Below are positions 1-42,407 of a DNA stretch of 42,407 bases, piece by piece; position 1 is the first letter of the stretch, and the number at the start of each line of letters is the position of its first letter. The notes beneath the pieces are model-generated. The model searched no databases, was not told the DNA's origin, and was given only the letters and a program-made list of their open reading frames with translations. A program made the translations under genes and the position numbers. The stretch covers positions 1 through 42,407 of the forward strand of contig CALVOB010000034.1 in the NCBI GenBank assembly GCA_944350095.1, in the 5' to 3' direction. The DNA comes from an uncultured Clostridia bacterium (GTDB lineage: Bacteria > Bacillota > Clostridia > Christensenellales > UBA1242).

Positions 1-38
1 ATTCTAGGTGGTTTATTTGTTAAACTGTAAAATTCCAT
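1..38 (-). CDS. N-terminus of next microvirus gene (MEFYSLTNKPPR...), possibly internal scaffolding protein VP3; runs off window
   Basis: ATG at 38 preceded by AAGGAGG RBS (47-53); position after VP5 fits VP3; only 12 codons visible. Confidence 0.35.
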   Translation of the reverse strand, partial: MEFYSLTNKPPR

Positions 39-41
39 GTT

Positions 42-293
42 TTAAGCCTCCTTAATGACATAATCGGTTGCTTTCGCTATAAATCTTCCCTCTGATAGAA
101 TTTCGCCTGTTTGGTCGTCAAAATGCCCTAAAAGCCATAATTCTTTGTCTTCTGGGTTTGTGTTAATAATGTTTGGCTCTTTCTTTTGAGCAAGGTTAGC
201 AAATTCTCTAACTGCTACACCGTCATTTTGTAAATATAATGGGCTCATATACCCGATTTTTGTATCTTTTATGCTATAAATATTTAATTTCAT
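42..293 (-). CDS. Microviridae nonstructural / DNA-binding protein VP5
   Basis: 83 aa; IYSIKDTK...P.....D..A.R.F......NPED..L..LG.FDD.TG pattern characteristic of gokushovirus VP5. Confidence 0.88.
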   Translation of the reverse strand: MKLNIYSIKDTKIGYMSPLYLQNDGVAVREFANLAQKKEPNIINTNPEDKELWLLGHFDDQTGEILSEGRFIAKATDYVIKEA

Positions 294-448
294 TTTTTTG
301 TTTCTCCTATATCATCTGTTATTATTTTTATTATTTTACAATCATTTACCATTTCTTCTAGTATTTCTACAAATTTATCGTAATTTATTTTGTATTTTAT
401 TCCTATATCAATAATTTTTGTTTTTATTTCTGTGTTTGTTAATTTCAT
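290..448 (-). CDS. Small hypothetical phage protein, 52 aa (MKLTNTEIKTKIIDIG...GETKK); not in ORF track
   Basis: Hand-translated; ATGA start/stop overlaps with VP8 upstream and VP5 downstream. Confidence 0.65.
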   Translation of the reverse strand: MKLTNTEIKTKIIDIGIKYKINYDKFVEILEEMVNDCKIIKIITDDIGETKK

Positions 449-558
449 AGTCTTATGCCTCCACGCATACCCGTTGGGTTGATATTTATTGTTTTAGTTT
501 TTGCCGCAGTTCTGCGAAAGATTTTTTTATCGAGTTTTCTTCTTGTTCTTTTTCTCAT
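445..558 (-). CDS. Microviridae small basic DNA-binding/packaging protein VP8 (J-like), 37 aa; not in ORF track
   Basis: MRKRTRRKLDKKIFRRTAAKTKTININPTGMRGGIRL; basic N-terminus, F.RTA and C-terminal RGGIRL signature; GGGGGAG RBS upstream. Confidence 0.9.
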   Translation of the reverse strand: MRKRTRRKLDKKIFRRTAAKTKTININPTGMRGGIRL

Positions 559-560
559 AA

Positions 561-611
561 CTATCTCCCCCTTTTTCTGCGCCTTATTATTCTAGTTCTG
601 CGTCTTCTCAT
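561..611 (-). CDS. 16-aa Arg-rich protamine-like peptide MRRRRTRIIRRRKRGR; not in ORF track
   Basis: AGGAGG RBS 8 nt before ATG at 611; TAG at 561-563, 2 nt before the VP8 start. Confidence 0.55.
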   Translation of the reverse strand: MRRRRTRIIRRRKRGR

Positions 612-906
612 TTGCAGTTCCTCCTAAATAATTATTTACAGCTTCTTTTGCTGTTTTTTCTTTGAATTTAATGTTGAGTTCTTCACATTTACTTTTTATC
701 ATAGCGAGTATGAAATTTGCTTTTTGCATTTGTGTGCCCCAGTTACCGTTCGCAAGATTTGCATAATTTGGTATACTTTTGAGTATTTCTTCAAATGCTG
801 TTGTTGCATTTTTCTTGCTTGTTTTTATCCAAGCTATAAAATAAAAGATTACTATTAAAGCATTAATGCATACTGTTGCTATTGATATTATGTTTTCTAT
901 TGTCAT
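592..906 (-). CDS. Single-TM phage membrane protein, holin-like (LL-H-type architecture)
   Basis: Likely start MTIEN at 906 (AAAAGGAG RBS) rather than 948; one N-terminal hydrophobic helix followed by a soluble helical tail. Confidence 0.5.
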   Translation of the reverse strand: MTIENIISIATVCINALIVIFYFIAWIKTSKKNATTAFEEILKSIPNYANLANGNWGTQMQKANFILAMIKSKCEELNIKFKEKTAKEAVNNYLGGTANEKTQN

Positions 907-1098
907 AATTCTCCTTTTTATTTGTAATACAAATGTTTTACATTTCATTAATGACAGCTTTTGCGAATAGTTTAGGTATTTAAAAAGTGATTTTGCTAAA
1001 TTAACTTATATTTTTTAAATTTAAAAAATTTTATAAAGTTATCAGCTTTTTACTTAAATTTTATTTTAAAAAATCAATAAAACCCTTATAAAATCTAT

Positions 1099-1139
1099 GT
1101 ACTATGCAAATTTTTAGTACTATGCATAAGTACTATGCA
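1099..1139 (+). repeat. Three direct copies of GTACTATGCA (1099, 1117, 1130); probable protein-binding sites
   Basis: Seen directly; array ends 5 bp upstream of a sigma-A -35 box. Confidence 0.75.
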
Positions 1140-1144
1140 AATGC

Positions 1145-1173
1145 TTGACTTAGTATTTTATTTTTGATATTAT
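1145..1173 (+). promoter_or_regulatory. Sigma-A promoter of PadR-TM gene
   Basis: TTGACT-17 bp-TATTAT with TG extended -10. Confidence 0.65.
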
Positions 1174-1265
1174 CTTTATAGAGTTAAAATTCTTTGTTTT
1201 AAACAATTTTTAATAATATTTACATATAACTCTTTGTTTAAATTTAATTTTAGGAAAAGGTTTTT

Positions 1266-3086
1266 ATGGAAATTAAAGAAATTCCAAGAGGTCAACTATC
1301 TACAATAATATTATCAACATTATTAGATGGTGATAAATATGGCTATGAAATTATAAAAGATATTGAAATAAAATCTGGCGGTAAAATAAAAATTAAACAG
1401 CCAAGCCTTTATAGTAGTTTAACTAGAATGGAAAATCAAAAATTAATTTCATCGTATTGGCGAGATAGTGATATTGGTGGAAAAAGACATTATTATAGAT
1501 TAACAGATTTTGGCAGAAAACAAACAGAACAATGGCAAAATGATTTTATGAATTCAAATTCTGTTGTTTCTGGTTTATTTAAAGATGGAGAAAATGGCGA
1601 AAATTTTAAACTTAAAGAAGAAGTTATAAAAGAAGAAATTAAACAAGATGAGCCTAAATTTTTACAACAAGAAAATATTTTTTCTAAGTTGGAAAAATCT
1701 GAAAAAAAACAAGATGAAAGCACTTCTCGAACTTCCCTAGTGCCTGATCAATTAGATATTTTTGAGCTTGCAAATAAAGCCATTGAAGAAGAAAAGAAAA
1801 AGAATGAAAAAATAGAAATTCAAGAAGAGTTTGTTCCTCCACCAGAAAAACATTATAATGTATATCAAGAACTCAACCAACTTAGAAAGCAAAATGAGAT
1901 TTCTAGTTTTGCTGAAAATATAAAAGAAGATTATACTGATGACGATTTAGAAGAAATTGAAGAAACGCCATTTAAAAAATCTTTTGCAGAAAGTTTAAAA
2001 ACAGATATTAACAATATTTCTAATATAAACAAAGATTTAGAAATTCAAAAAGAAAATTCATATAATGTTTATTATGAAAACAAAAATGGACCCTTAAATT
2101 CAAACGATATAGTTGAAAATGAATTCAATGAGAACAAGGAAGATAATTTTAATCATAACGAAAATATATTAGATAATATTGAAAATCAAACATACATTAA
2201 TGAAAACCAGTTAAACATTGCTTATAATAATTCATTAGATAATGAACAAGATTTAACAAATGATATAGAATTAAATAAAAACGAAATACAAAATCTAAAT
2301 GAAAATGTTATAGAAGAAAAACAAGAAAAAAAAGACTATACATATTCAAAACAGGAAAAAGATGAAGGTATATTCATAACAGAAACTCCAAACCCTGAAA
2401 GTTTGCCAAAAGTTAAAAAAATCGAACCTGCAAGATTTACTATTGTTGGTGAAAGTCCCCTATTTAAATATTCTACAGTAGAAAATAAATATAATGAATT
2501 AGTAGAAGATTTATATAAAAAGGGATTTAACGAAAAATCTTCTGAGGGATATCTTTCGTATGATGCATTAAATGAGCATTACAAAAAGAATGGTTTAAAA
2601 TTTTATGCATATACTGCAAAAGAAATCTATTCGCAAAATGAAAAATCAATAAAAAAGGTAAATAATGACTTTATTCCTATTAATAAAATAAATTTTTATA
2701 AATCTATAATATATCTTGCTTTAATATTATTTGAAACTTGGCTTTCTTACACAATCTTAAGCGTTACAGGAGCTCAACCGCAACAATTATTTTTGTATAT
2801 TATAGTTACAATTTTAGCCTTTTGTCCAGCTGTTTATACAGGTATAATGTTTTATAAAAACCCTGAAAAACAACTGCCAAAAGATGTTCAAGAACTAAAA
2901 CAGTTTTTTATAAATTTAGGGATAGCAGTTTTAGGAATTTTGTTAGTATTTTCATTTAATGTTCTTTTTGGATTTAATGGTCAAAACTTTTCTGATTATT
3001 CAACTACCATTGTTTTACCTTCTGTATTACTTTTAAACGTTCCTATATCCTACTACATCTCAAAAGAATTGATTAAGAGATTTTAA
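1266..3086 (+). CDS. PadR-family wHTH protein with long acidic low-complexity linker and about 4 C-terminal TM helices
   Basis: N-terminal IILSTL..GDKYGYEI...QPSLYSSLTRME...GGKRHYYRLT PadR pattern; E/N/K-rich middle; hydrophobic C-terminal ~130 aa. Confidence 0.85.
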   Translation: MEIKEIPRGQLSTIILSTLLDGDKYGYEIIKDIEIKSGGKIKIKQPSLYSSLTRMENQKLISSYWRDSDIGGKRHYYRLTDFGRKQTEQWQNDFMNSNSVVSGLFKDGENGENFKLKEEVIKEEIKQDEPKFLQQENIFSKLEKSEKKQDESTSRTSLVPDQLDIFELANKAIEEEKKKNEKIEIQEEFVPPPEKHYNVYQELNQLRKQNEISSFAENIKEDYTDDDLEEIEETPFKKSFAESLKTDINNISNINKDLEIQKENSYNVYYENKNGPLNSNDIVENEFNENKEDNFNHNENILDNIENQTYINENQLNIAYNNSLDNEQDLTNDIELNKNEIQNLNENVIEEKQEKKDYTYSKQEKDEGIFITETPNPESLPKVKKIEPARFTIVGESPLFKYSTVENKYNELVEDLYKKGFNEKSSEGYLSYDALNEHYKKNGLKFYAYTAKEIYSQNEKSIKKVNNDFIPINKINFYKSIIYLALILFETWLSYTILSVTGAQPQQLFLYIIVTILAFCPAVYTGIMFYKNPEKQLPKDVQELKQFFINLGIAVLGILLVFSFNVLFGFNGQNFSDYSTTIVLPSVLLLNVPISYYISKELIKRF

Positions 3087-3139
3087 AATTTATAAATTTT
3101 AATTATTTTTAACATAATAAATTTTACTAAAATAAACAA

Positions 3140-3177
3140 AAAAATATCACAACCATCAATTTGGGAGTGATATTTTT
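3140..3177. terminator. Bidirectional intrinsic terminator between PadR-TM gene and rny
   Basis: AAAAATATCAC...GTGATATTTTT inverted repeat between convergent genes. Confidence 0.6.
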
Positions 3178-3180
3178 AAT

Positions 3181-4767
3181 TTATTTTGCAATAGCTGTAA
3201 AACGAGATTCTCTAATAACATTAACTTTAATTTGACCTGGATAATCCATTTCTTTTTCAATCTTTTTAGCAATGTCGTTAGCAAGGAACACAGCAGTTTC
3301 ATCAGATATTTCAGATGGCTTAACCATTATTCTAACTTCCCTACCAGCCTGAATTGCATAAGACTTTTCAACACCTTTGAATGAATTAGATATTTCTTCA
3401 AGTTTTTCTAATCTTTTAACATAATTCTCTAAAGACTCTCTTCTTGCTCCAGGTCTTGAACTTGAAATTGCATCTGCAACTTGAACTAATACAGCTTCAA
3501 CACTATTGAATTCTACATTAAAATGATGAGCTTCAATACAATGTATAACAGCAGGGCTTTCTTTATATTTTTTTGCTAAATCCACACCAATGGTAACATG
3601 TGTTCCTTCAACTTCATGGTCAAGCGCCTTTCCTATATCATGTAAAAGGCCTCCACGCTTAGCAACTTTTACATCAGCACCGATTTCAGAAGCTAATAAT
3701 CCAGCAATAAAAGCAGTTTCTAATGAGTGCTTTAAGCAGTTTTGCCCATAACTTGTTCTATATTTAAGCCTACCTAAAATTTTAACTAGTTCAGGATGCA
3801 TACCATAAATTTCCGCTTCTTCTACGGCTTGTTCACCTGCTTCTTTTATAGTATTTTCAACATCTCTAGTAACCTTATCTACAATTTCCTCTATTCTTGT
3901 TGGATGTATTCTTCCATCTAAAATTAACTTTTCAAGGGATAATCTAGCTATTTCCCTTCTTACAGGGTCAAAACTTGATAATGTTATAGCTTCTGGCGTA
4001 TCATCAACAATTAAATCTACACCTGTGGCATTTTCAATAGCTCTAATATTTCTTCCTTCACGACCAATAATTCTTCCTTTCATATCGTCGTTAGGTATTG
4101 TTACTACTGATACAGTTGTTTCCGAAGTAACATCTGTAGCACATTTCTGTATAGCCAGAGCTACAATATCTTTTGCTATTTTTAGCCCATCTTCGCGCGC
4201 TGTATTTTCAATTTCTTTTACAGTTTTTGCAGCACTTATTTTAGCTTCTTCAGTTAATTCATTTATGATTAAATTTTTAGCTTCTTCTTTTTTTAATCCA
4301 GAAACTTTCTCTAATTCTTTAACCATATTTGCTTTTACTTCTTTTTGTTCGTCATAAAGCTTTTCTAAGTTTGCTTGTTTATCTAACAAATCTTGCTTAG
4401 CTTGCTCTAAGGCTTCAGATTTTTTATCAAGTGCGAGTTCTTTTTTATCTATAAATTCTTCACGTTGTAAAATTCTATCTTCAGATTTTTGTATTTCAAG
4501 CTTTTTTTCTTTTTGCTCTTTTTCAAAATCAAGCCTTAAATTTTGAACTTCATTTTTTGCTTCAAGCAATGCTTCCTTTTTTACTGTTTTGGCCTCAGCA
4601 TAAGCATCCTCTATTATTTTTAATGCCTGTGCTTTGTTTTTGTTTGTTTTTTTAGCAATAAAAAATGTTTCAATCCAAATTCCAGCTACTAAACCTATAA
4701 TTGCAGTAGCTAAACTCACCAAAACAACAACATAAGGAGCAACGCTTAATAATAAACTGTTGCTCAT
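3181..4767 (-). CDS. rny: Ribonuclease Y
   Basis: N-terminal TM, coiled coil, KH ([12 protein letters not shown]), HD domain (LLHDIGK). Confidence 0.98.
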
Positions 4768-4801
4768 TATTCTCTCCTCTTATAAAATTTAAACTTATCA
4801 C

Positions 4802-4868
4802 AAAAGGGGCTTTCAGCCAAGTTTTCTATATAATAAGGGTTAGCGAAAACTCGCCAAACTACCTCTTT
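4802..4868 (-). promoter_or_regulatory. Structured 5' leader of rny (candidate cis-regulatory RNA)
   Basis: GC-richer island with hairpins TTGGCG-AGTTTT-CGCTAA and GGCT-GAA-AGCC, closing AAAGAGG/CCCTTTT. Confidence 0.35.
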
Positions 4869-4889
4869 AATCAATAAATTTACTCTATA

Positions 4890-4918
4890 AGTTTAAAATA
4901 AATCTTCAAACAAGTCAA
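4890..4918 (-). promoter_or_regulatory. Sigma-A promoter of rny
   Basis: TTGACT-17 bp-TAAACT on minus strand. Confidence 0.55.
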
Positions 4919-4939
4919 CTAATTTTGTTTGAAGATTTA
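4895..4939 (-). terminator. Intrinsic terminator after thiI, overlapping the rny promoter
   Basis: Perfect 15-bp inverted repeat TAAATCTTCAAACAA / TTGTTTGAAGATTTA followed by T-run on minus strand. Confidence 0.6.
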
Positions 4940-5014
4940 AAGTTTTTTTAAAAAATAATTTTCATATTCAATCATATACAATATATTGTGTATTATGCAA
5001 AATAATAGGCACAA

Positions 5015-6172
5015 TTATTCAATAATTTCAATATTATTTATAGCTTCATCAATTAAATAATCAAGGTTTATTTTACCCTCTTCAACTTGAGCTTTTTTAA
5101 TTGTAGGTTTAATTACAGGATTTTTAGGAAGAAAAACAGTACAACAATCTTCATAAGGCAAAATTGATGTTTCATAAGTTCCGATTTCATTAGAAATTTT
5201 CATTATTTCACTTTTATCCATACCAATTAGAGGTCTAAAAATAGGCAAATTTTCAACAACACTATTAGTTACAGTTATGCTTTCAAGTGTTTGGCTTGCA
5301 ACTTGACCTAAGCTTTCACCTGTAATTATTGTTCCACAATTATATTTTTTCGCAACTCGTTCTGCTATCCTTAACATAATTCTTCTCATGATTGTAATCA
5401 TATATTCTTCATAACAATTTATATGGATAGCTTCCTGAATTTTTGTAAACGGAACAACAAACAACTTTATTTTACTAGTATAATCTTCTAATATATCTTT
5501 TAATTTTAATACTTTTTCTTTTGCTTGCAAACTTGTATAAGGAAAACTATGAAAATGTATTGCATTTAAACTTAATCCTCTTTTTGCCATCATATAACCT
5601 GCCACAGGGCTATCTATTCCACCAGATAGCATTAACAGTCCCTTTCCTGCTGTTCCAACAGGCATACCGCCATGAGCATAAATTATTTTTGTTAAAATAT
5701 ATGTTTTACCATTTTCCCTTATTTCTATTATTATATTTGTATCTGGATTATGCAAATCAACTTTTAAATTCGAATTAGCATTTAAAAATATTTCTCCAAT
5801 AAAAGCAGAAAACTCATCAGACTTTACAGGAAATTTTTTATCTGCTCTTTTTGTACTTATCCTAAATGAACCTGTAAGTTCTTTTGCAATTTCCATACAT
5901 TTAGTTATTATTTCTTCTTTATCTGTTGAAAGCTCAAAAGCTGGACTAACAGAAACTAAGCCAAAAATTTTTTTTAATTTTTCAATTATTAAATTATAAT
6001 CGTTTTCATTATAATTAGATATCACATATCTTCCTGATATTTTTTTTAATTCAAAAGAAAAATCTTTTAAAGATTGTTTAATATTTTTTAACAATGCATT
6101 TTCAAAAAATGCCCTATTGTTTCCTTTTAAATGGAGTTCTCCATATCTTAATATAATAACATTTTCCTTCAT
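5015..6172 (-). CDS. thiI: tRNA 4-thiouridine(8) synthase ThiI (no rhodanese domain)
   Basis: YGELHLKGNNR, THUMP domain, PP-loop LSGGIDSPVA, GESLGQVASQT, EDCC. Confidence 0.97.
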   Translation of the reverse strand: MKENVIILRYGELHLKGNNRAFFENALLKNIKQSLKDFSFELKKISGRYVISNYNENDYNLIIEKLKKIFGLVSVSPAFELSTDKEEIITKCMEIAKELTGSFRISTKRADKKFPVKSDEFSAFIGEIFLNANSNLKVDLHNPDTNIIIEIRENGKTYILTKIIYAHGGMPVGTAGKGLLMLSGGIDSPVAGYMMAKRGLSLNAIHFHSFPYTSLQAKEKVLKLKDILEDYTSKIKLFVVPFTKIQEAIHINCYEEYMITIMRRIMLRIAERVAKKYNCGTIITGESLGQVASQTLESITVTNSVVENLPIFRPLIGMDKSEIMKISNEIGTYETSILPYEDCCTVFLPKNPVIKPTIKKAQVEEGKINLDYLIDEAINNIEIIE

Positions 6173-6183
6173 AAGTTTTCCTT

Positions 6184-7284
6184 TTATAAGTTTGCAAGCC
6201 TATTTGCAAATTCGTTTAATTTTTCTACAACAATTTTTGCTTCATCAATTGTGTTATATCTTGAAAAGCTAAGCCTTATACTTCCTACTACACTTTCTTT
6301 ATCTAAGCCCATAACAGTCAAGATTCTATTGCCTACTTTTGAACCTGAACATGCACTCCCCCTGCTTATAAGAATATCTTCACTTTCTAGCATGTGTACT
6401 AAAGTTTCACCATTTATTCCTTTATAACTTAATGATAATATATATGGAGATGTATTTAATCCATTAACTGTAAATTTTTTATTTAAGTTATCTATTATAA
6501 ATTTTTTAATTTCGCTTGCAGAAGTATTGTAACTTATATCTTCAATAGCACCCTTGAATCCCATAATTCCAGCCACATTTTCTGTGCCAGAGCGAAGATT
6601 ATACTCTTGCCCACCACCAAAAATTATTGGATTTAATTTGTTTTTATTCTTTGCATATAAAGCCCCAACTCCTTTTGGTCCATGAATTTTATGAGCGCTA
6701 ATAGTATAAAAATCTATATCAGAATTTAAAGTAAACTTTATTTTTCCAAAAGCTTGAACACCATCAGAGTGGAATATGGCATTTGGACATATTTTATTTT
6801 TAATCTCAATTAATTTATCAAGGTTGTTTATTGCTCCTGTTTCATTGTTTACATGCATTATAGATATGAAATTGGTATCTGACGAAAGCTTATTTTTAAA
6901 ATCTTCAACATCTACTTCTCCATCTTTAGTTAACTTTATAAATTCTACATTATAACCTTTATTTTTTAAATCTAATGCTGTATTATAAACAGATGGGTGT
7001 TCTCCCTCAGAAAATATAAGTTTTTTAAAATTCTTTTTTATAGAACCGTTTATTGCAAGATTGTTTGCTTCCGTTGCTGAGCCTGTAAATATAACATTAT
7101 CCTTAAACTCTACCCCAAGAGTTTTTGTAATTATTTTTTTACAGTTATTTATTTGATTTTTATTTTCAATTCCCTGCTTATAAATAGAAGATGCATTAAA
7201 AAACTTATCTGTTAGATATTCGTTTAAATATCTAACAGATTTTTCGCAAGGTTTAGTTGTGCTGGCATTATCAAAATATATCAT
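6184..7284 (-). CDS. iscS: Cysteine desulfurase (IscS/NifZ-like, partner of ThiI)
   Basis: YFDNASTT, HVNNETG, SAHKIHGPKG PLP lysine, GSACS catalytic Cys. Confidence 0.92.
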   Translation of the reverse strand: MIYFDNASTTKPCEKSVRYLNEYLTDKFFNASSIYKQGIENKNQINNCKKIITKTLGVEFKDNVIFTGSATEANNLAINGSIKKNFKKLIFSEGEHPSVYNTALDLKNKGYNVEFIKLTKDGEVDVEDFKNKLSSDTNFISIMHVNNETGAINNLDKLIEIKNKICPNAIFHSDGVQAFGKIKFTLNSDIDFYTISAHKIHGPKGVGALYAKNKNKLNPIIFGGGQEYNLRSGTENVAGIMGFKGAIEDISYNTSASEIKKFIIDNLNKKFTVNGLNTSPYILSLSYKGINGETLVHMLESEDILISRGSACSGSKVGNRILTVMGLDKESVVGSIRLSFSRYNTIDEAKIVVEKLNEFANRLANL

Positions 7285-9689
7285 CTTAATTTTGCCCCAA
7301 ATTTAAATTCGCAATCTTTTAAAATTTTATGCATAGAAGAATTTACTTCTTCTTCTGTAAGTGTTTTTTCTTGAGAAGATAGTACTATGCGTAGAGCTAT
7401 ACTTTTTTTGTTTTCTCCTAAATTTTTATTCCTATAAATATCAAATATTTTTGCAGAATAATAAAGATTGCCAGCAGATTTTTTAACAGAAGATAAAAGT
7501 TTTTCTGCAGTAATTTCTTCATCTACAATTAAGGCTAAATCTCTTTCTACATAAGGAAATTTTGATATAGGCTTAACTGAAACTTTTTTCTCGTTAAATT
7601 TTATAAGCTTATCTATATTTATTTCCGCATACAAAGTTTTTTCCGGAAGTTCAAAATTATTGCAAACTTTTGGATGTACTACACCAAACGAGCAAATAAT
7701 TTCTTGAGTTGATTTTTCTATGATATCAGCACTCATTCCTGGGTGCATATATGGAAGAGAAGAATATTTTAAATCATAGTTTAAATCAAAACTAGATAAA
7801 AGCTTTTCTATTGTACCCTTTAATGAGAAAAAGTCTACATTTTCATCAATTGCTCCAATACTCAACATATTTATTTCTGATGGTTGTTCTGTTAATGGTA
7901 ATTCTTTTGGTAAATATATTCTTCCCGCTTCAAAAAATCTTAAATCTTTATTTCCATGCTTTATATTGTAAGATAATGAATTTAACATAGAAAATGCCAT
8001 ATTAGTTCTAACACAAGAAAGTTCATCGCTAATTGGATTTCCTAATTTTATCATATTATAATTTTTATGCTCTGGAGTTAATAGAACTAAATCACATGCA
8101 TTTGGTGGACAAAAAGTATAATTTAAAGTTTCATAGTACCCATCATCACATAAAATATTTTTAAGCTTATTTTCCATATGAATAAGTGGGTTAAACTTTC
8201 CAATTGTATAAGAAGAATTTTTCAACGCTGGAACATCTAGATTGTCGTAAACATCATAGCCATAAAGCCTTATTATTTCTTCGGCAATATCTGCATCATT
8301 TTCAATATCAGTTCTAAAAATTGGAATAATACATTTTAATTTATCACCATTAATTTCTGGCTTTAATCCAAGGCATGTAAGAATATTTAAAACTTCTTTA
8401 TTTTCAACTTCAATTCCTAGAATTTTATAAATTCTTTTTAAAGAAAAGGTCATCTCTTTTTCTTTTGGTTCGCAATTTTTTACATCAATCATGCCACTTA
8501 CAATAGTGCCTGCTTTAAGTTTGTAAACTAAACTTAATGCAGTTTGCATGCCTTGCAAAGGAGAACCTATATCTACACCTTTTTCAAATCTAGCTGTACT
8601 ATCTGTTCTAACACCTATTGCTCTACTTGTTGAACGAATATTTGACCTTTCAAAACAAGCTGCTTCTAAAACACTTATTTTTGTATTATCTGTAACAGAA
8701 GAATTAACTCCACCTATTATTCCAGCTATTACATTTGGCTTATTGGCATCTGCAACAACATTAAAAGATGGTTTTAATTCATAAGTATTTCCATTTAATA
8801 CGCTTATCTTTTCGCCATTTATTGCATTTCTTATAATTATTTTGTTGCCTTCAATGTATTTTTCATCAAAAGCATGCATAGGTTGACCTTGTTCCACTAA
8901 AACATAGTTAGTAATATCCACAATGTTGTTTACACATTTAATTCCTACAGCATTTATACGCTTTTTTATCCACATAGGACTTTCTTTTATTGTTATATCT
9001 TTAACAACTGTTGCTATATAACGAGGGCAAAGCTCATAATTTTTTATTTCAACAGATACATAATTGTTTACATCATCTGTTTTGTCAACTTCATAATATG
9101 GGTCTTGTGCAATTAATGGCGTTTTTAAAATTGCACTAATTTCCCTTGCTATTCCTATTACACTCATGCAATCAGGACGGTTAGGTGTTATATTAATATC
9201 AAAAATAACATCATCTAGCCCAAGTGCAGTTTCTATTTTTTCGCCAAGGTCATGTTTTTCATTAAGAACTAAAATACCATAAATATTTGCACCTTTGTAA
9301 TAATCTTCTGTAATACCTAATTCTTCGCCTGAGCAAAACATACCCTCAGATACTTCTCCGCGAAGGTTAGATTTTTTTATTTTAATTCCATTTACAAGAT
9401 CGGCACCATCAAGAGCTACAGGAACATAGTCTCCTTCTCGAATATTTTTTGCCGCAGTTATTATTTGAAGTTTTCTATCACCTAAATCCACCTGACAAAC
9501 ATCAAGTTTTTCTGCATTAGGATGTTTTTGTATGCTTAAAATTTTACAAACATAAACATCATGTAAGTGTTTATTTTGATATTCTATTTCTTCAACTTCT
9601 AAACCTGCGTTAGTAAGCTTATTAGCCAATTCTTCTGGTGAAATATCTATTTTAACAAATTCTTTTAACCAATTTAATGTAACTTTCAT
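7281..9689 (-). CDS. pheT: Phenylalanine--tRNA ligase beta subunit
   Basis: HPNAEKL, TPNRPDC, DIAEEIIRLYGYD, C-terminal FDX-ACB (RDLALIV...GAKLR). Confidence 0.98.
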   Translation of the reverse strand: MKVTLNWLKEFVKIDISPEELANKLTNAGLEVEEIEYQNKHLHDVYVCKILSIQKHPNAEKLDVCQVDLGDRKLQIITAAKNIREGDYVPVALDGADLVNGIKIKKSNLRGEVSEGMFCSGEELGITEDYYKGANIYGILVLNEKHDLGEKIETALGLDDVIFDINITPNRPDCMSVIGIAREISAILKTPLIAQDPYYEVDKTDDVNNYVSVEIKNYELCPRYIATVVKDITIKESPMWIKKRINAVGIKCVNNIVDITNYVLVEQGQPMHAFDEKYIEGNKIIIRNAINGEKISVLNGNTYELKPSFNVVADANKPNVIAGIIGGVNSSVTDNTKISVLEAACFERSNIRSTSRAIGVRTDSTARFEKGVDIGSPLQGMQTALSLVYKLKAGTIVSGMIDVKNCEPKEKEMTFSLKRIYKILGIEVENKEVLNILTCLGLKPEINGDKLKCIIPIFRTDIENDADIAEEIIRLYGYDVYDNLDVPALKNSSYTIGKFNPLIHMENKLKNILCDDGYYETLNYTFCPPNACDLVLLTPEHKNYNMIKLGNPISDELSCVRTNMAFSMLNSLSYNIKHGNKDLRFFEAGRIYLPKELPLTEQPSEINMLSIGAIDENVDFFSLKGTIEKLLSSFDLNYDLKYSSLPYMHPGMSADIIEKSTQEIICSFGVVHPKVCNNFELPEKTLYAEINIDKLIKFNEKKVSVKPISKFPYVERDLALIVDEEITAEKLLSSVKKSAGNLYYSAKIFDIYRNKNLGENKKSIALRIVLSSQEKTLTEEEVNSSMHKILKDCEFKFGAKLR

Positions 9690-9702
9690 TTTTGTAACTC
9701 CA

Positions 9703-10722
9703 TTATTTTATCTGTGATAAGAATTTTAAATCGTTTTCAAACATCATTCTTATTGATGGTACTTTGTATTCTGTAATTGCAAATCTATCAACTCCAAATC
9801 CAAAAGCAAGCCCTGAATATTTCTTAGAATCAATACCGCAATTTTCTAATACTTTAGGATTAACCATACCTGCTCCAAGCAATTCCATAAAACCAGAACC
9901 TTTACATCTTGGGCAACCTTTTCCGCCACACATCGGACAAGTAGCATCTACTTCTACACTTGGCTCCGTAAAAGGAAAGAATGATGGCCTAAATCTTATT
10001 TGAGTATTTTCACCAAATAGCATTTTTAAAAGTTTGGTAAGTAAAGCCTTTAAGTCTATCATACTAATATTTTCATCAACCACTAAACCTTCTAGCTGAT
10101 GGAAAACTGGTGAATGAGTAGCATCACTATCAGCTCTATAAGTTCTACCTGGACTAACAATTTTAATAGGAGGCTTCATTGTTTCCATAGCCCTAATTTG
10201 CATAGCTGAAGTTTGCGATCTCATAATTAAATTTTGAGTTATATAAAAAGAATCTTGCATATCTCTTGCTGGATGGTCTTTTGGTATATTTAACGCTTCA
10301 AAGTTATAATAATCAGTTTCAATTTCTGGACCATCTACAACTGTAAATCCCATTTCTACGCAAGCTTCCATTAATTTATTCATGACTTTGTTTAATGGAT
10401 GAATTTGCCCACGCTCTACATTTTTTGCTGGCTCTGTTATATCTATTTTTTGTTCAGCAAGTTTTCTTTCAAGTTCTAAAGAATTTAATTTTTCTTCTGT
10501 TTCTTGAATAACATTTTCTAACCTTTCACGCGTAGCATTTATCACTGCACCAAATTTAGGTCTTTCTTCGGCAGGAATGTCTTTCATTCCTCTAAGCAAT
10601 GACGTAAACTGCCCTTGTTTACCAAGATATTTAACTTTAAAATCTGATAGGGATTTTAAATCTTCAATTTTTACAAGTTCTTTTAATGCCTCTGTTTCAA
10701 GTTGTTTAACTTTTTCTTCCAT
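9703..10722 (-). CDS. pheS: Phenylalanine--tRNA ligase alpha subunit
   Basis: HPARDMQDSFY, THSPVFHQLEG, FRPSFFPFTEPS; start moved to MEEK at 10722 (AGGAGA RBS). Confidence 0.98.
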   Translation of the reverse strand: MEEKVKQLETEALKELVKIEDLKSLSDFKVKYLGKQGQFTSLLRGMKDIPAEERPKFGAVINATRERLENVIQETEEKLNSLELERKLAEQKIDITEPAKNVERGQIHPLNKVMNKLMEACVEMGFTVVDGPEIETDYYNFEALNIPKDHPARDMQDSFYITQNLIMRSQTSAMQIRAMETMKPPIKIVSPGRTYRADSDATHSPVFHQLEGLVVDENISMIDLKALLTKLLKMLFGENTQIRFRPSFFPFTEPSVEVDATCPMCGGKGCPRCKGSGFMELLGAGMVNPKVLENCGIDSKKYSGLAFGFGVDRFAITEYKVPSIRMMFENDLKFLSQIK

Positions 10723-10812
10723 ATTATCTCCTAACTTAAAAAGTTTATCATACATGCTTTATAATAGTCAACTAATTGCAAGTTTTTTAAAATTTTTTTA
10801 ATTCAAAATATA

Positions 10813-10834
10813 GTACTATGCATTTGCATAGTAC
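10813..10834. repeat. Perfect inverted repeat GTACTATGCA-TT-TGCATAGTAC upstream of pheS
   Basis: Seen directly; same 10-mer as the array at 1099-1139. Confidence 0.7.
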
Positions 10835-10853
10835 GCAACATTTGGTATTGTAT

Positions 10854-11444
10854 TTATTTTTTTAGGCTATCTTTTAAAGATAACATCTTTTTTGTAAGCA
10901 AATCACCTATTTTATCTAGAAGCTCATTTGATAATTTTTGTCCTGCATATTCTTCCATAGAAATAGGTTCACCTATTATTAGCTTATTTCTTCTAAATGC
11001 TTTCGGTTTCTTTTCTAGCCACAGAGGAACTATAGGAGCACCAGATTTAACAGCTATCATACCAGCACCATTTTTTATTTCAAGCAGAGCTTCTTCAGTT
11101 TTATTTCTTGTACCTTCTGGAAAAATTGTTAAAAGCTTATCTTTTTTTAGCACATTTAAACATGATTTTATTGCTTTTAAATCAACTGCATTTCTATCTA
11201 TTGGTATAGCCCCCATCTTTTTTAAAAACCAAGAATTAAACTTATTTTTAAAAAGCTCTTTTTTACCTAAAAAATGCTGTTTTCTAAATATTGTTGTTCC
11301 TAAAACTACAACATCTGAATTGCTATAATGGTTACAAATTAATATAGCTTTACCTTTTGGCAAATTTTTCTTTCCTATTAATTTAATTGGGTGAAATAAT
11401 CTATAAAACGGCCAAACTATAATTTGAATTATTTTGTAAAACAT
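10854..11444 (-). CDS. plsC: 1-acyl-sn-glycerol-3-phosphate acyltransferase
   Basis: NHYSNSD (HX4D) and FPEGTR motifs. Confidence 0.93.
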   Translation of the reverse strand: MFYKIIQIIVWPFYRLFHPIKLIGKKNLPKGKAILICNHYSNSDVVVLGTTIFRKQHFLGKKELFKNKFNSWFLKKMGAIPIDRNAVDLKAIKSCLNVLKKDKLLTIFPEGTRNKTEEALLEIKNGAGMIAVKSGAPIVPLWLEKKPKAFRRNKLIIGEPISMEEYAGQKLSNELLDKIGDLLTKKMLSLKDSLKK

Positions 11445-11452
11445 TTTACCTC

Positions 11453-12160
11453 CTAAATTTTGCTTAAATACAAAAGTTCTTCATTATTCAATTCTTTATA
11501 TTTGCCTCTAACAAGCCCACCAAGTTTTATCTCGCCTATTCTAACTCTTTTTAAAAGTATTATAGTTTTACCTATACAATCAAACATTCTTCTAATTTGC
11601 CTATTTTGACCTTCATCAATTCTAACAGAAAGCCTTGTTTTATCTTTTAAAACTTCTATTACATCAACTTTCGCTTCAGGCATTCTAACCCCATTTTCTA
11701 TAACTCCTGCTCTTAAAACAGCACACTCACTCTCTTTAATTTTACCCTCAATTACAACAATGTATTCTTTTTCTATTTCATAAGTTGGATGTGTTAATTT
11801 ATATGCTAAATTACCATCGTTTGTAATAAGAATTAACCCCTCAGTATTATAATCTAATCTACCAATGGAAAAAAGACGCCCTTTTGCGTCTGGAATTAAA
11901 TCATAAATGGTCTTTCTCCCCTTTTCATCTTTTGCTGAACAAATATATCCTTTTGGCTTATTTAGTTTTAAATATACAAAATCGTTGACAAGTTTTATTT
12001 CTTTACCATCAACAAAAACTTTATCTTTTTTTTCATTTATCTGATATGCAAGTTGTTCTATAACCTTGCCATTAACTTTGACTTTTCCTGCAAGAATTAA
12101 ATCCTCTACTTTTCTTCTTGAGCCAAGCCCAGATTGTGCTAAAAATTTATTTATTCTCAT
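11453..12160 (-). CDS. rluB: rRNA pseudouridine synthase (RsuA/RluB family)
   Basis: S4 domain (MRINKFLAQSG..SRRK), NKPKG, GRLDYNTEGL. Confidence 0.9.
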   Translation of the reverse strand: MRINKFLAQSGLGSRRKVEDLILAGKVKVNGKVIEQLAYQINEKKDKVFVDGKEIKLVNDFVYLKLNKPKGYICSAKDEKGRKTIYDLIPDAKGRLFSIGRLDYNTEGLILITNDGNLAYKLTHPTYEIEKEYIVVIEGKIKESECAVLRAGVIENGVRMPEAKVDVIEVLKDKTRLSVRIDEGQNRQIRRMFDCIGKTIILLKRVRIGEIKLGGLVRGKYKELNNEELLYLSKI

Positions 12161-12181
12161 GTAAATAATTTAAAATTTTTT

Positions 12182-13324
12182 TTAAGCAATGTCAAGAGAA
12201 TTTATGTTCCAATTTCCTATTATTTCCTTTATATTATCAAAAAAGTCAACAGATTTAACCTCTTCCATAGCATAAACATCTTCTGAGAACAATCTTTTTC
12301 CATCAAGATATATGCTAAAATTTCCCACCACGCTATCTTTTTCTATTGGAGCTTCAATATTTTCAGGAATGTTATATTCATAAATTAGTTTATTTTGCTC
12401 TTCTTCTGTTAATGGATAAGAAAAACCTTTTCTTGAATAAACTTTAAGACTTTCTTCTTTTCCATCAATTACACCAACTCTTCTGATATAATTATAAGGC
12501 GGAACTATTTCTACTAGCTTGTACTCATTAAATGCTTGTTCTAGTAAAACGGCACATTCTTCGAACATAGGGCCACAATTAAAAATAACACAGATAAACT
12601 CCGTTCCTTCTCTTTCTGCAGAACCAACGAAGCATCTACCAGCATCATCTGTAAATCCTGTTTTTACACCTGTAGCTCCTTGAAAGTTATTTAATAATTT
12701 GTTTTTATTTTTAAGATATCTTTTAGGAACTTTATCATTTCCTGATATTTGACATTCTTTTGTGCTTACAATTTCAGCAAAAGTTTCATTTGATAACGCC
12801 TTTGCTGTAATTAAAGCTAAATCGTGTGCAGTTGTAAAATGACCTTCTTCGTCTAAACCATGCGGATTAGCAAATGAAGAGTTTGTAGCCCCAGCGTTTT
12901 TTGCAGTTTCAAGCATTAGTTTACAAAAGTCTTCAATGCTATCTGAAATATAGTAAGCAAGTGCAGTTGCAGCATCATTTCCTGAAACAAGCATCATTCC
13001 ATATAAAAGTTCTTTTACAGAGAGTTTTTCTCCTTTAACTAAATAAATTGATGTCCCAGGAATTCCTACTGCTCTATCATCTATATCTACTATTTCATCT
13101 AAGTCATCACAATTTTCTAGTACTGTTAAAGCTGTTACAATTTTGGTCGTGCTTGCCATAGGAAGTGGCTCAGAAGAATTTTTTGAATAAATTTCTCGTC
13201 CTGTGGTTTTTTCAATTAACATCATAGCTTTGGCAGAAGTTTGAAAATCTGCCACAGCCCATATTTTCGGAACTAATACATTAATACAAAGCAAAATTGC
13301 TATGAATATAATTATTTTTTTCAT
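12182..13324 (-). CDS. dacB: D-alanyl-D-alanine carboxypeptidase (DacB-like, peptidase S11)
   Basis: Signal peptide, ASTTK, SGNDAA, KTGFT motifs; ytfJ-dacB-rluB synteny. Confidence 0.88.
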   Translation of the reverse strand: MKKIIIFIAILLCINVLVPKIWAVADFQTSAKAMMLIEKTTGREIYSKNSSEPLPMASTTKIVTALTVLENCDDLDEIVDIDDRAVGIPGTSIYLVKGEKLSVKELLYGMMLVSGNDAATALAYYISDSIEDFCKLMLETAKNAGATNSSFANPHGLDEEGHFTTAHDLALITAKALSNETFAEIVSTKECQISGNDKVPKRYLKNKNKLLNNFQGATGVKTGFTDDAGRCFVGSAEREGTEFICVIFNCGPMFEECAVLLEQAFNEYKLVEIVPPYNYIRRVGVIDGKEESLKVYSRKGFSYPLTEEEQNKLIYEYNIPENIEAPIEKDSVVGNFSIYLDGKRLFSEDVYAMEEVKSVDFFDNIKEIIGNWNINSLDIA

Positions 13325-13707
13325 TGTTTTTTCTCTCCAATTTTATCTACAATAGTATTTAGAATATTTAAAAAAGTCTGATATGCAGTTTTATTTTCAA
13401 TATCTATAAATTTATAACTTCCATGACTTTCAATTAAAAAACCTACAGGTGAAACGCTCATACCACCACCGCTACCCCCAGCCATTGGGTAATGTTTTGC
13501 AACTCTTCTTGAACTTTTGTCTGAATATTCTCCCCCACCTACAACAAATCCAACACTAACTTTAGATATAGGAATAATTATTGTTCCATCTGGAGAAATC
13601 ACAGGATCTCCAATTATAGTGTTAGTTTCCATTAATGTTTTAATATTGGATATACTTTCCTCAATTAAATTATTGATATTAGACGAATTTTCATCAAATA
13701 TTTTCAT
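13321..13707 (-). CDS. ytfJ: Spore germination/sporulation protein GerW (YtfJ)
   Basis: NTIIGDPV..DGTIIIPISKVSVGF..GGGE, GGSGGG.SVSPVGFL. Confidence 0.93.
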   Translation of the reverse strand: MKIFDENSSNINNLIEESISNIKTLMETNTIIGDPVISPDGTIIIPISKVSVGFVVGGGEYSDKSSRRVAKHYPMAGGSGGGMSVSPVGFLIESHGSYKFIDIENKTAYQTFLNILNTIVDKIGEKKQ

Positions 13708-13716
13708 AAGATCTCC

Positions 13717-14292
13717 TTAATTTTTAACTGATACAAAGCCTTTTTTACTATCTGATTTCTTTACAATGATACTTGCCATAATAAAGGAATATAAAGTATC
13801 AAAAATTGAAATTGAAATTCTTCCCAACAAACTAATTTGAAAAACTTTTTCCTTATAGTTGGTGTGGTTTACAATGTCTATTTGTGCTGTATCTTTAAAG
13901 TTTTTAATATATCCTAAAAACATACTAATAGCTATTGAAATACCTGCACTTAACATAGCAGATTGAAATGCATCTCCTGTTCCTATGTGGCTGTGAAACT
14001 CTAGCTTTTTTACTTTAATTTTATCTTTTATTTGAACGGAAAATTGTTCTAAAAGTTTTATTTCTGGACCAATAAGAGATATTTCAATTTGTTTTGCATC
14101 TTTTTTCGTTCGAATTACAATTGTTTTTCCTTTAATTTTGAAAGTAATTAACACAATTTTTATAAACCATAGTTTAAGTGCTAATGTACCATAATTTTTG
14201 TAAACATTATAGGAAATTCTTACTTCAAAAATAAAAGGCAACAATAATAAAATAAACAAAAACAGAGGTATAATAAGCCATAGACTTTGCAT
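13717..14292 (-). CDS. DUF2953 / YtfI-like membrane-anchored protein
   Basis: N-terminal TM, IGTGDAFQSA motif, position directly upstream of ytfJ. Confidence 0.7.
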   Translation of the reverse strand: MQSLWLIIPLFLFILLLLPFIFEVRISYNVYKNYGTLALKLWFIKIVLITFKIKGKTIVIRTKKDAKQIEISLIGPEIKLLEQFSVQIKDKIKVKKLEFHSHIGTGDAFQSAMLSAGISIAISMFLGYIKNFKDTAQIDIVNHTNYKEKVFQISLLGRISISIFDTLYSFIMASIIVKKSDSKKGFVSVKN

Positions 14293-14324
14293 ACCTCTAT
14301 TATTTTTTATTTAAAAAATTTTAT

Positions 14325-15005
14325 TCAATTTTTGGGAACTAAATTTAACATTTCATCAAGTTGACTAGAATTTAAGTATGTATCAGGGATTTTTCCTGTA
14401 ATTACACTTTCTGTAAGTAATATTTCTGTGGTAGTATTTACAATTTTTGTATCTGTTGGCAAAATTATGCTTACATCTGTTTCAACATACAAATATATAC
14501 CATGAATAGTTTGGTTTATTCCCGCAGATGTAAATTCAGAATGAAATCTTGTATAAATAGTTCCTATTGGAGATAGTTTTAGGTTTACTTTTGGCCCTCT
14601 ATCTGTAAGCAAAGTAATACCTGTAAATGTACCAATACCAATTTCTATCCCCTGTTCACCTAAATTGTTTAAACTTTCTTGTGCAGACGTTAAAATTTCT
14701 TTTGATAATAAATTAATTTTATAAGCATTTGCCGTTATCATTTGAATATCGTTATTATCATCTTTTATTATTTCAATAAGTTCATTATAAATTTGTTCAT
14801 CTTGTATAACACTATAAACAGCATTTTCAACTGAACTTTGAGTTAACGAGCGTACTTTGGCCTCCGTTGCGTCAATTATGATAGGATTTACAACATAATG
14901 CAAATACAAAAATATTGAAATTATTATAAGCAGAATAATAGTTAAAACTATATAAAGTTTCTTTTTTGCTGATAGTTTCTTTTTTCTATACTCATATTTT
15001 ACCAC
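14325..15005 (-). CDS. yunB: Sporulation protein YunB
   Basis: N-terminal TM, GPK..L.L.PIG, SEFTSAGINQTIH, ESVITGKIPDTY. Confidence 0.93.
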   Translation of the reverse strand: MVKYEYRKKKLSAKKKLYIVLTIILLIIISIFLYLHYVVNPIIIDATEAKVRSLTQSSVENAVYSVIQDEQIYNELIEIIKDDNNDIQMITANAYKINLLSKEILTSAQESLNNLGEQGIEIGIGTFTGITLLTDRGPKVNLKLSPIGTIYTRFHSEFTSAGINQTIHGIYLYVETDVSIILPTDTKIVNTTTEILLTESVITGKIPDTYLNSSQLDEMLNLVPKN

Positions 15006-15037
15006 ATATATTTATATGCAAAAATTTTAATTTGTAT

Positions 15038-16453
15038 TTAAAAGAACTCATATTTTTTATTGATAATTTCATCTATTCTATTATTATAATCCGATAAAAA
15101 TTTTGGATTGGCAAGTCTTTCAATTCTATTATCATCATAAAAAATACGCTTTGAAATAGCCCCCGCACCACATGCAATTATACTATTTGTTTCTTCCATA
15201 CTATCTATATTAAACGTGCAAGCTTTTCCCTTTTTTGTATAACCAATATTTTCCAAACCTTCAATTTGATTTTTTTGTCTATACAAATAATAAGGATTAT
15301 ATCCATCCGCCGTCAATTTGTTATACGCATAATCTACCATTTTTACAACATTTTCATCTGTATCAGGCGGATTGTTAAACAAAAGTGAGCCATGTTTTAA
15401 AGAAAGAGTATGAACAGTTATATTATCAGGAGAAAGTTCTATGGCAGTGTCTATTGTCTTTTTAAATGTTGTAAATTTTTCTCCTGGCAAGCCTGCAATA
15501 AAATCCATATTTATAGAAAAATCGTATTTTAATGCTAGTTTGTAAGCTTCTAGTATATCTTTAACCGTATGTTTTCTTCCAATAAGTTTTAAAGTTTTTT
15601 GACAAAATGTTTGTGGATTAATAGAAATTCTTGTAACTTCAGCCTCTTTTAATACTTTTAATTTTTCATCAGTAATAGTATCAGGTCTACCACATTCTAC
15701 TGTAAACTCTGATATTGGATAATTAATTTCATTAAATAGCTTTTTAAATTGTTCTGGTGTAAGTATGCTAGGTGTTCCCCCTCCTATATATACAGTTCTT
15801 ATAACATAAGCTTTGTCATTAACTATTTTCTGAACCATTTTTAATTCTTTTACAAGATTTTCAATATATTCAGGGAGAATATCTTTTACTTTTTCATATT
15901 CAGAAGAAATAAAGGAACAATATGAACATCTTGATGGACATACAGGAATATTTATATATAAATCTACAAGTTTCTCATTCCTTATTATTGAGGTTTGATT
16001 TCTTATCACTTTGGCAACAATCTTTGCTTTTTGTTCACTAACTAGATAGTTCTTCATTAGCATTTCTTTTATAAAATAAATTGGCGTACCTTCTTCAAGT
16101 AATTCATAACCAATTTTTGTAGGTCTTATTCCTGTTAAACTTCCCCATGGCATAGTTTTTCCTGTAATGTTTACAAGAAGCTTATATAAAGCCAATTTTA
16201 AATATCGTTTTATATATTTCTTCTTTTTTAACTCTGTACCTTTTATATCTGGTTTAATTTTAGGTAGAATTTGTTTTTCAGAAAATGTTTTGCCATTTAA
16301 ATTAAAACAATTTTCTATTTCATCTCCAAATAATTTTAAACCATGCGTTAAAACCACCCCATCATCTTCATTTAAAATTAAATTGGGATAAAACATGTGC
16401 ATTATATCATATATATCATTTTTAAACTCTTCTTTGTTTGTGTTTATAATCAT
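15038..16453 (-). CDS. hemZ: Radical SAM coproporphyrinogen dehydrogenase-like protein HemZ
   Basis: PWGSLTGIRPTK, CPSRCSYC, YIGGGTPS, PYYLYRQKN. Confidence 0.93.
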   Translation of the reverse strand: MIINTNKEEFKNDIYDIMHMFYPNLILNEDDGVVLTHGLKLFGDEIENCFNLNGKTFSEKQILPKIKPDIKGTELKKKKYIKRYLKLALYKLLVNITGKTMPWGSLTGIRPTKIGYELLEEGTPIYFIKEMLMKNYLVSEQKAKIVAKVIRNQTSIIRNEKLVDLYINIPVCPSRCSYCSFISSEYEKVKDILPEYIENLVKELKMVQKIVNDKAYVIRTVYIGGGTPSILTPEQFKKLFNEINYPISEFTVECGRPDTITDEKLKVLKEAEVTRISINPQTFCQKTLKLIGRKHTVKDILEAYKLALKYDFSINMDFIAGLPGEKFTTFKKTIDTAIELSPDNITVHTLSLKHGSLLFNNPPDTDENVVKMVDYAYNKLTADGYNPYYLYRQKNQIEGLENIGYTKKGKACTFNIDSMEETNSIIACGAGAISKRIFYDDNRIERLANPKFLSDYNNRIDEIINKKYEFF

Positions 16454-16456
16454 ATA

Positions 16457-18526
16457 TCACCTAAATACATCAACCACACCTTTAATTTGTTTTAACTTTT
16501 TTATTAACAAAGCTAACTCTTCTTTCTTTTTTACTTCTAGTTTTATAGTGGCATTTGTTGTACTATTCTTTGTATGAGAATCCATACTTTTAACCTTGAA
16601 GTTGTCAAGTTCTTTCACAACCTGAGTTATTAAATTAGGACAATCTTCTGCAACTATTTTTATAGTAGTTACAAAAGGTTTCTCACTATTTTCATCCCAT
16701 GTTGCATGAATTAAACGCTCACTTTCAAGATATTTTAAATTTGGACAATTATCACGGTGTATAGTAACACCTTTTCCTCTTGAAATATATCCTACAATTC
16801 CATCACCTTGAACAGGCGAACAACATCCAGCAAACCTAACAAGCATACCACTAGAACCGTCAACCAATATTCCATCTTTGTTTGTTTTTAAGGTTATTTG
16901 TTGAACTTCTGTTGGTTCTTTGTTTTTACTTATAGTTTTTTCATATTCCTGAATTAATTTATTTACAACAACTTTTGATGGCAAACTTCCATATCCAACC
17001 GCAGCGTAAAGTTCATCTAAATTAGCCACTGAATATTTATAGAATACTTCGTCTAAAAATTTATCTTGAAATAGTTTTTCTGTGGTAAAATCTCTATCTT
17101 TTATTGCTTCTTCTAAAATAGTTTTACCTTTCTTTATATTTTCTTCTTTTAATTCCTGTTTGAAAAATAATTTAATTTTTTGCCTTGCGTCCGCGGTTTT
17201 AACAATATTAAGCCAATCTCTAGATGGTCCTTTAGATGTAGAAGAAGTTAAAATTTCTACTATATCACCATTTGATAATTTGGTATCTAAAGGCTTAATT
17301 TTATTGTTTATCTTACCACCAACACAAGTATTTCCAACTTCTGTATGAATTGCATACGCAAAGTCTATTATAGTTGCACCTTCTGGAAATTCTATAACTT
17401 TTCCTTTTGGTGTTTGTACAAATATTGCTCCACCATAAAGATTTGTTTTTAAGGTTTGAATAAAGTCCTTTGAACTCATATCCTTACCCATTTCCATTAT
17501 TTCTCTTATCCAACTAAGCCTTGAATCTAACGAACTCTTTTTTGTACGCTTTTCTTTATACATCCAATGCGCCGCCACACCATATTCAGAGTTTTTATGC
17601 ATTTCAAAAGTTCTTATTTGAATTTCAAGTGGTCTATTATTTTCTGCAATAACTGTTGTATGCAAACTTTGATAACCGTTTGCTTTTGGATTAGCTATAT
17701 AATCTTTAACTCTTCCTGGCATAGGTCTATATATTGCATGAATTTTTCCTAAAACAGCATAACAATCTTCAATTTTATCAACTATCACTCTTAAAGCAAT
17801 TAAATCATATATTTTGGCAAGAGGTAAATGTTTGGATTGCATTTTTTTGTACACACTAGAAAAATGCTTTTGCCTTGCCATTATTTGACCTTTAATTCCT
17901 AATTCTTTTAAAATATTTTCTAATTTAGCTTTTGTAATTTCAATTTGTTTTTGATTTTCATCATGCTTTAAATTTACATTGTTTAATAAAGATTTATAAA
18001 CATTTGGTTCTAAAAGTTTTAAACACTCATCTTCCATTTCCGATTTTATAACATTTAGTCCCAATCTTTCTGCAAGAGGTGCAAAAATGTCTTTTACTTC
18101 AATTGTTAAATTTCTTTGTTCGGAATTTAATGGCAATTTATAGCTTTTTAGCTCAAATAAAAGGCAATAGAGCCTAATTATAAGCACTCTTAAGTCTTTA
18201 CTCATCGCAACAAGCATTTTCCTTAAATTCTCGGCTTCTTCCGTTCTAGTTTGCGTGTGCAAAGATTTTATAAGTTGTAAATTTTTAAAAAGTTCTAAGG
18301 TTTCTTCATCAAATATTGTTTTTATTTTATGTTCATCAATTTCAACCTTTTCAACAGCTTGGTCGAGTAAAAACGCACAAATAGTTTGATAGTCTAGTTT
18401 TAAATTTATAAGCTCCTCAATTATTTTTAAACATTTTTCTTGGTCTAAAATAGTAGTTAAATTTTTTAACTCTTCAATTTGATTGCTATTAGGTTTGAAA
18501 TTCTTTTCTATTATTTCAATAATCAT
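16457..18526 (-). CDS. relA: Long RSH (p)ppGpp synthetase Rel with degenerate hydrolase domain
   Basis: FAPLAERLG, RQKH, YQSLHTT, EIQIRT, TGS (DFAYAIHT), ZFD (CC.PV.GD), ACT; HD motif absent. Confidence 0.93.
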   Translation of the reverse strand: MIIEIIEKNFKPNSNQIEELKNLTTILDQEKCLKIIEELINLKLDYQTICAFLLDQAVEKVEIDEHKIKTIFDEETLELFKNLQLIKSLHTQTRTEEAENLRKMLVAMSKDLRVLIIRLYCLLFELKSYKLPLNSEQRNLTIEVKDIFAPLAERLGLNVIKSEMEDECLKLLEPNVYKSLLNNVNLKHDENQKQIEITKAKLENILKELGIKGQIMARQKHFSSVYKKMQSKHLPLAKIYDLIALRVIVDKIEDCYAVLGKIHAIYRPMPGRVKDYIANPKANGYQSLHTTVIAENNRPLEIQIRTFEMHKNSEYGVAAHWMYKEKRTKKSSLDSRLSWIREIMEMGKDMSSKDFIQTLKTNLYGGAIFVQTPKGKVIEFPEGATIIDFAYAIHTEVGNTCVGGKINNKIKPLDTKLSNGDIVEILTSSTSKGPSRDWLNIVKTADARQKIKLFFKQELKEENIKKGKTILEEAIKDRDFTTEKLFQDKFLDEVFYKYSVANLDELYAAVGYGSLPSKVVVNKLIQEYEKTISKNKEPTEVQQITLKTNKDGILVDGSSGMLVRFAGCCSPVQGDGIVGYISRGKGVTIHRDNCPNLKYLESERLIHATWDENSEKPFVTTIKIVAEDCPNLITQVVKELDNFKVKSMDSHTKNSTTNATIKLEVKKKEELALLIKKLKQIKGVVDVFR

Positions 18527-18528
18527 TT

Positions 18529-20883
18529 TTACTCCGTTACATTTTTTAATAACTTTGCCATATTATAAACACTTGATTTATTTAAGTCTGTTTTAATACT
18601 ATCATTAATTACAAATTTTGTTAAGCCATTTTCAATATATGTGTCTATTATATGAAGTTCAGAAAGAGTTAAATAACAAATTAAGAATGTTTCAAAATTA
18701 ATTGGCAACTTTAATTTGTTATATAGGTCTTCTTGACAAACAAATCCTGCCCTATATCTTTTTATAGCATTATAAATTTTGCCAAAAGTTTGTCTTGATA
18801 AGTCAATATTTTTAAAATTAGCTGAACCTTTTTTATTTAAAGGAAGATATACTTTTGCATCACTCAATTTGTTTATTCTTGAAATATAACCCCCATCTAA
18901 AACAGGGCTTAAAAAAACTATTCGCTCGAAATGTCTACAAAAATCTATATTTTCTGGACAAAGAAAAAGTGTATTAAAGCCTTTACATTCATTTCCATCA
19001 AACAAATTCAAATTTACAATTTTGTCCATATTATAATTAGTTATAAAATTATTATAGTCATTCATATTAAATGCTATAAAAGCAGTACCGAAATTTGTTG
19101 GTAAACTTACAAAATTAATTAGGTCTTGGTCAGTATAATAGTCATAAATTCTAGGAGATTTTTCAGAACAATATTTTAATGTTTCTATGTTTCCGTAATT
19201 AAAATTTTTATTATATAATAAAGGAAAATCAAAATTATTTGCTCTAACTATTCCTTTTAATGTTTGCTGGTAAGAATCATGTTGTAATTCGAAAATAATT
19301 GATTTATTTTTGCAATATTTTAATCTATTATGGTCATTTACATAGTTAAACTGGACAAAGTTAATTTTATTTTGCATCTTAATTTGACAATGATAACTAA
19401 AATTTTTCATTGGTGCAATATCTAATTTGTCTATTGATATTTTAAATTTAGGATTAGAATTTGCAAGACCAAAAGGTTCTAATTTTTGTAAACTTTCTAA
19501 AAGTGCTTTATTTAAATCGTTTGCATTTACTTCAATATCATAATATTGTACTGGTGTGAATACTTCATCATTGATATTATTTAAAATATATTCATTAACC
19601 TTCTGCTTAAATATCGGTAAATTTTCTTTTTTTATTGTCAGTCCAGCAGCAACAGTGTGGCCACCAAAAGTTTCTAACATGTCTTTCATTGAATTTAAAA
19701 GTAAGTGTACATTTATTTCAGGGATACTTCTTGCTGAACCTTTTGCATCTTCTTCTAGTTCAGAAAAGAGAAAAACTGGTCTATTATATTCTTCCACTAG
19801 CCTTGCACATACTATTCCTAAAATGCCTTGGTCCCATTTTTTAGAAGATAAAATAATACATTTATTTATGCTCATATTTTCATCTTCTAACATTCGTTTG
19901 CAATCTTCATAGACCTTTGCACAAAGTTCTTGCCTTTTTTGGTTATGTTTTGATACTTTTTCTAAAAGTTTTTTTATTTCTACAGGATCGGTTTCAAGAT
20001 ATAACTTTAAAGAATCTGCAGCATCACCCATTCGGCCAGCAGCATTAATTTTAGGTGCAATTTTATAAGAAATATCAGTAGAATTTGCTTTTGTTAAAGG
20101 CATCTTTTGTTCTTTAAAAAGCATTTTTAACCCTATTGGCAAATATGCATCTAAAAGCTTTAAACCTCTATACACAATTGTCCTATTTTCATCTATCAAA
20201 GGAACTATATCTGCTATGGTTGCAATGCTAGCAATTGGTAAAAATTGTTCAGCTTCTTTTCCTAATATTGCCTCAGATATTTTATAGGCAAGCCCTGTTC
20301 CGCAAAGTTCACGAAATGGATATTCTTGATTTTCAAGTTTTGCATTTAAAACAATACCATCAGGCAAAATTTCTGGAATTTCATGGTGGTCTGTAACAAT
20401 TATTTCAATGCCAAGAGATTTAGCATATTCAACCTCTTGATAACATGATATTCCACAATCTACTGTAATTATAAGATCTGGTGAATATTTTTCTTTAATT
20501 TTATCAATTACTGCACAGGTTAAGCCATAGCCATCTACAAATCTGTTAGGAAGATAATATTTAGGTTTAACACCTAAAATATTTAAAGTTTTAATCATGA
20601 TGGCTGTTGCGCTAATACCATCTACATCATAATCACCAAAAATTAAAATTTTTTCTTTGTTTAATATGGCAGTTTTTACCCTATTTACCAGCTTATCCAT
20701 ATTTTTGATTAAAAAAGGATTGTGTGTAAGTGTAGGATTTAAAAAGTTTTCCACCTTTTCAATAGTATCATATCCGCGTGAAATAACTAGCTCCCCTGCA
20801 ATTTTTGAAAGCCCAAATTTATTCATGATATCTTGAAGAAAAGAAGCATTAATGCTCCCGTTAAAATATTTTAATAATTTCAT
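18529..20883 (-). CDS. recJ: Single-stranded-DNA-specific exonuclease RecJ
   Basis: GDYDVDG, TVDCG, TDHH, APKINAAGR, GGH motifs. Confidence 0.96.
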   Translation of the reverse strand: MKLLKYFNGSINASFLQDIMNKFGLSKIAGELVISRGYDTIEKVENFLNPTLTHNPFLIKNMDKLVNRVKTAILNKEKILIFGDYDVDGISATAIMIKTLNILGVKPKYYLPNRFVDGYGLTCAVIDKIKEKYSPDLIITVDCGISCYQEVEYAKSLGIEIIVTDHHEIPEILPDGIVLNAKLENQEYPFRELCGTGLAYKISEAILGKEAEQFLPIASIATIADIVPLIDENRTIVYRGLKLLDAYLPIGLKMLFKEQKMPLTKANSTDISYKIAPKINAAGRMGDAADSLKLYLETDPVEIKKLLEKVSKHNQKRQELCAKVYEDCKRMLEDENMSINKCIILSSKKWDQGILGIVCARLVEEYNRPVFLFSELEEDAKGSARSIPEINVHLLLNSMKDMLETFGGHTVAAGLTIKKENLPIFKQKVNEYILNNINDEVFTPVQYYDIEVNANDLNKALLESLQKLEPFGLANSNPKFKISIDKLDIAPMKNFSYHCQIKMQNKINFVQFNYVNDHNRLKYCKNKSIIFELQHDSYQQTLKGIVRANNFDFPLLYNKNFNYGNIETLKYCSEKSPRIYDYYTDQDLINFVSLPTNFGTAFIAFNMNDYNNFITNYNMDKIVNLNLFDGNECKGFNTLFLCPENIDFCRHFERIVFLSPVLDGGYISRINKLSDAKVYLPLNKKGSANFKNIDLSRQTFGKIYNAIKRYRAGFVCQEDLYNKLKLPINFETFLICYLTLSELHIIDTYIENGLTKFVINDSIKTDLNKSSVYNMAKLLKNVTE

Positions 20884-20967
20884 AAAACCTAATATGCAAA
20901 TTTTAAATTTGCTACCTTATGATTTTATTATAATATTAAAAAAAGAATAATGCAAATAATTTTTGCA

Positions 20968-21900
20968 TTATTCTTTGACTTCTTCTTTATTTTCGGATTT
21001 ATTATCCTTTTTAACTTTTATTCTTCTTCTATAAGCCATAGCCCAAAGATGAGGAACTAAAATTTGAGAAGTATATACGCAAGCTATGAATCCAAGAGCT
21101 ATTGATATAGAACTTGAAAGATTGTAGAATGCAAATGCACCTATTGCAACTAAACTAGTTAGTGTTATTAAAATTAATGAATGAGCAAAATTTTGTTGAG
21201 TGGATTTAATAACTTCTTCATTAGATGCTTTGAGTAACGCCTCTTCTTTGCTATTATCAACAAGTTTACTATAAAATAAAGTATTTAATACAATTGAGAA
21301 TATAGCTGTAGCAACAATTGCGATTCCAAAGTGAGTTGTTATAGGAAGTCTACAAATGAGAGTTAAAGATATCATTAAAAGTGTATCTAGTATAACAGAA
21401 AGTACTATACTAAATGCATTAGCTACGCTATGTCTTAAAGCTATATAAACAAAAATTCCAACCAAGCCAACAAGTATAGCTAACCCACAACCAGCAAAAG
21501 TCATAGTCATATTTTGTGGTTCAATATATCCGCTAACTTTAATATAGGTTTGTTCTAATAAAGAATCTTGATCATAACCAAAAGATTCAATCAATTCATT
21601 TTTTATATTTTGTTCTAGTGAATCTGTATTTTCAATTTTTGTTGTAAATTTTACTGCAATTACATCGCCATAATCATCTTTTTCAAGAGAGTACTCTCTA
21701 ACTGATAAATCTTTATCTTTAAGTACTTCATCAATTTTATTCAAAGCTTCTGAAATTTCATAATTACCTGTATTCACTTCAATTAAATGATAACCGCTTA
21801 ATTCTAAAGATTTATTAAAACCTACTGTAAAAAATAATACAATACCTAATATTAAAACCAAAACAGGAGCTAAAATTCTTAACCAAAAATTAGATTTCAT
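20968..21900 (-). CDS. secF: Divergent protein translocase subunit SecF
   Basis: 1 TM + external loop + 5 TM topology, GFNKSLELSG, YIALR; follows secD, precedes recJ. Confidence 0.8.
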   Translation of the reverse strand: MKSNFWLRILAPVLVLILGIVLFFTVGFNKSLELSGYHLIEVNTGNYEISEALNKIDEVLKDKDLSVREYSLEKDDYGDVIAVKFTTKIENTDSLEQNIKNELIESFGYDQDSLLEQTYIKVSGYIEPQNMTMTFAGCGLAILVGLVGIFVYIALRHSVANAFSIVLSVILDTLLMISLTLICRLPITTHFGIAIVATAIFSIVLNTLFYSKLVDNSKEEALLKASNEEVIKSTQQNFAHSLILITLTSLVAIGAFAFYNLSSSISIALGFIACVYTSQILVPHLWAMAYRRRIKVKKDNKSENKEEVKE

Positions 21901-23224
21901 TTACGTTTTCTCCCCTTTTAAAACCAAGTTTCTTTGCATTTGAGCTGTTTATTGGAAGATACCATTTCATAAATGCTTTTGTAGCTAAAAGTGTTGTAAA
22001 TAATCCCATTAAACAAGAAATAGTTAGAATAATACCAAAACTCATTGTAAACACATCACCTAAGAACCACATAACAAATGAAGCAATAATTGCACAAACA
22101 TTAATGTCAACTATTGGTAAGATAGATTTTTTATACCCAGATTTTACAGACAAATGAATCTTTTTGCCGTAAGAATATTCTTTTGCAATATTATTAAACA
22201 TTATTGCATGTGATATAAATAATATTCCAAGCCCTAAAGCAAGTGCAATAAAACCACCAAAAGTTAATAATACAAGTGGTATAGCTTGCATGAAGAATAC
22301 TACAAGTATTGCATAAATTAATAAACTAAGCAATGAAATCCAGCCAAAATCTTTAAACTTAACTACCATTAGTACTACATAAATTATAGCTAAAACAGCA
22401 AGTGCTACACAAGCAAATGTTGCAAAATTCATGCCTAATGTTGCTGGTATTTCTACAACTGAATTTGGACCTTGTGAAAGCTTTGTATCTAGTGTTCCAA
22501 CTAGAACTCTTAAAGCAAACTGATTAGCAGTTTCTTGAGAATTTATTCCACCACCTGAAAGGAAAAGTACGCCATTTGTTTGAGCTTCTGTTATTCCTCC
22601 AACAGATTGATAGAGTTCGTCGTCCATGTAAATATAAATTGTATTTCCACTTGATGCAACTGTTGTAGTTAAATCCTCGTATTTTTCAGCACCAGATTTT
22701 CCCGACGAACTACTTTGAGTAAATTCTATTATTACCCCCCAAGAAAACTCTGTTTCAGATGTTTGCATTCTTGTTGCGTAAACATTAGATATATCTTCAC
22801 CTACAATATCACTATCTGAAATATCAGCGGTATCAGAACTTTTAATGTAAATATCACCTGCACTACCTAATGTACTAATTAAAGTTTTAGGATTATTATT
22901 TTTAGATACAGTAAGTCTGATTTGACTATCGCCTTGCTTTGCAACTATTGCATCTGAATATCCTTGATTTACTAAAACATTGCTAATAAATTTTACAGAG
23001 GAGTCGATTTCCTCATCAAGAGATTTACTATCGTCCTCTAAAACAATGTCGTAAACAACAGAATATCCCCCTGCTACATCTAAGCCAAGAGGTATTGAAT
23101 TTGCAAATCCATTAAAATTGCTTGTAGTAAATGGAATTGCAAAACTAAAAATTGATAGTGCTAACCCAATAGCTACTGCAATAGATACAAATAAATATTT
23201 TAATATACTTGATTTTTTGGTCAT
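21890..23224 (-). CDS. secD: Divergent protein translocase subunit SecD
   Basis: LGLDVAGG motif, IPATLG, 1+5 TM topology, GYKKS..PIVDIN. Confidence 0.85.
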   Translation of the reverse strand: MTKKSSILKYLFVSIAVAIGLALSIFSFAIPFTTSNFNGFANSIPLGLDVAGGYSVVYDIVLEDDSKSLDEEIDSSVKFISNVLVNQGYSDAIVAKQGDSQIRLTVSKNNNPKTLISTLGSAGDIYIKSSDTADISDSDIVGEDISNVYATRMQTSETEFSWGVIIEFTQSSSSGKSGAEKYEDLTTTVASSGNTIYIYMDDELYQSVGGITEAQTNGVLFLSGGGINSQETANQFALRVLVGTLDTKLSQGPNSVVEIPATLGMNFATFACVALAVLAIIYVVLMVVKFKDFGWISLLSLLIYAILVVFFMQAIPLVLLTFGGFIALALGLGILFISHAIMFNNIAKEYSYGKKIHLSVKSGYKKSILPIVDINVCAIIASFVMWFLGDVFTMSFGIILTISCLMGLFTTLLATKAFMKWYLPINSSNAKKLGFKRGENVNEI

Positions 23225-23265
23225 TATCCTATCGCCCTTTATTTATATTAATTAAACACTTAGGT

Positions 23266-23294
23266 AGTATAGTAAAAACAGCGACTGCTGTCAA
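23266..23294 (-). promoter_or_regulatory. Sigma-A promoter of secDF
   Basis: TTGACA-17 bp-TATACT. Confidence 0.65.
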
Positions 23295-23346
23295 ATGTTT
23301 TTTTAAATATTGACAAAAAAGTTGAATTTAATTCATGATTAATAAA

Positions 23347-23375
23347 GAATATAAAGCACACTTCTTTCATATTGT
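23347..23375 (+). promoter_or_regulatory. Candidate sporulation sigma-E/K-type promoter
   Basis: GAATATA-14 bp-CATATTGT just upstream of GGAGG RBS. Confidence 0.35.
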
Positions 23376-23390
23376 ACATTGGAGGCATAT

Positions 23391-23810
23391 ATGGAAAAAT
23401 TGAAAAAAAGAGTAAAAGAACATTCAGGAGAAGGTTCATTTTTTCTAAACACTTTAAAAGGTTCGTTGATAGCTCTTTGTATATCTTTAATAGGAATATT
23501 AATTTTTGCTTTTATTATAAGGTTTATTTCAATACCTGATAGTGCTATTTCACCTATAAATCAAGTTATAAAGGGTGTAAGTATATTAGTTGGTTGTTTT
23601 ATAGGGTTAAAAAAATCTAAGGAAATGGGCTTTATTTCTGGTCTTGTAATTGGCATTTTTTATACAATTATAGCTTTCATAACTTTTTCTATTTTAGATG
23701 GAAAATTTGTTTTTTCTAAAACAATTTTAAATGATTTATTATTTGGCGGAATAATAGGAGCAATTTGCGGAATTATAGCAGTTAACTTTATAGGAAAGAA
23801 AAAAGCATAA
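23391..23810 (+). CDS. TIGR04086/DUF3792 (YrzE-like) 4-TM membrane protein
   Basis: Four TM helices, G...G...G.FY and GAICGIIAVN pattern; start at ATG 23391 after GGAGG; usual neighbour of yajC/tgt. Confidence 0.8.
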   Translation: MEKLKKRVKEHSGEGSFFLNTLKGSLIALCISLIGILIFAFIIRFISIPDSAISPINQVIKGVSILVGCFIGLKKSKEMGFISGLVIGIFYTIIAFITFSILDGKFVFSKTILNDLLFGGIIGAICGIIAVNFIGKKKA

Positions 23811-23957
23811 GCATATACAACGATATTGATAAACTAATTTAAAAACTTAGATAGTATATGTTAATTATATATTTAAATTTTTATTGACTTTTTATGCTAT
23901 TTTTGATAATTTATATTTGAGAATTATGTTCTTAATTTTATAAAAGGGGTAAAACAA

Positions 23958-24167
23958 ATGAAAACTGCGGCTAAAGTTTTTATTATTATTGGCATGGTTG
24001 TTGGCTTCTGGACAATTCTTCCTTTGATTTTTGGAGGTATTGCTCTCAGTCAAATGAAAACACGCAAACCTTCAACAGGAATAAGCGTTTGTGTCTTATT
24101 GTTTTGTAATTTGTTAGGCGGAATTTTTCTACTTTGCTCAAACGATAACGAATATATTAATCAATAA
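23958..24167 (+). CDS. Small hypothetical membrane protein (69 aa)
   Basis: AAGGGGT RBS, hydrophobic, followed by terminator. Confidence 0.7.
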   Translation: MKTAAKVFIIIGMVVGFWTILPLIFGGIALSQMKTRKPSTGISVCVLLFCNLLGGIFLLCSNDNEYINQ

Positions 24168-24180
24168 TAATAATAACATT

Positions 24181-24214
24181 AAAAAAATTGTCAAATTTTT
24201 TTGACAATTTTTTT
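24181..24214. terminator. Bidirectional intrinsic terminator
   Basis: AAAAAAATTGTCAAA...TTTGACAATTTTTTT between convergent genes. Confidence 0.65.
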
Positions 24215-24244
24215 ATAATTTATGAAGTAAACTTAAATACTTTA

Positions 24245-24781
24245 CTATGCTTTTTTATTTGAATTTTTAGATTTTGAAGATTTTTTAACAGGTTTTTCGT
24301 CTACCTTTTCTTCTACTTTAATTTCATTAGAAACTTCTTCTACATTTGTTTCTTCTGGTTTTACTTCTACCACTTCAGCTTTTTCATCAGATTTTTGTTC
24401 TTTATTTTTTTTGTCTTCTTTAACATTTTCTGTTATAGGTTCGCCATCTGTACCAAAAATTTTATCTTTGTTATCTGCGAAAGAATAAACTGCATCTATA
24501 GTTACACAAACATAACCGCTATTTTTACCTTCGCCTGTTTGCAAAGTTAAAAATTTGCCATTTTGCTTCTCTAAGATTTCAACAACCTTTCCCATAATAC
24601 CAGAATATGTTATAACATAATCACCTTTGCGGATAGTTTCATAAAGTTCCGTTCTTTTTTCTCTATCTTTTTTATTTCTAATATACATAAAAATAGGATA
24701 AAGAATTAAAAGTGCTGCCACAACTACTATTAAAGTTATTTGTGCAGGGTCAAGAAACATTAAGCTTGATAAATTAAACAT
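24245..24781 (-). CDS. yajC: Preprotein translocase subunit YajC with charged C-terminal tail
   Basis: N-terminal TM, I.KGD.V.T.SGI.G.V motif, downstream of tgt. Confidence 0.88.
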   Translation of the reverse strand: MFNLSSLMFLDPAQITLIVVVAALLILYPIFMYIRNKKDREKRTELYETIRKGDYVITYSGIMGKVVEILEKQNGKFLTLQTGEGKNSGYVCVTIDAVYSFADNKDKIFGTDGEPITENVKEDKKNKEQKSDEKAEVVEVKPEETNVEEVSNEIKVEEKVDEKPVKKSSKSKNSNKKA

Positions 24782-24944
24782 TAAAATTCTCCTTTTAAAT
24801 TAACATTCCAAAAATTACTAGCGCTATTAAAGCACAAATTGGAATAATAATATTTGTGACTGAAATAAGTAACATACTTTTCTCCATGTCAAAATTCATT
24901 CTACCATAGTTTAGAAAAAAAACAAATGAATTTTTGACGAATTT

Positions 24945-26057
<1,113 letters not shown>

Positions 26058-26064
26058 TCAATCC

Positions 26065-26715
26065 TTATGAAAAATATTTGTCATTATTATTATTTAACTT
26101 GTTATAAAGTTTTTTGTTTACATATTCAACCATATAATAAGTTCTTTCGTCTATTTCACCTGTTATGTTTGCAATGCTTACAAGTTTTTGTTTATGCTCT
26201 TTAACTTCTTTTAAACTCATAACTTTATATTCAGAAAGCTTGTAAACCGTTTTTCCATCTTCTATTACATCTTCGCCAAAATAATCTTTTTTAGGTATTA
26301 AAGTTTCAAAAACAACAATTGGCCTTACATCTTTTGTATCTATTAAAATTTCTTCTTTTGGAATCATATCTGTTGAATATTGAAAATTAGAATTTATAGG
26401 ATTACCTAAATAACTTGTATAATTTTCTACCCAATACATAGTTTTACCAAAAGCTTTTTCATAACCCCTAAAAAAGCCTAATACTGCTCCACGCTTGTTT
26501 AAAACGAGCTTTTCTTTTTTTGTTTCACCTATTTTAAAATTATTTTTTATAAATTCGCCTATATTAATTATTTCAGCATCATATATGTACACATTATCAA
26601 ATTCACTTTCATAATATGCATTTACTATAAAAAAAGATTGGTCACCCAAATTTTGTAAACTAACATCAGAAAGTGCTTGAAGTTCTTTTGCAATTTTTAT
26701 ATTTAATTCTTCCAT
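26065..26715 (-). CDS. Hypothetical protein (216 aa)
   Basis: Long ORF between queA and tgt; upstream TTGACA-17-TAGAGT (26722-26750); no recognisable motif. Confidence 0.7.
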   Translation of the reverse strand: MEELNIKIAKELQALSDVSLQNLGDQSFFIVNAYYESEFDNVYIYDAEIINIGEFIKNNFKIGETKKEKLVLNKRGAVLGFFRGYEKAFGKTMYWVENYTSYLGNPINSNFQYSTDMIPKEEILIDTKDVRPIVVFETLIPKKDYFGEDVIEDGKTVYKLSEYKVMSLKEVKEHKQKLVSIANITGEIDERTYYMVEYVNKKLYNKLNNNNDKYFS

Positions 26716-26752
26716 AAATTTACTCTATCAAATTTTACACTATTTGTCAATA

Positions 26753-27787
26753 TTAAAGTAATAACATAGCATCACCAAAGCTAAAAAAACGATATTTTTC
26801 TTTGACTGCTAAATTATATAAATTTAAAGTTTCCTCCACCCCACAAAATGCTGAAACAAGCATAATAAGCGTAGATTCTGGTAAATGGAAATTAGTAATT
26901 AAATGGTCTACAGCTTTAAATTTGTATGGCGGATAAATAAAGATTTTTGTTTCTCCAAATGCTGGTTTTAAAATGCCGTTTTCGTCTGCACATGTTTCTA
27001 AAACTCTTACAGATGTAGTTCCAACTGCTACAATTTTCCCACCATTTTTTCTTGCTTCATTTATAATATTTGCATTTTCTTCGGTAAGTTTATAATATTC
27101 TGAATGCATATCATGTTTTAAAATGTCATCTTCTTTAACAGGTCTAAAAGTACCAAGCCCAACATGAAGTAAAACTTCAACTATTTTCACGCCTTTTTCC
27201 TTAATTTTTTCTAAAAGTTCTGGCGTAAAGTGAAGCCCAGCTGTTGGAGCTGCACTTGAACCATCTATTTTTGAATATACAGTTTGATATCTTTCCTTGT
27301 TTTCAAGTCTTTTTCTTATATAAGGTGGAAGTGGTGTTTCACCAATTTCAGCTAAAATTTCTTCAAAATGTCCATCATAAACAAATTCGATATCACATTC
27401 ACCATATTCATATTTTTGTTTAATTATACAAGCAAGTTTATTAGAAAAAATAACCTTTGTTCCAACCTTTAATCTTTTAAATGGTCTAGCTATTGCTTTC
27501 CAATTTTTTAAATCTGTTCTTTTTTGAAGTAATATTTCAATATTAGCACCTGTTTCTTCTTTTTTTCCATAAAGTCTAGCAGGTAAAACTCTGGAATTGT
27601 TTACTACTAGCACATCGCCTTTATTTAAGAAATCTATCAAATTGTAAAAATGTTTATGAGATATTTCCTTAGTACTTCTATCATAAATTAAAAGTCTTGA
27701 AGAATCCCTAGGTTCCAATGGTGTTTGTGCAATTAATTCCTCTGGAAGATAATAGTTATAAGTGCTTCTTTTTGTATAATCAATCAT
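26753..27787 (-). CDS. queA: S-adenosylmethionine:tRNA ribosyltransferase-isomerase
   Basis: [48 protein letters not shown]. Confidence 0.98.
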
Positions 27788-28833
27788 TCAACATCTCCAC
27801 TTGTTTCATAAATAGATAAAGCATTTATTTGTGCTTTACTTAATGGTAAATTTAAATGCTCATAAGCACCCTTTAATGCAACGCGTCCGCGAGGAGTTCT
27901 AGCAATAAAGCCTAATTGTATTAAATATGGTTCATAAACATCTTCTATTGTTGTTGAATCTTCGCCCGTAGCAGATGCAAGAGTATCCAAGCCAACAGGC
28001 CCACCACCGAATTTATTTATTATATTTAAAAGAATTCTTCTATCAATATGGTCTAGCCCTAATTTATCTATCTCTAAAAGTTCAAGTGCTTTGTTAGTTA
28101 AATCCTTTGTAACTAGGCCATTGCCATAAACTTCTGCATAATCTCTAACACGCTTTAAAATTCTATTTGCTAAACGAGGAGTTCCCCTACTACGCCTTGC
28201 AATTTCTAGGCTTGCATCAGGCTCAATTTTTATGTTTAACACACTTGCAGAACGCTCTACAATCTCTTGAAGCTCTTTTTCGTTGTATAATTCAAGACGA
28301 CATAACACTCCAAAACGGTCACGAAGTGGCCCTGTTAACATTCCTGCCCTAGTTGTTGCACCTATAAGCGTAAAAGGTTGAATTTTTAGCCTCATGTTTT
28401 TAGCTGATGGACCTTTCCCAACTATAAAATCTAAAGCAAAATCTTCCATTGCAGGATATAAAATCTCTTCAACGGATTTATTAAGTCTATGAATTTCATC
28501 TATAAAAAGAACATCGTTTCTTTGAAGATTAGTAAGTATTGCAGCAAGGTCGGCAGCATGTTCTATTGCTGGACCTGATGTTATTTTAATTTGGCTACCA
28601 AGTTCATTTGCAATTATGTGAGAAAGTGTTGTTTTACCTAATCCCGGAGGCCCATATAATAAAACATGGTCTAATGCCTCCTTTCTTTTTTTTGCAGCTT
28701 GAATGTATATAGAAAGTTTTTCCTTAATTTTTTCTTGACCTACATATTCAAGCATACTTGTAGGACGCAAAGAATTTTCTATTTCTGCGTCTGTTAAGGA
28801 TTTAGAACTAGATATAAATCTGTTATTTTCCAT
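27784..28833 (-). CDS. ruvB: Holliday junction branch migration helicase RuvB
   Basis: [36 protein letters not shown]. Confidence 0.98.
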
Positions 28834-28834
28834 A

Positions 28835-29425
28835 CTACTTACCCATATTTCTTAGAACACTTGCAATTATTTCTTCCGCTGTGCTATGTTCGTTTGCATT
28901 TTGTCTTGCAAGTCTAAGTGCTTCATTTTTTGAAAGACCTAATGAAATTAAAGCTTCACAAGCATCATCAAGTACATTTTCATCTATTTGTATAGCATTA
29001 TCTTCAATTAAAACTCCACCAACAGGTGTAAGTTTGTCTTTAAGTTCTAAACATACTCTTTCCGCCGTCTTTTTGCCTAAACCTTTAATTCTAGAAAGTG
29101 CTGTTGTATCTTCTTTTAAAATGCTAACAATTAAATCGGATATGTTCATTCCAGAAAGTATAGTTATTGCCATTTTAGGACCTACACCGCTAACAGATAT
29201 AAGTTTATAAAATAATTCGCGTTCGTCCACTGTAGTAAAACCAAATAAACTAAGCCCATCTTCCTTTACTTGCAAATATGTGTATATTTTACATTCTTCT
29301 CCTACAAGCGGAAGAGTAGCAAGGGTAGCCGTTGAAGTTTGAACTTCATAACCAAGACCATTGCAATTTATTACAATGCCATTTTCAGATTTTTCTTCTA
29401 TTGTTCCTGTGATAAAAGAAATCAT
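28835..29425 (-). CDS. ruvA: Holliday junction branch migration protein RuvA
   Basis: [39 protein letters not shown]. Confidence 0.97.
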
Positions 29426-29434
29426 ATTTTCTCC

Positions 29435-29926
29435 TTAAATTTTGTTTGTGTTAAGAGCTGTGTTAATTTGACTATGACAAATAGCAATAGCTAGTGCATC
29501 TGCCGCATCATCTGGTTTTGGCACTTTTTCCAATCCTAAAAGAGTTTTAACCATATACTGAATTTGATACTTCTCAGCCCTACCAATTCCTGTTAATGCT
29601 TGTTTAACTTGAAGTGGCGTATATTCAAATACATTTTCACACAGCTTTCCGCAAATATGAACAATAACCCCTCTTGCCTCTGCAACAGGAATAATAGTTT
29701 TTTGATTTTTAAAGTAAAACAACTCTTCTATTGCTATTTGGTCTGGCTTATAAGTATCTATAATCTCCGTTAAACAATCTGCTATTATATTTAATCTAAC
29801 AGGCAATGTATCCTCTTTTGGCGTAGTTATAACACCATAATCTACAACTTTTAAATTATAGCCATCACTTTCTATAACACCATAACCTACTATCCCATAA
29901 CCGGGGTCTATACCTAAAATTCTCAA
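29435..29926 (-). CDS. ruvC: Crossover junction endodeoxyribonuclease RuvC
   Basis: ILGIDPG, EELFY, EYTPLQVK, PDDAADALAIAICH. Confidence 0.97.
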   Translation of the reverse strand: MRILGIDPGYGIVGYGVIESDGYNLKVVDYGVITTPKEDTLPVRLNIIADCLTEIIDTYKPDQIAIEELFYFKNQKTIIPVAEARGVIVHICGKLCENVFEYTPLQVKQALTGIGRAEKYQIQYMVKTLLGLEKVPKPDDAADALAIAICHSQINTALNTNKI

Positions 29927-29935
29927 AGCCTTATC

Positions 29936-30655
29936 CTATTTAACATTATGATAAACATTTTGAACATCATCTAAATCTTCAAGAGCATCTATCATCTTTT
30001 CAAATTGTGTCTGCTTTGCTTCATCAAGTTCAACATACATATCTGGAACAAGTTCAACATCGTATTCGTTCACTTCAATTCCATTATTTTTTAAACTTTC
30101 TACAACGCTATTTAATTCATCAGAAGCAGTTTCAATAGTAAAACAATCTTCATCTTCAAGCACATCTTTTGCGCCTGCTTCTAATGCTTGCATTAATATT
30201 TCATCGCTATCCATTTTATCATTTTTTTCTAAAATTATTATTCCTTTTCTTTTAAAAAGATAGGAAACGCAACCGCTTGCTCCTAAACTTCCACCATGTT
30301 TATCAAAGGCATGACGAACATCACCAGCAGTTCTGTTTTTATTATCTGTTAAACATTCAACTATAACAGCAGAACCACCTACACCATAACCCTCATAAGT
30401 TGTATTTTCATAGTTTACATTAGAAAGCTCTCCTGTTGCCTTTTTTATTGCCCTTTGAATAGAATCGTTTGGCATATTGTTCTGTTTAGCTTTTGCAATT
30501 ATATCGCGAAGCTTAGAATTAGAAACAGGGTCTGCTCCTCCCGTTTTAACTACTACTGCTATTTCTCTACCTATTTTTGTAAAGATTTTTCCTCTTTCGG
30601 CATCACTTTTTCCTTTTCTTGCTTGTATATTGTGCCATTTACTATGACCTGACAT
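29936..30655 (-). CDS. yebC: YebC/PmpR family protein
   Basis: MSGHSKW.NI, YEGYG.GG, TDNKNRT, DDVQNVYHN. Confidence 0.96.
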   Translation of the reverse strand: MSGHSKWHNIQARKGKSDAERGKIFTKIGREIAVVVKTGGADPVSNSKLRDIIAKAKQNNMPNDSIQRAIKKATGELSNVNYENTTYEGYGVGGSAVIVECLTDNKNRTAGDVRHAFDKHGGSLGASGCVSYLFKRKGIIILEKNDKMDSDEILMQALEAGAKDVLEDEDCFTIETASDELNSVVESLKNNGIEVNEYDVELVPDMYVELDEAKQTQFEKMIDALEDLDDVQNVYHNVK

Positions 30656-30659
30656 AAAT

Positions 30660-31376
30660 TTAACTCCTTGAATAAATTTGATACATAATTATGCTTCCCG
30701 CTACGGAAGCATTTAAGCTTTCAAGTCCATTTGCCATTGGTATGGAAACAGACTTATTGCATACTTTTTTTAGTTCTTCGCTTACACCATTCCCCTCATT
30801 TCCAACCACAATGCCAATATTTTTTGGAAAAGTTATTTTATAAATATTTTCTCCATACATATCAGCGTAGCACATATGTAAGCCAAAACACATGTTTAAA
30901 AATTCATTTTTAGTACATTCAAAAATGTTGAGCTTGAAAATTGCTCCCATTGAACTTCTTACTACTTTATCACTTGCAACTTTTACACAGTTAATAAGGT
31001 AAACATCTTTAAAATTTGCCCCTAGTGCAGAACGAAGAAGTGTTCCAACATTTCCAGGGTCTTGAAGCTCGTCTAAAACTAAAAAATTCGATTTTGGAAC
31101 ACTAAGAGGCTTTTTTTCAACCTTTAATATCCCTATTAATCCTTGCGAATTTACTGTTTGAGAAAATGTTTTAAAAATTTCCTCAGAAACTAAAACATTT
31201 TCTCCCCCATAGTCCGTTTTACCAGCATAATTTTCTTTAATAATTAAGTATTCAATTTTATAACCAGCTTTAACTGCCTCTGATATTAGTTTTGGATTAT
31301 CTAAAAACATAAAGCTTTTATCCTTTAAAAGCCTTTTTAATAGTTTTATCTTTTCATTTTGTACAGAGGTAATCAT
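30660..31376 (-). CDS. TrmH/SpoU family RNA methyltransferase
   Basis: ITSVQN..IK, QDPGNVGTLLRS, GNEGNG, ESLNASVA. Confidence 0.93.
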   Translation of the reverse strand: MITSVQNEKIKLLKRLLKDKSFMFLDNPKLISEAVKAGYKIEYLIIKENYAGKTDYGGENVLVSEEIFKTFSQTVNSQGLIGILKVEKKPLSVPKSNFLVLDELQDPGNVGTLLRSALGANFKDVYLINCVKVASDKVVRSSMGAIFKLNIFECTKNEFLNMCFGLHMCYADMYGENIYKITFPKNIGIVVGNEGNGVSEELKKVCNKSVSIPMANGLESLNASVAGSIIMYQIYSRS

Positions 31377-31430
31377 AGCATTATTATAAATATATTTAAA
31401 AATTTTTGCAACCTTTTAAGCTAGGCTTTA

Positions 31431-31456
31431 AAAAAACTTATCCGAAGATAAGTTTT
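31431..31456 (-). terminator. Intrinsic terminator of infC-rpmI-rplT operon
   Basis: AAAACTTATC-TTCG-GATAAGTTTT-TT on minus strand. Confidence 0.75.
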
Positions 31457-31506
31457 AAAAACTTTAAATTGAAAAATATTAACTAATTAATATTATATTA
31501 TATAGA

Positions 31507-31860
31507 CTAAGCAATAGCTTTTTTTGCTGTTTCTACAAGTTCACTAAAAGCTTTTTCATCACGAGCAGCAAGGTCTGCTAAAACTTTTCTATTTAAATTT
31601 ATATTAGACTTTTTTAAACCAAACATAAATTTACTATAAGAAATTCCGTTTAATTTGCAAGCAGCTGAAATTCTTGTAATCCAAAGACTTCTAAAATTTC
31701 TCTTTCTTTGTTTTCTTCCAATATAAGCATATTGTCCGCTCTTCATAACTTGTTGACGAGCTACTCTGTATAGCTTACTTTTAGATCCGCGATAGCCTTT
31801 TGCTTGTTTTAAAATGGCTCTGCGTTTTTTAAGTGCTGTAACTGATCTTTTAATTCTCAT
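31507..31860 (-). CDS. rplT: 50S ribosomal protein L20
   Basis: MRIKR, AKGYRG, FRSLWITRI, LNRKVLADLA. Confidence 0.99.
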   Translation of the reverse strand: MRIKRSVTALKKRRAILKQAKGYRGSKSKLYRVARQQVMKSGQYAYIGRKQRKRNFRSLWITRISAACKLNGISYSKFMFGLKKSNINLNRKVLADLAARDEKAFSELVETAKKAIA

Positions 31861-31874
31861 ATTCTCTCTCCTTA

Positions 31875-32069
31875 TTAACCTTGAACCATCTTTTTGATGT
31901 TCTTAGCTTGCTTTCCTGTAAGGTAAGCACCTTTTCTTAATTTTCTTTTTCTTGATGGACTTTTTTCTGTTAAAAAGTGTCCGCGGTCTGTTTTAGCTAT
32001 TTTAACTTTGCCATTAGAGTTTATTTTAAAACGCTTTTTTGCTCCGCTATGTGATTTTAGTTTTGGCAT
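31875..32069 (-). CDS. rpmI: 50S ribosomal protein L35
   Basis: MPKLKSHSGAKKRF; position between infC and rplT. Confidence 0.98.
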   Translation of the reverse strand: MPKLKSHSGAKKRFKINSNGKVKIAKTDRGHFLTEKSPSRKRKLRKGAYLTGKQAKNIKKMVQG

Positions 32070-32081
32070 ATTCTTTCTCCT

Positions 32082-32591
32082 TTAATTCTTTTTAGGGTTT
32101 ACAATTAAGATAACATTTCTTCCAACAACTTCGGGTTCTTTATCGTAAGTTCCATTTGCTTCAAGCATTGAATAAAACTTTTTAACAACTTCAACTGCAT
32201 TTTGTTTATACGCTTGTTGTCTTCCTTTCATTCTAAGCACAACTTTAACTTTGTTGCCCTCTTGAAGAAAACGATTTCCGTGTTTTGCTTTTACTTCCAT
32301 ATCGTGAGTGTCTATGGTCATTGAAAGCTGAATTTCTTTTAACTCAGAAACTTTTTGATTTTTTCTAAGTTCCTTTTCTTTTTTGATGGAATCGAATTTA
32401 TATTTTCCATAATCCATTAGTTTACAAACTGCAGGATTTCCAGAATTTAACAAGGCTAAATCAAGACCTCGTTTGTCTGCTTCATTTAAAGCTTCTTCTA
32501 AACTCATAATTCCAAGTTGCTCCCCTGTTTCAGCAACAAGCCTTACGCTGTCAGCACGAATTTGTTCGTTTATAAGTAGTTCCTTAAAAAT
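32082..32591 (-). CDS. infC: Translation initiation factor IF-3 (probable ATT start)
   Basis: INEQIR..VRLV, VCKLMDYGKYKF, GNKVKV; in-frame ATT at 32591 after AAGGGG RBS, as expected for infC autoregulation. Confidence 0.97.
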   Translation of the reverse strand: MFKELLINEQIRADSVRLVAETGEQLGIMSLEEALNEADKRGLDLALLNSGNPAVCKLMDYGKYKFDSIKKEKELRKNQKVSELKEIQLSMTIDTHDMEVKAKHGNRFLQEGNKVKVVLRMKGRQQAYKQNAVEVVKKFYSMLEANGTYDKEPEVVGRNVILIVNPKKN

Positions 32592-32607
32592 GTTTTTATC
32601 CCCCTTA

Positions 32608-32716
32608 CATAAAAAATTGGTGAAAGCATAAAGCCCCACCAAATTTTGATAACAAAATTTTTAAAACCTAATCTAAGCTCTGCTTGACTGGTGAGAAGTG
32701 GTCTTCTGCTTTTACG
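32608..32716 (-). promoter_or_regulatory. Ribosomal protein L20 leader RNA
   Basis: AAGCAGAAG...CTTCTCACC and downstream TTGGTGGG...TTCACCAA-TTTTTT hairpin upstream of infC. Confidence 0.75.
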
Positions 32717-32722
32717 AGCAAA

Positions 32723-32751
32723 ATAATAGCATAAACATTTCACGCTGTCAA
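32723..32751 (-). promoter_or_regulatory. Sigma-A promoter of infC operon
   Basis: TTGACA-17 bp-TATTAT with TG extension. Confidence 0.7.
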
Positions 32752-32780
32752 GCATTTTAAAAAAATATTTAAAAAATTAT

Positions 32781-33161
32781 TTATTTCTTTTGAAACTTTC
32801 CATCTTTTTTGTATACAACAAAATTAGAATCTGAATTTTCGCTAAGTTCTTTAACACGCTTTAAAGCTTCTTCTTTTGTTTCACGACTATCTATAATTCT
32901 TTTAGCACCGTCTTTTTTTATGTTCCAAACCTTAGTTTCCTTATTATAAATAACTCTGTAAACAGATTTTCTGTTTTTTTCTTCCTTTTCCACTTTTTCC
33001 GCTTCCTTTGTTTTCTCTTCGTTATCTATTTTTGTTTCTTTCTTTTCTGACTTTTTAAGCTCTTTTTTAGTTTCAGTAGTACTTTCTACTGTAACTAAGC
33101 TACCTTCTTCCTTTGTTTCTACTTTTTTATCTTCTTTTTTCTTACGCTTGAAAAAACACAT
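32781..33161 (-). CDS. DUF2188-like domain protein with charged N-terminal region
   Basis: WNIKKDGAKR....TKEEAL......VYKKDGKFQ pattern. Confidence 0.75.
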   Translation of the reverse strand: MCFFKRKKKEDKKVETKEEGSLVTVESTTETKKELKKSEKKETKIDNEEKTKEAEKVEKEEKNRKSVYRVIYNKETKVWNIKKDGAKRIIDSRETKEEALKRVKELSENSDSNFVVYKKDGKFQKK

Positions 33162-33215
33162 AAATTTCTCCTTTAAACAGAATTATTTTAACATACTTTT
33201 AAAAAGTTTTCAACA

Positions 33216-34964
33216 TTAATTTAAAACTTTATTATCAATTTCTTTTTTAATTCTAGCAATAAAATCTTCAAGTTTAAGCCCGCTTACATTTTCATTTCTT
33301 CTGCCTCTTAATGAAATTGTATTAGACTTAATTTCCTCTTCACCAATTATTATCATATAAGGAATTTTCATAGAAGATGCACTTCTAATTTTATAGCCTA
33401 TCTTTTCATCTCTGTCATCAATTTCAACTCTAATTTTATTCTTTTCAAGTTCAGCTTTAATCTCTTTACATTTATCTATAAATTTTTCGCTAATTGGAAG
33501 TATTTTAACTTGAACAGGAGAAAGCCAAACAGGAAAAGCACCTGCAAAATTTTCTGTAATAATACCAAAAAATCTATCAATTGAACCATAAATAACCCTA
33601 TGAATCATTACAGGTTCTTTCTTTTCCCCATTTTCATCTATATATTCAAGATTAAATCTCTTTGGAAGTTGCATATCTAGTTGTATAGTTCCACATTGCC
33701 ATGTTCTTCCTATTGCGTCTTTAATATGAATGTCAATTTTTGGACCATAGAATGCTCCATCACCCTCATTTATATAATATTCTCTTCCTATGTGGTCAAG
33801 AGCATTTTTTAAACCTGTTTCAGCGATTTCCCAATCTTTTACATCGCCTATATGATTTTCTGGCATTGTAGAAAGTTCAAGATGATACGTTAAACCAAAC
33901 ACGCTATATATATCATCGACAAGACTTAAAACATTTTTAATTTCATTTTCAATTTGAGATGGTAACATAAATATATGTGCATCATCTTGTGTGAAACATC
34001 TAACTCTGAATAAACCATGTAAAGTTCCACTTGCTTCATGGCGATGTACTTTTCCTAACTCACCCACTCTTAAAGGTAAGTCTTTATACGAATGAACATT
34101 TTCTTTATAATAAAGCATTCCACCAGGACAATTCATTGGCTTTATAGCAAATTCTTCTTCATCAACTTTAAATGTGTACATATTTTGTTTGTAATGGTCC
34201 CAATGTCCAGAAATTTCCCAAAGTTTTCTATTCATGGCAATAGGAGTTTCTATTTCAACATATCCTGCTTTTTGATGCTTTTCTCTCCAAAAAGATATCA
34301 ATTCATTTTTTATTATCATACCATTTGGTTCATAGAAAGGCATACCTTTTGCATAATCTGATATAAAATATAAACCTAATTCTTTTCCTAGCTTTCTATG
34401 ATCTCTTTTAGCTGCCTCTTCAAGCATGTGCAAATGATCTTTTAAATTTTGTTTATCAGCAAAGCCTAAAACATAAACTCTTTGCATCATCTTATTTTTT
34501 TCATTTCCTCTCCAATAAGCCCCAGATACTCTATTTATTTTAAAAGCAAAATTTCTTAAAAATTTTGTGTTCTCTACATGAGGTCCTTTACATAGGTCTG
34601 TAAATTTATCTCCAAGTTCATAGATTGAAATTTCTTCATTTTCTGGTAAATCATTTATAAGTTCAACTTTGTATGGTTGATTTTTAAACATATCTAATGC
34701 TTCTTTCTTTGATATAACTTTTTTTGTCATATCAAGATTTTGAGAAATAATTTCTTTCATTTTTTCTTCAATTTTAGTAAAGTCGTCTGGCAAAATACTT
34801 TTATCTAAATCAAAGTCATAATAAAAGCCATTTTCAATAGCAGGACCAATACCAAATTTAACTTTATCGCCGTAAATTTGCTTAATTGCACCAGCAAGCA
34901 CATGTGCCATTGTATGACGCATTTTTAATTCTAATTCTTGTTTTTCATCTCTAATTTTTTCCAT
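33216..34964 (-). CDS. thrS: Threonine--tRNA ligase (no N-terminal TGS domain)
   Basis: RHTMAH, DLCKGPH, RDHRKLG, KPMNCPG, GAFYGPKID, MIHR. Confidence 0.98.
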   Translation of the reverse strand: MEKIRDEKQELELKMRHTMAHVLAGAIKQIYGDKVKFGIGPAIENGFYYDFDLDKSILPDDFTKIEEKMKEIISQNLDMTKKVISKKEALDMFKNQPYKVELINDLPENEEISIYELGDKFTDLCKGPHVENTKFLRNFAFKINRVSGAYWRGNEKNKMMQRVYVLGFADKQNLKDHLHMLEEAAKRDHRKLGKELGLYFISDYAKGMPFYEPNGMIIKNELISFWREKHQKAGYVEIETPIAMNRKLWEISGHWDHYKQNMYTFKVDEEEFAIKPMNCPGGMLYYKENVHSYKDLPLRVGELGKVHRHEASGTLHGLFRVRCFTQDDAHIFMLPSQIENEIKNVLSLVDDIYSVFGLTYHLELSTMPENHIGDVKDWEIAETGLKNALDHIGREYYINEGDGAFYGPKIDIHIKDAIGRTWQCGTIQLDMQLPKRFNLEYIDENGEKKEPVMIHRVIYGSIDRFFGIITENFAGAFPVWLSPVQVKILPISEKFIDKCKEIKAELEKNKIRVEIDDRDEKIGYKIRSASSMKIPYMIIIGEEEIKSNTISLRGRRNENVSGLKLEDFIARIKKEIDNKVLN

Positions 34965-34992
34965 TTTTTATCTCCTTTTTGGGCTTTTTAAA

Positions 34993-35200
34993 ATAAAAAA
35001 GCCCCTAAAACTATTTTAGTTTTAAGGACGAAAATTTCTTTCCGCGGTTCCACCTTAATTGCAATTTCTTGCCACTTTAAAGTATTCTCACAGAAGCAAA
35101 AGTGGTTTCGGATTTTCCTAGAAGTTACACGGCTTCCAGCCACGACCGTGATTCTCTTTAACCCTAGCTTGAAAATTCTACTTGTCTTTCGCTTTTTTAT
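34993..35200 (-). promoter_or_regulatory. T-box riboswitch (Thr specifier ACC) upstream of thrS
   Basis: T-box AAGGTGGAACCGCG (35043-35056), antiterminator CGTCCTT, terminator hairpin with T-run, GAA-ACC-ACT specifier (35104-35106). Confidence 0.9.
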
Positions 35201-35212
35201 CTGCTTGATGGC

Positions 35213-35241
35213 ATTTTAGCATTATAAAAATCTTTTGTCAA
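35213..35241 (-). promoter_or_regulatory. Sigma-A promoter of thrS leader
   Basis: TTGACA-17 bp-TAAAAT with TG extension. Confidence 0.7.
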
Positions 35242-35995
35242 CAATTTTTGCACTTTGTTTTGGTAAAATATTTGTTCTGTTGGAATATATGCAATTTATT
35301 AAATTTAGTTCATCACTTGAAGAGTCTGTATATATATTAATTTTTCTTGGTGAAAGTGCAATAATGTTTTCTACAAGCCAAATTCCATCACCTTTTTCTT
35401 TTAAAACATCTATGTCTTTAAAGTTTTCATCAAGAACTTGATAACCATCGGCATCTGAAATTATATTTACTGTATCAAAACTAATTTCAAGATTATCTAC
35501 TAAAAATTTAAGTAGTTCTATAAAAGTATCCTCTGTTAAAAGATATGATGAATTTTCATTGGCAATTTTTGTTAATTCAAGCCATTTATTTTTTAATATT
35601 TTTAATTTAAATTCAAAAAAAGATTCAAGATAAAGATTTTTATCAAGGGATAAATACTTTTCAACTAAATACCTATCAGTTTCCTTATCAAAATATTGAA
35701 GCGCCTTTTCAAATGCAGATATACTAATCCTATTTTTTAATTGTACTTTTAAATTTTTTCTTAAAAATTCATTTTTAAAATATGAACAAATTGCTTCCGT
35801 GATAAAACTTTTCACATAATAGTAAAGCCTTGTTTTTTCTTCTTCACCGCAAGCAATAACTATATGTATAAGTTCAGCTTGGTCAAAAGAGGTTATTACC
35901 CCACCTACTTCTTCTACATATTTTTTTAAATTGTTATATAAAAATTTTGCAACGTTGCTATGCTCAGCTTGAAGCATAATAGAAAACTCCCACAT
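35222..35995 (-). CDS. ytxC: Putative sporulation protein YtxC
   Basis: LESFFEFKL, FIELLKFLV, IALSPRKI.IY; conserved position upstream of thrS; start moved to MWEF (AGGAG RBS). Confidence 0.75.
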   Translation of the reverse strand: MWEFSIMLQAEHSNVAKFLYNNLKKYVEEVGGVITSFDQAELIHIVIACGEEEKTRLYYYVKSFITEAICSYFKNEFLRKNLKVQLKNRISISAFEKALQYFDKETDRYLVEKYLSLDKNLYLESFFEFKLKILKNKWLELTKIANENSSYLLTEDTFIELLKFLVDNLEISFDTVNIISDADGYQVLDENFKDIDVLKEKGDGIWLVENIIALSPRKINIYTDSSSDELNLINCIYSNRTNILPKQSAKIVDKRFL

Positions 35996-36113
35996 AAATA
36001 GCTCCTGTGGTATTTTATGCAAGGAATAAAAAAATACTCTTTAATTTATAAAATTTACATAAGTTTATTTGACAAAACTAATAATATAATGGTAAAAAAT
36101 TACGAGGGAAATT

Positions 36114-36956
36114 ATGAAAAGTATAGTAAAAAAATGTTTAAGTATGGTTTTGGCATTGTTTTGCCTTGCATTTATTTTAACAGGTTGTGAAGAAATAAAA
36201 AATCATAAAATAACGGTAACATCGTGGGATATTACAACAGGTAGCGTTTCTGGTTATGGCACATATAAAACAGGTTATGAAGTTACACTTACAGCCACCC
36301 CAAAATCAGAACAAAACAGGTTTTTAGCTTGGTTAAAAGATGGCTATGTGGTCTCTCAAGAAAATCCATACACTTTTACAGCTAACGATGATACACAAGG
36401 AAAATATATAGCTATATTTAATTCAGAGTATTTAGATTTACTACAATTATCTTCCGCTAGTGTAACACTTCCAGGTCTTCCAATAGAAGATGGCACACAA
36501 GAAACAACAATTACAAGTTTTACTAATATATCTTTTCAAATAGGAACAAGTTCAGATGTTCTATTAAATATAGCAACACAAGAGAATGTAACACCTACAC
36601 CACCATTAGTTTTTACAGATGATTTTACAATACTCCCTTATGTTCTTGATAAAGATTTGGAATATTATATAACTTTTTCAATGACAGTACAATATAAAGA
36701 TAATTTAAGTGGTGAAATAACAACTAAAAAGTATCCAACCCAAATTAAAATTAATTTTTCAAGTCTTGGAACAAGCCAAAATGGAAATCTGATAATTGCA
36801 CAAGATGAAACAACAGGAAATTATACAATAACAAGAAAGAATTTAACAGCTGACTCATCTTGGACTGTAACAGAAGAAGCCAGTCCGACATTTGTACTCA
36901 CCTTTTCAAGTTTAAGTTTTGAACAACCTGAAGAAGACATTGAAGAAAATATTTAA
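36114..36956 (+). CDS. Lipoprotein with an InlB B-repeat/Flg_new-like beta domain
   Basis: Lipobox LTGC; G.VSG.GTY..G.EVTLTATP....F..W......S....Y.F pattern. Confidence 0.75.
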   Translation: MKSIVKKCLSMVLALFCLAFILTGCEEIKNHKITVTSWDITTGSVSGYGTYKTGYEVTLTATPKSEQNRFLAWLKDGYVVSQENPYTFTANDDTQGKYIAIFNSEYLDLLQLSSASVTLPGLPIEDGTQETTITSFTNISFQIGTSSDVLLNIATQENVTPTPPLVFTDDFTILPYVLDKDLEYYITFSMTVQYKDNLSGEITTKKYPTQIKINFSSLGTSQNGNLIIAQDETTGNYTITRKNLTADSSWTVTEEASPTFVLTFSSLSFEQPEEDIEENI

Positions 36957-36962
36957 GAAAAT

Positions 36963-36988
36963 AAAGGACCTATAAATAGGTCTTTTTT
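36963..36988 (+). terminator. Intrinsic terminator after lipoprotein gene
   Basis: AAAGGACCTAT-AA-ATAGGTCTTTTTT. Confidence 0.7.
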
Positions 36989-37104
36989 ATTTAATAATTA
37001 ATTATAATAATTTAATTTTTGAAATTTAATATGTTGATTAAACTATATGTAAATAAACACTATATATTAAACATTATGTTAACATAACAAATGAAAAAAT
37101 GAAT

Positions 37105-37130
37105 AAAAAAAGCATACTATTTAGTATGCT
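37105..37130 (-). terminator. Original terminator of the tRNA-Val transcript
   Basis: AGCATACTA/TAGTATGCT stem followed by T-run on minus strand, just downstream of the tRNA 3' fragment. Confidence 0.6.
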
Positions 37131-37162
37131 ATATCAAGCTAATATTATAATAAGTTAATTTA

Positions 37163-37208
37163 TGGTGGGAGTTATAGGACTCGAACCTATGACCCTCTGC
37201 TTGTAAGG
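37163..37208 (-). pseudogene. Displaced 3' half of tRNA-Val(TAC), i.e. att site of the integrated element (not a complete tRNA)
   Basis: Minus strand CCTTACAAGCAGAGGGTCATAGGTTCGAGTCCTATAACTCCCACCA: anticodon loop, T arm, acceptor 3' strand and CCA; no D arm or 5' acceptor strand upstream. Confidence 0.92.
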
Positions 37209-37256
37209 AAAACTTAAAACGGCTACAAGCCGCATAAATAAAGGCTTTCATGAAAT

Positions 37257-37278
37257 TTGACCACAATCTTGACCACAA
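37257..37278. repeat. Direct repeat TTGACCACAA x2 (12-bp period); probable tyrosine-integrase arm-type sites
   Basis: Seen directly, about 50 bp inside the element from the att core. Confidence 0.65.
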
Positions 37279-37300
37279 AAATATTACAAAAAATTATTAA

Positions 37301-37328
37301 AAAAGAACTAGCAAACGCTAGTTCTTTT
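37301..37328 (-). terminator. Terminator of the element's leftward operon
   Basis: Perfect 12-bp stem AAAAGAACTAGC-AAAC-GCTAGTTCTTTT. Confidence 0.75.
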
Positions 37329-37369
37329 GTATAGCTTTTTATATTTTTACTTATTGCTATTAATACAAC

Positions 37370-37660
37370 TTAGTTTTCTTTCCATACCTTTATTATTTCT
37401 TCTATCTCTTCTTTTGTTTTGCCTTCCTTTGCTAGCTGTTTTCTTTTATATTCTTCAGCTGCTTTTATAGATTCATAATAAAAGCCTGGATCTACATAAT
37501 TATCTATAGCTTCATAATATTCCTTATGACTTTGTACCACTTCTGGTATTTTCTTTCCTTCTTCTGTTAACTCATATCTTCCTATAAGCTCGTTCCCTTT
37601 TTGTGGTACAAAATAATACCACTCTTTTTTTTCTTTAAAGTATGGTCTACCTAATAACAT
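37370..37660 (-). CDS. Small protein, putative immunity/partner of the upstream metallopeptidase
   Basis: 96 aa; PYF....WYY......Y.LT.....E...S..EYY pattern; AAGGAG RBS; follows HExxH gene. Confidence 0.55.
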   Translation of the reverse strand: MLLGRPYFKEKKEWYYFVPQKGNELIGRYELTEEGKKIPEVVQSHKEYYEAIDNYVDPGFYYESIKAAEEYKRKQLAKEGKTKEEIEEIIKVWKEN

Positions 37661-37687
37661 AAATCTATCTCCTTTTTAAGTTTATTA

Positions 37688-38575
37688 TTATTTTTTGTTT
37701 TTGTCAAATTCTTTTTTTATTCTTGGATTTTTAACCGACATCTTTTTAGCTAAAAATATTTCTGTTGCTTTTCCTAATGTGCTTGGTTCTTTTGAACAAT
37801 TTAAGTTAGTAAAAAGTTCTGCAAACGCTTCCCTGTTGTTGGTTTTTCCATATTCACTTAAATTATTAATATTTTCTTTGCCAAAATGTTTTCTATGTAT
37901 CCTTTGAATTGACTTAAAAAATTTTGTAGCATATTCTTCTGAATATTTTTTAACAATTAATTGTCTTTCTTTAATGTTTGTAGCCTTTGATAACTCATCT
38001 ATGTATTTATCATATCTTATTCTGCCCTGTTTTGTATTTAAATCTTTCTGCATAAGTACTTTTTGTACATAGTGTCCAAACTCATGAGTAACTGTTTGAT
38101 TAACATACTCCTCCTTATCGCATTTTATCCACTCGCCTTTATTTATTAAAATCTCACTTCTCTTCTCGATAATATCTTTATTCGAAAATGTCAAATCTTT
38201 GTTAAATACAATTTGAAGATTATCAAATTTAGTTCCATCATGGAAAAAAGCAGCTGCATAATTTGAAGGCATTTTCCCTGACCGTATAGCAAGTTCTTTT
38301 TCATTTTTTCCTAAAATTTTTGTTGTATCTGTATACTTTCTTGTAAGTGAATCTATTTTATATACATTTGGCAGAAAAATTTCTTCTGGAATTTTGTCTG
38401 TAGATTCCTTTATATGTATATTTTTTTGCTTTAGCTTTTCAGTTTTGCCGTTATATTCTTTCTCTGTGTCTTTATCCTCTTCTGCACTTTCTAAAATATC
38501 AAATAAATCAATATCTCCAGAAGTAGATTTTGAAATATCATAAAAATTTAAATAACAACTTCCTCTTCCGCCCAT
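37688..38575 (-). CDS. MGGRG-N-terminal protein with zincin-like (gluzincin) metallopeptidase domain
   Basis: Starts MGGRGS; THEFGH (HExxH) plus LSEYGKTNNREAFAELF third-ligand motif. Confidence 0.75.
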   Translation of the reverse strand: MGGRGSCYLNFYDISKSTSGDIDLFDILESAEEDKDTEKEYNGKTEKLKQKNIHIKESTDKIPEEIFLPNVYKIDSLTRKYTDTTKILGKNEKELAIRSGKMPSNYAAAFFHDGTKFDNLQIVFNKDLTFSNKDIIEKRSEILINKGEWIKCDKEEYVNQTVTHEFGHYVQKVLMQKDLNTKQGRIRYDKYIDELSKATNIKERQLIVKKYSEEYATKFFKSIQRIHRKHFGKENINNLSEYGKTNNREAFAELFTNLNCSKEPSTLGKATEIFLAKKMSVKNPRIKKEFDKNKK

Positions 38576-39241
38576 TTATTTTTCTCCTTTTGTGTATTTT
38601 TCTAAACTAATTTGTAAATGTGTAGCTATTTGTTTAATCTTTGAGTTACCTTTTAAACTTTTGGGAACTTCACCATAAAATAGTATTTCTATTGGCTCTA
38701 AGTGTTTAAGCATTTCATTGAAACCCTTACAGAAGCCTAGTGTAGCTCTTGGATTTTTCATACAACCTAGAGAACTTACAGCTATTACAGAATTTTTAGG
38801 CAGTCCATCAAAACACCATTCAAAGCTACTTTCATCTGACCAACTAGCGTTTGGTATTACTTCTATGCCTTGACTTTGAAAATAATAGCCAAGAACTTTG
38901 GAACGGTAACTATTCCAGATTTGTTGAGCTTTTGGCATATCTATATACAAACTAAAATCTGGCATTATTATTCCCTTGAATTCTTTTAATAAATTCAAAT
39001 ACTTTTCTGGAAAGTTCCAAACTCTATCGAACTGATAGTCATCTATGTAAAAATGTACATAATAATTTTTCTTTCGCTCTAATAAACTTACAGCTATATT
39101 AAACGGTACAAGTTCATATTTACTAAAAGTCGTTTGTGTAGCCTTGATTTTAGGAAATTCAAATTCGCCCTCGAGCTCTGCACCTTTAACAAGATTAAGC
39201 CTTAAATTGTTTCTAGTTTTGCTTATGTTGTTTGATTTCAT
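38576..39241 (-). CDS. DUF4417 domain protein
   Basis: HFYIDDYQF.RVW..P, PDFSLY.DMP...QIWN.YRS, GI.VIP...W, CFDGLP, AVSS.G, YG. Confidence 0.88.
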   Translation of the reverse strand: MKSNNISKTRNNLRLNLVKGAELEGEFEFPKIKATQTTFSKYELVPFNIAVSLLERKKNYYVHFYIDDYQFDRVWNFPEKYLNLLKEFKGIIMPDFSLYIDMPKAQQIWNSYRSKVLGYYFQSQGIEVIPNASWSDESSFEWCFDGLPKNSVIAVSSLGCMKNPRATLGFCKGFNEMLKHLEPIEILFYGEVPKSLKGNSKIKQIATHLQISLEKYTKGEK

Positions 39242-39250
39242 TTTACTCCT

Positions 39251-40150
39251 TTATAATTCTATATCTTCCAAACTATCAACTAAGCCGTCCAATTCTTCTT
39301 TTGTGTAGTTTCTGCCTTTATTTTCAGAAACATGCTCAGCTGATTTTGCTTTTGTGCTGGAGTGGTCGATTTTATCATAATAGCCAGCTATTATCTTTTC
39401 GTAAATATCTTTTCTACAGCAAAGCTTTAACCCAAAGTTTTTTGCACCTAGTAGGAATTCTGGACTGTTGTTTATTCCTTGAATAAGCTTCTCCATATCT
39501 ACATAGTCTGGTATTACAAAATCTTCTTCAACTATCTTGTTTGGAAAAGCTTGTTTAAACTTAGCTTTAAGTTGGTCATTGTCTTCTCTCTTTTTAACAA
39601 TAGTTTGTTGTTTTTGAAGAAGAGAGCGAACTTCCTTAACGAATAGTATATATTCTCTCTCTAAGTCTTTATTTTGAACTTTTAACTCTCGCTTTTCTTG
39701 TTCAAAATTTGCCTTAATATTTTTTAAAATCTCCGTAAAAATAGACTGATATTTAGTAAATTTCATAATTTTAGGTATGATAGAGGATATTAGAAAGGGA
39801 ATTCTAACATCTATATTTTCAGACTTTCTTCCAACTACTGTTTTAAAATGGTTTAGTTGAATTTCTTCATTGGTCAATATTGAAAACTTTTCATATTTAG
39901 TTTTATCAAATATTCCAAGATATACAGTCTGATTAATAATTTCAGAAAGTTTTGAAGCACTAGTATGGCACATAAATGCTAACCCCTCAAAACCCTCTTT
40001 CTTTATTTCGAGATAGTACCCCTCATTTACAAGCCCTAGCAAAAGAAAGTATGAAAACATTCCTTTTGCTCCCACTCTACCATACAGAGTACCCTCGATT
40101 TCTGAAAGTCTATTTCTACGAAGATACAACGGCTTTGAATATGAAGCCAT
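39251..40150 (-). CDS. Phage-type replication initiator / replisome organiser (DUF4373, Lin1244/Lin1753-like N-terminus)
   Basis: G.KG...Y..LL....EGYY, GIFDK.KYEKFSILT...IQ pattern; acidic C-terminal RNYTKEELDGL tail; start moved to ATG 40150 (GGAGGT RBS). Confidence 0.7.
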   Translation of the reverse strand: MASYSKPLYLRRNRLSEIEGTLYGRVGAKGMFSYFLLLGLVNEGYYLEIKKEGFEGLAFMCHTSASKLSEIINQTVYLGIFDKTKYEKFSILTNEEIQLNHFKTVVGRKSENIDVRIPFLISSIIPKIMKFTKYQSIFTEILKNIKANFEQEKRELKVQNKDLEREYILFVKEVRSLLQKQQTIVKKREDNDQLKAKFKQAFPNKIVEEDFVIPDYVDMEKLIQGINNSPEFLLGAKNFGLKLCCRKDIYEKIIAGYYDKIDHSSTKAKSAEHVSENKGRNYTKEELDGLVDSLEDIEL

Positions 40151-40192
40151 TTTAGCACCTCCGCACACCGCTTATTGCGATGAGATTTATTT

Positions 40193-40495
40193 TTAAGAAA
40201 AATTTGGTAAATCTATATATCTTATATCTTTTCGTAAATTCATACATTCTTTTATCATTAATTCATCTAAATTAATAAATTTTAAATTATTGAATTTAGC
40301 ATAATTATATAGATTATCGCAAAGCGGGTGACGCTCGCCGTAAACCCAAATAAATTTATCACCCTTTTTAAACTCATTTTTATCTTTTATTACTTCAATA
40401 ATTGAAGCATTATCTTGACTTTGCTCTACAATATTAACAACTTCTGATACCTGACTTAAATTTTTTACTTCAATAAAAATTTCTTGATATCCCAT
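40193..40495 (-). CDS. Hypothetical phage protein (100 aa)
   Basis: ORF in operon with AAGGGTG RBS. Confidence 0.65.
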   Translation of the reverse strand: MGYQEIFIEVKNLSQVSEVVNIVEQSQDNASIIEVIKDKNEFKKGDKFIWVYGERHPLCDNLYNYAKFNNLKFINLDELMIKECMNLRKDIRYIDLPNFS

Positions 40496-40519
40496 ATTTC
40501 CACCTTATTTTGTGTAGCT

Positions 40520-40723
40520 TTATACTGCTGGTATTACATTTGAAGCAAAAGCTGAAAGAGCACCCATTACGAAACCTAAAATGAATCCACTTAACCCTAT
40601 TAAAACATATTTAATTATATTATTAAATTTTTTTATTTCTTCTTCTCTTTTGGCTTTTTCTTCTCTATATTCTTGAACTTCTTCTCTAAGTTCTTCTACT
40701 TCCATTTGATTAATATCTTTCAT
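40520..40723 (-). CDS. Small protein, charged coiled coil plus C-terminal TM helix
   Basis: 67 aa; ATGA-coupled to upstream ORF. Confidence 0.65.
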   Translation of the reverse strand: MKDINQMEVEELREEVQEYREEKAKREEEIKKFNNIIKYVLIGLSGFILGFVMGALSAFASNVIPAV

Positions 40724-40869
40724 CTTACACCTTCTTTTAATTGAATAAATTTTACAGGGCAGTTTTCATCTCCTGTTGTTTCATCTTTAAAATATTCCTC
40801 GCCAAAATTACATTCCATTTGACAATTAAAGCAAGGACAATTAAAGCAATCTTTTGGATATATGTTCAT
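40720..40869 (-). CDS. 49-aa Cys-rich peptide; not in ORF track
   Basis: MNIYPKDCFNCPCFNCQMECNFGEEYFKDETTGDENCPVKFIQLKEGVR; ATGA overlaps at both ends; AAGGAG RBS. Confidence 0.7.
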   Translation of the reverse strand: MNIYPKDCFNCPCFNCQMECNFGEEYFKDETTGDENCPVKFIQLKEGVR

Positions 40870-41123
40870 TTTTTCTCCTTTTGCTTTTTATAGCTTATCA
40901 ACTCTTCACGAAGCTTGTCTGGTTTAACTTGCATTACTTCCGCCAGTGCTTCTAATATATCATCTGTAGGTATATGTATACCCTTTTCCCATGTCCTAAT
41001 TTGTTGCCTTGAGATTTTTCCTCTGCTAGCACCAAGTTCGTTTAAGTCTTCTGCCAGCATGGGCTGAGTCCAGTAATTACGCTTACGCCATTCTTTTATT
41101 GGGTTTTTCAATGTTTTTTTCAC
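40866..41123 (-). CDS. XRE/Cro-like helix-turn-helix regulator
   Basis: IKEWRKR..WTQ..LA......SRQQIRTWEKG...P....L..LA. Confidence 0.85.
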   Translation of the reverse strand: MKKTLKNPIKEWRKRNYWTQPMLAEDLNELGASRGKISRQQIRTWEKGIHIPTDDILEALAEVMQVKPDKLREELISYKKQKEKK

Positions 41124-41356
41124 CCCCTTTTATTTCTTTTTATTCCTTTTATTCTTTTTTAACCCGCTACGCGGGTTTTAATAAGATTCATATATTTATT
41201 TGAATACTTTATCGACCAAATATTAATTTTGCCTTTCTACATAAGTTTCTTAATGCCATTTTTTCAATATGCTGTTTTTTGAATAGGCTTACGCCTTTGC
41301 CTGCTTACTGTTTTGTTTGGTTTTTCTGTTTTGAAGATTTTTTATAAATCAAGCTA

Positions 41357-41430
41357 AAATTTTTTTAGAAATTTTGCTGGGCATTTGCAATTTGCAAATG
41401 CACACAGTCAAAATTTTACTAAAAAAATTT
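41357..41430. repeat. Long imperfect hairpin (74 nt) downstream of the Zot-like gene
   Basis: Arms AAATTTTTTTAG/CTAAAAAAATTT, AAATTTTG/CAAAATTT, CTG/CAG; core GCATTTGCAA-T-TTGCAAATGC. Confidence 0.75.
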
Positions 41431-41432
41431 CT

Positions 41433-42407
41433 TTACGCTTGCTTTCTAAAAAATTCTTCTTGATTACTAGAAATAACTAAACTTTTCCATACATTCTTTT
41501 GCAAAGGCTTATCTTTTGCCTTATAAAAATTCCTATAACATCTATCGTCATAAACGGCATTTAATATAGCTGGTAAAATAAAGGTACTTACGCCACGCTT
41601 TAACTGTTTCAAATCTGGAACTTTGTCTTCACCGTAGGCCACCATAGAACTAAAGCCAGACTCCGTTCCTGCAAAGTCTTTGTAATAATACTTTCGATAT
41701 CCAGAAAATTTTATAAACTTCTCAAAGTTCTCCATAAAACCTGAAAAAAGTTGAGATTTTCTTTTTGTGGGCTTTTTAGAAAACTTATCTTTAAAAAAGT
41801 TAAAGAGCCAAGAAAGTATTAGAGGCTTTAATACTGGTTTTTGCAAAAACATATATTTATTTTCACAGACACAGCGTCGAATGTCTTTATTAACATTATT
41901 CTTATCCTGTTCTGTACAGTAAATGTGGAATTCGCCAAAGTGACGGCACCAACGAGCTAACTCGCCAATCTCTATTGGGCGTTCCTTTCTTCCTGTTTCG
42001 TCTATGGATACCACAGAACCGACTTCGTCTACTATTAAAACTGTATATTCAGCTATACGGTCGACCTGTTCTAAATGTCTGCGAGTACAAATGTTTGTAA
42101 AAAGTTTTCCAACTTTCATAGGAATGTTTGACCAAAGGCAAGGGACACAATCACCAACTGAATAGAATAGGTAAGCTTCTTTTATTCGTTCCCAGCGTTG
42201 TATTTTTTCCTTGTCACCTGAAGCATATAGCTTAGCTTCTTTAGCTAGATCCTTTGCATATTGATATCTAAGTTCTAGCCACATTTTACGAGCTAGAATT
42301 ACGCCGTCATAAACAAGTGAGCTTGTTTTGCCAGCGCCTGGCGTGCCATTGCGAGTTACCATGTATTTTGATATATCTATACTTGCGTTGTGTAGCTTTA
42401 CACGAGA
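41433..42407 (-). CDS. Zot-like / inovirus pI-type morphogenesis ATPase, 5'-truncated by window end
   Basis: Walker A GTPGAGKT, SNIP, Walker B LIVDEVG, RHF...IYCTEQD...DIRR; frame open to 42407. Confidence 0.82.
   Translation of the reverse strand, partial: SRVKLHNASIDISKYMVTRNGTPGAGKTSSLVYDGVILARKMWLELRYQYAKDLAKEAKLYASGDKEKIQRWERIKEAYLFYSVGDCVPCLWSNIPMKVGKLFTNICTRRHLEQVDRIAEYTVLIVDEVGSVVSIDETGRKERPIEIGELARWCRHFGEFHIYCTEQDKNNVNKDIRRCVCENKYMFLQKPVLKPLILSWLFNFFKDKFSKKPTKRKSQLFSGFMENFEKFIKFSGYRKYYYKDFAGTESGFSSMVAYGEDKVPDLKQLKRGVSTFILPAILNAVYDDRCYRNFYKAKDKPLQKNVWKSLVISSNQEEFFRKQA

Follow-up and report, generated by a model that had tools for sequence, protein, structure and literature searches.

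The window, that is, the whole stretch of 42,407 nucleotides that was analysed (contig C34 of the genome G000 of an uncultured Clostridia bacterium, to which contigs C61, C62 and C52 also belong), opens with the right-hand end of a microvirus of gokushovirus type, encoded on the minus strand at positions 1-952 and abutting padR, rny and the sporulation genes of the host. The gene for the VP3 internal scaffold protein is truncated by the contig start to its first 12 codons (1..38, minus strand, ATG at 36-38); it starts with MEFYSLTNKPPR..., and its DNA is identical to C61:7135-7172. The adjoining VP5 gene (ORF5; 42..293, minus strand) codes for an 83-aa DNA-binding/packaging protein matching Phage_ORF5 (PF20577, E 1.7e-19; 69.6 bits, where 27 is the cut-off) and phrog_1670 (E 8e-23). 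A basic VP8/J-like DNA-binding protein of 37 aa, ending in ...MRGGIRL, is encoded at 445..558 (minus strand; phrog_10695, E 8.7e-8), and ORFs 64-67% identical to it adjoin VP5 at the same position in two related prophages, L049 and L053. The original prediction had described VP5 and an RGGIRL-type VP8 as contiguous with host padR, rny and sporulation genes, and family searches recovered all of them in that arrangement.

Two other ORFs complete this part of the phage. A 52-aa ORF (ORF52; 290..448, minus strand) is placed between VP8 and VP5, in a stretch that is divergent in the C61 variant; neither Pfam nor PHROGs gives it a family match under E 0.06, and its single NCBIfam row (E 0.0024; 16.3 bits, with the cut-off at 1023) was taken as noise. 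The first gene after attP encodes a 118-aa membrane protein (ORF118; 592..948, minus strand), which is phage-borne since it lies within the att boundaries. Searches with ORF118 gave weak holin PHROG matches (E 0.015 and 0.08) and nothing usable in Pfam (E 0.027-0.25, all far under the cut-offs) or NCBIfam, while L049 has a 27%-identical counterpart in the corresponding place (E 8e-5). The product is a candidate lysis or exclusion protein. The VP3 start and ORF118 are phage features additional to those first listed.

The host intergenic DNA 5' of padR (976..1265) contains the padR promoter, with a promoter-like site TTGACT-17-TATTAT at 1145-1173, and three GTACTATGCAWA boxes. The right flank of the insertion is a PadR-domain membrane protein of 606 aa (1266..3086, plus strand; PF03551, E 1e-18), followed by RNase Y (rny, 3181..4767, minus strand; TIGR03319, E about 1.3e-218), where, on the terminus side, both the gene direction and the GC skew turn; the skew of the window switches from positive to negative at about 2800-3000 and stays negative to the contig end. 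Sporulation-type genes of the host include GerW/YtfJ (13321-13707) and YunB (14325-15005), and the source genome encodes Spo0A and SpoIVA, both over the curated cut-offs.

The remainder of the phage is found on C61, which carries RHH, VP4, VP2, VP1, VP3 and VP5 next to the proS gene of the host, and whose final 390 nt are common to the window start. All of these phage genes lie on the minus strand. The VP1 major capsid protein (C61:4904-6670) matches Phage_F (PF02305, E about 1.6e-170, also 3e-171) and phrog_514 (E 8e-221), the full 170-aa VP3 matches Chlamy_scaf (PF09675, E 4e-34), the VP4 rolling-circle replication initiator matches REP_ORF2-G2P (PF23343, E 2.5e-20) and phrog_942 (E 5e-112), and the 137-aa VP2 DNA pilot protein matches pilot-protein PHROGs down to E 4e-22. 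A second copy of VP5 is located at C61:7176-7427 (PF20577, E about 1.8e-19), and a 50-aa Arc/CopG-like ribbon-helix-helix protein (RHH) is encoded beside attP. The minus-strand order is ORF118, VP8, ORF52, VP5, VP3, VP1, VP2, VP4, RHH, and the unit between the repeats measures 5,223 nt with nine ORFs, provided that C61 and C34 join at their shared 87 nt.

This gene content, with a Phage_F VP1, Chlamydia-phage-type VP3 and VP5, VP4 and VP2, a size within about 4.3-6.3 kb and no further structural modules, is that of a gokushovirus-type member of the Microviridae; the Chlamydia-phage-type VP3 and ORF5/VP5 separate gokushoviruses from phiX-like phages. The nearest GenBank phages are faecal gokushoviruses of 5.0-5.6 kb with VP1 identities of at most 58%, and the Escherichia phage label is absent, both among the best 25 of 3,616 matching records. 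The absence of an integrase, noted at first for the visible part of the phage, extends to the whole unit: every ORF of at least 35 aa from one att site to the other went through family scans, and no recombinase or integrase was found.

Positions C61:7135-7467 and C34:1-335 agree at 91%: a stretch of 87 identical nt comes first, and 19 differences then follow within VP5. Because the overlap is only 91% identical, at least two phage variants are present. The two VP5 copies differ at 19 nt but at only one residue, a sign that the protein is under selection. The variants could reflect a tandem array at dif, two strains of the host, or a prophage accompanied by a free phage. The prophage appears to be split over two contigs at a branch between the variants, and either pairing of variant and host flank is possible.

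Junctions, empty sites and related phages

The leftward search for capsid and replication genes and for the other junction, proposed with the original prediction, led to VP1, VP2, VP3, VP4 and the proS junction on C61. There the order is proS, a terminator, a palindrome and then RHH to VP5, and on C34 it is VP5 to ORF118, half of the palindrome and padR. The palindrome, ACTATTCGCAAAA-GACAGC-TTTTGCGAATAGT, consists of two perfect inverted 13-nt arms and a 6-nt spacer. It is intact at attL, on the proS side, while attR, on the padR side (940..971), is a copy with one degenerate arm: the phage arm ACATTTCATTAAT (940-952), of which 7/13 positions are like the host arm in direct reading, is followed by the spacer GACAGC (953-958) and the host-type arm TTTTGCGAATAGT (959-971). 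A direct repeat of 23 nt (953..975) is shared exactly with attL (C61:2864-2886), and in the BLAST match C34:950-978 agrees with C61:2861-2889 at 27/29 positions. The crossover must fall inside this exact repeat. The junctions were read from the BLAST match and by eye; a MAFFT alignment of the two regions was uninformative.

Empty sites, by comparison with which att was to be defined, are present in 4/4 same-genus genomes examined (of 6): proS is followed by padR and then rny, with PadR orthologues (57-76% identical by tblastn, 60-81% in another comparison) immediately after proS. The intergenic DNA upstream of padR in the window can be aligned to that of these empty sites, each of which holds an identical 36-nt palindrome in otherwise diverged surroundings, and the spacer and right arm of attR are identical to it. 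The 13-nt arm sequence has three exact matches in the 986-kb genome, every one at the two att sites. The complementary junction on C61, the flanking repeat and an arm found only at these sites together indicate that the junction is not a chance neighbourhood. Two other roles were rejected for the palindrome: that of proS terminator, which is a distinct structure at C61:2704-2726, and that of PadR operator, the GTACTATGCAAA boxes being distinct from it.

Among the assembled sequence reads in Logan, no contig from four runs bridges either junction when 31 letters are required on each side (window positions 1-2500). Records X1 (937-1220) and X2 (939-1690) contain no mismatches, include 11-13 letters of the phage arm and continue into the core and host DNA; they possibly derive from the same study as the source and were not counted as support. 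Records X6 and X7 begin at 953, within the spacer, which is compatible with a graph branch at dif and is no proof of it.

Related prophages lie beside the PadR orthologue on two other Clostridia MAG contigs, of 42.8 and 38.3 kb, with VP1 identities of 57% and 53%. Homologous 13-6-13 repeats stand on either side of them, at spacings of 5,119 and 5,369 nt; the exact arm words are absent from L049 and L053, and the sites are alike in layout and different in sequence. A contiguous attP, CATTCGTAAAT-GACAGC-TTTTGCGAATAGTTTAG, is found between the VP4 side and the VP8 side of a free relative, a 5,563-nt IMG/VR microvirus contig. Strong matches to the site model occur in 4/80 IMG/VR relatives by VP1 (28.8-36.8 bits; the maximum of 240 shuffles was 6.8), and the IMG/VR phages L121, L125 and L127 have the spacer CCTGTG, which is that of the site in the relative G009. 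No Phage_F gene was detected in the 40 other relatives, and so there is no sister prophage among them; 400 other genomes of the order yielded one further Phage_F match, a weak one.

The palindrome as candidate dif and its recombinase

The strict site pattern is present in 27/41 relatives, as a single copy in 25 of these 27, and was not found in the other 14; a reversed-pattern control matched in three genomes. The arms co-vary across genomes (CACTTCG/CGAAGTG, CTCTTCG/CGAAGAG, GTAGTTCG/CGAACTAC) within a common layout of 11-13 / 6 / 11-13, and in 4/4 long contigs tested the cumulative GC-skew maximum lies at most 5 kb from the site. From this position, uniqueness and conservation, the palindrome is taken as the putative dif site of the host. 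Its sequence is unlike difSL and the classical Firmicutes dif.

Tyrosine-recombinase models match four genes of the source genome, and a good score on Xer models is reached only by the 343-aa product of C62:667-1698, which scores 195.1 bits on its best model, XerS (NF003462), and 173 bits on XerC. This is under the curated NCBIfam cut-off for XerS (267 bits). Two other full-length tyrosine recombinases stay at or under 79 bits with every Xer model, and the fourth match (C52), which is partial and has an in-frame stop, was left out of Xer scoring. Orthologues of the C62 gene are located 1.9, 2.9, 9.8 and 11.6 kb from the site in 4/4 relatives, and 0.7 kb (L053) and 2.6 kb (L049) from the att sites of the related prophages. 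In the six loci measured the gene thus lies near the site and is not always adjacent, the distance within the source genus being about 10-12 kb. Integration and excision may be carried out by this XerS-like recombinase of the host.

The integration could also be real and the palindrome something other than dif, a different conserved site such as a protein operator or the target of a different host recombinase, with another tyrosine recombinase of the host or some other enzyme integrating the phage. This reading draws on the dissimilarity of the site to the published dif sites compared, as far as the source excerpts give them, on the sub-threshold XerS score, on the two additional full-length recombinases and on the 10-12 kb that separate the xer gene from the site in this genus. 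It is nevertheless unlikely, because the site combines a single copy per genome with the regular layout and co-varying arms, the GC skew turns there in all four contigs, an Xer-like gene lies near it at all six loci examined, the other two recombinases score poorly on Xer models, and both the proS terminator and the PadR boxes are distinct from it.

Proposed integration and its meaning

Taken together, the locus holds a complete gokushovirus-type prophage between proS and padR, inserted inside the putative chromosome-dimer-resolution site of the host and divided by the assembler between C61 and C34. The phage, which has no recombinase, would present attP on its circular double-stranded replicative form, with the host spacer and one host arm copied and the second arm degenerate. 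The single XerS-like tyrosine recombinase of the host, whose normal role would be dimer resolution at this site, would recombine attP with dif, leaving an intact dif on the proS side (attL) and a hybrid on the padR side (attR). With both sites retained, the same enzyme should be able to excise the phage, and the RHH protein is a candidate regulator of the resident state. The lack of an integrase is thus probably explained by use of the host dif and the host Xer enzyme, and the integration is real and most likely driven by the latter. For the whole account, a complete dif-integrated microvirus prophage that a host XerS-like enzyme integrates and excises, we estimate a probability of about 0.8.

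A decaying or domesticated remnant, no longer able to excise or to make particles, is a still less probable interpretation. Microvirus capsid genes are indeed rare, occurring in 1/41 relatives and 2/401 genomes of the order (G000 counted), and attR has a strongly degenerate phage arm. However, none of the nine reading frames is interrupted or of abnormal length, the VP5 variants bear the mark of selection on the protein, the length of the unit is in line with free relatives of 5.0-5.6 kb, and the attP of free relatives has the same design with one good arm. A chimeric join, which had been named at the outset as one of two results that would overturn the prediction, that is, a free microvirus wrongly assembled or binned with host contigs, is very unlikely and the weakest of the three alternatives: the source is a 64-contig metagenome bin in which the phage assembly breaks where two variants branch, microvirus-only contigs do enter unrelated MAGs (e.g. 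L050-L052, labelled Methanobacteriota and Alphaproteobacteria) and Logan supplies no bridging contig, but complementary junctions stand on two independent contigs, exactly on either side of a locus that the four congeners examined have uninterrupted, the joins fall exactly in the 23-nt repeat belonging to the conserved host palindrome, and phages of the same design occupy the homologous place deep within 38-43-kb contigs of two other assemblies.

The preferred reading, a dif-integrated prophage, bears on host assignment. Gokushoviruses are among the commonest phages of the animal and human gut, and their hosts are mostly unknown. Here one gokushovirus lineage is directly linked to an uncultured Bacillota of spore-former type with a genome of about 1 Mb; the view that this is a temperate microvirus in a Gram-positive chromosome of spore-former type is supported by both junctions, the empty sites, and Spo0A and SpoIVA. 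Matching of attP to dif is suggested as a practical rule for host prediction. The evidence leans slightly towards a broader proposition, namely that small-genome gut Clostridia (a whole family and parts of the order) use an undescribed single-recombinase system of dimer resolution, with an XerS-like enzyme, a perfect 13-6-13 dif and arms co-evolving with the enzyme, and that a gokushovirus clade has evolved genus-specific copies of the site. Were this so, the spacer and arm of attP would suffice to place free gokushoviruses of the gut in host genera, the CCTGTG spacer being one supporting example.

Comparison with known systems

As in IMEX elements, there is no internal recombinase, the element is flanked by dif and a dif-like site with the centre and one arm conserved and the other arm degenerate, and the target is unique and at the terminus, its function as dif being deduced. 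IMEX elements include the CTX, VGJ and TLC phages of Vibrio and the gonococcal island, and in the Legionellales a mobile element led to the discovery of a new dif/Xer system, according to the sections consulted of PMC9765430; unlike the present element, all these cases are filamentous phages or islands of Proteobacteria using XerCD or XerL.

The prophage likewise marks a putative chromosome-dimer-resolution site, and the literature searched contained neither a microvirus at a Clostridial dif nor a single-recombinase dif system of Clostridia, although the supplementary host tables of PMC9239249 may list cases. Microvirus prophages of Firmicutes have been in print since 2022, and the known principle is unchanged: the parts of that article seen describe isolates of Erysipelatoclostridium and Mammaliicoccus sciuri and a few Gram-positive metagenome bins (Kirchberger et al. 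2022, PMC9239249). These share with the present case a microvirus integrated in a Gram-positive genome. Unlike the isolates, the host here is an uncultured lineage of about 1 Mb, and site and mechanism were not among the details noted for those cases in the portions of the article seen (PMC9239249).

The XerS/difSL system of streptococci and lactococci and the XerH/difH system of Helicobacter and Campylobacter, as presented in extracts of Castillo et al. (2017, PMC5357621), comprise a single recombinase of about 350 aa and a nearly symmetrical site at the terminus with the gene nearby. The present system resembles both in its single recombinase candidate, a symmetrical site near the terminus and a gene close to the site, and the arm TATTCGCAAAA resembles the left arm of difSL, TTTCCGAAAA, as given there (PMC5357621). 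In contrast, those extracts give difSL a length of 31 bp, unequal arms and a centre of 11 bp (PMC5357621), whereas here a 6-nt spacer separates two perfect 13-nt arms, the XerS score is 195 against 267 bits, and the gene is 0.7-12 kb away and sometimes non-adjacent.

The closest parallel is provided by the Enterogokushovirus prophages of Escherichia (e.g. EC6098), which, in the passages available of Kirchberger & Ochman (2020, PMC7062461), are integrase-less, about 4.3-5.2 kb long and located at the chromosomal dif, with Xer dependence demonstrated by genetics. In both cases an integrase-less gokushovirus is inserted at dif, with a conserved bacterial site on one side and a variable phage site on the other; both sites are kept, excision is possible, and prophages are rare (PMC7062461, same passages). 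The prophage described here differs in its host, an endospore-lineage member of the Bacillota rather than of the Enterobacteria; in its dif, a perfect 13-6-13 palindrome with no sequence relationship to that of E. coli; in its VP1 lineage, the best GenBank matches of which are the faecal gokushoviruses, with an RHH gene beside attP; and in having one XerS-like candidate in place of XerC and XerD, the use of Xer being deduced here and shown genetically there (PMC7062461, as excerpted). The XerCD/dif route of enterobacteria, which the original prediction had cited as precedent, has a counterpart of the same kind at this locus, in which the Xer part is putative. The mechanism is that of the enterogokushoviruses, integration by copying of dif, in a different host group and at a different kind of dif, probably a single-recombinase one.

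Phage and host genes on two contigs

The first 952 nt of the window carry five minus-strand genes: the first 12 codons of VP3 (1-38), which runs off the contig, VP5 (42-293; PF20577, E 1.7e-19), a 52-aa ORF without a usable family match (290-448), a VP8/J-like basic protein of 37 aa ending in RGGIRL (445-558; phrog_10695, E 8.7e-8), and a 118-aa membrane protein (592-948). The latter has weak holin matches only and is plausibly a lysis or exclusion protein. The first host gene starts at 1266 on the plus strand and encodes a 606-aa PadR-domain protein; it is followed by the genes of RNase Y, ThiI, PheST and RelA, while yunB and gerW/ytfJ are located at 13321-15005 on the minus strand. This gene content, at 1-952 and from 1266 onward, bears out the original prediction that microvirus genes are joined to host PadR, rny and sporulation genes.

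The remainder of the phage and the second host junction were found on another contig of the same genome, C61 (7,524 nt), which holds the only match to the microvirus capsid family in this genome. The host genes of C61 include proS (1004-2710), whose terminator (2704-2726) is followed by a 36-nt palindrome (2849-2884). Next come, all on the minus strand, a gene for a 50-aa ribbon-helix-helix (RHH) protein (2883-3035; RHH_1, E 3e-4; Arc-like PHROGs, ~1e-6) and VP4, VP2, VP1, VP3 and VP5, in that order. C61:7135-7467 and window positions 1-335 are 91% identical and agree completely over the first 87 nt; the two copies of VP5 differ at 19 nt, with one residue changed, and divergence grows upstream of VP5. 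The assembly was therefore interrupted where the sequences of two phage variants branch apart; these may come from a tandem array at dif, mixed host strains, or free phage alongside the prophage. With the contigs joined at the shared stretch, the flanking repeats lie 5,223 nt apart, a length that falls in the 5.0-5.6 kb range of the closest gokushoviruses in GenBank; these are all of animal or human faecal origin and share at most 58% VP1 identity.

The host genome comprises 986 kb in 64 contigs, one of which is the entire window, with ~29% G+C and an estimated completeness of 94.5%. It encodes Spo0A (252 bits; cut-off 200) and SpoIVA (700 bits; cut-off 460) and therefore, judged by its genes, is a member of the endospore lineage; its attribution to Clostridia follows the labels of the related MAGs. 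At ~1 Mb it is unusually small for a genome retaining the core sporulation genes of Spo0A, SpoIVA, YunB and GerW/YtfJ. Runs containing the window stretch are mostly chicken-gut metagenomes; in the four runs compared with the window, the host flank recurs with few differences in three studies and the phage pieces at 90-99% likeness. Three GTACTATGCAWA boxes (1099-1110, 1117-1128 and 1130-1141) abut the -35 element of a promoter-like site of PadR (1145-1173). Each of the four congeners compared likewise carries two or three copies of this box ahead of PadR; the boxes are likely an autoregulatory PadR operator.

The integration site and its candidate recombinase

The two junctions share an exact 23-nt repeat (C61:2864-2886 and window 953-975), within a wider match agreeing at 27 of 29 positions, and the three genomic occurrences of the 13-nt arm word all fall at these junctions. 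PadR orthologues are present in all six same-genus genomes, four of which had flanks usable for the empty-site comparison advised for defining att. All four are empty: PadR comes immediately after proS, with rny next, and an identical palindrome, AAACTATTCGCAAAA GACAGC TTTTGCGAATAGTTT, marks the insertion point inside otherwise diverged proS-PadR spacers. The palindrome is whole at attL, on the proS side, while in attR (window 940-971) spacer and right arm are unchanged and the left arm agrees at only 7 of 13 positions; thus, the phage inserted into the palindrome. To judge from these sequences, the phage's own site is a copy of the spacer and one arm of the host palindrome.

A strict pattern (TTCGYWAAA, 4-8 free bases, TTTWRCGAA) matched 27 of 41 related genomes, always with a six-base spacing and in single copy in 25 of the 27; the reversed pattern, used as the control, matched three genomes. 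By the coordinates of the pattern and orthologue searches, no more than 1.5 kb separates site and PadR orthologue in 12 genomes. The arms vary jointly across genomes and remain complementary, the behaviour expected of two arms contacted by a single protein. This co-variation, seen across genera in L055, L070 and L079 (for example CACTTCG...CGAAGTG), offers a possible means of following the co-evolution of recombinase and site. In all four long contigs examined from related genomes, the site and the maximum of the cumulative GC skew are no more than 5 kb apart (maximum and site at 44.0 and 43.8 kb in G005:C2, 273.0 and 273.05 kb in G016:C5, 32 and 34.7 kb in G002:C6, and 262.5 and 267.5 kb in G014:C8). 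In the prophage-bearing genome GC skew is positive in the host part of C61 and negative along all of the window contig.

Of the four tyrosine-recombinase matches in this genome, only the 343-aa product of C62:667-1698 scores well (XerS 195 bits, XerC 173, XerD 158). On the Xer models, two others stay at or below 79 bits; the fourth, on C52, is partial with an in-frame stop and was left out of this scoring. In four relatives, the distance between the site and the orthologue of the C62 gene is 1.9, 2.9, 9.8 or 11.6 kb. The C62 protein misses the XerS cut-off (195 against 267 bits) and the palindrome does not fit the published difSL layout, so the protein is termed XerS-like rather than XerS. Single-recombinase dif sites, as described in the available text of two papers, are unique, near-palindromic, located at the terminus and linked to one Xer-like gene (PMC5357621, PMC3025954). 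Uniqueness, co-varying arms, terminus position and a single candidate enzyme all point to the palindrome being dif.

The RHH (Arc/CopG-like) gene terminates within the outer edge of this palindrome. Lying beside attP, it may encode a regulator of the phage's resident state.

Related prophages and free phages

A VP1 scan of one genome per species revealed two further integrated relatives, both adjoining a PadR orthologue in MAGs labelled Clostridia and flanked by repeats of the 13-6-13 type. In L049 (42.8 kb; VP1 identity 57%) the repeats are 5,119 nt apart and an orthologue of the XerS-like gene is 2.6 kb away; in L053 (38.3 kb; 53%) the distances are 5,369 nt and 0.7 kb. Microvirus capsid genes are rare, occurring in one of 41 relatives and in two of the order's 401 genomes, the present genome being counted in both. 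L049 has a 43%-identical RHH gene at the same place. Its prophage (5509-10660) is opposite in orientation relative to PadR, while its host-site spacer, GACAAC, points the same way as GACAGC; therefore its attP spacer must be inverted relative to the phage genes. Microvirus-only contigs of 3.8-5.1 kb (L050, L051 and L052) in MAGs labelled Methanobacteriota and Alphaproteobacteria are probably binning errors and not host links.

In the IMG/VR microvirus contig L114 (5,563 nt) a spacer and arm of the type found in the present genome are contiguous between the VP4 and VP8 sides, the arrangement expected of attP in a free circle. An arm model built from 19 distinct host sites scored 28.8-36.8 bits in four of the 80 closest IMG/VR VP1 relatives, compared with no more than 6.8 in any of 240 shuffles, and a marginal 9.1 bits in a fifth. 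Three of the four strong matches combine one perfect and one degenerate arm, as does the phage studied here. At 8,661 nt, the IMG/VR 'viral' contig L123 exceeds the size of a microvirus; with its near-perfect host-type palindrome near 5063 (36.8 bits), it probably represents a further prophage together with flanking host DNA.

Proposed mechanism and comparison with known systems

The most likely mechanism, from this comparative analysis, is attP/dif recombination by the host XerS-like enzyme. The double-stranded replicative circle would display an attP mimicking host dif, and the enzyme would exchange strands at the 6-nt spacer. A working dif would stay in the chromosome at attL, and the reverse reaction would let the phage leave.

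Our literature search, which for PMC9239249 covered the paper's text, found neither the 13-6-13 site type nor a single-recombinase dif described for Clostridia. According to the available text of a 2020 paper, gokushovirus prophages were not found outside enterobacteria (PMC7062461). A survey from 2022 described microviral prophages in Firmicutes isolates for the first time, plus a few in Gram-positive bins, its available text giving neither their integration site nor the mechanism (PMC9239249). The mechanism proposed here is the one that, according to the portions available of the 2020 paper, was demonstrated by genetics in EC6098, a gokushovirus of Escherichia that uses XerC and XerD (PMC7062461).

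Follow-up and report, generated by a model that had tools for sequence, protein, structure and literature searches.

In the window, by which we mean the whole 42,407-nt stretch of DNA analysed here, a DUF4417 gene, a gene for an MGGRG-tagged metallopeptidase and a gene for a small partner protein follow one another on the minus strand and make up the operon at the end of a small, virus-like integrated element (Table 1). An initial annotation had described a DUF4417 gene, an abutting gene for a protein carrying MGGRGS and HEFGH, and a gene for a 96-aa protein; all of these parts are present, on the minus strand, at the positions listed in Table 1. The TAA stop codon of DUF4417 directly abuts the ATG of the peptidase gene (TAAATG), whose product begins MGGRGSCYLN, and a GGAG-type ribosome-binding site lies 5' of each of the three genes. 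Upstream, a Lin1244_N-like gene on the same strand is separated from DUF4417 by 9 nt. The terminator that had been proposed to close the operon was recovered by folding (37285-37372, minus strand) as a stem of 12 bp with a U run behind it (−21.2 kcal/mol, z −4.36, 0 of 200 shuffles as good), although a consensus terminator scan listed no hairpin 3' of the 96-aa gene.

Table 1. Features of the terminal operon and its surroundings in the window.
Feature	Position	Strand	Basis
DUF4417 gene	38576-39241	minus	221-aa ORF
Zincin metallopeptidase gene (predicted), N-terminal MGGRG tag	37688-38575	minus	295-aa ORF
Partner gene	37370-37660	minus	96-aa ORF, begins MLLGRPYFKEKKEWYY
M1-G2-G3-R4-G5 tag codons	38561-38575	minus	sequence; conserved; ATG abuts DUF4417 stop
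HEFGH zinc-binding/catalytic motif, residues 164-168	38072-38086	minus	sequence and invariant columns
SEYGKTNNREAFAELF, residues 240-255 of peptidase	37811-37858	minus	phmmer alignment to LF chain 2l0r
Hairpin and U run, probable intrinsic terminator of operon	37290-37330	minus	fold
att repeat, 51-bp copy of tRNA-Val(tac) 3' end	37158-37208	minus	bounds integrated element
Lin1244_N/replication-initiator-like protein	39251-40168	minus	PF14297 E 2.6e-10; phrog_2562 E 1.2e-10
Membrane-anchored P-loop NTPase, weakly Zot-like	41433-42407	minus	Zot 19.6 bits (cut-off 20.3); phrog_197 E 0.0043

The host element is an integrant of ~14 kb at tRNA-Val. Its att repeat is matched at 100% by C55:9015-9065, a segment overlapping tRNA-Val at c[9020-9095]; ARAGORN reported no whole tRNA in the window itself. 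The ORF for the P-loop NTPase runs on to the same contig, C55, where it is seen at C55:2-415. Small TM ORFs and surface-repeat proteins, together with the Zot match below its cut-off, allow comparison with inovirus-like prophages; the scanned ORFs of the element gave no match to coat-protein families. The earlier remark that MuF and head genes are absent from view is correct for the assembled and scanned parts of the element, where terminase, portal, capsid and MuF genes were not found. PF04233 (Phage_Mu_F) was likewise not found in the genome of origin, which is 94.5% complete.

The 295-aa protein is predicted, from its sequence and from a structural model, to be a zincin resembling anthrax lethal factor (LF) and the Pro-Pro endopeptidases (PPEPs), with a domain of the MuF-toxin type. 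It matched no Pfam (E up to 0.1), PHROG, NCBIfam or PADLOC family, and hence no Phage_Mu_F or minor-capsid-2 domain. In a phmmer search it aligned with LF chain 2l0r, with a whole-sequence E of 0.22, over a stretch that covers the Tyr and Glu segment. The LF residues aligned with SEYGKTNNREAFAELF include what we take to be the catalytic Tyr and the third zinc-ligand Glu of that enzyme. An AF2 model of the peptidase (pLDDT 91.0) gave structural matches to LF (1yqy; Z 9.0, rmsd 4.1 over 177 residues) and to PPEP-3 (9g0j; Z 8.0), and LF was also the best Foldseek match (E 0.047). Across an alignment of 30 homologues, down to 24% identity, the columns H164, E165, G167, H168, S240, Y242, E249, F251, A252, E253 and F255 do not vary. 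The HExxH motif, the downstream Glu ligand and the Tyr of M34-like zincins are thus all present and invariant (H164, E165, H168, Y242, E249).

The tag is as invariant in this family as the zinc ligands, M1 to G5 being identical in 30/30 sequences of the alignment, and 62 of 63 peptidase homologues start MGGRG. The single homologue that does not (P0022) looks like a truncated gene call. In the model the tag lies on a flexible leader of ~35 residues, with pLDDT below 50 at residues 1-4 and of 58-75 in the blocks spanning residues 1-30. Searches with the peptidase alone recovered 0 loci from viral contigs, one weak partial match from a phage collection and at least three loci from a scan of genome contigs. 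A second, weak match within the genome of origin, at C61 (E 9e-4), was dropped, as the gene looks like a microvirus replication gene.

A profile search was more productive, with 1141 matches, and the best 150 of these comprised 87 short and 63 longer proteins. Whereas 58 of the 87 short proteins start MGGRG, the peptidase domain is C-terminal in the 63 longer ones and a GG.?RG string occurs in none of them (0/63). When 10 of the 63 were scanned, five carried Phage_Mu_F above the Pfam cut-off, one carried it below, two carried Phage_min_cap2 and two carried neither. The likeness to MuF toxins that had been suggested in the initial annotation therefore has a concrete counterpart, in that the same domain sits at the C-terminus of Phage_Mu_F or Phage_min_cap2 proteins in 7 of the 10 scanned. 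One MuF-fused protein carries an ADP-ribosyltransferase domain in addition. A word-based search for longer fused forms had returned none; since the exhaustive profile search found many, we attribute that null result to limited sensitivity. It appears that one toxin domain comes in two alternative formats, tagged or fused to MuF. MuF toxins of temperate phages include 20% metallopeptidases and 14% ADP-ribosyltransferases, according to a published survey (Jamet et al., 2017; PMC5576092).

The product of the upstream gene matches DUF4417 (PF14386) over profile positions 2-173 of 183 (E 1e-59; 201.6 bits, cut-off 28.9), as well as phrog_8680 and phrog_940, and the gene is present in a single copy in the genome. 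Invariant columns in a 26-sequence alignment are H63, D67, D68, R73, S97, N110, R113 and S156, with D95 kept in at least 90% of rows. DUF4417 is predicted to be a TIM barrel like that of the tRNA-guanine transglycosylases (TGTs). This prediction, which bears on the transglycosylase-like barrel about which the initial annotation had asked, is based on an AF2 model (pLDDT 88.4) whose top structural matches among 48,161 representatives are TGT-family proteins: ArcTGT 1iq8 (Z 10.4), DpdA 7ui4 (9.5), QTRT2 (9.4) and TGT 3unt (8.4), a modest margin over generic TIM barrels at Z ≤7.9. The top 14 chains in pdb_via were all TGT. D67, D68 and D95 come after β-strands 60-63 and 90-92 of the model. Foldseek returned weak TIM-barrel rows only, and similarity to TGT was not detected at the level of sequence, either by hhalign against the genome's own TGT (probability 0.2%) or with a profile against PDB sequences (0 matches). 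ParB-DUF4417 fusions are common among the loci, with ORF maxima of 344-433 aa, and are supported by a ParB-CTPase preprint. Predictions of a complex between DUF4417 and peptidase residues 2-45 scored 0.56, 0.03 and 0.44 in separate runs and 0.36 in one control, and carry no weight either way. The DUF4417 literature, in the passages covered, assigns no function to the domain and leaves the tag unmentioned.

We then considered how closely the tag accompanies DUF4417 elsewhere, in 80 loci kept from 222 IMG/VR relatives; these are non-independent, many coming from one metagenome. An ORF was counted as tagged if it had at least 60 aa and started with (M/V/L)GGRG or with LxxF immediately followed by GGRG, the background being 2844 ORFs. 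The suggestion that DUF4417 is often followed by MGGRG-starting proteins with variable C-termini was borne out by a strong enrichment: 66 tagged ORFs occur in 48 of the 80 loci, every one of them (66/66) on the DUF4417 strand, and they fall into 17 unrelated BLAST cargo clusters. All but four (62/66) fall within an interval of −112 to +1754 nt relative to the DUF4417 stop, and 14 of 25 DUF4417 clusters (85% identity) have a tagged start. The density of GGRG[ASGV] strings was 0.73 per kb downstream of DUF4417, compared with 0.015 per kb upstream (4 strings in 273 kb); the opposite strand had 0.005 per kb. Of the other loci, 26 have the string only inside an ORF or lack an in-frame start, and 6 have no such string downstream; inspection by eye identified 14 loci in which the tag-coding stretch is present and is out of frame or missing its start codon. 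Within the genome of origin, a single frame among 2684 (at least 60 codons) begins with a start codon and GGRG, and it is the peptidase gene, so the MGGRG start is not a chance feature.

DUF4417 stops and tagged starts usually abut or overlap (+0, +1, +4, −10, −22), which suggests coupled expression. Among 45 distinct tags, every Gly position shows all four Gly codons, and the Arg codons comprise both AGA/AGG and CGN. This synonymous diversity argues that selection acts on the protein, as do the LQ(F/L)F leaders that precede GGRG in some cargoes. The tag can be hidden where gene starts are mis-set, even in well-known phages: in A25, translating the gene 3' of DUF4417 from an ATG that precedes its annotated start gives MGGRGASSG, and in L5 a start that is missing from the annotation and reads MGGRGSKGG overlaps the last part of gene 1, the annotated start of L5 gp2 lacking the tag. 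A literature search found no description of a pairing of DUF4417 with a Gly tag, and papers retrieved with 'MGGRG' were off the subject by title or abstract. M-G-x-x-x-S is also the consensus for N-myristoylation. Modification of this eukaryotic type was considered and rejected, because the tag is found on phage proteins of bacteria and because its Arg4 and Gly5 are invariant.

The cargoes themselves are diverse. Named domains are ADPrib_exo_Tox (E 1e-27, 8.5e-20 and 2e-5) and Gln_amidase (E 2.5e-15), and a 12-member cluster with a HEIGH motif represents another zincin. Behind the enzymatic cargoes come small ORFs without the tag (46-102 aa). Tagged small proteins that are not enzymes occur without partners and can stand in tandem, as many as four in a row (L061). 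Some proteins beside DUF4417 carry GGRG internally, after an N-terminal domain of ~70 aa, and have a JAB-like HNHPSG..FS..D motif. Three cargoes have a leader ending LQ(F/L)F immediately before GGRG, which fits the type of cleavage, between F and A, reported for Prp (PMC5744158). Because these leaders abut GGRG, the idea put forward initially, that removal of Met leaves a free N-terminal Gly-Gly, is plausible.

As had been suspected for the small partner, it is co-conserved downstream of the peptidase: the order DUF4417-peptidase-partner is kept in 5/5 peptidase-holding loci, down to 27% peptidase identity. The N-terminal half of the 96-aa protein, ~45 residues with the pattern PYF..KEWYY..LT...S..E, is a widespread mini-domain, and its C-terminal half is a Lys/Glu-rich helical stretch. 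It matched no Pfam, PHROG or NCBIfam family, gave no usable match in the ESM Atlas and produced only a 15-bit, chance-level row in PADLOC. Its profile has 473 matches, many of them stand-alone proteins of ~50 aa. The mini-domain is thus far commoner than the peptidase family, a pattern unusual for a dedicated immunity protein.

DUF4417 and the one to four proteins that follow it, which share a tag and have unrelated bodies, form a widespread phage module, and these observations lead us to a proposal for how it works. Met aminopeptidase, or a Prp-type protease where there is an LQFF-type leader, would expose the α-amine of Gly. The DUF4417 barrel may then bind the exposed N-terminus, as Cap10 binds Gly2 of CdnD, and may modify it or couple it to a nucleobase, a nucleic acid or a component of the particle, so that interchangeable effectors would enter the next cell together with the DNA of the element. 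In the window, the client would be the peptidase, a stand-alone effector or toxin-type zinc endopeptidase with its tag on a flexible leader, and the 96-aa protein would serve as its cognate neutralizer (immunity protein or inhibitor) or chaperone in the producing cell. Tag and enzyme would in this way replace the covalent MuF fusion. Each of these biochemical steps is one that we infer, and the recognition, modification or coupling of the tag by DUF4417 is suggested by gene linkage, the TGT-like fold and the analogy with Cap10 and CdnD. We think the proposal as a whole, in which DUF4417 handles GGRG-tagged effectors for delivery and the 96-aa protein neutralizes or chaperones the peptidase, stands at about even chances. 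A version in which effectors are loaded into a capsid does not fit the window, given that the element, as assembled and scanned, yielded no gene for a terminase, a portal, a capsid or MuF. A bolder version, which we consider unlikely, has DUF4417 as a transglycosylase-derived enzyme that joins GGRG N-termini covalently to a nucleobase, or straight to nucleic acid of the element, without a QueC-type ligase, the effectors being carried on DNA. No QueC-like Cap9 ligase (PF06508), on which the known chemistry depends, was found among the scanned ORFs of the element or in five phage records (0/5; two at least 90% complete), and the best PF06508 matches in the genome of origin scored 27.2 and 22.1 bits, within ORFs of 394 and 316 aa.

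Several other readings have to be weighed against this proposal. Tag and DUF4417 may be functionally independent neighbours that share a slot before the packaging genes, with DUF4417 acting as a DpdA-like DNA-modifying or DNA-binding enzyme and MGGRG being read by portal, scaffold or a host factor. This would agree with the nucleic-acid-acting nature of the DpdA and TGT fold matches, with the ParB fusions, with the loci that lack the tag, and with the finding that the long ORFs just 3' in the scanned loci are all (7/7) terminase large subunits (4) or SPP1-type portals (3). Yet the pair is kept in the window's element and in L094 with no packaging genes in view at either, tagged ORFs are concentrated around DUF4417 rather than around portal or terminase genes generally, stops and starts abut or overlap, and the trio persists even where peptidase identity is as low as 27%; we regard independence as a possibility, although one on the unlikely side. 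It seems improbable that the three genes are instead a prophage-borne toxin-antitoxin, abortive-infection or superinfection-exclusion module acting without delivery, the peptidase being the toxin, the 96-aa protein the antitoxin and DUF4417 a regulator or sensor. The operon lies at the end of the element beside att and has a terminator of its own, as is typical of morons, the small partner is co-conserved, and small ORFs generally come next after enzymatic cargoes, all of which such a module would explain. It would not explain the presence of the tag on small, partnerless, non-enzymatic proteins in arrays, and none of the three proteins matched a PADLOC family at a meaningful score. Moreover, the peptidase domain is found fused to virion proteins (MuF and minor capsid 2), which argues for delivery.

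We are still more doubtful that the peptidase is the system's processing protease, trimming leaders or releasing tagged proteins, and not a cargo. Zincin and JAB-like proteins do recur beside DUF4417, as the HEIGH cluster and the HNHPSG..FS..D proteins illustrate, but the peptidase is itself tagged in 62/63 homologues, and the same domain is a C-terminal module of MuF proteins, once together with an ADP-ribosyltransferase domain. It is, furthermore, the only tagged protein in the element, so that nothing else there would need processing. That the conserved start is a nucleic-acid signal, either a translation enhancer or a site for cassette exchange by recombination, and no protein tag at all, we judge highly improbable: the purine- and G-rich character of the stretch, its location at cassette junctions and the 14 loci with an out-of-frame or startless copy are what such a signal might produce, but the tag draws on every Gly codon and on both groups of Arg codons, and the motif recurs after Prp-type leaders and inside proteins, behind the N-terminal domain of ~70 aa.

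A tag common to many unrelated phage effectors behind DUF4417 points to an undescribed way of effector handling or delivery. If DUF4417 reads the tag, a five-residue N-terminus would flag phage-delivered effectors straight from sequence in phages of the gut, of streptococci and of mycobacteria; among them would be ADP-ribosyltransferases, deamidases, peptidases and numerous small proteins to which no function is assigned. DUF4417 itself, a widespread domain in phages that likewise has no assigned function, would gain a testable role, and the action of a TGT-like protein on a protein N-terminus would extend beyond a defence system to phages. Should the covalent version hold, it would represent a general protein-nucleic-acid conjugation route by which toxins, small basic proteins and enzymes against host defence are delivered. 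Tailed phages of both Firmicutes and Actinobacteria would rely on it, as would small elements that, like the one in the window, yielded no capsid genes.

The components have relatives in known systems. Like the M34-type zincins of MEROPS (the LF catalytic domain and the Pro-Pro endopeptidases), the peptidase combines HExxH with S.Y......E.FAE, but it shares only 14-16% identity with LF and PPEP and is a single 295-aa domain, lacking the other domains of LF. DUF4417 resembles DpdA and the TGTs in fold over residues 35-221, and differs from them in size (~190 residues against 370-580), in having no Zn-binding subdomain visible in the model and in showing no sequence similarity. The internal proteins of phage T4 are unrelated proteins that share a short N-terminal capsid-targeting sequence and are injected with the DNA; the prohead protease cuts that sequence off, and no dedicated enzyme gene is needed. 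The tag described here is, by contrast, linked to the gene for a predicted TGT-like enzyme and is also present in an element that yielded no head genes. With MuF polymorphic toxins, as described in PMC5576092, the system shares the zincin domain, an overlapping repertoire and a small gene after the toxin; here, however, the effector is a separate small protein that has a five-residue tag in place of a MuF domain and is linked to DUF4417. The nearest precedent is type IV CBASS, in which a TGT-fold protein is encoded beside a partner with a Gly-rich N-terminus (Cap9/Cap10/CdnD): a preprint describes a CdnD motif M(G/S)G(G/S)GG whose Gly2 occupies a TGT-like pocket of Cap10 after removal of Met (10.1101/2025.04.06.647259). 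The client in our case is a predicted zincin that starts MGGRGS and no CD-NTase, and the tag is GGRG as opposed to (G/S)G(G/S)GG. The settings differ as well, CBASS being a defence operon with one client, whereas the DUF4417 loci belong to phages and mobile elements and carry many interchangeable cargoes.

The minus strand of the window carries four consecutive co-directional genes with no large gaps between them (see table). The initial annotation had described a DUF4417 gene, an abutting MGGRGS protein with HEFGH, a 96-aa protein and a terminator, and this arrangement was confirmed, because the genes, the motifs and a folded hairpin are all in place. The 295-aa protein begins MGGRGSCYLN, with HEFGH at residues 164-168 and SEYGKTNNREAFAELF at residues 240-255. 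The 12-bp hairpin and U run 3' of the 96-aa gene (-21.2 kcal/mol, z -4.36) were obtained by folding and are absent from the output of a consensus terminator scan.

Features of the window, its genome and named phages (positions are those of the window unless a contig or phage record is named)
Feature	Location	Strand	Remarks
Lin1244_N/replication-initiator-like gene	39251-40168	minus	first of four
DUF4417 gene	38576-39241	minus	second of four; PF14386, E 1e-59
295-aa peptidase ORF	37688-38575	minus	third of four; ATG abuts DUF4417 stop
96-aa partner ORF	37370-37660	minus	fourth of four
51-bp tRNA-Val(tac) copy	37158-37208		
Integrated element	37158-42407 + G000:C55:1-9095 (L091)		
Tyrosine integrase	element		phrog_1, E 5.9e-53
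CI/Cro-type HTH pair	element		
Small transmembrane ORFs	element		
Three surface-repeat proteins	element		InlB B-repeat, BspA LRR
Membrane-anchored NTPase, weakly Zot-like	element		19.6 bits, below cut-off
Further HTH protein	element		
Replication-initiator-like gene	element		
DUF4417/peptidase/partner trio	att-distal end of element		
Lipoprotein-like ORF	36114-36956	plus	just outside element
Canonical TGT	24954-26012		
Weak Terminase_3-like match (L095)	G000:C18:52401-52697		21.5 bits, below cut-off; within 480-aa ORF
Presumed Microviridae-type region	G000:C61:3370-7427		
Streptococcus phage SpGS-1 gp30	L082 4611-5357		internal GGRG
Streptococcus phage A25, gene after DUF4417	L098 (KT388093) 2133-2543		
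Mycobacterium phage L5, 112-aa frame	L081 (Z18946) 1081-1419		unannotated

A search of IMG/VR gave 222 relatives of the window's DUF4417, of which the best 80 were surveyed for tagged ORFs, that is, frames of at least 60 aa that begin (M/V/L)GGRG or have GGRG right after an L..F leader. There were 66, against a background of 2844 ORFs, in 48 of the 80 loci. All 66 lie on the DUF4417 strand. Measured from the DUF4417 stop, 62 fall within -112 to +1754 nt, and distances of +0, +1, +4, -10 or -22 are frequent; there are tandem arrays of up to four (locus L061). Downstream of DUF4417, the density of the string GGRG[ASGV] is 0.73 per kb; upstream it is 0.015 per kb on the same strand, and the opposite strand has 0.005 per kb. 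Because the 80 loci are mutually related, the tally was repeated over 25 DUF4417 clusters (85% identity); 14 have a tagged start, six more have the string with no clean start, and five lack it. Positions 6-9, after the selected GGRG, prefer [AS][SA]SG. In the window genome, the peptidase is the only one of 2684 frames that starts with the tag. The tagged proteins form 17 BLAST clusters, to which the window peptidase adds an eighteenth, and the rule stated in the initial annotation, that MGGRG proteins with variable C-termini often follow DUF4417, is thus borne out.

Variants of the tag are MGSRGAASG on small cargoes (ORFs after a tagged cargo in L030, L061, L068 and L079) and MGGRS, MGGRC or MGGNG on peptidase relatives (P0191, P0193, P0195, P0204, P0326). 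At 14 loci (L017, L023, L024, L027, L029, L031, L032, L038, L045, L047, L051, L055, L067, L080) a cargo body and a tag-coding stretch are present downstream of DUF4417, but no ATG is in frame with the tag or a start is lacking, often at a G run, which may reflect sequencing error, decay or slipped-strand switching.

All four Gly codons are used at every Gly position of the tag, and Arg is encoded by AGA/AGG or CGN. Because these synonymous codons vary, the tag is conserved as a protein rather than a DNA signal. Three cargoes carry MIKLDLQFF-, MVEYNLQFF- or MNKMKLNLQLF- immediately before GGRG, and these LQFF-/LQLF-type leaders resemble the Prp-type leader, which the host protease Prp is described as cleaving between F and A in L27 and in 80alpha capsid proteins (PMC5744158). 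A Prp gene is present in the window genome. In a second architecture, proteins of 250-270 aa encoded directly after ParB-DUF4417 consist of an N-terminal domain of ~70 aa, then GGRG[AS]S, then a linker rich in Gly, and finally an HNHPSG..FS..D motif, which we take to be JAB-like; the two scanned had no Pfam match. They occur in L013, L016, L019, L026, L036, L044 and relatives, and in phage SpGS-1, and their sequences suggest an internal, cleavable version of the tag. Met removal or cleavage would expose a free Gly-Gly-Arg-Gly end, the simplest common denominator of these architectures.

Among peptidase homologues, HExxH is present in 63 of 63 and an MGGRG start in 62. An alignment of 30 sequences, down to 24% identity, has M1, G2, G3, R4, G5, H164, E165, G167 and H168 invariant, together with S240, Y242, E249, F251, A252, E253 and F255. 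For the AF2 model (pLDDT 91.0, the N-terminal leader being of low confidence), the best structural matches are the catalytic domain of anthrax lethal factor (Z 9.0) and Pro-Pro endopeptidases at Z 8.0 and 6.8, and Foldseek agrees weakly with the lethal factor match. An exhaustive profile search gave 1141 relatives. Among the best 150, 87 are at most 300 aa, and of these 58 start MGGRG, five have near variants (MGGRS, MGGRC, MGGNG) and 24 have other starts, many being fragments. The remaining 63 are longer, with the peptidase domain C-terminal, and none contains a GG.?RG string. In the ten of these that were scanned, Phage_Mu_F was matched in five above and one below cut-off and Phage_min_cap2 in two; two had neither, and one of the ten carries an additional ADP-ribosyltransferase domain. 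Because the long relatives with this C-terminal domain are untagged whereas many short ones are MGGRG-tagged, we appear to be dealing with one toxin domain in two formats, a minor-capsid fusion and a free, tagged protein. MuF toxins have been proposed to be injected together with DNA (PMC5576092). The earlier effector or MuF-like reading of the peptidase is supported by the tests made here.

The order DUF4417, peptidase, small protein holds at all five loci that contain the peptidase: the window, a same-family genome (31% identity), two uncultured Clostridia MAGs (54-55%) and a Christensenella MAG (27%). Across all loci compared, the partner profile matches only these five. In a large metagenomic database it has 473 matches (P0066-P0185 among them), many being stand-alone proteins of ~50 aa that comprise the N-terminal PYF..NKEWYY..LTDKAP..ESY module alone; the partner's first ~45 residues are this common mini-protein (PYFM.NKEWYY.D..E.RYKLTDKAP..AIESY.EFY), which has no family name. 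We therefore regard the partner as a generic module with a specific tail, and it could serve as an immunity protein, inhibitor or chaperone.

A Pfam scan of 20 proteins (17 tagged-cluster representatives, two internal-GGRG proteins and one unrelated neighbour) identified three ADP-ribosyltransferases (E 1e-27, 8.5e-20 and 2e-5) and a papain-fold glutamine deamidase toxin (E 2.5e-15). A further cargo cluster resembles the window's peptidase in having HEIGH and ...SRYATKNRSEAMAEAV. Every enzymatic cargo (199 aa or longer) has a small ORF of 46-102 aa without the tag behind it; small cargoes (103-169 aa) gave no Pfam match and lie in tandem. In tailed phages, the seven long ORFs scanned just downstream are terminase large subunits (four) or SPP1-type portals (three). 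Named phages also pair DUF4417 with a tagged frame. The tag is concealed in the annotation of phage A25, because the start of the gene after DUF4417 was set at an internal Met; from an ATG 27 nt upstream, which gives a 31-nt overlap with the DUF4417 gene, it opens MGGRGASSGMSDKG, and the small terminase subunit comes next. The frame in phage L5, which opens MGGRGSKGGPGPG (MGGRGSKGG), begins before gene 1 (DUF4417) ends. Annotated gene 2 is read in another frame, and the difference may come from a frameshift, or from an old error of sequencing, in a GC-rich stretch. Mabel, a relative of L5, has a gene 2 annotated as 'VIP2-like toxin'; its N-terminus is rich in Gly, but no clean MGGRG was seen there.

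A 51-bp stretch of the window exactly repeats the 3' end of the tRNA-Val(tac) gene carried by contig C55 of the same genome, and the right end of the window contig overlaps the left end of C55 within one P-loop ORF. The trio therefore lies in an element of ~14 kb integrated at tRNA-Val(tac) between 51-bp att repeats, in a 1-Mb, 29% GC Clostridia genome. The lipoprotein-like ORF just outside it shares a divergent InlB B-repeat (Flg_new_2) with all three surface proteins of the element. The element may reasonably be read as an inovirus-like prophage. Terminase, portal, capsid and MuF families had no match among the element ORFs scanned, and PF04233 (Phage_Mu_F) was not found in the whole window genome (94.5% complete). 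The Terminase_3-like match on contig C18 may indicate that the genome holds a tailed prophage at another site, a possible helper. A region of contig C61 is presumably a Microviridae (gokushovirus-type) prophage, judging from its sequences alone. It contains a capsid-like ORF (588 aa), a replication-like one (338 aa) and small ORFs, and adjoins tRNA-Thr and a tRNA-synthetase-like gene. What the window adds is that the DUF4417/tag module also resides on a small element, and because no packaging genes were found in the ORFs scanned there, this argues against purely capsid-based loading.

In DUF4417, H63, D67, D68, R73, S97, N110, R113 and S156 are invariant, mostly right after predicted strands. 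Archaeosine TGT (Z 10.4), DpdA (9.5), QTRT2 (9.4) and TGT (8.4) are the best matches to its model (pLDDT 88.4), while generic TIM barrels reach at most 7.9, and the top 14 chains of a second structural search are all TGT; sequence similarity to TGT is not detectable. In the literature searched, DUF4417 is mentioned solely as a partner of ParB-CTPase folds that is enriched in phages, without assigned function, and we found no description of its pairing with a Gly tag. In type IV CBASS, as reported in a preprint, CdnD starts M(G/S)G(G/S)GG, QueC-like Cap9 joins its Gly2 amine to 7-amido-7-deazaguanine, and Gly2 sits in a pocket of TGT-like Cap10, apparently poised for transfer (10.1101/2025.04.06.647259). 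On the basis of linkage, the TGT-like fold and this analogy, the best explanation is a putative enzymatic link between DUF4417 and the tag, in line with the initial proposal that DUF4417 acts on the GGRG end. A canonical TGT is encoded in the window genome; a true QueC was found neither there (94.5% complete) nor in the five phage records searched. Both systems place a TGT-like protein next to a client whose Gly-rich N-terminus is invariant. The resemblance to type IV CBASS does not amount to membership; the window system has no CD-NTase.
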